A stretch of DNA of 49,223 bases, taken from contig NC_068989.1 in assembly GCF_001194135.2 (NCBI RefSeq), forward strand, positions 79,555,875 through 79,605,097, read 5' to 3'. Source of the stretch: Octopus bimaculoides (lineage: Eukaryota). Below the pieces are notes generated by a model that was not told the origin of the DNA, made no database searches, and was given only the letters and a program-made list of their open reading frames with translations. A program made the position numbers and the translations under genes. How positions within the stretch are numbered: position 1 is the first letter of the stretch; the number at the start of each line of letters is the position of its first letter. Below, in pieces: positions 1 to 49,223 of this stretch.

Positions 1-289
1 GAGCTCTGTTTTTAGTATTGATCTAACTTGTCTATAGTACTCTTTCTTTATTTTTTTCTTTCATTTGTGTATGTTGTATCCTATCTAGTTCATTGACTCC
101 TAAATACTTATATGGTTGGCTTTCGTCTAGTTCTCTTATTTCATTGGCTTTATCTAGTGTTATATTGCTACTTTTAACTAATTTTCCTCTTTTCAGGGTT
201 GCTTTGGCACATTTTTCTAATCCGAATTTCATTTCTATTTCCTTGGTAAAGCCGTGTACTGTCTGTAGTAGTGTTTCTAGCTCTTTGTC

Positions 290-290
<1 letters not shown>
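1..290 (-). mobile_element. R4/Dong-like non-LTR retrotransposon, reverse transcriptase fragment (5'-truncated, continues off the window)
   Basis: Translation NDKELETLLQTVHGFTKEIEMKFGLEKCAKATLKRGKLVKSSNITLDKANEIRELDESQPYKYLGVNE matches the post-YMDD FGLxKCAK...YKYLG region of R2/R4-type RTs. Confidence 0.8.
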
Positions 291-340
<50 letters not shown>

Positions 341-342
<2 letters not shown>

Positions 343-440
343 GGCAGCGAGCTTGCAGAATCGTTAGCAGGATTCTGACTCCAGCTTTACGTGGTTGATA
401 AATTACCAGTTAAGTCAATATGCCAGTATGTACTGCTCTA
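341..440 (+). mobile_element. tRNA-derived SINE family A, internally deleted fragment
   Basis: Head aaggcagcgagcttgcagaatcgttagca, shared with many copies in the window; follows a (TTA)n tract. Confidence 0.6.
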
Positions 441-2422
441 CTCCAACAAAAATAAGAGAAAATTTGCTTAGTTATCTTTCAATCTTTTAACTAAAAAAAA
501 AATGTCACTTTACCTCACCTCAGCATATGAAACCATGCGCCTACAATCAGCTTCAGATTTCCTTGTAATGACTTCTGCCGTTGAGTGATCTTGAGATTGA
601 CTCTGGCTACCATGTGTTTTGTGAATTAAATATACATATCCCTGAATTATATCACAGGTAACATTCCCTATCGGCTGAATAGAACGCAAGATTGCCAATT
701 TACGAATTCATCAACAAAGTTAGTGTTTTTGCTACTTCTACTATCATGCGACACCTGTTTAGGTAGCTAGATAGACGCATTTGTCTCATTACATTTAAAT
801 TTGATACCGTTCCAGATATTTAGTGATATACAGTATGTAATAGAACTAATGTCCATGAGTATATGATCTTGTCAACGTGTTATCTTCTTCGTATTATATA
901 ATAAAGAAAGCATTGCTCTACTTCAGATCCAAGTAGGCAAATTATGAGTCACTAATTTCTCAAGTAGCTCTCTGTTACTCAATTGATATGGCCGTTGGTG
1001 TTCCCATCGGAAATAGAGAAATATCGAAAATGTATGTCGAGAGGCGTCGGGTCAAAATTCTGTGAAAGTGTAATGAATTAATACGGATTTTCGAGCTTCT
1101 TAGACGGCCACTGAGACAGCTAAAGTGTCTCAGAGATGCTATACCTGAATATTTCATGTATATCGTGTTGTTTCTTGCAACAACATTACGCCCATCCATC
1201 ACCACTACCAACACCATCAATAACAACAGCGGAACATCAGTTGCAAAGCCAACAATGTATGAATGGTAATTTAAAAACCAGTTGATTAACTGTCACGTTG
1301 CTGGACTGTTGAGCTTTAATATTTGATATAGCTCTGTAGCGTTGATTAATTCAACAACAAAAGCTACTGACAATGACCAAGATACCTTATTTACGAAGAA
1401 GAAGATAATTTCTTCTAAGGCATTGGGAAATGGCACGACAACTGTAATTTATGAGAGAAGATTCCAGCAACACGTTCATTCTAGTATTAAGTACTTCAAT
1501 ATACGATATAATGTATGCTTTCATGCATTTCGTAAAAGTATATAACAATGAAAACTGGATGGCAGACATAATGCCCGATCAGCTTAGGAATGCATCAAGG
1601 TGTTAATATCATTATTGTAGTTATGTAACCACAGGTAGGACCTCATCAAGCAGGTATATAATCATGAACGTTCCAAACACGATCACCCCGCCGTATATTT
1701 TTATATCCATAATTTATCAACGACTACATTATCTTGTGGAAATATTTCAGAAAACTGATAGCATTACTTGGTTCAGTGCAAAATTATTTATCATCCTCAG
1801 TCACAAAGCATTTAAAAAATGTTCCTAAAAAGATTACCCAAGGCCGGATTTGCAAATTATTTGCACAGATCCAACAACTATAGATATAATCTTCCAACTC
1901 ATGAAAGCTATAAAATATTTTAACTACAAAAGCATGTCTAATCTGTATTTCTTTCCCATTGATGTTCTTCTGAAACATTTCTGCTTTAGTTTTTGTTTTT
2001 TTCTTTATGCAAAGAATATTGTATAACTTCCTGAGTTTGTCATGGTCTATCAGCTTTACACGAATGTAAACTGATCATATAAAGAAAGAAATAGTATCCT
2101 TCTCTGCTTTTTAAAAACGGTTGAGTTTGATATGGAATAAGAGATTCGGTTGCAGTTTATCGATGCGTGGAATAACAGCATACAAACTCTATTATTGTTC
2201 TTGACTTCAGCGAGGAAGTCAAAGCATCAATGACATCAAAACTAGTTTTACCCACCATTAGCAAACATGGCAATAACATAAAAGAATTACAAATAAATTC
2301 GTTAAAATTCAAATTATAAACAACAAACAGAAATGACAAAACTAAAAGCAACACTACCGTAATATTAACTTTGCCACAGATGTTTCGAATTTCGTCTCCA
2401 GGTTCTTTGATGCACTAAAATG

Positions 2423-2477
<55 letters not shown>

Positions 2478-2506
2478 GTCTTATATCACATTACATTACA
2501 TATATA

Positions 2507-2589
<83 letters not shown>

Positions 2590-3004
2590 GTGCGTGTGTG
2601 CGTGTGCGTGTGTGTGCGTGAGTGTGTGTGTGTATTTGTGTGTGTGTGTATATATGTAGCTATGTATATATGTGTACATGTATACATAAAAATAACACAC
2701 ACATACATATATACATGCATACACACATATACACACGCATATATATATTTATATATATATGCAAGAATGATATAACACGCAGATGGAAGATATGAGGACT
2801 TAATTATAGTCACACAATTTCTTTATCTGCACAGCACCACCTGATGAAGCGCCCACCCACGGCTGTTGCTGAAAAATATTCTACAATGTACTAATTATAA
2901 GCAATAATCTTGAATAATAATATATGAATATAAATTCAGCAACTAAAAGCTGGTGAGCGGTGCAGAAACAAATGTTATGATCTAATATTGAAGCCTGAGA
3001 AGGC

Positions 3005-3405
3005 GACAAGCCTGTAGAAAGGTTAGCACGCCGGGCGAAATGCTTGGCGGTATTTCGTCTGCCGCTACGTTCTGAGTTCAAATTCCGCCTAGGTCGACTT
3101 TGCCTTTCATCCTTTCGGGGTCGATTAAATAAGTACCAGTTACGCACTGGGGTCGATATAATCGACTTAATCTGTTTGTCTGTACTTGTTTGTCCCCTCT
3201 GTGTATAACCCCTTGTGGGCAGTAAAGAAATAGGTATTTCATCTGTCTCTACATTCTATGTTCAAATTCCGCAGAGGTCGATTTTGCCTTTCATCCCTTT
3301 GGGGTCGATAAATTAAGTACCAGTTGCATACTGGAGTCAATCTAATCGACTGGGCCCCCGTTCCCCAATATTGCGGGCCTTGTGCCTAAAGTAGAAAAGA
3401 ATATC
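3005..3405 (+). mobile_element. SINE family A, one near-complete copy plus a second partial copy
   Basis: gttagcacgccgggcgaaatgct...gagttcaaattccgcc (B-box-like)...ctttcatcctttcggggtcgat..., with the B-box segment repeated from about 3240. Confidence 0.8.
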
Positions 3406-3585
3406 GAAGCCTGATATCCTCCATTCTTGTGTTATAATATTCTAATATAAATATAATGCAAACAAGAACCCTACGTGTAAGCAGCCCTGAAATATACCCC
3501 ACTATAGGATAACATGTGTTAGCCAAATAACGGCATAAAAGCTCATAAATGCACGCTACTAGATTTTTAACTGGACTATACAATA

Positions 3586-3735
3586 TAGCTTAGTGGTTAG
3601 AGTGTTGCACTAAAGATTGTGAGATCGGGGTTTCGATTCTCAGATCGGGCATTACTTTGTGTTCTTGAGCAAAAATACCTCATGTCACATTGCTCTGCTA
3701 TCATTTCGTCATCTGACATATATAGCACGTCGTGC
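3586..3735 (+). mobile_element. tRNA-derived SINE family D (CORE-like), 5' part
   Basis: A-box tagtggttagag, B-box ggtttcgattc, then tgtgttcttgagcaaaa, a CORE-like motif also present at 16055 and 25920. Confidence 0.65.
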
Positions 3736-3887
3736 ACCCGTACAAATAACCTTGATTTTATGGAGAGAGTCAGCTATTGTGGACACAGACATTTGATCAT
3801 TTTCAACAAGCGAAGTGTATGGTTGTTCACAAGAAATTGCAGGTGCCCTCATGTGTCGTCTAACGACGGGAGAGTCCATGATGAAGT

Positions 3888-4275
3888 CATTTTTTGTGGC
3901 ACTCCGTCGCTTACGACATCGAGGGTTCCAGTTGATCCGATCAACGGAACACCCTGCTCGTGAAATTAGCGCGCAAGTGGCTGAGCACTCCACAGACACG
4001 TGTACCCTTAACGTAGTTCTCGGGGAGATTCAGCGTGACACAATGTGACAAGGCTTGCCTTTTGAATTACAGGCACAACAGAAACAGGAAGAAAGAGTGA
4101 TAGGAAGTTGTGGTGAAAGAGTACAGCAGGGTTCGCCACCATCCCCTGCCGGAGCCTCGTGGAGCTTTAGGCGTTTTCGCTCAACAAACACTCACAACGC
4201 CCGGTCTGGGAATCGAAACCGCGATCCTATGATCGCGAGTTCGCTGCCCTAGCCACTGGGCCATTGCGCCTCCAA
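3888..4275 (-). mobile_element. tRNA-derived SINE family B (tRNA-Arg-like head, OR-type), full length with 12-bp TSD
   Basis: Minus-strand head with A-box cagtggctagg and B-box ggtttcgattcc. Direct repeat ccatgatgaagt at 3876-3887 and 4276-4287. A near-identical copy lies at 33348-33807. Confidence 0.88.
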
Positions 4276-4549
4276 CCATGATGAAGTACTTACACATATA
4301 CTGAATGCGCCAGAAAAACGTCCTATATTTATCATGTGCATTGGTATGGCGCTATTCACGTCAGACAGGTGGTAAAGGTTTACTCATAGAGCTAGTGTTT
4401 ACAGCGCTATTTTTCACTTACTATGATACTTTAGATTGGTGTCCACTGTGTGTTTGCGGTTGAAACGTTTGTGAACGTGTATAATGTGCGAGGGATTTTG
4501 TCGCACCAAGTACATTGATACATGTTTGTGTGTGCAAGAGAGAGAGAGT

Positions 4550-4626
<77 letters not shown>

Positions 4627-4895
4627 GGAGATAGGTGTGATGGTAATTTCATAGTTCGAGGAAGACCAATATATTTTGCATCCCTTACACAAACACACTC
4701 ACAGTGACACACACGTAGACGCGCACACACACACGTGCACACATACACACACATACACAAGGATATTCATAAGCATTCATACACAGCCACATGCATAAAC
4801 AGAGACATGTATGTAATACAAAGACGTGGAGACGTGAGCTCACATATGAGTAATGGAGAGTTGCTTCGCTTTGTGTCCCGTTACGTATAGAAATA

Positions 4896-5123
4896 TCGGG
4901 TTGTCCGGAAAGTTCGTGCCGATTTTTAGAGGAAAGAAAAAGGTCAATGAATACTTGCCATTACATTTTTAATCAACCAAATATGAACCATTTTGTTGCA
5001 CAATACGTCTCCATCTTTCCTTTAACTTGAAAATACCCTCTTCCCAGATTTGAGGTGATTTCATGGCATATAAGTCGAAAGGTAAGCTACCATAAATCGG
5101 CACGAACTTTCCGGACAACCCAA
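4896..5123 (-). mobile_element. Internally deleted mariner (MITE-like)
   Basis: 30-bp TIRs with 29/30 identity (t[c/t]gggttgtccggaaagttcgtgccgattt) and TA on both sides. The minus strand encodes WEEGIFKLKERWRRIVQQNGSYLVD*, a mariner transposase C-terminus (about 5050-4969). Confidence 0.9.
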
Positions 5124-5242
5124 TATATAGGTCTACATATTTAGGTAACTATTTCCAAATAGGTACGCACACACACAAACAAATGCACAACATACTACAC
5201 ATATCGCCACCGCCACATATATACACATATTTACATACATAC

Positions 5243-5285
<43 letters not shown>

Positions 5286-5906
5286 GTAGTATATTGCCAC
5301 TTAAGTGTGGCTGACCCCTAGAGAATTAACATTGCTTATATATATATATATATATATATATATAATGTATTTATATAATGTATTTATATGAATAGACATG
5401 CATATATTTACACGTGCGTATGATCGTTCATGTATAATTTTAGGAAAAGCGTTGCAGAAATAGAGTGGTACAAATTACTAACTTCTCTGACAACCTGCTT
5501 GTGAAAGCTGTAGGTTTTAGCAAAGTATGACATCTTTATGCTAGAATAAACAAGCTTCGTCCAATAATAATATATGTATAAAATATACATATTTATTTCA
5601 AAGTATCTATAACATCACTTGTCTTTATCTTACATTCTGTTTAGTGTTTTTACATCGAAGTATAATACAAGAGATATGAATATTTCATATCTCTTTTTGG
5701 GGTTTTGTTGAAGTAAGTTTACGATGATTATATTCGTGTCGCATCTATGAAATATCTATTTCCGTTGTACATACACACATACAAACTCAGATACATACAT
5801 TCACCCATAGATAAACACATACTTACACACATACACAAGCACAAACACACACAGACACTAACACACGCACACGTATATATATATATATACATACACAGAT
5901 ATATGT

Positions 5907-5942
<36 letters not shown>

Positions 5943-6037
5943 CATCATCATTAAGGTTTTTTTCATACTGAACTACTTGGCAAAATTGTTAATTATTAAT
6001 TCTATTATTAATTGACGATTCTCTGCCCTTGTTCTTG

Positions 6038-6073
<36 letters not shown>

Positions 6074-6844
6074 NNNNNNNNNNNNNNNNNNNNNNNNNNN
6101 NNNNNNNNNNNNNNNNNNNNNNNNNNNNNNNNNNNNNNNNNNNNNNNNNNNNNNNNNNNNNNNNNNNNNNNNNNNNNNNNNNNNNNNNNNNNNNNNNNNN
6201 NNNNNNNNNNNNNNNNNNNNNNNNNNNNNNNNNNNNNNNNNNNNNNNNNNNNNNNNNNNNNNNNNNNNNNNNNNNNNNNNNNNNNNNNNNNNNNNNNNNN
6301 NNNNNNNNNNNNNNNNNNNNNNNNNNNNNNNNNNNNNNNNNNNNNNNNNNNNNNNNNNNNNNNNNNNNNNNNNNNNNNNNNNNNNNNNNNNNNNNNNNNN
6401 NNNNNNNNNNNNNNNNNNNNNNNNNNNNNNNNNNNNNNNNNNNNNNNNNNNNNNNNNNNNNNNNNNNNNNNNNNNNNNNNNNNNNNNNNNNNNNNNNNNN
6501 NNNNNNNNNNNNNNNNNNNNNNNNNNNNNNNNNNNNNNNNNNNNNNNNNNNNNNNNNNNNNNNNNNNNNNNNNNNNNNNNNNNNNNNNNNNNNNNNNNNN
6601 NNNNNNNNNNNNNNNNNNNNNNNNNNNNNNNNNNNNNNNNNNNNNNNNNNNNNNNNNNNNNNNNNNNNNNNNNNNNNNNNNNNNNNNNNNNNNNNNNNNN
6701 NNNNNNNNNNNNNNNNNNNNNNNNNNNNNNNNNNNNNNNNNNNNNNNNNNNNNNNNNNNNNNNNNNNNNNNNNNNNNNNNNNNNNNNNNNNNNNNNNNNN
6801 NNNNNNNNNNNNNNNNNNNNNNNNNNNNNNNNNNNNNNNNNNNN
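6074..6844. other. Assembly gap (one of 13 N-runs)
   Basis: Other gaps: 11541-11680, 16412-16796, 21679-21771, 22452-23147, 26871-27176, 28008-28630, 29907-30425, 33711-33795, 38992-39327, 44010-44136, 45018-45235, 46687-46696. Most are flanked by (TA)n or (CA)n. Confidence 0.99.
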
Positions 6845-6865
6845 TATATATATATATATATATAC

Positions 6866-6921
<56 letters not shown>

Positions 6922-7599
6922 GTGTGTGTGTGTGTGTGATTATATGCACGTATGTACACGCACTATTTGCCACTAATATACGCACATATTCATACTCACA
7001 CGCAGGTACCTACATGCAAATGTATGCATACCTATATACTATTACACCCATATACATACATATTTACATATCTGCTATAGATCATTGACTCAACAATTTT
7101 CTTTTCAGGAAATAGAATGTTTTCTGAAAATTTCAGCTATTACCTTATCTCGCTTTATACGTTAGTGAAATTTGACATCAATAAGTCATTTGCATTCGAC
7201 TTCTCGGATGTCTGACAGGAATCAAAATATTAGTGTTATATTGTAAAATAGCATTAGCACATTGTTGAGATTAACAAACATATATATATATATATATACA
7301 CATACACACAATACATGCTTTTATGAGCTACTAATAATTTCATGTGTTGAGAACTACTTCAAGCATATTCATCAGGCACATATCACAAGGAAATAAAAAT
7401 GATATTATATGATATATATATATACATATACATATATATAAATCATATGTATATATATTATATAACATACACACATATATAATTGTACACACACATACAC
7501 AAACACACACACATATATATACATATATCTACATACATTCATACTTATATATAGATACCTATTCTTAAAGTTTTCTATAGCTTCAGTAGCATATGATAA

Positions 7600-7662
<63 letters not shown>

Positions 7663-7663
7663 G

Positions 7664-7749
<86 letters not shown>

Positions 7750-8720
7750 TACTGAAGCTACACAAAGTACGAAATATTGAGAATTCAAAAGGCGTTCAAA
7801 CGTGTATGAATGGTGGTTGTAATCGTAAAGAAATTTTTTATCAAGATATATTAGAAGTGAGCAAGAAAATATATTCAACGTCTTTTGTATGGCCGTAGTA
7901 GATAATAAAAATTGGGAAAAAAGAAGGGTAGGATAGGATATGAATTAGTGTGGGTAAGAGAAGAGACAAGGGGTTGCATTGCATGCATATTTATATTAGT
8001 TTTTTACTGCTCTTTTTCTTTAGATAGGTACCAAGCTGGAGCAGGACCTTAAAAGATTTTAGTCTATCATGTAGATAGATCCCAGTATTCGTTTCAATTT
8101 GATAACTGTTTTATTGAACTTTTTCATGAACCGCTATGTTATAGGACTTAAGATGAAAGATAGAAACCCATCATTTATTAACACTGGTTCATGATCTAAA
8201 TATAAACACAAACATATATATATGCATTACACACATATACTTATATACATACGCACATATGTATATAAATATATATACTTATTTATGTATGAAAGGTAAA
8301 ATATTCACCATTCAAAAGTGAATGTTGCGTTAGCACACACAAATGCTCCGATATTTACCAAGAGAGAAAACACTCTCATATGGTTCTACGGTGCATAAAA
8401 GCACATCATAGCTATTACCAACGTCAGAGGATCACAACTACGTCTGCCATGACTACCAGAGCATGTGATTTCGGCCTCTTTTGGCCGGTAGGTATATAAA
8501 TATATATACACACATGTAAACGTCGTGCACATATATGTGTTTTATGGTCCTGCTTAAAAAAAAAAAAAAAAAAACATGGAAAAGGTAATCCAGGTTAAAG
8601 TCTTGAATTGATAGAGTGAGTATATTTAATTACTTTTACAAAACTAGTCCTGTTTCATTCATTTTTAAAATCATCTGACGGTATAAGAATTATAATTACA
8701 CACACACACACACAGACACA

Positions 8721-8826
<106 letters not shown>

Positions 8827-8979
8827 AATCCATAGGTTTTTTATCCACTCTCTAAGAATGTAGGCTCGAAATGTAAAGGACTTTCTCACCTTCCCGAGCG
8901 TCAAACTAATGCATCTGCTTGTTGTTTATACACCTGTCTTCGTCTTTTGCTTTTCTGTAAATTTCATGATCATGATCAT

Positions 8980-9159
8980 CATCCATGAACATCGTCATGA
9001 TCTTCATCATCATCATCATCATCATAATCATCATCATCACGATCATAATCATCATCAAGATCATAATCATCATTATCACCACCACCACCACCACCACCAC
9101 CACCACTACCACCACCACAACAACCGTCGTCGTCGTCATCGTCATCGTCATCATCATCA

Positions 9160-9221
<62 letters not shown>

Positions 9222-9280
9222 GTCATCGTCATCGTCATCGTCATCATCATCATCATCATCATCATCACCACCGTCATCAG
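8980..9280. repeat. Compound trinucleotide microsatellite (CAT/CAC/CGT)n
   Basis: Seen directly in the sequence; explains the His/Asp/Met/Ile low-complexity ORFs. Confidence 0.97.
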
Positions 9281-9677
9281 CAAACTGCCAGCCATTAAAT
9301 TGAGAAACGACTGTATAATTCAAATTTAATAAAGAACAGATTAAAAAGAATAGGTTTAATGCATAAATAAATAAACCGATGATAAGCATTTAAGTGAGGG
9401 ACGGACAGGAATGAATAAGTTAAAAGAAGTGAAATGAGGAAATGAATAAAATTATATAAATACATTATGAGTGATAGATAAGTCGATGAATAAATGAAAA
9501 TAGATTAATTTTTAGTTAGGAATTCATTTTCTTTATCAGTTTATCTACTCTATATATTAATTTAGCTGACCCTGGTGGAAGTGTTCATTATGCATTAAAA
9601 CTTTCATAATGTTTATATTACAGAATTATTCTCAATCTGATGCCTCGATATTTCTCACTGGATAGTGATGGAAACGG

Positions 9678-9794
9678 CGAACGACGACGACGACGACGAC
9701 GATGATGATGATGATGATGCTGATGAGGTGGAGGAGGAGGAATATGGTGATGATGATGATGATGATGATGGTAATAACAATAGTAGTAGTCGTG

Positions 9795-9829
<35 letters not shown>

Positions 9830-9830
9830 T

Positions 9831-9866
<36 letters not shown>

Positions 9867-9946
9867 GTAGTAGTAGTAGTAGTAGTAATAGTAGTAGTAG
9901 TAGTAGTAGTAGTAATAGTAGTAGTAGTAGTAATAGTAGTAGTAGT

Positions 9947-9984
<38 letters not shown>

Positions 9985-10048
9985 TAGTAGTAATAGTAGT
10001 AATAGTAGTAGTAGTAGCAGCAGCAGCAGTAGCAGTAGTAGTAGTAGT

Positions 10049-10081
<33 letters not shown>

Positions 10082-10102
10082 GGCAGTAGTAGTAGCAGCA
10101 GA

Positions 10103-10175
<73 letters not shown>
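9678..10175. repeat. Compound trinucleotide microsatellite (GAC/GAT/GTA/TTA/GCA)n
   Basis: Seen directly in the sequence. Confidence 0.97.
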
Positions 10176-10184
10176 TTTGCCAGA

Positions 10185-10330
10185 AGGGCAGCCATTTAGT
10201 GAGAGGGGATGAGTCGAATACATTGTCCCCAGTGTTTCACTGATACTTAATTTATCGACCCAGAAAAGTTGACATCGGTAGAATTTGAACCCAGAATCTA
10301 GCTGCAGGCGAAATACCACCAAACATTTAG
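10185..10330 (-). mobile_element. SINE family A, partial decayed copy
   Basis: gatacttaatttatcgaccc...agaatttgaacccagaa, the reverse complement of the family A body. Confidence 0.6.
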
Positions 10331-11059
10331 GATACACTCATCACCAGGCACTACCCACCATCACTAATTGATATATGCTTTCAACCTGCCCTACAACTCA
10401 ACATCCATGAACTCAAGCATCCCCAATTAAAGAACGATTTACAACGAAAAGCCCTACCATACATCTCCACATACAACCCTCTTAACAATGAAGCCTTCCA
10501 CACCATCCTCCAGAACATTCCCCTACTAAAAAAGTTCCACAGAATGAATTTAATCCTCCAAACGCTCACCATCATAAAGAGCAAAAGACAACCCAAATCT
10601 ATGAAAAGTTTCCTAACACAAGTCCAAGTACGCTCTACAACAACACTGAAGCCGTCAGTAAAAAAATGCGGAAGACCTAACTGTGGGGTATGCGTCAACC
10701 TAATTGAGGGATCGGAGTTCTCTTTCAAACAGGGTCAACATTTCACAGTGAAAAGCAACTTTACATGTGCTTCGGAGAACCTAAAATATGTATTATCTTC
10801 TGAGTGTCGAGAGCAATACATAGTTCTACATAGATCCCAGATCAAAATTCAGGGATACAGAAGAATAACATTCAGCGAACACATCGACATTTGCGCCACC
10901 AACAAACAACCCAGCTTCAGAATGTTTCCCCTCTATAAATTCAGGGACGATGTAACGTGTAGTCAGCGCATTAAGACAGAAGCATATTTTAACACAAAAT
11001 ATAAACCCCTTTTGAATGCTTCCACCACAAATGAAACTATTACAAGAGCATTAGAATAA
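10331..11059 (+). mobile_element. Penelope-like element fragment (RT linker and GIY-YIG endonuclease)
   Basis: Frame open from 10331 to 11059: LPYISTYNP...IIKSKRQPK...CGRPNCGVC...FTCASENLKYV...CREQYI...HRSQI...HIDIC...FPLYK...KYKPLLN. This is the typical Penelope C-terminal layout with a CxxxxCxxC zinc knuckle; the GIY-YIG motif is damaged. Confidence 0.85.
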
Positions 11060-11206
11060 TACCCACGCAGGTATTAAAAACGATATATTTAGAACAATCA
11101 CTACCCATGAATTTATTCAGAACAATTCCAGTCACTATTATAACCACAACGGGTCACTTTTAGGTCACTTGACCATTTAAGAGGATTCCACCAACATCCT
11201 ATTACT

Positions 11207-11330
11207 GTCATTCTTCTTCTTCTTCTTCTTCTTCTTCTTCTTCTTCTTCTTCTTCTTCTTCTTCTTCTTCTTCTTCTTCTTCTTCTTCTTCTTCTTCTTC
11301 TTCTTCTTCTTCTTCTTCTTCTTCTTCTCA
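11207..11330. repeat. (TTC)n microsatellite
   Basis: About 40 perfect units; source of the poly-Arg ORF. Confidence 0.98.
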
Positions 11331-12496
11331 TCCTTTCTCAACTACTACTGCTGCTTAAACAATCCAAACCAAGAACTCATATCAAATATTAGGACTACTA
11401 CTGCCTGCTACCTATTACCAAGACATCACGTGAGTAAAAAAGAGAGACAGAGACAGACAGACAGAGACAGACAGACGGAGACAGACAGACAGAGACAGCA
11501 TTCGAAAACTATGTAAATATTTTTTAAAAAGAATTCATTTNNNNNNNNNNNNNNNNNNNNNNNNNNNNNNNNNNNNNNNNNNNNNNNNNNNNNNNNNNNN
11601 NNNNNNNNNNNNNNNNNNNNNNNNNNNNNNNNNNNNNNNNNNNNNNNNNNNNNNNNNNNNNNNNNNNNNNNNNNNNNNNNATATATATATATATATATAT
11701 ACACGCACAAACGTCTGTGTGTATTTATGTGTTTATGCATACATATTTCAGTTAAGCACTTTTTACATAATATATATCTACATACTCAGAGATTATATGT
11801 ACAAATATAAGTAAAAAAATATATATAGATGGATTGTCAACGTGGAAGTTCTTGCCATTGATAATCAATATATAAGCGAGCGAACCATTAATACTCTAGT
11901 TAACGGTAAAAGCCTTTGCTTTTTGCGTGCATTTGATAACATAAAGTAGGTCTCATAAATTTATACACTATCCACGAAGAATCATAGTTACAACCGTGTA
12001 TATTTCTGATAAAGACGATTATCTTTGTGTGGCTAACAGCGAATTATCTTCATAAACTGTCAAAGTATCTCGTCATATCGAGAAAATAATACCAGTAAAT
12101 ATTTAAGTGCAGGGATTTAAACCTCGAACAATATATTCAAATCTTAAAAGTAATGTGGTTTAAGAAAAAACAACGCTCATTTTTGTGTCTTCTAGGCAAA
12201 CATTATAAACGTTTTAGAGTTGTTGGCGCATCGTTGGTAATTGTATAGAGAATATTTTCCGATAAAACTTTGTGAGTTTTAGACTGCTATACATAAATAT
12301 TTCAATAAAGGTCATAGAGGTGTGATCTGGCAGAAACAGCGATTGACATTTCAATTGTTTTGTTGTCTTTGTTTTTGTGGTGGCGCCTATATACGTTGTA
12401 AGTTCAATTCCGACCAGTAAGTGAAGTAACTTTGTATCTATGCCTCGAGTAAATTCAATTCACTGTTCAGATATGCGGTATGCTACCGATGTACTA

Positions 12497-12885
12497 AAGT
12501 AGCTTGCTTACCGACCACATGGTTCCGGGTTCAGTCCCACTGCGTGGCACATTGGGCAAGTGTCTTCTACTATAGCCTCGGGCCGACCAAAGCCTTGTGA
12601 GTGGATTTGGTAGACGGAAACTGAAAGAAGCCCGTCGTATATATGTATATATATGTGTGTGTTTATGTGTCTGTTTGTCCCTCCACCAACATCGCTTGAC
12701 AACCGATGCTGGTGTGTTTACGTCCCCGTAACTTAGCGTTTCGGCAAAAGAGACCGATAGAATAAGTACTAGGCTTCCAAAGAATAAGTCCTGGGGTCGA
12801 TTTGCTCGACTAAAGGCGGTGCTCCAGCATGGCCGCAGTCACATGACTGGAACAGGTAAAAGAGTAAAAAAGTAAAAGAGTATAT
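12497..12885 (+). mobile_element. tRNA-derived SINE family C, near full length
   Basis: aagtagcttgctta...ggttccgggttcagtcccactgcgtggc..ttgggcaagtgtc...gcatggccgcagtc. Homologous copies at 25513 and 46848. Confidence 0.88.
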
Positions 12886-12890
12886 ATGCC

Positions 12891-12962
<72 letters not shown>

Positions 12963-13084
12963 TGTGTGTGTTTATGTGTGTGTATGTGTTCTAATTTTTA
13001 TACGTTTCACTGCAAAGTTTGTGGCTATGGTGGTGCACAGCCAGTATCACCACTTTTTCATAGCCATTCCTATGTGCTTGGCCT

Positions 13085-14900
13085 TTGTGGAATGAGGGAG
13101 TTTGTTACTGCTGCCCTCGTTTGAGTTTCTTGCCGTGATGTAGGATCATCTGGGATCTTGGACAGTAGAACGTCAAAGTGCCTCCTGAGAACATCTCCCA
13201 CTCCATGTTGATTTTCCAGGTCTTTGGAAAGATATTAATTAATAGCTGTTGGCATTTAAATTCTAAGCTGTTGCAGAATCTGGACCTTAATCTAAATGTT
13301 ATGGATGGGAATTTTGGAATAGTGCAGTGGTGTTCCTTTTGGAGCCTGATATAACTCCTGATGTCAAAGTCTAGTATTAGTTGATCTCGGATGTTTGGTA
13401 TGTGTATCACGAAGATTAATAATTCTTTCAAGCTCTTCCAGCAACTCAACTGTTTCTTTGCCGCTAACTTCTTGTAGTAACACCGATGAACTGCCTCCAT
13501 TTCTGCTAATAAATTAACACTGTAGGTTAACAATAGCAGAGAGCTGTGGAGAAATATTCTTCCTGGTCCCTTGTTCTGAATGTTATCAGAATCCCTTTTG
13601 GTGAGATGTACATAAAGAGACACATCGTTGCTCATATCAATCCTCAGTTCACGCACTGACATTGTCTTTGGGATTTCCAATTCCTTTTATCCAAAGTATC
13701 TTTGTTGCGGCATATTAGCACAAACTGACTGATTGCGGAGAGCTTTAGGTTTTCCTTTTTAATTTTCGTGTTGACTTCTTCAGACCGTTTATACGGCATC
13801 TAGTTCTTTCTAAAGAAAATTAGTACCGAGGTCATTTTTGAGTACATGCGTTATTTTTAACTGTCAATATAGCTGGTTTCAGTATCTTCCTGCATAAATG
13901 ATAACAAGTTTGAGAAAGAGAGAGAGAGAGAGGTAGAGACAGACAGGGACCACAAACAGCAGCAGCCCTAAGGTAGTTTTCTGAGATCTCCACTTGCTAT
14001 TAATATCTCCTTAGAGAGGGTTCCATTTGCTGCCACAGCCTGGCTTCTGTCTTTTAAGAAGTCATGAAACCACCTGCCAAGTTTATCAGCTATGCGGAGT
14101 CACTATACCTTGTGTCATATCATACCATGATCAACTTCATTAAATGCCTTTCTAAAATCGAGATACGTTTGAGCGATTCATAAGTTGTTTCAGTACCTAG
14201 TCATAATACTGCAGAAGCTGTCTAAGGCAGCGTCTACCTGAGCGGAAGCCACGCTGGGTGTCAGGGAGCAGATGATGATCTTCATCTTTCTCCTGATAAA
14301 GCCTTCCATGACATTTCTGACAAGTGAGGCTAGAGAAACAGGTCTATAATTTTTATCACCTGCTCTGCTTCCTCCTTTATGTAAACAAGACATTACACCC
14401 TCCGTTAACTTTCTAGGAAATCTATGACTTGTAAGGAAGCTTTGAGAGAAGATCTGCAGTGATCTTGTTTAGACTCCTTTGTAGTTTTTTTGGAGAATTG
14501 CTGGGAATCCATTAGGGCCTGTGGCTGAGTCTGAGCTCATTTTATCAATGGCAAATATAACATCAATTTCTTCTATTTCGATGCAATCGACAATGGCTGT
14601 TCTTTCTTGTAGAGCTCCGGTATCAAAGAAATTGTCCGACATATTTATTTGTAACTGTTCCAACGGAGTGGTGAAAACAATTTTATATTGCATATTCAAT
14701 ATATCATTTGTCCTTTGGGGGTTCGAAGTCAGTGAGCCATTTTCTTCGAATAGTGGCCCAATCTTGTACCGTACTGAAAAAGATAGTCTTACAAATCTAT
14801 AAAAGACTTCAGTTTGTCTTTACACTTTTTACAGTTGTGGCTTATCTTTCTATCGTTTCCTTTTTCATGGGAGCGTTTGAGTTCCATTTTAGCCTCAAGT
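13085..14900 (-). mobile_element. CR1/L2-like LINE, 5'-truncated and decayed (RT and C-terminus)
   Basis: Frameshifted motifs in the correct order: IGPLFEENGSL, AIDKMSSDSATGPNGFP, KGGSRAGDKNYRPVSL, YLDFRKAFNEVDH, WFHDFLKDRSQ, an eroded RDLG-like motif (RELRIDMSNDVS), LLAEMEAVHR. Confidence 0.88.
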
Positions 14901-15094
14901 AATGAATGTAGGACATAAGATTATTCACCGTCTTTTAGTGGCCCATGCAGATGATTTAAGATCTTTGTTCGTCGTCTAATTAGAATTTTGGTATGCCTCA
15001 CGAGGCATTCTACGAGGCATTCTATTCGACGTGCTAGCGATACAACCAGCTTGCAGCAGATACTGATCCAGTAAATAAACAATAAACGCAACAG

Positions 15095-15113
15095 CTGTAG
15101 CAACAACGCCAGC

Positions 15114-15174
<61 letters not shown>

Positions 15175-15348
15175 GCAAAAATAACAACAACAGGAATTAA
15201 AAAAATTAAAATACATTGTGGTGCTAATTGTGTTGTTATTAAGATAATTTAGATCGGTTTCCACCACCACCATCATCACCACCACCACCATCACCACGAC
15301 GACCATCAGCACCACCACCACCATCACCACCACCACCACCACCACCAC
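15095..15348. repeat. (CAA)n and (CAC/CAT)n microsatellites
   Basis: Seen directly in the sequence. Confidence 0.95.
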
Positions 15349-15862
15349 CTACGGGAGTAAGATACTGATTAAACAATTTTCTTAAAAATCATTCTTTTCT
15401 TTTACTTTGCTTAAGCATAAATGAATTATTGTCGTATTACTGGCGTTAGCTTTCGATTATCAACAAAAAAAGAACCCCAGCAAAAACCATACATTTGGTC
15501 CGCCATTGTGTGTGTAATTAATTGTAATTCATACGATGCAGTGTTTTCAATTAATTCTAGCTAATTACACTTAACTGAAATCTAGGCTTATTCTGTAGTA
15601 TTTCGTATCATATTCATAAAGGATTCTTTTTTCCTTATCAAAAAATAATTGGATATTACATTGAAGTTTTGTTGAGGGAACAGGGACCCTAATTTAATAA
15701 AAATGGATGCGGCTGGGTTTTAAGTATTGCAGCCTCGTCAGAAGTTTATTATTATTATTTTTTTTTTATGGTTTCCAACAGAGCAAGCCGCAACAGCCTA
15801 TTACTGAGACTAGGACTCTCATCTACATTTTTTCGGTAGGGGAATCTATGGGAGATGCTCTC

Positions 15863-15907
<45 letters not shown>

Positions 15908-16003
15908 TTCTCTCACTCTCTCTGTCTCTCTCACTCTCTCCTTCTCTTTCACTCTCTCTCTATTTCTATATATGAATATTTGTGTATGTGTGTATATCTG
16001 TGC

Positions 16004-16035
<32 letters not shown>

Positions 16036-16054
16036 AGTTAGATATGTATACATA

Positions 16055-16330
16055 TATAATGGTTAGTGTGCTACACTCATGATCGCGAGATCGTGGTTTC
16101 AGTTCCTGGATCGGGTGGTGTGTTGTGTTATGTTCTTGACCAACGCACTTCATTCATCTCACGTTGCTCTCCGACCACTTCGACACTAGACGTGTGGTAC
16201 ACCTTACACATTTGATAGAGAGAGTAAGCTAATGTGCAGCACACACTTAGCTTACACTACTTACATATATTCGACCACTAAACAAATTTGAACACGTCGT
16301 TGAGCAAAGATCGAATACTCATACGTCGTC
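16055..16330 (+). mobile_element. tRNA-derived SINE family D-related copy
   Basis: aatggttagtgtgctacactcatgatcgcgagatcgtggtttcagttcctgg...tgttcttgaccaacgcacttcat. Confidence 0.65.
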
Positions 16331-16347
16331 TTCTACGAGAGATTCCA

Positions 16348-16411
<64 letters not shown>

Positions 16412-17225
16412 NNNNNNNNNNNNNNNNNNNNNNNNNNNNNNNNNNNNNNNNNNNNNNNNNNNNNNNNNNNNNNNNNNNNNNNNNNNNNNNNNNNNNNNNN
16501 NNNNNNNNNNNNNNNNNNNNNNNNNNNNNNNNNNNNNNNNNNNNNNNNNNNNNNNNNNNNNNNNNNNNNNNNNNNNNNNNNNNNNNNNNNNNNNNNNNNN
16601 NNNNNNNNNNNNNNNNNNNNNNNNNNNNNNNNNNNNNNNNNNNNNNNNNNNNNNNNNNNNNNNNNNNNNNNNNNNNNNNNNNNNNNNNNNNNNNNNNNNN
16701 NNNNNNNNNNNNNNNNNNNNNNNNNNNNNNNNNNNNNNNNNNNNNNNNNNNNNNNNNNNNNNNNNNNNNNNNNNNNNNNNNNNNNNNNNNNNNNNNATAT
16801 ATATATATATATATATACACACAAAAATAAAGGTTACAAATCTCATTAAGGGATAGCAAAATCCTATGAAAGAACTGGTTAAAACTCAGAATGCAATGCC
16901 ACTAAACATTCTATGAATTCTGCCAACTCAAAATAATAAACAAAATATCCACGTCCACTTTTCTATGCCGGCACGAGTTACACTGAACGTGTTAAAGCAG
17001 ATTTTCTCAAAATATTGAACATTACATTTAATATTCAACTGCAAGGTTTATTTATTTATTATTGATTATTATAAGATGAGAAAATAGAGAAGTAATTATT
17101 AAACTATTATTTATTAATTGCCAATTTTTTAATTAATGAATAATAATTTAATAATTACCTCCCTATTTCCTCATCATATTATATATATACATATAACTTA
17201 CATAACTTTAATATGTTTCGACCAC

Positions 17226-17264
<39 letters not shown>

Positions 17265-17324
17265 CGCAGTAGCAGCAGTAGCAGCAGCAGCAGCAGCAAT
17301 AATGCGATAATAATGATAATGTTT

Positions 17325-17540
17325 CAAATTTTGTTACAAGAGCAGCCATTTTGAGGGAAGGGACAAGTCGATTACATGAATCCCAGTATTTGATTGTTAG
17401 TTCTTTTATCGACCCCGCAAGGATGAAAGGCAGGCAAGATCGACAACGGTGGAATTTGAACTCAGAACGTGGCGACGAGAGACATAACGCTAAGCATTTC
17501 GTCCGGTATGCTAACCAATCTGCCTCCTCGCCGTCTTAAT

Positions 17541-17581
<41 letters not shown>

Positions 17582-17808
17582 AAAAAATAATAATAAACCT
17601 TTCTATTATAAGCACAAGGCCTGAAATTTGGGTGAGGGGACCAGTCGATGTGATCGACCCCAGTAAACAACTGGTACTTGATTTGTCGACCCCAGAAGGA
17701 TGAAAGGCAAAGTCAACCTCGGTGGAATTTGAACTCAGAAGATAGCGACGGGCGAAATACTGCTAAGCACTTCGTCCAGCGTGCTAACAACTCTGCCAGC
17801 ACGCAGCC
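17325..17808 (-). mobile_element. Two tandem SINE family A copies separated by an (AAC/AAT)n tract
   Basis: Copies at about 17325-17538 and 17598-17808, both with ggaatttgaactcagaa and gctaa...tctgcc ends. Confidence 0.85.
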
Positions 17809-17860
17809 ATAATAATAATAATAATAATAACGATAATAATAATAATAATAATAATAATAA

Positions 17861-17904
<44 letters not shown>

Positions 17905-18059
17905 AAACTATCGTCCTTATCATGATGGTGAGAGATGATGATGATGATCCATACTTTGCAAGAGCCACGGCAATCACCATCTTTTAGAGCGACATAGAGC
18001 GGAAGCAGTTGTCTTGGAGAAAACGGATACTGTGATCGGTCTCTCATTTCCTTCTGACA

Positions 18060-18250
18060 GAGCAGAGCAACCGATTCCCTGGAAACTGATTGCTACTTTT
18101 TATAGAATTATTGATATTAATATACTTGCTCCGGAAGGATGAAAGGCAAATTTGACCTCAGTAGAATTTGAACTAATAACACAAAGAGCAAGGAATAAAT
18201 ACCGCAAGGCATTTTGTCCTATGCTGTAACGATTTAGCCAATTGATCGTC
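18060..18250 (-). mobile_element. SINE family A, decayed copy
   Basis: ggaaggatgaaaggcaaatttgacctcagtagaatttgaact. Confidence 0.6.
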
Positions 18251-18689
18251 CAATGACGTTCATATCTTTGCAGAATTGAATATCTTTACAACTTGACATT
18301 TCTCCAATAAGGTGTCTTTTTGTTGTCGATAAAAACTAATATTAAATTCATGGTTAATGTGTTCAGCCATAGCTTAGTCTTGTATAACATTGTCGTTTAA
18401 ATCACAGGCGTTCTCATTGTGTCAACACATACCAGATAGAAACGATAATTACATTTTTCCGACGGCGAAAGAACATTTTTTTTTTCTTTCATATCATTTT
18501 TATCTCGTGGCTTTGATCTGACACTCGATCAATACTTTCTACTTCTTTAACTTATTGTCTACTAAGTACCGCTCTTCGCAGAAAGATAAAAGATCATTAT
18601 AAGCATTATGCAGATACAGACATCTAAGCTGATAGACATCTGATTGTTTTTTTGTTTGTTTTTTCTTTCTAAGTCTTGCTTACTTTCAG

Positions 18690-19080
18690 TTCTTTCAAAT
18701 ACACGCTGTTTTCAAAGACACTCATCTTCCCTCCTTGTTTTGATGATTGAATCTGGAAGAAGGGGTTGTACCTTTTGCCTTCACAGGCCTTTCCGGACCT
18801 GTGGTGTCTTTTGTTCAAGGACTTTAAATTGACGGTTACTGGAAGACCGTGTATAGTGAGGTATTGCCAGAGGGTTGACATTCCAGGAAGAAATAATGGG
18901 CTCCGAGTTTATTGTGAGGGTATCCATAATAAGGAATTAAGATATGTCATGAAAGTAAATGAGACGAGTGAAACAGATGGACCTGAGTGGAATAAGATGG
19001 ACGACATCAACCATCTTCGAGGAGCGGAAGTTAGGCCATAGTGATATCAATAGAAGACTTAACTAGAATGGCCGAAGGTT
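18690..19080 (+). mobile_element. Possible highly decayed RTE-type LINE 3' fragment
   Basis: Weak, frameshifted resemblance to the RTE C-terminus: KTLIFP..., then KVNET...gga ata aga tgg acg ac atc (GIRW-MDDI-like). Confidence 0.3.
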
Positions 19081-19166
19081 TGAGTCTATTGGGAAATACC
19101 CATTTTTGGTACTGGGTAAGTCGATTACATCGACCTCAAGCTACTAACAACACAACCACTCCTGCG

Positions 19167-19203
<37 letters not shown>

Positions 19204-19463
19204 CTTATATACACGCATATATACTTAAACACACACACACATACAGACGCTCTCCAATATTTGTTCATTCCTTTTTATACCGCTTTGTTTGTAATGTCTA
19301 TTTTTTACTAGTTTTTCTCCCATTCTCCTTTAAACTCTATTTATAAGACATTGCCATTTGTCTATCTCGCTTCATTCTTGATAATTCGTTGACTTTTGTT
19401 ATCACCCTTTCCTGTATATCGTATCCTGCTTTGTTTCTCTTATATTTCACGGTGCGCACTTTT

Positions 19464-19506
<43 letters not shown>

Positions 19507-19956
19507 AATATATGTGTGCAAAAATTGTCACCTATGTGTCATACTCACTATAAATGCCTCGTTGAAAGCAAATTGCTGCGGTAATTGTCACGAGATAACA
19601 TCTTTTGAACTTGTAATGTTTAAAACAATATATATCGCAGGGACACTATGGTAGCCGCAGCCGTGGTTAACGAGAAAACTAGATGCATTTCAGCCTATTT
19701 GAGCCTCATCAATGCCGTGTAGTTATAATGATACATGTGGCTGCTTTTCCACGATTATGATACAGAGATTTTTATATTGCTTCTATTGCATTTAACGGAA
19801 TGTATAATAAATATACTTATGTTTATGTATAATTGTGGGTGATTGTGCCTTTATCTGTGTCTGTTTTGTTTGATATATGCGAGTCTATATACATACATGT
19901 ATTGATATAAATACAGAAGCAAACATAGTTACACATAAAAACACAAGAACACTAAC

Positions 19957-20245
19957 CTTCCTCTGTGGACCTTATATATGGTAAAGGCTCCATAGATGAG
20001 TGGGTTTAGCATGCAGTTGGAAGTCCCGAGAGTGAAGAAGTATATGACAGTGCGACTGTTGTCCCATCGGAAGAATGCAAAACCTAAGAAGATGATGTAA
20101 TATGGCGTCCAACAAAGAATGAAAGCTGCGACAATCACTGCACTCATACGTGATGATTTCTTCCTGGCCCTTTCAAAAAGATGTGTACGAATTTGTCCAT
20201 GGTTCACACTATAGCACGACATCGATGTGGGTGAAATTGGAGTAT
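19957..20245 (-). CDS. GnRHR: GnRH/corazonin-type receptor, internal exon: ICL3, TM6, ECL3, TM7
   Basis: Acceptor ctttcccttttgcag|AT at 20246/20245 completes the phase-1 codon G|AT (Asp) from the previous exon. Donor GGA AG|gttagt at 19957/19956. 289 nt: DTPISPTSMSCYSVNHGQIRTHLFERARKKSSRMSAVIVAAFILCWTPYYIIFLGFAFFRWDNSRTVIYFFTLGTSNCMLNPLIYGAFTIYKVHRG(R/S). Motifs CWTPYY (TM6) and NPLIY (TM7). Confidence 0.95.
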
Positions 20246-22039
20246 CTGCAAAAGGGAAAGGTAATAAATATAATTAAAAGTACATTCAGAACGGGATTGA
20301 TTGAAATTTTTGTGATTAATTTGCGTGTAATAAAATTGAGGTAATGCAATGCCCAATTGCTACATTAATTTCAGTATTGGGTCGCATTCTCAGGTGTCAC
20401 ACAGTGTTAACCTATTAAACAATTCATCAGTAGTTCTGAAGGAGGCCATCCGATATTTTCTTATCAACACGTCATTCAATAAAGTAATAATCATGAAATA
20501 CCCATTTAATTGAATAGACTTACTTTGTTTAGGGCTATTACACTTATATCATCCATTCTATTGAATTAGAATTTGAAACAATGTAGCTCGTATTTAAGTG
20601 AAATCAGAGACTATGTTTAAGGATATATCGCTGTTGCATATAACACTTCGAATATCCATTCTATTAAATTAGAATTAATGCATGTATTTCCAATTTAAGT
20701 AGCAATAACATTTACAACTTTGACTATTTCGCTGCTTATATTACGCCTTGGAGCATTTGTGTAGAGATTTTCTTCGTGAAGAAACAGAAGATAGCAAACA
20801 ATGAAATTACTGTTTGGAAGAAAGACCTGCAATATATAACATAGATTTTGTCAAATTACTGTAGTGAAGTTCAGTTGGAAAACGAGTGATGTCAACGGTA
20901 TTTACAGGAACTCTCTGAATCGTGTCTCTTATGAGGGTGAGTTACAATTTTTCTGAGGAGCGGACTGGCTTCAGAAAAAAAAAAAAAAAAAAAAATAACT
21001 AGAAGACAACATGACGCTGTGACATATTAGAAACTCGAATAACCGTTACACGATTGACAGCGTGGAGTTGATTAATAAAATAAGGGGCTACTTATAGTCT
21101 AAATTCAGTAGGGATACTGATATTAACAAATCCCTACATACACAACATATACACGTGTGTGTGTATTCGTGTATGTGTGTTTGTGTTGTGTATCTGTTTG
21201 TGCGTGAGTGAGCGTGTGTGTGTTTGTATATGTATATATATAGATTTGTTTATAAATTCATGCAAGCAGGAAAGCATGCTGGTAAAACGCTGCTCCTCTA
21301 AATGAAAGCCTTACCGGTCATTGTGCTTTAGTGGCACAAAGCAAAGGAGGCTTTGACGTCCACCCGAGAAAACACATAGTAAATGATCCACAAGAACTCT
21401 AGAAAACTGAGTCCCCAAATTATTCCCTTTGCCAAATGGTTTGTAGGGCACCAGCAGGCCTCAAGATACACAAATATGTCCATAGAACATAATTACCGCT
21501 TTATTTTACTTAACCCTCATTTGTGGCTCACGACGAGAGAATCAGTCATACACACTTACATACATATATAGATACATATACACATACATACATATATACA
21601 CATACATACATACATACATACATACATACATACATACATACATACAAACATACATATATATATATATATGTATATATANNNNNNNNNNNNNNNNNNNNNN
21701 NNNNNNNNNNNNNNNNNNNNNNNNNNNNNNNNNNNNNNNNNNNNNNNNNNNNNNNNNNNNNNNNNNNNNNNATCTATATATTAATATTGTTTATTTAAAG
21801 CCCGCAATGGATGCATATGTTAGTTCGTTATGGTTTGCGCCTGAAGAAAATGTTAGAATTTTCTCAACATGTAAAATTATTAGTAACGTTTTAATACACG
21901 TATTATCACCTTTAAATAAATAATATTTATCTCTCACCAGTACATTACATATACATACATATACACATTATGCATACATACATACATACATACATATATA
22001 CATACATGCATACATACGTTTATATGTATGTATATATTG

Positions 22040-22091
22040 ATGTATCTGAAGAGACACAGAACGGGTCAAAACATGTGTTGTATCCAATAAA
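22040..22091 (+). ncRNA. Degenerate Penelope-type hammerhead ribozyme (G12 mutated)
   Basis: CTGAAGA (22046-22052), gac/gtc stem II, AAAAC in place of GAAAC, ATGT, GTT, then AATAAA at 22086. Confidence 0.5.
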
Positions 22092-22243
22092 GTCTATTAC
22101 ACATTCTATCTCCTATTGTATTAATACTGTTACCCCAACCGCCACTACGTAGTTCCTGCAATAAATAACGGATAACAACAAGTAATCGAAACTGTGCCGG
22201 TCCTTTACTCATCACCCATTTATACATTTTGTACAATTTCTCC

Positions 22244-22281
<38 letters not shown>

Positions 22282-22307
22282 AAGATAAGCAACAAAAATT
22301 CAATAGG

Positions 22308-22402
22308 TTATAGCAGTACGTACGTTTCGTACAAGCTCCATTTATTCATGTAGTGAGAACACCACAGAATGTACAATGAAAATGTACTCCTCAGCTGCAT
22401 AA
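22308..22402 (-). ncRNA. Type I hammerhead ribozyme (minimal, Penelope-type) with an expanded loop II
   Basis: Minus strand reads ttatgcag-CTGAGGA-GTAC-[51 nt]-GTAC-GAAAC-GTAC-GTA-ctgc(t)ataa. Stem I is 8 bp with one bulge; core CUGANGA at 22394-22388; G10.1-C11.1 stem II; GAAAC at 22328-22324; palindromic stem III ACGTACGT; GUA cleavage triplet at 22319-22317. Confidence 0.75.
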
Positions 22403-25092
22403 TGGAATTTCATTCTGTAGTGTTCTCACTACATGAATAAATGGAGCTTGTNNNNNNNNNNNNNNNNNNNNNNNNNNNNNNNNNNNNNNNNNNNNNNNNN
22501 NNNNNNNNNNNNNNNNNNNNNNNNNNNNNNNNNNNNNNNNNNNNNNNNNNNNNNNNNNNNNNNNNNNNNNNNNNNNNNNNNNNNNNNNNNNNNNNNNNNN
22601 NNNNNNNNNNNNNNNNNNNNNNNNNNNNNNNNNNNNNNNNNNNNNNNNNNNNNNNNNNNNNNNNNNNNNNNNNNNNNNNNNNNNNNNNNNNNNNNNNNNN
22701 NNNNNNNNNNNNNNNNNNNNNNNNNNNNNNNNNNNNNNNNNNNNNNNNNNNNNNNNNNNNNNNNNNNNNNNNNNNNNNNNNNNNNNNNNNNNNNNNNNNN
22801 NNNNNNNNNNNNNNNNNNNNNNNNNNNNNNNNNNNNNNNNNNNNNNNNNNNNNNNNNNNNNNNNNNNNNNNNNNNNNNNNNNNNNNNNNNNNNNNNNNNN
22901 NNNNNNNNNNNNNNNNNNNNNNNNNNNNNNNNNNNNNNNNNNNNNNNNNNNNNNNNNNNNNNNNNNNNNNNNNNNNNNNNNNNNNNNNNNNNNNNNNNNN
23001 NNNNNNNNNNNNNNNNNNNNNNNNNNNNNNNNNNNNNNNNNNNNNNNNNNNNNNNNNNNNNNNNNNNNNNNNNNNNNNNNNNNNNNNNNNNNNNNNNNNN
23101 NNNNNNNNNNNNNNNNNNNNNNNNNNNNNNNNNNNNNNNNNNNNNNNTATATATATATATATATATATATATGTACGACGGGCATACATACATACATTAA
23201 CATTCAATTGTCACTAATACTGACTGAGGGGGCAGCGTGGCATCTACATTGCTAGAAAAAAGAGTCAAAGACCCTCATAGCCACAAAATGCACATGCTAC
23301 GTGCTGACAGGGGAAATAACCGCGCCACACCAAGTGAGATCACTATGTGAGGCTTACATTCAGAACTTGAAGTTTGTGTGTCAGCATTTTGATGAGCGTT
23401 GCACTTCGTCAGCTAATGCAAGCAATGCAAGACCGGAATGCATAGCATCAGCGATTAAAAAAAATAATGAATAAATAAACACAAAGGTACCTCTTTTGTG
23501 TTTTCAACTCTAACGTGGAAACTTAAGGGAAAGGGGGTTTCACATTTATGTCTAAACATTACTACATTTCATATTCTATTTACAAATATCTCACTGAGAG
23601 TAATAACTCAGAAGCGACTGTGAAAAGTAATAGCTAATATATTTAATGTAACGTGTATCAAAAATCTAATTATAAATTCTTACGCGGTCAGGAAAAGACG
23701 ATATCTCCTAAAATACTAATATTAAGTTAATTACTTCCACAAATACAAGACAACCCCGACTATGTTTTGGTATTATTTAATCTCTTCAACGAAGTGTAGC
23801 CATCGTCGTATTTGCGGAAAGAATCATGCAATAATTAACAATTTATTGTGCAAAAACTTTACACGAGTTAGTACAAAAAATTAGTAAATATAATTTTTTA
23901 AATGGCAGAAGTTAATTATTTAGAGATGCAATCTACACGAAAACCAGCAAAATTAAACACTGCACAAATTCAGCTGCTGCCTAAATTAAAAATGACTTGA
24001 TATATGAATGACAGTATATTCATTGTTATGAAAGATCGCCGACCAAAACATTGGTGTCTCGCCTTCTGTCAACAGCTACCACCATGTTGCGTTCATGATT
24101 AATAAACATAAATTTCAGGAGAATTACTCTAAGAGAGCACCACTAACTGAATAATCCATTACTTTAGGGCATGGCAATGCTGCAAATTAATCAGAAATTT
24201 GTTGTCTTGCAACGTTCAGGTTTCTCAAAGTTAAACTATCTACAGTAACTAAATTGAATCCAAAGACTTTATTGTTTCTCATCTGCTTAGAGTTACAGAA
24301 AGCAGAAATAATTATTTTGTATCATTGTGACAAGTATAAATGTATTTGAAAAACAACAAACATCTGGTTTGGCTGTCTGATGCCATTTAATTTTACCACC
24401 GTATGTCTCGAGGTCAAGAAATCCTGAAAAAGAATGTTTTTCATTGCTATATACATATATGATAAAATATTTTCAGTTAATAGAATAATAAAAAAAAAGC
24501 CAGTTGACTTGATCATACATACTTCTTTTCAAATGTTGGTTTTTATGCTGAGTCATAAATCTATCTTTCTGTGATAAGCTGCGCTACATCGGAAAAGTAT
24601 GTTTTTTTCATGCGTCTAATCCAACACTAAAATTTGTGGTCAATATCATTTCATTCGTGTCCTACGTGGCTTCAGCACATGAAATTCCTTATATTTCCCT
24701 GTGGTCTATAAAACTATCCACCGGCTTACGCCTAACATTGGTTACTATAGGTATTTATTACACTTGTGAACAATAAAAAAAAAATTGAAAAAGAGCTCAC
24801 AATAGTGAAGCAAACATTGATTGATTTAGCTTTCGCCAGATAATAGTATCAACGATTTTTTTCATTTCTACAACAGACAAAAAGAAAAAAATGCGGAACA
24901 TTACTCTATGGAGCAATATATTTTTGGAATACAAAGTCAAACGGATAAGTATTTGGAAAACGACAAAGCTCATTGAATGGCAGCATGTTTGAAAGAACAG
25001 TCTTCGACACGTTTCAGAATTATGGCATCCTTTTTTTGGTGGGGTGGGTAGAATTAGTATCAAGGAAAATTATGAGGGCATAAAATTGTGTG

Positions 25093-25131
<39 letters not shown>

Positions 25132-25272
25132 TTGTATGCAAAACTATAAACTGGCATTCAAAAATCAAGAAAAATGATTTTTTCACCTTTTCTGAAGTAC
25201 TGAAGCAAATTTGCAGAATCAGCTTTCAGGAAGAATAACAATAGTTATAGCAATTATAACAACAGATGTAGC

Positions 25273-25504
25273 AAGGCGGCGAGCTCGCAGAAACGTTAGC
25301 ACGCGTGGCGAAATGCTTAGCGGTATTTTGTCTGTCTTTACGTTCTGAGTTCAAATTCCACCGTGGTCGATAAATTAAGTACCCGTTGCATACTGGGGTC
25401 ACTAAGCCGACCTCGGCGGAATTGAACTGAGAACATGACAGTACACGAAATACTGCTAAGCATTTCACCCGGCGTGCTGACGATTCTGCCAGCTCGCTGT
25501 CCTT
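25273..25504. mobile_element. Two SINE family A 5' halves in inverted orientation
   Basis: Plus-strand copy at 25273 to about 25395; minus-strand copy at about 25405-25504. Confidence 0.85.
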
Positions 25505-25512
25505 ATTAATCT

Positions 25513-25911
25513 TTTAATCATTTATTTTTTTTCAGTCATTTGACTGCGGCCATGCTAGAGCACCGCCTTTAGTCGAGCAAATCGAACCCAGGACTTATTC
25601 TATTTAAGCCTAGTACTTATTCTATCAGCCTCTCTTGCCGAACCGCTAGGTGACAGGAATGTAAACACACCCGCATCGATTTTCAAGCGATGTTGTGGGG
25701 ACAAACACAGACACAAAAACATATACATACATATATATATATATACATATATACGACGGGCTTCTTTCAGTTTCGGTCTACCCAATCCAATCACAAGGCT
25801 TTGGTCAGCCCGAGGCTATAGTAGAAGACACTTGCCCAAGGTGCCACGCAGTGGGACTGAACCCAGGACCATGTGGCTGGTAAGCAAGCTACTTACCACA
25901 CAGCCACTCCT
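25513..25911 (-). mobile_element. SINE family C, full length
   Basis: Reverse complement of the 12497 copy, including the head ggagtggctgtgtggtaagtagcttgc. Confidence 0.88.
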
Positions 25912-25919
25912 TCTGAAGT

Positions 25920-26152
25920 CATACCAGCTCATAAGGACCGGTTTCTCGGTTTCAATGGCGTAAATCTTCCTCACCTGGACGGGACGCCGGTCCGTCGCAG
26001 GATTACTCATCTTTGCCAGCTGAGTTGACTGGATCAATGTGAGATGAAGTGTTTTGCTCAAGAACACAATGCGTCGCACGGTCCAGGTATCGAAACCACA
26101 ATCTTACGAATATGAATCCAACACCCCTAACCACTAAGCCACGCGCCTCCAC
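25920..26152 (-). mobile_element. SINE family D (CORE-like)
   Basis: Head gtggaggcgcgtggcttagtggttagg, B-box ggtttcgatacc, tgtgttcttgagcaaaacacttc, cctgcgacggaccggcgtcccgtccagg. Confidence 0.8.
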
Positions 26153-26250
26153 TAATAACAGTAGCAAGAAGAAGAAGAACAACAACAACAATAATGATAA
26201 TATTAATAATAATAGGTGAAAATTTTAATAAATTTATGTTGGAGGCATGT

Positions 26251-26332
26251 TATAGATGTTTTCGATCTAGTTTGGAGTCTTTGCAATCAAATTTGATGGC
26301 AAAGAATCGAAACTAGATCGTAAACATCTATA
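26251..26332. repeat. 82-bp zero-spacer palindrome
   Basis: 41-nt arms with 4 mismatches, centred on atcaaa|tttgat. Confidence 0.92.
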
Positions 26333-26581
26333 TATTTACTAACAGGAATAAATTCTCCCGCAAAGGCTAATTCACAACACGTAAATATATTCATTTATTT
26401 TCCAAAATGGTAACTCACTCAAGAATATTCTTTCCTAAAGCATATCCTTTCTTCTACTATAGCATTCCTCCATGAAAATCCCTTTCTCACACTATCTCAG
26501 GCTATGAAATTCTTGCAATATATATATATCAAAGAGAGAGAGAGAGAGAGAGAGAGTATAAATATATATATATATATATAT

Positions 26582-26672
<91 letters not shown>

Positions 26673-27893
26673 TTTACTCTCTTTAATTCTTTCAGTCATT
26701 TGACTGCGGCCATGCCGGAGCACTATTTTAGTCGAACAAATCGACCGAAGGACTTATTCTTTGTAAGCCTGGTACTTACTCTATGCTCCAAGAATCCGAG
26801 TTCGATTCCAGGCATTCACCTGAATAATAATGATAATAATAATAATAATAATAATAACATCGAAAAATACNNNNNNNNNNNNNNNNNNNNNNNNNNNNNN
26901 NNNNNNNNNNNNNNNNNNNNNNNNNNNNNNNNNNNNNNNNNNNNNNNNNNNNNNNNNNNNNNNNNNNNNNNNNNNNNNNNNNNNNNNNNNNNNNNNNNNN
27001 NNNNNNNNNNNNNNNNNNNNNNNNNNNNNNNNNNNNNNNNNNNNNNNNNNNNNNNNNNNNNNNNNNNNNNNNNNNNNNNNNNNNNNNNNNNNNNNNNNNN
27101 NNNNNNNNNNNNNNNNNNNNNNNNNNNNNNNNNNNNNNNNNNNNNNNNNNNNNNNNNNNNNNNNNNNNNNNNNNNNTTTATATACGACGGGCTAAATTCC
27201 CTCAATAGGTGTTGGTCATCTGGAGTCTATCATCAAAGCCGCTTCGCTGAGGTGAAACAAAGTGGGCTTAAACCCGAAACTGCGTGGTTATCAAATGATC
27301 GTCTGAAACACACACACCTATACTTACGCCCACTTTTTCATATAAATTTACTAGTAATCAAGTTCTTGTTAATCTCATTTAGATCCACATCATCCTGATT
27401 TGCAAGGTTAATCTCTGATCAATAGTTTTCTAGTCGTGATCATTAAATATGTTTGTATTTCGAAAACAAACACGCTTTATCCATTGTTTATCATTCTTCT
27501 GAGGCTGGAAGCCTAATTTGAAGGAGATTTAATTCATGTTTTGAAACACAACGCCTCTGTACCATAGTGAAGATAGCGAATGTAGAATAAAGTAAGTGCT
27601 AAGGACATGATGTGAACAATCGACCCGGTCACTGTTGACCCTATCAGAGTTACAATAGCATGGCAACATTGTCTCATTAATAACAGTAATACTTCATTCA
27701 TATGCAAATTGTTTCTATTATCGTTGACAGCGATGCGTATTGTGTAAACAAGGTTGGTGACATTGAGTTTATGTGATACATCATCGGTAAAAGCGACATG
27801 TCTCTTATAAAAGTCATGTCATGTCATTATATTGCAATGGATAAGTATGTATAATGGGAAAAATAAATAGTATCATGATACGCATACACACAC

Positions 27894-27973
<80 letters not shown>

Positions 27974-27974
27974 T

Positions 27975-28007
<33 letters not shown>

Positions 28008-30425
28008 NNNNNNNNNNNNNNNNNNNNNNNNNNNNNNNNNNNNNNNNNNNNNNNNNNNNNNNNNNNNNNNNNNNNNNNNNNNNNNNNNNNNNNNNNNNNN
28101 NNNNNNNNNNNNNNNNNNNNNNNNNNNNNNNNNNNNNNNNNNNNNNNNNNNNNNNNNNNNNNNNNNNNNNNNNNNNNNNNNNNNNNNNNNNNNNNNNNNN
28201 NNNNNNNNNNNNNNNNNNNNNNNNNNNNNNNNNNNNNNNNNNNNNNNNNNNNNNNNNNNNNNNNNNNNNNNNNNNNNNNNNNNNNNNNNNNNNNNNNNNN
28301 NNNNNNNNNNNNNNNNNNNNNNNNNNNNNNNNNNNNNNNNNNNNNNNNNNNNNNNNNNNNNNNNNNNNNNNNNNNNNNNNNNNNNNNNNNNNNNNNNNNN
28401 NNNNNNNNNNNNNNNNNNNNNNNNNNNNNNNNNNNNNNNNNNNNNNNNNNNNNNNNNNNNNNNNNNNNNNNNNNNNNNNNNNNNNNNNNNNNNNNNNNNN
28501 NNNNNNNNNNNNNNNNNNNNNNNNNNNNNNNNNNNNNNNNNNNNNNNNNNNNNNNNNNNNNNNNNNNNNNNNNNNNNNNNNNNNNNNNNNNNNNNNNNNN
28601 NNNNNNNNNNNNNNNNNNNNNNNNNNNNNNTATATATATACATGTGTGTGTTTGCATGCATGCATTTATGTATGCAAAAAATTATATACAAAAAGAGATA
28701 CGAATGAGTGTGTATATGTGTGGATTCGCGTGAACATATATGAGTTTGTATGCGTATGTATGTGTTGAAACATTTATATGTCTATACATATGTGTGTAGA
28801 TATTTATATGTCCATACATATGTATACATATTCACAGATATACATTCTTTCCTTCTTTTCCTACTTATCATTAACCTTTCACACATGTCTATTTATACCA
28901 ACTTGACTTATAATCTTCATTCTTTATATTCTTCATTCCACCTCAATTTTTACTACCAAAACTAATACCAACTTACACATCACCCTACCCTTACCTTCTC
29001 TCTACCTTTTCTATACCCATCCCTTAATACAACTCTATCGCACCATCCCGCTCACATACCTCACACTCTTTTACTCCTTACCCTCTCATCTCTTCCTCTT
29101 CATCCCCCTCACCTCTCCCTTCCTCCTATCACTTTATCCTGACCACCAGCTAACACACCCTCTCTCATTTCATTTCGTTCCCTCTTTCTTCATTTCTTTT
29201 TTGTCTCCCTCCCTTTTCTTTTTCCTCCCATTCTCTTCCTGTTTTTGATTTGTCCTATCTCCTCTTTCTAATCATACACATCTCTCCTCCCTCCATCTAT
29301 CCATTAATATTACAAAGATATTCCCAAATTTTAATTCACACCAAAAAAAAAAAAAAACCCTCGATCGAACACCACTGTTATGCTTAGAACATAGTGAAGA
29401 ACACCACTCTATGCTTAGAATGACCAAATATAACTACCATTGGAACTCACAGGAAACTTCTTCACTTATATACACCATTCTACTTAAATAATGGAACGGC
29501 AAATACAATATTCTTATATATCTCACTTTTATGTTTATTCTTTTACTTCCCTCTGCATTTCATATTTTCTCTACAATAATTAATACTCAAACATTTTCTC
29601 GTACTGTCTCAGGTGAAAGGATATATAAAATATCTCGGAAACAGTTGTAAGACTTTTTCTTTATAAATGTTCTGAAAACTATTAACAGCCTTGGATTATT
29701 TTTTATCTCATTCTGTTAATTTATATATATGCATGCTAATTAATACATGACCCACGTTGAATTCTTCATTCGTATCAATATCGAACCTGGAGCTAAAACT
29801 GTGGACTATCCATAGCACGTACTAAGCGTTACCCGACACCTATTGGGTCTTCTTGACACCAATACCTCTCATACCCTCAATATATATATACATATATATA
29901 TATATANNNNNNNNNNNNNNNNNNNNNNNNNNNNNNNNNNNNNNNNNNNNNNNNNNNNNNNNNNNNNNNNNNNNNNNNNNNNNNNNNNNNNNNNNNNNNN
30001 NNNNNNNNNNNNNNNNNNNNNNNNNNNNNNNNNNNNNNNNNNNNNNNNNNNNNNNNNNNNNNNNNNNNNNNNNNNNNNNNNNNNNNNNNNNNNNNNNNNN
30101 NNNNNNNNNNNNNNNNNNNNNNNNNNNNNNNNNNNNNNNNNNNNNNNNNNNNNNNNNNNNNNNNNNNNNNNNNNNNNNNNNNNNNNNNNNNNNNNNNNNN
30201 NNNNNNNNNNNNNNNNNNNNNNNNNNNNNNNNNNNNNNNNNNNNNNNNNNNNNNNNNNNNNNNNNNNNNNNNNNNNNNNNNNNNNNNNNNNNNNNNNNNN
30301 NNNNNNNNNNNNNNNNNNNNNNNNNNNNNNNNNNNNNNNNNNNNNNNNNNNNNNNNNNNNNNNNNNNNNNNNNNNNNNNNNNNNNNNNNNNNNNNNNNNN
30401 NNNNNNNNNNNNNNNNNNNNNNNNN

Positions 30426-30483
<58 letters not shown>

Positions 30484-30500
30484 TCATACACATTGCAATA

Positions 30501-31757
30501 TAATGGTGGGCTGAAAAATTCAAAGGCCAACTTTGAAGGAATGATGCTAGAGCTGCGACATTTTTCACGCATTAATTGCAACACTTATGAATAACTAATG
30601 CGATTTTGAGATAAACTGACGTCTGACCGTTCAAAGAACACTTCAAAAGTAACCAGTAGCTACTCCTCTTGAAAATGGACAGAATTTCGCATCATGTTGT
30701 TATTAAGTAGCTGCAGAAAAAGGGTTAACCCTCAAGGACATCCATCTTGACATGCTTGCTACATCAAGGGATGACGCTCCAGTTTTATCAACAGTGTAAA
30801 AAGAGCTACTGAATTCAAGAGGGGAAGGGAGAATCTTGAAGTTGACCCAGGATCCAGGCATTCTACAACTGCCACCACCGAGGAAAATATTCAGCATGTT
30901 TACGTCATGCTGATGGATGACAGATGACATGCGATTGACTATAAATTTGAATGGCCAATGCGGTTAGCATTTCCCCTAAGGGAGTTGACAATATTCTGCT
31001 CGATGAAATCGGCCTGACAAAGGTTTCCGCTCGGTGAGTTCCACATCTTCTGATACCTACTGAGAAGTGCACCAGGCTGATCACATCACGGGATAATCTG
31101 ACACTGTTTGGAGTCGGATCCAGCTGGTTTCGTTGAACGTTTCCTAACCGAGGTTGAGTGTTGGCTTCATCACTTTGAGTCAGATACAAAGCTACAATCC
31201 ATGCAGTGGAAGCATTGCACCTCATCTGCTCCAAAGAAATCCAAGGTCATTTAATTTGCAGGGAAGTTGGTAGCCTCAGATGTTTTAGGATGCAAAAGAC
31301 ATTGCATTTATTGACAATCTTCAAAAGGGCCACATCATTAATGGAGAGTATTATGTCAACTTGCTGAGGCAGTTACGAAAAGCTATCAAGACAAAAGGTA
31401 GGGGTCTTGTTTTATCAGGACAATGCTCCAGCACACAAGTCCTTGGTTTCATTGGTTCCTATGCATGGTTGTAACTTTGAACTGGATGATCATCCTTCTT
31501 ATTATCCTGATTTTTTCCATCTGAATGTCATTTTTGACGAAAATCACTTGGTTAGGAAGCGGTATCGTAAAGATAATGACGTCATATTTACTGTTGGTGA
31601 CTGTTTTGTCCAACGGAATGAAAGCTTCGTCACCAGCGGGGTACAAGCAGTGGAACACCGATGGAAGAAGTGTCTGGACCGCAAGGGAGACTATGCTGAA
31701 AAATACACCTCTATGAGAATATCTTGGTCCACCTATGAATTTTTCAGTCGACTCTCG
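30501..31757 (+). mobile_element. Near full-length mariner (DD34D-type) transposon with pseudogenised transposase
   Basis: 1257 bp between TA dinucleotides with degenerate TIRs (ctgaaaaattca). ATG at 30675; fragments KVSAR*VPHLL, FLTEVECWLHHFE, FYQDNAPAHKS, HPSYYPD, HRWKKCLDRKGDYAEK; multiple stops and frameshifts. Confidence 0.92.
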
Positions 31758-31789
31758 TATATCTATCTGTATAACTATCTATATATCTA

Positions 31790-31831
<42 letters not shown>

Positions 31832-33347
31832 GATCTATCTATCTATCTGGCTAGCTAGCTAGCTATATATCTATCTGTCTGTCAAGAATATTTTTATCGT
31901 TATAATTTTTTGTAGAAATTGCTAGAAATATGAAAAAAATAATTTTGACAGTAGTATCGACGTATGTATAGTTATAAATATTAGCTCGCACAGCCATCGA
32001 CATTTTGCTATTGAAGGGAGTTTTTAACTCAGTATTCTATATGCTTTTCTTTATAACGTTATCTACTTCGAGGTCCACTGTTAAAACGATTTATTACATA
32101 GATACATACTTACTTATATACACATGTTTGTGTGATTAGGTTGTAGATATATTCATATGTATGTATTATATACATTATACATCATTATATATATGGATAT
32201 ATATGTGTCTGTATATACATAAATACATATATGTCTGTACTTAAATAAATAAACACACACCCAAACACATATATAACATAATTATAGAACAACTTCAGCA
32301 ATGGTTAAACATATAAAAATATATAAAAATGGTATGAGATATTGAAATCTTTGGCTAATGGTGAGCAAATATAAATTATGAATATGGCTGTAGAAAGAAC
32401 CGGGATTTTTATTCTATTTTGTCTGTTTCTTCACATTTCATCAATAACAAGTTCTACCTCTATACATTTATGTAAACAGAGCATACACGTAGACATGAGT
32501 GCATGCATAATAACATAGGCATTACAGCAAGTCATGATCATCCGGAAGGTACAAAGGAAGTGTGAACTGTAGACGAACGCTAATATACTGCTGTGCAGCG
32601 GACGTCGAGACATTATTTAATGCTAAATAGAAGAGAAAATATCTATGGCAGATGTGACAGCTGAAAGATAACTTAAGATGTGTACGTATCTGTGATTACG
32701 TAACTAAGTCTGTGTGCACCAATCGTAATTTCCTCGCTTTCATAATATCAGAAACAACGCAGCTAATGAGAAAATTAAAATTGAAAACCATGGAAAGAAC
32801 TGTAAAAAAATTGTAAAACTTTCCAGAAGTTTAGTCTCTGCGATGTACATAAGCATAAGAATAAATTTGGAAACGTATGTGTGAATATTTATAACGTTGT
32901 GTCAAAATTATTGATCACAGACATACAGTGACATACAAGTATATATGCACGCACACATATGTGTATAGGTGCAAACATACAAACACACACACATACATAC
33001 ATACATACATACATACATACATACATACAAACATAGAAATATAATTACATACATACACGCATATGTATTGGACGCCATTTTTATTGATGCCAGAATCTAT
33101 AACATTGGCATAGGAAACTATTCATCATTTTGTATAATGAATATTATCATCTAAGTGTTTGCGATTAATACAAAAACAAAACTGGTTGTCGTCATTGGAT
33201 AAATGCAAAGAAGCACCTATTTAAATAGCCTAAACTTAAACTGTTATCAGACATTTGTATTGCTACGATATAAGCCATAGCAAGGCAGAAACCAGGGGTT
33301 ATCTAACGCATGACCTGTAACGTTTTTAATTGACGTTGTTGTTGTTA

Positions 33348-33807
33348 GCACTCCGTCGCTTACGACGTCGAGGGTTCCAGGTGACCCGATCAACGGAACA
33401 GCCTGCTCGTGAAATCAACGTGCAAGTGGCTGAGCACTCCACAGACACGTGTACCCTTAACGTAGTTCTCGGGGATATTCAGCGTGACACAGTGTGACAA
33501 GGCTGACCCTTTGAATTACAGGCACAACAGAAACGGGAAGTAAGAGTGAGAGAAAGTTGTGGTGAAAGAGTACAGCAAGGTTCGCCACCATCCCTTGCCG
33601 GAGCCTCGTGGAGCTTTTAGGTGTTTTCGCTCAATAAACACTCACAACGCCCGGTCTGGGAATCGAAACCGCGATCCTATGACCGCGAGTCCGCTGCCCT
33701 AACCACTGGGNNNNNNNNNNNNNNNNNNNNNNNNNNNNNNNNNNNNNNNNNNNNNNNNNNNNNNNNNNNNNNNNNNNNNNNNNNNNNNNNNNNNNTGCGC
33801 CTCCACT
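33348..33807 (-). mobile_element. SINE family B, spanning an N-gap
   Basis: Near-identical to 3898-4275; (GTT)n tail. Confidence 0.88.
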
Positions 33808-34399
33808 TCAACTGAAGTAAACGTGTACTATTCTGCAAAAATGCTTCGAAAAATCCCTTACTCGGCTATATGAAGAATATTTTAGATATCCTAATAATTT
33901 ATTTTAGCGTAAGGTATCTCTGTAGGTAAGCATTGTCCATTGAGAAGTAATATGCTGTTCTACACCACAAATCAAACTATCAAAAAAATTCACAGTAAAT
34001 AACAGCTTCAACAGTCCATTTGATTCTACCCTTACAAAATTGCATCTGATGTAGTGACCGATGAACAGTCAAAATGAAAGCAGTGACTATACTGCTGTGT
34101 GAAGCAACTGTGTATCAAACGTAAATTACTGTACACCGAGTGTCACATTAAGCAAATGGATTTTTCTGTAGTTTCCTCTAGAACATTGTCTTGCATGTGG
34201 AATTTAGTGGACAGAAGCTGTGCTGAAGCTCGTCCTAAACAAACATACATATATACATGCATACATTCAAAATGCATTCATAATATATAGATACATACAT
34301 ATACATGTATGTATATATGTATGTATGTCCGCATGTATGTAAGTATGTATGTATGTATGTTTGTATGTATGTATGTATGTATGTATGTATGTATGTATG

Positions 34400-34435
<36 letters not shown>

Positions 34436-34793
34436 CATTTGTGCGTGTGTGTCTACGTACAGACATATATAATGCACACAGCATTTAAATAAGAGCTAAT
34501 AATAATATCATGTCATGGAAACACGGTAACGTGCCTTGTGTCTAAGAGACATCTACATATATATATACATATATACATACATGCATACATACATGCATGC
34601 ATACATACACGCATACGTACTTACATACGTACATACGTAATGATCTTCATATATTTTTTTGTAAAAGGTTCGAACAGTTTCTCTCTGTAAGGGAATTTCT
34701 CCGTCTCTTTGGCTTCGAGCGTATTTCAAAAGTTGTCTATTCACTTTCGTATACTTATGATCTTAACCCTCAAACTCCACAATTCTTACTACA

Positions 34794-35439
34794 CTAGCTG
34801 ACCCAGTGCCGTCGAAAACTGACGGCTAATTGTAGTATTTTATATATAAATAAGATACAAAAATAAGGTACATAATAATTACAGAAACAAACATTCACAT
34901 ACTTCCTTTGTAGATGCACTCATATACTCACACAAAGTCGAAACGCTGTTTGATTTTTTCTTTTCAGCACACACACACACATTCACATGACTCCCTTTTA
35001 TATACACACACATATATACTCACGCAGAGTTTAAACGCTGTTTGCTTTTCTTTCATCACAGAACTTCCATAATCCCACTACCAAGTTTGCCATCACTCCT
35101 TTCTTCGTTATTCATCTCTCACCCCTTCCATACTTCCCTTGCACACGCATACACATACACACATATACTCACACAGAGTTGAAACGCTGATATTTATTTT
35201 TTCAGCCCTTCCTCCTTCGTTTTTCATCTCTCACTCCTTCCTTTCTCATTCCCATGTTATGACTGAGAAAAACAGAAGTTACACGACACTCTCTTTGCCA
35301 CTTCCTCTCTCTTATTGCTATTACTTTCTCTCACACCCTCTCAGTCAAGGTTATTACTCTCACTACTTCTCCTTCCCTGAATTACTATTTTCTCTCTTCT
35401 CCCTTCACTTACAATACTCTGCGTGATTTTGGACAAAGA
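34794..35439 (-). mobile_element. Non-autonomous Helitron-like element
   Basis: The minus-strand 3' end reads gccgtc-agttttc-gacggc (hairpin), 10 nt, CTAG, then T. Putative 5' A|TC at 35439 (uncertain). Three internal copies of atactcacNcaNagtNNaaacgctg. Confidence 0.6.
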
Positions 35440-35921
35440 TAAATATATATACACAAATATAGGAAAATACTATGATCATTATTATATTAGGAGATACTTT
35501 TATGTTTCACCTCTCCCTACTCACTCTCATCATAGTTGCTACTTTTTAACCTTCCAATAAAAATCTCCCTTGCTTTTGTTCCATATCCCAAATTTCCCCA
35601 ACATAAATTTCGATATCATCAACAAATTTCTCTGTCTTTCAGTCTATGTCACTCTCTCTCTATAATTGACTTACGTTCTATATCTTTTCTTATTTTATTC
35701 TGTTACCTCTCTAATTTCCACTGTCTATTGTAGAGTCATACCTTTCTTCTTCCACCTCTTCTTTTACTCGCACTAAACCATCTTATCTCAATCTTGCTTC
35801 CATCCATACCAATATTTCACTCTGTCGACTGACCGAATATTTCACTTGGTAGCTGACAATTGATTATTTCTCTTCCTACTCAGTGAGAAATAGAGACATA
35901 GAGATTTATAGATAAATAGAT

Positions 35922-36033
<112 letters not shown>

Positions 36034-36201
36034 AGATGTTTTATATTTTGATTTCTTTTTTGTTATAATATTATGGATGTCCGTAGTTAGTAGGCGCTAG
36101 CTTTTTCGGCGTGATAAAAGCAAATCTCAATAAATCAAATGAAAGTGAGAAAAACAACAACAACAACAACAACGTATTGACTAAAGACTGAAATGACTTA
36201 C

Positions 36202-36403
36202 CGTGAAACTGTCTCGATGTTTTAATAATAGTCTTTAAAATGAGCAGGTAGGATGTAACCATTATTATGAGCGGGATTACAAACAGCAGAATCATTGACG
36301 ATGCCGAATAGAGTTGCTTTTGCCAAAGTGCATTATAACTATCACGGCATTGGTGAAACATTCCTTGTCTGAACATTTTTCGCTGTTCTTGGAAAATAAC
36401 AGC
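36202..36403 (-). CDS. GnRHR: GnRH/corazonin-type receptor (class A GPCR), internal exon: end of TM4, ECL2, TM5, start of ICL3
   Basis: Acceptor ttttaatccag|GCT at 36404/36403 and donor CAC G|gtaagt at 36202/36201. 202 nt = 67 codons + 1 nt: AVIFQEQRKMFRQGMFHQCRDSYNALWQKQLYSASSMILLFVIPLIIMVTSYLLILKTIIKTSRQFH. Contains the ECL2 Cys and the TM5 F-x-x-P motif; recognised from memory as octopus GnRHR. Confidence 0.93.
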
Positions 36404-37036
36404 CTGGATTAAAAGGTTGCAAAAGAAAACAAAAGAAATATATAAATACACAAGCGAGTATGAAATAGTTTGATGCTTAACGACAATAGAGAACAAAAAA
36501 TTATATATAAATCCTGAGTATTAAGTGGTTTCATACTTAACAATCCATTTCATATGCTGTAATGTCCTGCTCGTTGATTGATGGTTCGATTTATTGATCC
36601 AGCCATCAATGAATCTATCATTTTATCCATTCAGCTTAATTGTATGTGTGCATTCACGTAAATTCTTGTCCGTGTACGTGCCTTTATATGGATAGCATCT
36701 CTGTCTGTCTCTCTCTCTCTCTGTCTGACTCTCTCTCTCTCTCTCTGTCTGACTCTCTCTCTCTCTCTGTCTCTCTTTCCCTTTATCTATCTCTCTATCT
36801 TTCTATTTATGTATCAATTGACCTGCCTGTCTGTCTTGCTCTCTGCCTACCTTCCAACTTATCTATCTATTTTTTTTCTTTTTTTTTTGATCCCTTTTGA
36901 TCGAACTACCCCCTTTTCCTTCCTACGATCCCTTTTGATCGACCCCCTTTTTTTTCCTTCCCCCTCCCAAAAAGAAAAGCTCTACATTGTATTTGTCCCA
37001 TCTTCGTTGAGCCCTGTGTGGCTAATAAAAGAAATG

Positions 37037-37115
<79 letters not shown>

Positions 37116-37126
37116 TAGTGTGTCTT

Positions 37127-37187
<61 letters not shown>

Positions 37188-37708
37188 TTATCATGCTTAC
37201 TAGCTAGCTATCTACACTAGCTCTTTGCTTCTCGTTAAACTATATAATTTACGAAGTCACGGAAAATCGAAATTGCTAGTTTGATAAATGGATAAACACA
37301 CATATACAAAGTAAAAAATTAAGATAAGCTAAAACAAAAATGAATAATAGTTATATAAATAAGTAAATTGATAAAGAGAGGAAGTCAACATACTGGCATA
37401 TGCAAATAAATAGACTGTTGGTATTTGGATCAATCGTCTATGAGCATTTTTGCCAAGCCAGTCTGTTTAAAACAGAACCGTGAGCAATTTAGACCTCATA
37501 TTTAATGGAATAAATGGGAAATCGTATCCAGGATTGTAGGTTATTACACATTTTCCTAAATATGTTAAATGAGATACTTAAAATTACCATCCAGGGAGAC
37601 AACAGAATATTAAGGATGAAACGAGAGACTATATATTATACTGAAGTCATTATTGAGGAACTGACTGTCGTTTTGTATACTCAGCAACTATCTTTCGGCA
37701 AAACAATT

Positions 37709-38305
37709 AAAACAAGAGCACTCAGAGAGCGCAAACCTCCGCCTAGGCTACAACAACGTCCTCTCAACGATTTGCCGGAGATGATTTTTAAAATGAGAAT
37801 ATCTGGCATATACTCGGCCGCTCTCACAAACAAGAATACTAAAAACGAACCGCTCTCAAAAATTAAGTAAAATAAACCGGTAAGATAATCCAGAATCCTT
37901 GTCTGGTACTTGATCGATCCCACTAGTAGTCATGGAATGTAAAGGTGGCTGTAGAAAATTTAGTAACAGTAATAAATAGTTCATCCTTATCTAATACGAG
38001 CCAAAGTTTAAAAATTCACCGTTCAAAATAGTTACAGCCTAAAGGGAGATAAATGAGAAAAACTTGAAAGTTAGCGTTAGATCGTCATCGTGTAAAGTAA
38101 ATATAACAAATAATCCAGAGTCCTTGTTCGGTACTGGATCGATCCCCAAATCTAATCAATTGGTGCCAGTCACAAGGCGAAACATCCCTGAAAGTTTCAT
38201 CCGAATCCAGCCAGCGGTTCTTGAGATATCTTGTCCATGGAAAAAAAAAACAACAAATAAACAGGACTGAAGGCAATACCTCTGCCTTCGCTAAGGCGGG
38301 AGTAA
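37709..38305 (+). mobile_element. Helentron/HINE-like non-autonomous element
   Basis: Starts acaagagcactcagagagcgcaaacctccgcc. The 5' sub-terminal acctccgcct is inverted against the 3' aggcgggagt; 3' hairpin gcctt-cgct-aaggc; internal ~36-bp direct repeat taatccagaRtccttg...gatcgatccc. Confidence 0.6.
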
Positions 38306-38624
38306 TAAAGCAAATTTAAACAATAATCTAAACACAGGCATGAATGTAGCGTTAAAAACTTTATTTCGCTACCTTACCGATCAGCGTTCAATCTCATTGC
38401 GTGTCATCTTAGTAAAATACTTGCAACTACAGTGTGAAGTGATTTCATATGTATACCCATAAATATATACATACATATAAATACATGCGTGTGTGAACGC
38501 GTGCGCGCGCGTGTGTGTGTGTGGTGGGGTCGATGTTGGTGAACAAAACGTCCCTTACAGTAGATGTTCTGCTCCGTGTTACGGTCCTAAAACTAATTTG
38601 AAGAAATGTGCATGTATGTATGCA

Positions 38625-38947
38625 TAAATGGCACTCCGTCGTTTACGACGACTAGGATTGCAGTTGAACCCATCAATAGAACAACCTGCTCGTGAAATTA
38701 ACATGCAAGTGGTTGAGCATTCCACAGACATGCGTGCTCTTAATGTAATCCTCGAGGAGGTACGTCCTCATATATAATGCGAAGAGGCTAGCCCTTTGAA
38801 ACACAGGTACAACTCAATTTTTTCCAGCTGAGTAAAATGAAGCAACATGAGAAAAAGTGTATTGCCCAAGGATGTAATGCTCGCCGCCTGGAATCGAACT
38901 TATGACCTTACGATCGTGAGCCAAATACCCTAACCACTAAGCCACGA
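38625..38947 (-). mobile_element. tRNA-derived SINE, B/D mosaic copy
   Basis: Family B-like 3' body (ggcactccgtcg...) joined to a family D-like head (ctaaccactaagccacg). Confidence 0.7.
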
Positions 38948-38952
38948 ATGAA

Positions 38953-38991
<39 letters not shown>

Positions 38992-39465
38992 NNNNNNNNN
39001 NNNNNNNNNNNNNNNNNNNNNNNNNNNNNNNNNNNNNNNNNNNNNNNNNNNNNNNNNNNNNNNNNNNNNNNNNNNNNNNNNNNNNNNNNNNNNNNNNNNN
39101 NNNNNNNNNNNNNNNNNNNNNNNNNNNNNNNNNNNNNNNNNNNNNNNNNNNNNNNNNNNNNNNNNNNNNNNNNNNNNNNNNNNNNNNNNNNNNNNNNNNN
39201 NNNNNNNNNNNNNNNNNNNNNNNNNNNNNNNNNNNNNNNNNNNNNNNNNNNNNNNNNNNNNNNNNNNNNNNNNNNNNNNNNNNNNNNNNNNNNNNNNNNN
39301 NNNNNNNNNNNNNNNNNNNNNNNNNNNATCCATGTCTTCGTGCGTGTTTGATTTGTTACACATGTTTCTCGAAGCGATTTTAAACCGTGGAATTAAAATA
39401 ATGCCAACAGCTCCTTTCTATACTTGTTCTACACGAGTCTACGACATTGGCCCACCATAGACAAT

Positions 39466-39628
39466 GACGCCCACAAGGAGAATTACCCCGAGGACAATAG
39501 CTGATGATTTAAAACTTTTTAATATATTCAGAAAGGGTAATTGTCCTAGGGGGTAACTGTCGTCGGGGTGAATTGTCCTATGTGGGGTAATTGTCATAGG
39601 GGGGGGGGTTATTGTCCTTATAAGGTTC
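39466..39628. repeat. Element with ~15-bp sub-terminal repeats (ggggtaattgtcct), probably a MITE
   Basis: Five tandem degenerate units on the right; inverted units (aggagaattacccc, aggacaat) on the left. Confidence 0.55.
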
Positions 39629-39640
39629 TACATACACACA

Positions 39641-39815
39641 CAAGCTGGAGCACTACCTTAAAGGGTGTTAGTCGAAAAAAATCGACTCCAGGGTATATTC
39701 TTTCTAAGCCCATGACTTAATCGATCAAACCCTTTTTCCGAACCGCTACGTTGCGGGGGCATAAACACACCAGCATCGGCTGTCAAGAGATGGCGTGGGG
39801 ACAAACACAGACATA
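39641..39815 (-). mobile_element. SINE family C, 3' half
   Basis: ctggagcactacc...gaaccgctacgtt...aaacacaccagcatcggctgtcaag...ggggacaaacacagac. Confidence 0.75.
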
Positions 39816-39857
39816 CACACAAATATAGACACACACATATATATGTATATATATATA

Positions 39858-39923
<66 letters not shown>

Positions 39924-40992
39924 TATATATATACATATATATGTGCGTGTGTGTGTGGCTGCATGTATATATATATATACATGTACATATGTATATATGT
40001 ATGTGTATAGATACATATACAGATGTATACACAAATTTATATTCTAACTTTTAAGATTTGCGCGTTGTTATTTTGTACAATATATGTAATCATTATTTTG
40101 GTAAATGTAAACACTGGACAAGTTGAAATTCGAAATTGGTTGCAAAATCATATCAAGTTTTACATTTTTTTTTTTTTGCAGCAAGAAATCAAATACAATT
40201 TGTCTGCGACATCAAATTTAAATTTACATTGAGAAGTCATAAACATAATTTTGAAAATTGAATAAATTTGAACGTACGAACTGAACACTATTATCTCCAA
40301 ATTGAAACATTAAGAAATTGCTGACCCTATCTCCTTTGACGATTATCTCACTTCTCATTCTTCAGTATTAATAATGAAGATATATATACATAAAGCTTTT
40401 TTACAATACCTCTTTTCCTCACTTTGCGTTTGATTAAAATATCTAGGTTGACTATAATAATTATGCTTAGCACTCACTATTCTTTAAACAATGAAAAAGT
40501 GGATAGGGTTAAAACTGCTGAAGGCCAACTTAAATGTGTATATCTCCCTGTCTTTGTGCACTGAAGTCAGAGCGATAATATTTTTCATGTCTTTGTTATG
40601 GATGAAACAAGCTAACAAGCTCCACTAACATACTACTGCATACTTAAGGAAAAATATATACGTAGCGTCAGAAAAAGCAACTTCTAATATTAGGAATTTT
40701 GTTTGGTTATTTTTCTCTTGTTTCTTTTTCCATCGCAAATGTTTTTTCTATAGTCTTGTAATTAAAATAACTTGAAATAGATTTCAACAGGCTTTTATGT
40801 ATTGAATTAACTATTTTTTTGTTGGTATTTACTCCAGTTTATTTGTTAGAGAATTCAGGAGAAAGCTTTTATATTGTCGTTGTACGTAAACGACTTTAAA
40901 GGTTAACGTACTGTTCCGCCTACAGCAAACAATTTGCTAAATTTGCCGCTAAACCATTCCATTAGGATCAGATAATAAATGTGGATATTCCG

Positions 40993-41047
<55 letters not shown>

Positions 41048-41149
41048 TACATACATACATACATCTTAGTTCTCAGGAATGTCATGAGCCTATAAGCTAA
41101 TTGGGTTGGAGATTTATTCGGGTTTCCGGCAGTATTAATCGACAGAGAT

Positions 41150-41348
41150 CACAATACTTCTCTTTGAATGGGACGCCATTCTGTCGCAGTACTTAATCTT
41201 CAGTTAACGTTGCCAAATATCTTCAGCTGAGTGGACTAAAACCACGCGAAAGACAGTGTTTTCTGCAAGAACAATAAACACTTCCCGGTCTAAACCATGA
41301 TCGGCCGACAGTGAGTCTAACACCTCAACCACTCAGCCACGCGTCTCT
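41150..41348 (-). mobile_element. SINE family D, decayed copy
   Basis: cagctgagtggact...aacacctcaaccactcagccacgcgtctc. Confidence 0.6.
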
Positions 41349-43134
41349 GTTATGATACTTATTAAACATTTAAAATTACTTGTAAATGTTTAATTACGTG
41401 TAGTTTGATTTGTTCTATGTATGTGAGTCTAGTCTTGAAACGAGACTCTTGGCCAGTACAGGTGTAGATGAAACAACATAATGTGTTGTCTTATATAGTT
41501 ATGCGCCAGACGTCAATTTCGGGGAGGGAAATTGATTCGATTTTATTGGTTCCGTACTTGTCTGATACCTGTTTTATCAACATCAGAATGACAAAAGACA
41601 AAATATATCTGATAAAATTAGAATTTAGAGCGTAAAGAAACGGAACTTAATACCTAAATATATTCCAACGATTGTGACAATTCATTGCTTTCATCAAAGG
41701 CAAATTTTACACAAATAACTATGTAGACGGTTAATCGGTAGGCAAAATGGTTTTATACTGTTGTAGGGCCTTGGTTTATAACTTTCAACAAAGCATTGAA
41801 ATTTCTGGCAGACAATTTACGTTGGAAGACAGGGGCTACGGAACAATAAATAAACTGGATTTTAATTTCCAACATAGAACACAAGAACTAGATTCTTTGT
41901 ATAATGGAATAATGATTTTTTAATTTTAGAATAATGATTTTAAAATTCTTTTGCTAATTACGCCTTTCTCAAAATTTTGACAGAGAAGTAAAGCACAAAC
42001 AGCCAGATGTGACCACATGGTTAAGAAGTTCATTTCGCAATCACGTAATTTTGGGTTAGATTTAACTGTGCTGCGCTACTTGGACAAGTATCTTCTCAAG
42101 CCTTATATATGAAACTGGGTTGGAAAAAGCTATGAAAGGCTGCTACTTGGATTATACCTATTTTTACTGGAGTGGTAGACATTTGTCGAATTGTTTATGC
42201 TTAACGCCACTAACCGGCCTCCGTATTCGTTTAAGGTCATCCACTTTGTTTCAAGTATTTGACACAGGTTTTGCTTGAAGAATATTTATGAGTCATGAGC
42301 TCTTTCTTTTCCTCAACCACATCGTTACACAGCGAGCTTTTTATATTTACTGTCTGTGCATATCAAATATTGATACTGACATATCGATTCTTATACAAAA
42401 CCTATCATTTTAAGAAGACGTTTATCGTTAATGTGATTTAGCACAAGTGGTACATTATAAAACAGACCCACCGTCGTGTTTTAGTAAAGTATGACAATTA
42501 GAGTATCCCATGTTTACTTCCACATTTTATGACGGCAAGCAATGTAATATTAATATTAACTGCTCTTTCTACCAGGTCAGGAACCTACGTACGGTCTCGC
42601 TCGATGGTTCATTGCAATTGAAGTAGTGTATAATGTTATCGCAAATACCTTTGATCAAGAGATTAACGAACGGACATCACGAAATGGTCATGATTCTCAG
42701 CTGAGTGCACTTTTAGTACTTACCCTGTTAATGGCCGAAGGAAATGCTCAAAAAGACAGCAACCAAAGATAATCCACACACACAAACACTCATGTAAACA
42801 CATTTACACATATACAGATATATTATGCATGTACTTCAGAATATGTTTGTGTGTGTGTGTATATATATATATGTATGTGTGTTTATCTATATATGTATTT
42901 GTATATATGCATATATACACACGCACATATACATACACAAAATACGCACACACTTAAAAGGAATTTCAATTAATGGATAAAGCGAACATTAGCCATTATG
43001 GTGAAATGTAATGTCATTTGTACGTCTAGTTGAATAATTACTTACTAATTCATTAGCACGAAACCTCTGGTAAAAGCGAATTTAGCACTCATTAAAGAAT
43101 TTCTGGCGTTAGCCTTTCTTCACGTTGTTAGTAC

Positions 43135-43166
<32 letters not shown>

Positions 43167-43522
43167 ATTATGCACTTGCATATCCGACTCACATCTGCTT
43201 AAGCACCATGTGAAGCAGCCTTTCTGCAGATGCTGTTTCTTTCTACCGGAAGAATCTGCAGCAGAAACATGCATGCTTACCGTAGAAATAGTGTTGTTGC
43301 CATTAATATTCTTACATTACTCATGTCCACATATATACAATATGTATATACACGATAAATGTAACAATATTAACCTCATCATGTATGCACAAATACAATA
43401 TGTGTATACATATAATATATACATATTGCTTTTCTAATGTGTCTTTGTTGCTCATTCTTTGCGTTTTATTTAATTCACTAAATTAATTTCCTAGCTTTCT
43501 TAAATTTAATTTTTCTTCGGGC

Positions 43523-43565
<43 letters not shown>

Positions 43566-43569
43566 TTTA

Positions 43570-43784
43570 ATCCTTTCTATTAAAAGTACGAGGCCTGAAA
43601 TTTTGGGTGAGGTGACTAGTCGGTTAAATCGACCCCAATATTTCACTTGTACTTAATTTATCGACCTTGAAATGATCAAAGGCAAAGTCGGCCTCGAGGG
43701 AATTTGAACTCAGAACGTAGCGACGAGCGAAATGCCACTAAGCATTTCGTTCAACGTGTTAACGATTCTGACAGATCACTGCCT

Positions 43785-43856
<72 letters not shown>

Positions 43857-44009
43857 TCCTACTAAAGGGAAAAGGCCTGAGATTTTCTGGGAGGGGACTA
43901 GTCGATTATATCGACTCCAGTGTTTCCCTGATACTTAATTTATCGGGAATTTTGAACTCAGAATGTGTAGACGGACCAAACGCGGCTAAGCATTTTGCCC
44001 GGAGTGCTA
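43570..44009 (-). mobile_element. Two tandem SINE family A copies embedded in (AAT)n tracts
   Basis: Copies at about 43570-43785 and 43857-44009, each next to a long (AAT)n run. Confidence 0.85.
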
Positions 44010-44156
44010 NNNNNNNNNNNNNNNNNNNNNNNNNNNNNNNNNNNNNNNNNNNNNNNNNNNNNNNNNNNNNNNNNNNNNNNNNNNNNNNNNNNNNNNNNNN
44101 NNNNNNNNNNNNNNNNNNNNNNNNNNNNNNNNNNNNCAGCACACACACACGCGAAC

Positions 44157-44705
44157 ACAGTGGGGGCCAGAGGCTTCATTGAAAGGGAAATAACAACGTT
44201 AATCAGAAGGTTTGCATTTTCGAGCTCAGAGCTGAGAAAAGTAATAAGGAGGATACAGGAGGCAGTCCAAAAAGCCAGCTTCTATATATGGCTGAAGTGA
44301 GAAGACCGAAAATGGCTTGAAAGCCATAACATGCTGGCTGGGAAATAGCATCGCTAGGTGAGACTGGCTAACACCTAAGTAGCATCGCTGATTGACAGGT
44401 AGCGGTTTCATTCATGGCACCCCTCCTCCTGGTTCGAAGGCTTGTACCACCAAACAGCTGGTCGGCTCCGGCCGCTGGAACTGAAACTAATACGACACTG
44501 TTGGAAAGCAGGTTTAGAGAGGACGCGGGCTAAGATTGGTCAGTTGAAGTTTAGACAGTGTCACGTGACAACTAGCTGGTACTGGCTACTGGAGCCTACC
44601 AGCCAGTATTTAAAGTGTAATTTGGCAGGATGGTCAGTCGCCCGCTGACACTGGGTGACGCTGCATAAAAGAGGCCAAAGAACAGAAGAAAGAAGAAGAA
44701 AGAAG
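44157..44705 (+). mobile_element. HERO/NeSL-like (RLE-type) LINE 3' end with 3'UTR and (GAA)n tail
   Basis: VGARGFIEREITTLIRRFAFSSSELRKVIRRIQEAVQKASFYIWLK* resembles the terminal xVGxRGF...A..AS..IWLK of RLE-type LINE ORFs; followed by about 400 nt and an agaagaaagaagaag tail. Confidence 0.6.
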
Positions 44706-45338
44706 AAAGGCACTCAACAACAGAGCTCAACACACCTCCGAAAGAGTGGGGGGGGGGGACCACGTCGAAAACGGTAGAGAAGAAGGGGCTGAAATCAGAC
44801 GTGGTTCCTCCTGATCATGTCTTTAGCTGCTGGATGCTATAAAGGAGCTGTTGAGGTAGCAAACCACGAAACGCGGTTGGAATTCCTCCTAGCAGCCTTG
44901 CTTGATCGCTAATTTTACAAGTTTTTCTAATCGCCCTCTGTCTATTTTCTCTCATTCCCTTCTGTTGAAGAGCGCAGGCTCGAAACACAAAAGAGTTTCT
45001 CACTTTCCCGAGCGTCANNNNNNNNNNNNNNNNNNNNNNNNNNNNNNNNNNNNNNNNNNNNNNNNNNNNNNNNNNNNNNNNNNNNNNNNNNNNNNNNNNN
45101 NNNNNNNNNNNNNNNNNNNNNNNNNNNNNNNNNNNNNNNNNNNNNNNNNNNNNNNNNNNNNNNNNNNNNNNNNNNNNNNNNNNNNNNNNNNNNNNNNNNN
45201 NNNNNNNNNNNNNNNNNNNNNNNNNNNNNNNNNNNTATATATGTATATAGATATAGATATAGACATGTATATGTATATGTTTTTATTTATATATTTATAT
45301 ATAACAAAGTAAAGTTGCAGGGTACCGCAGGAGTAGAA

Positions 45339-45559
45339 ATATATATGAAAGTAGGTTTGAAAATGCAATTTTAAAGATGTTTATTGACATGACCGATTTC
45401 ACTTGACCGGTTTCACTTTGTGATAACCAGTACTTAAGACATCAATGCTTATACAAAGCTTTACATTTTACTTTTGACAATCTTTTTCTAAAGAAGTGAA
45501 ACCGGTCAAGTCAATAAACATCTTTAAAATTGCATTTTCAAACCTTCTTTCATATATAT
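45339..45559. mobile_element. MITE-like element with long terminal inverted repeats
   Basis: The 36-mer aggtttgaaaatgcaattttaaagatgtttattgac is perfectly inverted. Arms extend by ttgaccggtttcactt inward and atatatatgaaag outward; the left arm has an extra 14-nt partial duplication. Confidence 0.8.
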
Positions 45560-46640
45560 GTGTATGTGTGTGTGTGTGTGTCTGTGTGTATTTATACAAA
45601 TATATATAAACATACACAGTCTCTCACACATACACACATATATATACATACATACACATATTTGTTTTCAGTTCCTTCATGTTTATGTAATACTTCTTCA
45701 CGACACGATAGCCACTTAATCAAAATCTCCTGTGTCAAGGAGAAAGCAAAGTTATAACTGATAACTGCGGGAAGTAATTATTTCAACAATCTATGGTAGA
45801 AGTTAATTTTCTGATTGAATTTAAAATATAATGTCTTTTGTTCATTATTTCGCAGTTTTTCATTAGTGGCAACAGAAAGAACGCACTGATTAAATCGACC
45901 AAGTTAAAGAGAAAATAGGAAAAAATTGCTTCATACATAGATACATACATACACAAACAAACACATAGACGTATGTATATATGTATATTTTTTAAGGAAA
46001 CTCATAAAAATATGAACGAGGTAATTTTTCATGTTAACAGTATGAGTAAACCATACTTTAATAAATGCTTTCGATGCAAAATTGACAAGAACAAACAAAA
46101 AATAAGTTACAGCAATATGGCGGATTTGGAATTAGATTTCAGTCGGATATGGCCCATCTGACAGAATTCTCAGGATTAATCTCTCATTTATAAAAATGAC
46201 TATCAACAAGGTTAACTCTTTTAGGTGTCTGTATATGTATGTATTTATTGTAGTTTGTGTATAAGAATTTCTCCTTGTAGCTTTATGTATGTACTAGTGT
46301 GTATGTATTAGTGTGTATATATACATGTGTGTATCAATTTGATTCTGTGCGCAAGTATTTTTGTGTTTGTGTATTTGTGCGTATATTTTTGAAGAAAAGA
46401 CGGGTTAAAGTTTAATGGAATCTATATTGGACGGACAACTTTAGCATGAAAATCTTTTTAAGAGCAAATCTGTAGGCGTGTAATATACACCTACTTAACT
46501 CTATCCCTCTCTTCCTCTCTCTCTACCTACCTACCTACCTACCTACATACATACATACATACATACATACACACACACATACATGCGTAATACATAGATG
46601 TGGTTGTTAGTGTGTCTAAAGGTTATATGCATGTGTGCAA

Positions 46641-46686
<46 letters not shown>

Positions 46687-46734
46687 NNNNNNNNNNATAA
46701 TATGCATTTATATGAATGTGTGTATCTGTGTATA

Positions 46735-46768
<34 letters not shown>

Positions 46769-46847
46769 CATTTCCAAAATTTTTAATTGAACATATATAT
46801 ATAAATGCATACATACATATATACATGCATACATACATACACATTTA

Positions 46848-47125
46848 GGAGCATGCGAGATTGCGTAGTAGGAAGTTTGCTTTCCAGCCACATAATCCTG
46901 GGTTCAATCCCACTCTTGAACAAGTCTTCTTTGCTATAGCCTCGGGCCGATCAAAGCCTTGTGAGTGGATTTGGTAGACAGAAACTGAAAGAAGCCTGTC
47001 GTATATATAACTGTGTGCTTGTCCCTAACTACCGCTTGACAACCGGAGTTTGTGTGCTTACGCCAAATAACCTAGCGGTTCGGCAAAATGTACAGGGCTT
47101 CAAAAAATAAGTTAAGTTGCCCTCG
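46848..47125 (+). mobile_element. SINE family C, decayed copy
   Basis: tagcctcgggccgatcaaagccttgtgagtggatttggtagacagaaactgaaagaagcc. Confidence 0.8.
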
Positions 47126-47724
47126 TCGATCGACAGTTTTTGGTGTTTAATCCAACATCAATGATAATCGAGCAGAGCTTTGATAAATAATGATTCGATC
47201 TTGATCTACGTTTTAATGTCAAGGTCTACATTATGGAATACATGCTTTTTTAAAAAAATATTTGAGAGATGATTTGAAAGGTATTGTCTGGAATTTCAAT
47301 GAAGCTGAACCACCAGAACATAAAAGCCCCTTTGAATATGTCGTGACTCAAAGTATGGAGATTAAGGTTGTCCCATTATTCATGTTATCTGACGACTGGT
47401 GGGGACTATCAATCTTTGATATGTAATGGCTCATAGTTCTGAAATAAGACATGGGGTTCAAGGTATGAGTTTTTATCCCGCTCTTCTGCAGAGTTTTGTC
47501 TATAGTGTCTGAGAAGTTTCTGAGAAAGGTGGCAAGTTAGACACGAGCAGAAGTCAGAATTGTATATTTGCGCATAACACGGGTGCTGTGTATCGCAGCA
47601 CGATGCTTGAGGTAGGTTAATGTGGTTACTGATGTCGCTATTATTTTATATGGAAGAACGTTCTTAAAAATTATTGAGTTTAGAAGAGTATATTTAGAAT
47701 CACTGTGTAAATAGACCAGGAAAC

Positions 47725-48202
47725 AAAAACATGTGTGTGTAGCTGTGAGGAGAAATCGTCGAATCACCATCCGTGAGTTATCAGAGGATGTGCAGATTAG
47801 TTACGGCTCAGTTCAATCCATTATCACTGAAGATTTGGTCAGGAGACGCGTGTCTGCCAAGTTTGTGTCAAAACTGCAAAGAGAAACTCGGGTTTCAGTT
47901 GCACAAGACCTCCTTTATTGTGTCGAGAACAATGAACACCTTTTGAAAATTTTGCATAGGCCTCTGAGCAGGTATCGCCAAGCTTTTGACAAAATTTGAT
48001 GCAGCTTATCTGCTCAACTTCCTCTACCATGGTAAATGCGACGGCCACACACTACACACCTTCCTTCCAAGCTCTGCTAGAATGCTAAAACTTAATGCAC
48101 CGGCACAGCAAAGTTCAAGGTCAATCTGGCAAGCTGCTTTACTCTGAGTTCAATAGCTTCGTTACTTCAGCAACCGTCCGGGTACTTATTGATCAGACCA
48201 CG
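47725..48202. mobile_element. Rearranged mariner fragment: 5' end on the minus strand, middle part inverted
   Basis: Minus strand: TA plus TIR cgtggtctgatcaataagtacccggac at 48202 and N-terminus EQISCIKFCQKLGDTCSEAYAK. Plus strand: VRRNRRITIRELSEDVQISYGSVQSIITEDL..RRVSAKFVSKL. Confidence 0.85.
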
Positions 48203-49033
48203 TATTCATGAATATGCATTAATATATACATATACACAGGCATACAAATATACGTACACAGGAAATCACACATACGCACACACATACATAACTCACACAC
48301 ATATACACAGTCTCACACATGTACATATATTGATAAATAAATACATAGATGTGTAGGAAGGTACACTTACACAATCACGCACATGCATATAAACATATAT
48401 ATACCCCCTTTATATCGCTGCTTAAAACAATCAGAGACATATATTACTGATGCAAAAGGATGTTATTAACTGAGATATACATTTGAAAATAAAGCGCAGA
48501 ATCTAATCATTCTTATGTCTTAAATTAAACAAACAACACAACAGCGTACGTTGTCGTATCAATGTAAAACATTATTAATTCGAACACACGTCTCAATTTC
48601 ACTTTACGTTATATTAAAATACGAGATGTGTTATCTCAAATAATCATGTGTCTGACATTATGTATATTGTTTACTTATTATAAATGGTGTCAAACAGTGA
48701 AACGCCGTGTTGTTAACGGGATTTAGTCATATGCAGCTCAAATCTTGAAAAGTCGATTTCAATTTATTTTAAATGTATGCAATGGTTAACCGTTCTTATT
48801 GCTACAATATGCAGGCCTTCTGCATAATAAAAGACAATTCTGGTCGCGAAGAATAATGAGCAAAAACGGTTCATTAAATACAGATTAGATAGAGAAGTAA
48901 TGGACACCAACTTCTCGTCTTCCTTGGCCCTCCTCATTTATCTAATCGTCTTTAGGGGTGGGGTACTTGATTGATTGAATAGCTTCTCCATTACCAACTA
49001 TCAAGTTGGTTGTAAATGTACACACACACACAC

Positions 49034-49094
<61 letters not shown>

Positions 49095-49223
49095 TATATA
49101 TATACATGCATATATATATATATACATATATATATGTATGTCTATGTATACATACATACATATATATATACATATACATACATATACTTACACACACACA
49201 CACACATGTATGTATGTATATAT

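What the first reader, a model, noticed from the sequence alone, without database searches (positions are those of the whole stretch)
22308..22402. Catalytically intact hammerhead ribozyme on the sense strand of a GnRH-receptor intron
Seen: every invariant hammerhead residue is present on the minus strand (CUGAgGA, G10.1-C11.1, GAAAC, GUA), with stem I ttatgcag/ctgc(t)ataa and a self-complementary stem III (ACGUACGU). Known: Penelope-like elements carry such minimal, dimer-forming hammerheads, and intronic hammerheads occur in some animal genes. Inference: the GnRHR pre-mRNA could self-cleave between 22317 and 22316, which could affect splicing or output of a reproductive-axis receptor. Activity may be low, because stem III is short and no tertiary contacts are obvious.
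Basis: partly seen in the sequence, partly recalled or inferred. Interest (0 to 1): 0.75.

Follow-up and report, generated by a model that had tools for sequence, protein, structure and literature searches.

The report
Relic hammerhead ribozyme locked in hairpin
The intron of this GnRH-receptor-like gene does carry a complete hammerhead ribozyme motif on the sense strand, but it looks like a stray, damaged copy of the ordinary animal retroelement-type hammerhead, and a 41-bp hairpin overlapping it should stop it from folding, so it is unlikely to cut the receptor's pre-mRNA.

Summary
Minus strand 22402-22308 carries every invariant hammerhead residue, helices I, II and III, and a cleavage site between 22317 and 22316.

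It is the only descriptor match in the window. Only 2 of 3000 random windows gave any match. It aligns end to end with Rfam Hammerhead_1, but scores 18.9 bits against a threshold of 34.

The score is low because helix II encloses 49-51 nt where the consensus has about 6. The other arm lies just upstream and abuts the N gap.

With the upstream arm included, the hairpin fold is about 39 kcal/mol more stable than the ribozyme fold. The predicted probability of helices I and II is then zero.

Deleting 42 nt (22370-22329, flanked by TTGTAC repeats) would restore a textbook 53-nt type I hammerhead.

The host gene reading holds: it is a minus-strand GnRHR-family GPCR, and the motif lies 2.06 kb upstream of the 3' splice site.

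No second copy, tandem partner or orthologue could be retrieved.

Verdict: a solitary, probably retroelement-derived and probably inactive member of a known family. Regulation of GnRHR is not supported.

The parts
22308..22402 (-). Whole type I hammerhead motif (stem I open). The Rfam Hammerhead_1 alignment covers 22310-22400.
22395..22402 (-). Stem I 5' strand, UUAUGCAG
22388..22394 (-). Catalytic box CUGAGGA (C3-A9, N7=G)
22383..22387 (-). Helix II 5' strand GUACA (G10.1 at 22387)
22334..22382 (-). 49-nt segment enclosed by helix II, where the family consensus has about 6 nt. It contains the proximal UGUAC (22375-22371) that could close a short helix II, and most of inverted-repeat arm B.
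22329..22333 (-). Helix II 3' strand UGUAC (C11.1 at 22329)
22318..22328 (-). G12 A13 A14 followed by palindromic helix III ACGUACGU (A15.1 at 22325, U16.1 at 22318)
22316..22317 (-). Predicted scissile bond: 3' of A17 (22317), 5' of C1.1 (22316)
   Evidence: coordinate check; standard hammerhead numbering
22308..22316 (-). Stem I 3' strand CUGC-u-AUAA (one bulged U)
22331..22371 (.). Inverted-repeat arm B, lying inside the hammerhead's helix II segment
22411..22451 (.). Inverted-repeat arm A. It is upstream of the hammerhead in the transcript, ends at the assembly gap, and has 1 mismatch in 41 with arm B.
22329..22370 (-). 42 nt whose removal restores a canonical 53-nt hammerhead. TTGTAC is present at both junctions. 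Putative inverted-duplication insertion (inference).
22246..22307 (-). About 30-nt tail (22307-22279) followed by (TA)n (22246-22278) directly 3' of the motif
22452..23147 (.). Assembly gap (696 N) that hides whatever lies 5' of arm A. (TA)n resumes at 23148.
36202..36403 (-). Context: upstream GPCR exon (TM5 region). Acceptor ...AATCCAG|GCT, donor CAC G|GTAAGT (phase 1).
19950..20245 (-). Context: downstream GPCR exon (TM6-TM7, CWxP, NPxxY). Acceptor TTTTGCAG|AT (phase 1). The 3' limit is not determined.

Best explanation
This is a solitary copy of the canonical metazoan type I hammerhead, the Rfam Hammerhead_1 kind carried by Penelope-like element repeats and non-LTR retrozymes. It was left in the intron by an old retroelement-type insertion next to a (TA)n microsatellite.

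Its helix II now encloses a 42-49-nt segment that is an inverted duplicate of the sequence just upstream. In the sense transcript the two arms are made in the order arm A, ribozyme 5' half, arm B. They should therefore snap into a 41-bp hairpin before the GAAA box, helix III and the stem I 3' strand are even transcribed. That places the two halves of the ribozyme at opposite ends of a long helix.

The motif is therefore most likely a catalytically silent fossil with no role in GnRHR expression.

Shown: the motif, the inverted repeat, the energetics and the intron context. Inferred: the retroelement origin, the insertion scenario and the inactivity.
For: Homology rather than chance:
- It is the only descriptor hit in the window. 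Random windows gave 2 hits in 3000, and none at the observed helix strengths.
- The Rfam alignment matches the consensus outside the invariant core as well (GAGU-C...G-ACGAAACG--CGU), and the helix I, II and III lengths are near-consensus (one extra bulged U in stem I).
- The same ACGUACGU helix III occurs in independent canonical type I hammerheads recovered from metagenome contigs (L003, L004).

Ordinary in this setting:
- 235 Hammerhead_1 loci are reported in the giant squid genome (PMC6962438).
- Penelope-like elements are a major repeat order in Octopus vulgaris (PMC13282606).
- About 43-44% of Xenopus retrozyme copies are intronic (bioRxiv 10.64898/2026.07.22.740005).

Retroelement-like setting:
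- PLEs carry their hammerheads near the 3' end, often have an adjacent inverted 5'-truncated copy and a 30-40-bp tail, and Naiad-clade PLEs (which themselves lack canonical hammerheads) favour (TA)n targets (PMC8557442).
- Here the motif is followed by about 30 nt and then (TA)n. Only 5% of the window lies that close to such a run.

Disabling structure:
- The inverted repeat is 41 nt and 98% complementary.
- The hairpin MFE is -75.8 kcal/mol, against -36.6 for the best fold with helices I and II forced. The pairing probability of helices I and II is 0.000 in the 152- and 252-nt contexts.
- Even in isolation, helix II (long form) has only 8.5% probability.
- Removing 42 nt flanked by TTGTAC gives a 53-nt canonical hammerhead. 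Its energy gap to the MFE (4.0 kcal/mol) is like that of a reference canonical hammerhead (5.0).
Against: - No other copy of the 22291-22451 sequence exists in the window.
- None could be found in the protein-indexed public assemblies. Membership of a repeat family and a retroelement origin are therefore not demonstrated.
- No RT/EN ORF adjoins the motif.
- The score is below Rfam's gathering threshold.
- Thermodynamic prediction ignores proteins, helicases, and A-to-I editing of the hairpin, and it ignores hammerhead tertiary contacts.
- Arm A abuts an assembly gap, so its reality and true length rest on one draft contig.
Confidence: 0.7

Rival explanations
1. Active intronic ribozyme. The hammerhead folds in some fraction of GnRHR pre-mRNAs and cuts the intron 2 kb before the 3' splice site, lowering or gating receptor output.
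For: - The full catalytic core and all three helices are present.
- It is on the sense strand of the intron.
- In isolation the ribozyme fold is only 2.5 kcal/mol above the MFE.
- Helix III of 2 bp plus a tetraloop is the invertebrate type reported as efficient (PMC7229834).
- Conserved intronic hammerheads are known in vertebrates (from my own knowledge of the HH9/HH10 literature; not tested here).
Against: - There is a 39 kcal/mol penalty against the 41-bp hairpin, and transcription order favours the hairpin.
- The 49-nt insert replaces loop 2, which normally makes the rate-enhancing contact with stem I.
- There is no second copy for dimer formation.
- The score is sub-threshold.
- No conservation data exist.
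- Retrozyme copies are reported as depleted from introns relative to intergenic DNA, which suggests that active sense copies are selected against.
Confidence: 0.07
2. Chance match. The core boxes and GTAC-based palindromes assembled by accident in AT-rich, repeat-rich intron DNA. The 5' half lies in the loop of an unrelated palindromic element (for example a MITE-like hairpin), and the 3' half lies outside it.
For: - The score is 18.9 bits, below gathering. E is about 8 when scaled to a whole-window, all-family search.
- Helices II and III both derive from the self-complementary tetranucleotide GTAC, which makes pairing cheaper than a Markov null assumes.
- The ribozyme's two halves sit on either side of an inverted-repeat arm.
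Against: - Only 2 of 3000 random windows gave any match, and none at the observed strength.
- Six further non-core positions agree with the Hammerhead_1 consensus, and the helix lengths closely follow it.
- Deleting exactly 42 nt regenerates a textbook ribozyme, which is not expected of a chance match.
Confidence: 0.08
3. Assembly artefact. Arm A (22411-22451) at the contig end is a fold-back or chimeric extension. The true locus then has a hammerhead with a long helix II but no competing hairpin.
For: - Arm A ends exactly at a 696-N gap.
- Unlike most gaps in this window, this one is not bordered on that side by a microsatellite.
- The draft has 13 gaps in 49 kb.
Against: - The arms differ at one position (C/T). 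Arm A is therefore supported by its own reads or k-mers and is not a copy of arm B (inference).
- The hammerhead itself lies 51 nt inside the contig.
- Even without arm A, the long-helix-II fold is a minority conformer (8.5%).
Confidence: 0.1

Closest known systems
Rfam RF00163 Hammerhead_1: canonical metazoan type I hammerheads of satellite DNA, Sm-alpha and non-LTR retrozymes
   Same: - Open helix I.
- Core boxes CUGANGA and GAAA, and a UH cleavage site.
- Helix II starts G-U and ends A-C.
- Helix III is a short palindrome of 2 bp capped by a tetraloop, the form PMC7229834 describes for invertebrates.
- Full-length alignment to the model.
   Different: - 49-51 nt in place of a loop 2 of about 6 nt.
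- Score of 18.9 bits, below the threshold of 34.
- No tandem repeat of 170-400 nt and no second copy in view.
- No recognisable loop 1 / loop 2 contact.
Minimal hammerheads in the pseudo-LTRs of Penelope-like elements (Cervera & de la Pena 2014, PMC4209133)
   Same: [quoted passage not shown]
- Palindromic helix III, as in the fly, rotifer and shrimp PLE variants.
- Position near a 3' end beside a microsatellite, with an inverted repeat next to it, as described for PLE insertions in general (PMC8557442).
   Different: - No RT / GIY-YIG ORF adjoins it.
- The only ORF with a PLE-like endonuclease motif in the window is about 11 kb away on the other strand (10544-11059).
- Typical min-HHRs lack helix III and have a 7-8-bp helix II with a 5' bulged base, which this motif lacks.
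Conserved intronic hammerheads of vertebrates (Rfam HH9 RF02275 and HH10 RF02277)
   Same: Sense-strand location inside an intron of a protein-coding gene.
   Different: - Those are defined by deep conservation and stable monomeric folds.
- Here conservation is untested and the fold is out-competed.
- In the clan, only Hammerhead_1 was reported as the best match.

Membership tests
Hammerhead ribozyme, type I (Rfam Hammerhead_1) | Invariant core: C3 U4 G5 A6 N7 G8 A9, G12 A13 A14, A15.1-U16.1, H17, G10.1-C11.1 | tested here: met
Hammerhead ribozyme, type I (Rfam Hammerhead_1) | Three helices around the core, with helix I open-ended | tested here: met
   Helix I is 4+4 bp with one bulge, helix II is 5 bp, and helix III is 2-3 bp and palindromic. 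Helix II encloses 49 nt.
Hammerhead ribozyme, type I (Rfam Hammerhead_1) | Score at or above the curated gathering threshold (34 bits) | tested here: not met
   18.9 bits; no hit at gathering
Hammerhead ribozyme, type I (Rfam Hammerhead_1) | The ribozyme fold is attainable in its native transcript context | tested here: not met
   Hairpin -75.8 against forced hammerhead fold -36.6 kcal/mol; pair probabilities 0. This is a prediction only.
Hammerhead ribozyme, type I (Rfam Hammerhead_1) | Site-specific Mg2+-dependent self-cleavage | not testable with these tools
   Needs in vitro transcription or end-mapping.
Hammerhead ribozyme, type I (Rfam Hammerhead_1) | Covariation or conservation across copies or orthologues | tested here: inconclusive
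   No related sequence could be retrieved. The only relative found covers just the exon region, at 80% identity.
Non-LTR retrozyme | Tandem repeats of about 170-400 bp, each with a type I hammerhead | tested here: not met
   One motif only in 49 kb and no direct repeat of the unit. The adjacent 696-N gap leaves a small loophole.
Penelope-like element pseudo-LTR hammerhead | Hammerhead inside direct repeats flanking an RT / GIY-YIG ORF | tested here: not met
   No such ORF lies next to the motif. The distant ORF 10544-11059(+) has a CX4CXXC plus GIY-YIG-like motif by eye but no Pfam hit, and no hammerhead follows it.
Penelope-like element pseudo-LTR hammerhead | Insertion architecture: 3'-end hammerhead, 30-40-bp tail, microsatellite target, adjacent inverted truncated copy | tested here: inconclusive
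   A tail of about 30 nt plus (TA)n and an inverted repeat are present. The gap hides whether the repeat continues as an inverted element copy.
Conserved intronic hammerheads (HH9/HH10) | Orthologous conservation in the same intron across species | not testable with these tools
   No cephalopod genome collection is available by DNA. The protein-indexed look-ups failed.

The most novel reading that the evidence does not exclude
The hairpin and the ribozyme form a switch. The 41-bp duplex normally silences an otherwise competent sense-strand hammerhead. Unwinding of the duplex, or heavy A-to-I editing of it (cephalopods edit RNA extensively; this is my own knowledge, not tested here), would release the ribozyme to cut the GnRHR pre-mRNA. 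That would give conditional control of a reproductive-axis receptor.
Probability: 0.03. Interest if true: 0.8.

Novelty: new member of a known kind. Interest (0 to 1): 0.25.

Why it matters
If the motif were active, it would be an invertebrate example of a self-cleaving RNA inside a hormone-receptor pre-mRNA, a possible new layer of control.

As it stands, it is mainly a clean example of how a retroelement-type hammerhead can be neutralised in a sense intron by an inverted duplication. It also shows that a core-motif match alone overstates function, because the flanking 150 nt decide whether the ribozyme can fold.

It also flags a long perfect intronic dsRNA hairpin that may be of interest for RNA-editing or small-RNA studies.

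Tried and rejected
- Rfam at gathering on the whole window found nothing. The permissive whole-window scan was swamped by microsatellite-driven miRNA look-alikes and gave no further hammerhead candidates among the 150 matches listed.
- The sub-threshold miRNA-family hits on 22329-22453 (MIR1509, MIR1878 and others, both strands) only reflect the long hairpin. I rejected them as family assignments.
- Self-BLAST of 22150-22451 against the window showed only the inverted self-match and (TA)n noise.
- Exact-protein look-ups of the two ORFs nearest the motif were not on record.
- A six-frame peptide concatenate of the motif flanks, searched against 5.8 billion proteins, gave no hit at E<=1.
- The exon peptide search returned one Logan cluster. 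Its contigs (1.3 kb, 80% identical) stop 1.5 kb short of the motif, so no orthologous intron was reached.
- A pattern scan of viral contigs found nothing.
- No tRNA-like SINE head was found.
- A first shuffle simulation timed out and was rewritten.
- I could not decide between two origins of the inverted repeat: a microhomology-mediated inverted duplication into helix II, or two head-to-head 5'-truncated copies of an element whose helix II is natively long. The TTGTAC junction repeat (about 1% by chance within 49 nt, my estimate) favours the first. The gap hides the deciding bases.

Full report
**Observation**

Read on the minus strand, 22402-22308 is UUAUGCAG-CUGAGGA-GUACA-[49 nt]-UGUAC-GAAA-CGUACGU-A-CUGCuAUAA. 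Every invariant hammerhead position is present:
- C3-A9 at 22394-22388.
- G10.1/C11.1 at 22387/22329.
- G12-A14 at 22328-22326.
- A15.1-U16.1 at 22325/22318.
- A17 at 22317.

Stem I is 4+4 bp with one bulged U. Helix II is 5 bp. Helix III is the palindrome ACGUACGU.

**Is it more than chance?**

- Rfam finds nothing in the window at gathering thresholds.
- A permissive scan aligns Hammerhead_1 (RF00163) over its whole model to 22400-22310. The score is 18.9 bits against a threshold of 34, with E=0.02 for 117 nt against all 4227 families.
- The aligned bases agree with the consensus beyond the invariant core: aUccagCUGAcGAGUCC[6]GGACGAAACGcgCGUCcugg.Au against AUGCAGCUGAGGAGUAC[51]GUACGAAACGUACGUACUGCuAU.
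- The score loss comes mostly from a 51-nt insert where the consensus has 6. That attribution is my inference.
- A structural descriptor of my own hits this site and nothing else on either strand.
- In 3000 random windows with the same dinucleotide transition frequencies it hit twice, and never at the observed helix strengths.
- Because helices II and III are both built from the self-complementary GTAC, the real null is somewhat more permissive than that. The extra consensus agreement still makes homology to the Hammerhead_1 family much more likely than accident.
- Two independent canonical type I hammerheads pulled from metagenome contigs share the same GAAACGUACGU helix III (L003, L004).

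Positions 22331-22371 and 22411-22451 are a 41-nt inverted repeat, 98% complementary, 39 nt apart.
- Arm B is the bulk of the 49 nt enclosed by helix II.
- Arm A lies immediately upstream in the transcript and ends at the 696-N gap.
- The 39-nt spacer holds the stem I 5' strand, the CUGAGGA box and the 5' strand of helix II.
- The GAAA box, helix III, the cleavage site and the stem I 3' strand lie beyond arm B.

**Folding**

| Context | MFE (kcal/mol) | Best fold with helices I and II forced | Pair probabilities |
|---|---|---|---|
| Isolated 95 nt | -24.8 | -22.3 | long helix II 8.5%, stem I 33% |
| 152 nt, with arm A | -75.8 (the hairpin) | -36.6 | helices I and II 0.000 |
| 252 nt, with arm A | -106.5 | not computed | helices I and II 0.000 |

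Transcription order also favours the hairpin (inference). Arm A, then the ribozyme's 5' half, then arm B emerge before the 3' half exists. A 41-bp helix also places the two halves of the ribozyme about 11 nm apart (my estimate from A-form geometry).

Secondary-structure energies do under-rate hammerheads. A reference canonical motif (L004) is 5 kcal/mol above its own MFE. A 39 kcal/mol gap is of a different order.

**A damaged canonical ribozyme?**

UGUAC occurs twice, at 22375-22371 and at 22333-22329. Deleting the 42 nt between them (22370-22329, with TTGTAC at both junctions) gives UUAUGCAGCUGAGGAGUACAUUUUCAUUGUACGAAACGUACGUACUGCUAUAA. That is a 53-nt type I hammerhead with a 5-bp helix II and a 7-nt loop. 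Its energy gap to the MFE is 4.0 kcal/mol, like the reference motif.

The deleted segment is the reverse complement of the upstream flank. I therefore favour an inverted duplication into helix II through TTGTAC microhomology (inference).

The alternative is two head-to-head 5'-truncated copies of an element whose helix II is natively long. This architecture is described for Penelope-like elements (PMC8557442). It cannot be excluded, because the gap hides the bases beyond arm A.

The single C/T difference between the arms argues that both arms are real sequence, not a fold-back assembly artefact (inference).

**Genomic context**

- Two minus-strand exons flank the site.
- One exon is about 36403-36202 (TM5), with acceptor AATCCAG| and donor CAC G|GTAAGT.
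- The other starts at 20245 (TM6-TM7 with CWxP and NPxxY), with acceptor TTTTGCAG|AT.
- Both junctions are phase 1, giving ...SRQFH-DTPISP....
- Both exons hit Pfam 7tm_1.
- The joined peptide's best solved-structure matches are GnRH receptors (E=5.5e-16 and 5e-13), ahead of all other GPCRs.
- The motif is therefore on the sense strand of an intron of about 16 kb in a GnRHR-family gene, 2.06 kb upstream of the 3' splice site.
- I could not separate GnRHR proper from its invertebrate sister receptors, and I could not verify the species.
- Directly 3' of the motif come about 30 nt and then (TA)n at 22246-22278. Only 5% of the window lies that close to such a run.

**Comparison with what is known**

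- Canonical metazoan type I hammerheads have a helix I of about 6 bp, a helix II of about 4 bp and a very short helix III capped by a palindromic loop (PMC4209133).
- In invertebrates the 2-bp-plus-tetraloop helix III version self-cleaves efficiently, while amphibian versions need dimers (PMC7229834).
- PLEs carry hammerheads near their 3' ends and often sit beside an inverted truncated copy with a 30-40-bp tail. Naiad-clade PLEs, which lack canonical hammerheads, favour (TA)n targets (PMC8557442).
- PLEs are a major repeat order in Octopus vulgaris (PMC13282606).
- 235 Hammerhead_1 loci were reported in the giant squid (PMC6962438).
- In Xenopus about 43-44% of retrozyme copies are intronic, though depleted relative to intergenic DNA (bioRxiv 10.64898/2026.07.22.740005).
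- An intronic copy of this family in a cephalopod is thus expected background.

**What could not be done**

- No cephalopod genome can be searched by DNA with these tools.
- Exact look-ups of the ORFs next to the motif failed.
- A six-frame peptide query of its flanks found nothing.
- The only relative retrieved (Logan contigs L001 and L002, 80% identical) covers just the downstream exon.
- Copy number, family membership, orthologous conservation and activity all remain untested.

**Verdict**

It is a new, degenerate, solitary member of a well-known ribozyme family, most likely retroelement-derived. The functional inference, self-cleavage of GnRHR pre-mRNA, is unlikely because an overlapping 41-bp hairpin should prevent folding. 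Interest is low to moderate. The residual novel possibility is a hairpin-gated ribozyme, to which I give about 3%.

Noticed in passing
window 22331-22451: A 41-bp, 98% complementary hairpin with a 39-nt loop lies in a sense intron. It gives sub-threshold hits to several plant and animal miRNA-precursor models on both strands, which only reflect its shape. Such a perfect duplex would be a candidate ADAR or Dicer substrate.
   Followed up: partly
window 10544-11059 (+): A 171-aa ORF carries a C-x4-C-x2-C motif followed by FTCASENLKYVL...QYIV. By eye this resembles the zinc-finger linker plus GIY-YIG endonuclease of Penelope-like elements. It has no Pfam hit and no hammerhead downstream. It is followed by a (CTT)n tract, a gap and (AT)n.
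   Followed up: partly
window 14469-14699 (-) and 13105-13680 (-): ORF fragments containing ...SATGPNGFPAILQK..., reminiscent of the N-terminal part of LINE reverse transcriptases. No Pfam hit at E<=0.01.
   Followed up: partly
window 31407-31862 (+) and 47733-47999 (+): Mariner/Tc1-like transposase remnants by eye (FYQDNAPAHKS; an HTH-like N-terminus with weak HTH_24 and HTH_58 hits). They appear to lie within or near the same gene's introns.
   Followed up: partly
window, 13 N-gaps: Nine of the 13 gaps are bordered by (TA)n or (CA)n-type dinucleotide runs on at least one side. The left edge of the gap at 22452 is the inverted-repeat arm instead, which suggests the palindrome itself broke the assembly there.
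   Followed up: partly
L001 and L002 (Logan SRR11869384 and SRR11869391): Contigs from another, unidentified relative are about 80% identical to window 19487-20823 across the last GPCR exon and its flanking intron. The exon peptide is 99% identical.
   Followed up: partly
window 2841-2874 (+): CTGATGA...GAAA with a 4-bp helix II was found by the relaxed scan, but without stem I or helix III. I judge it a chance partial core.
   Followed up: yes
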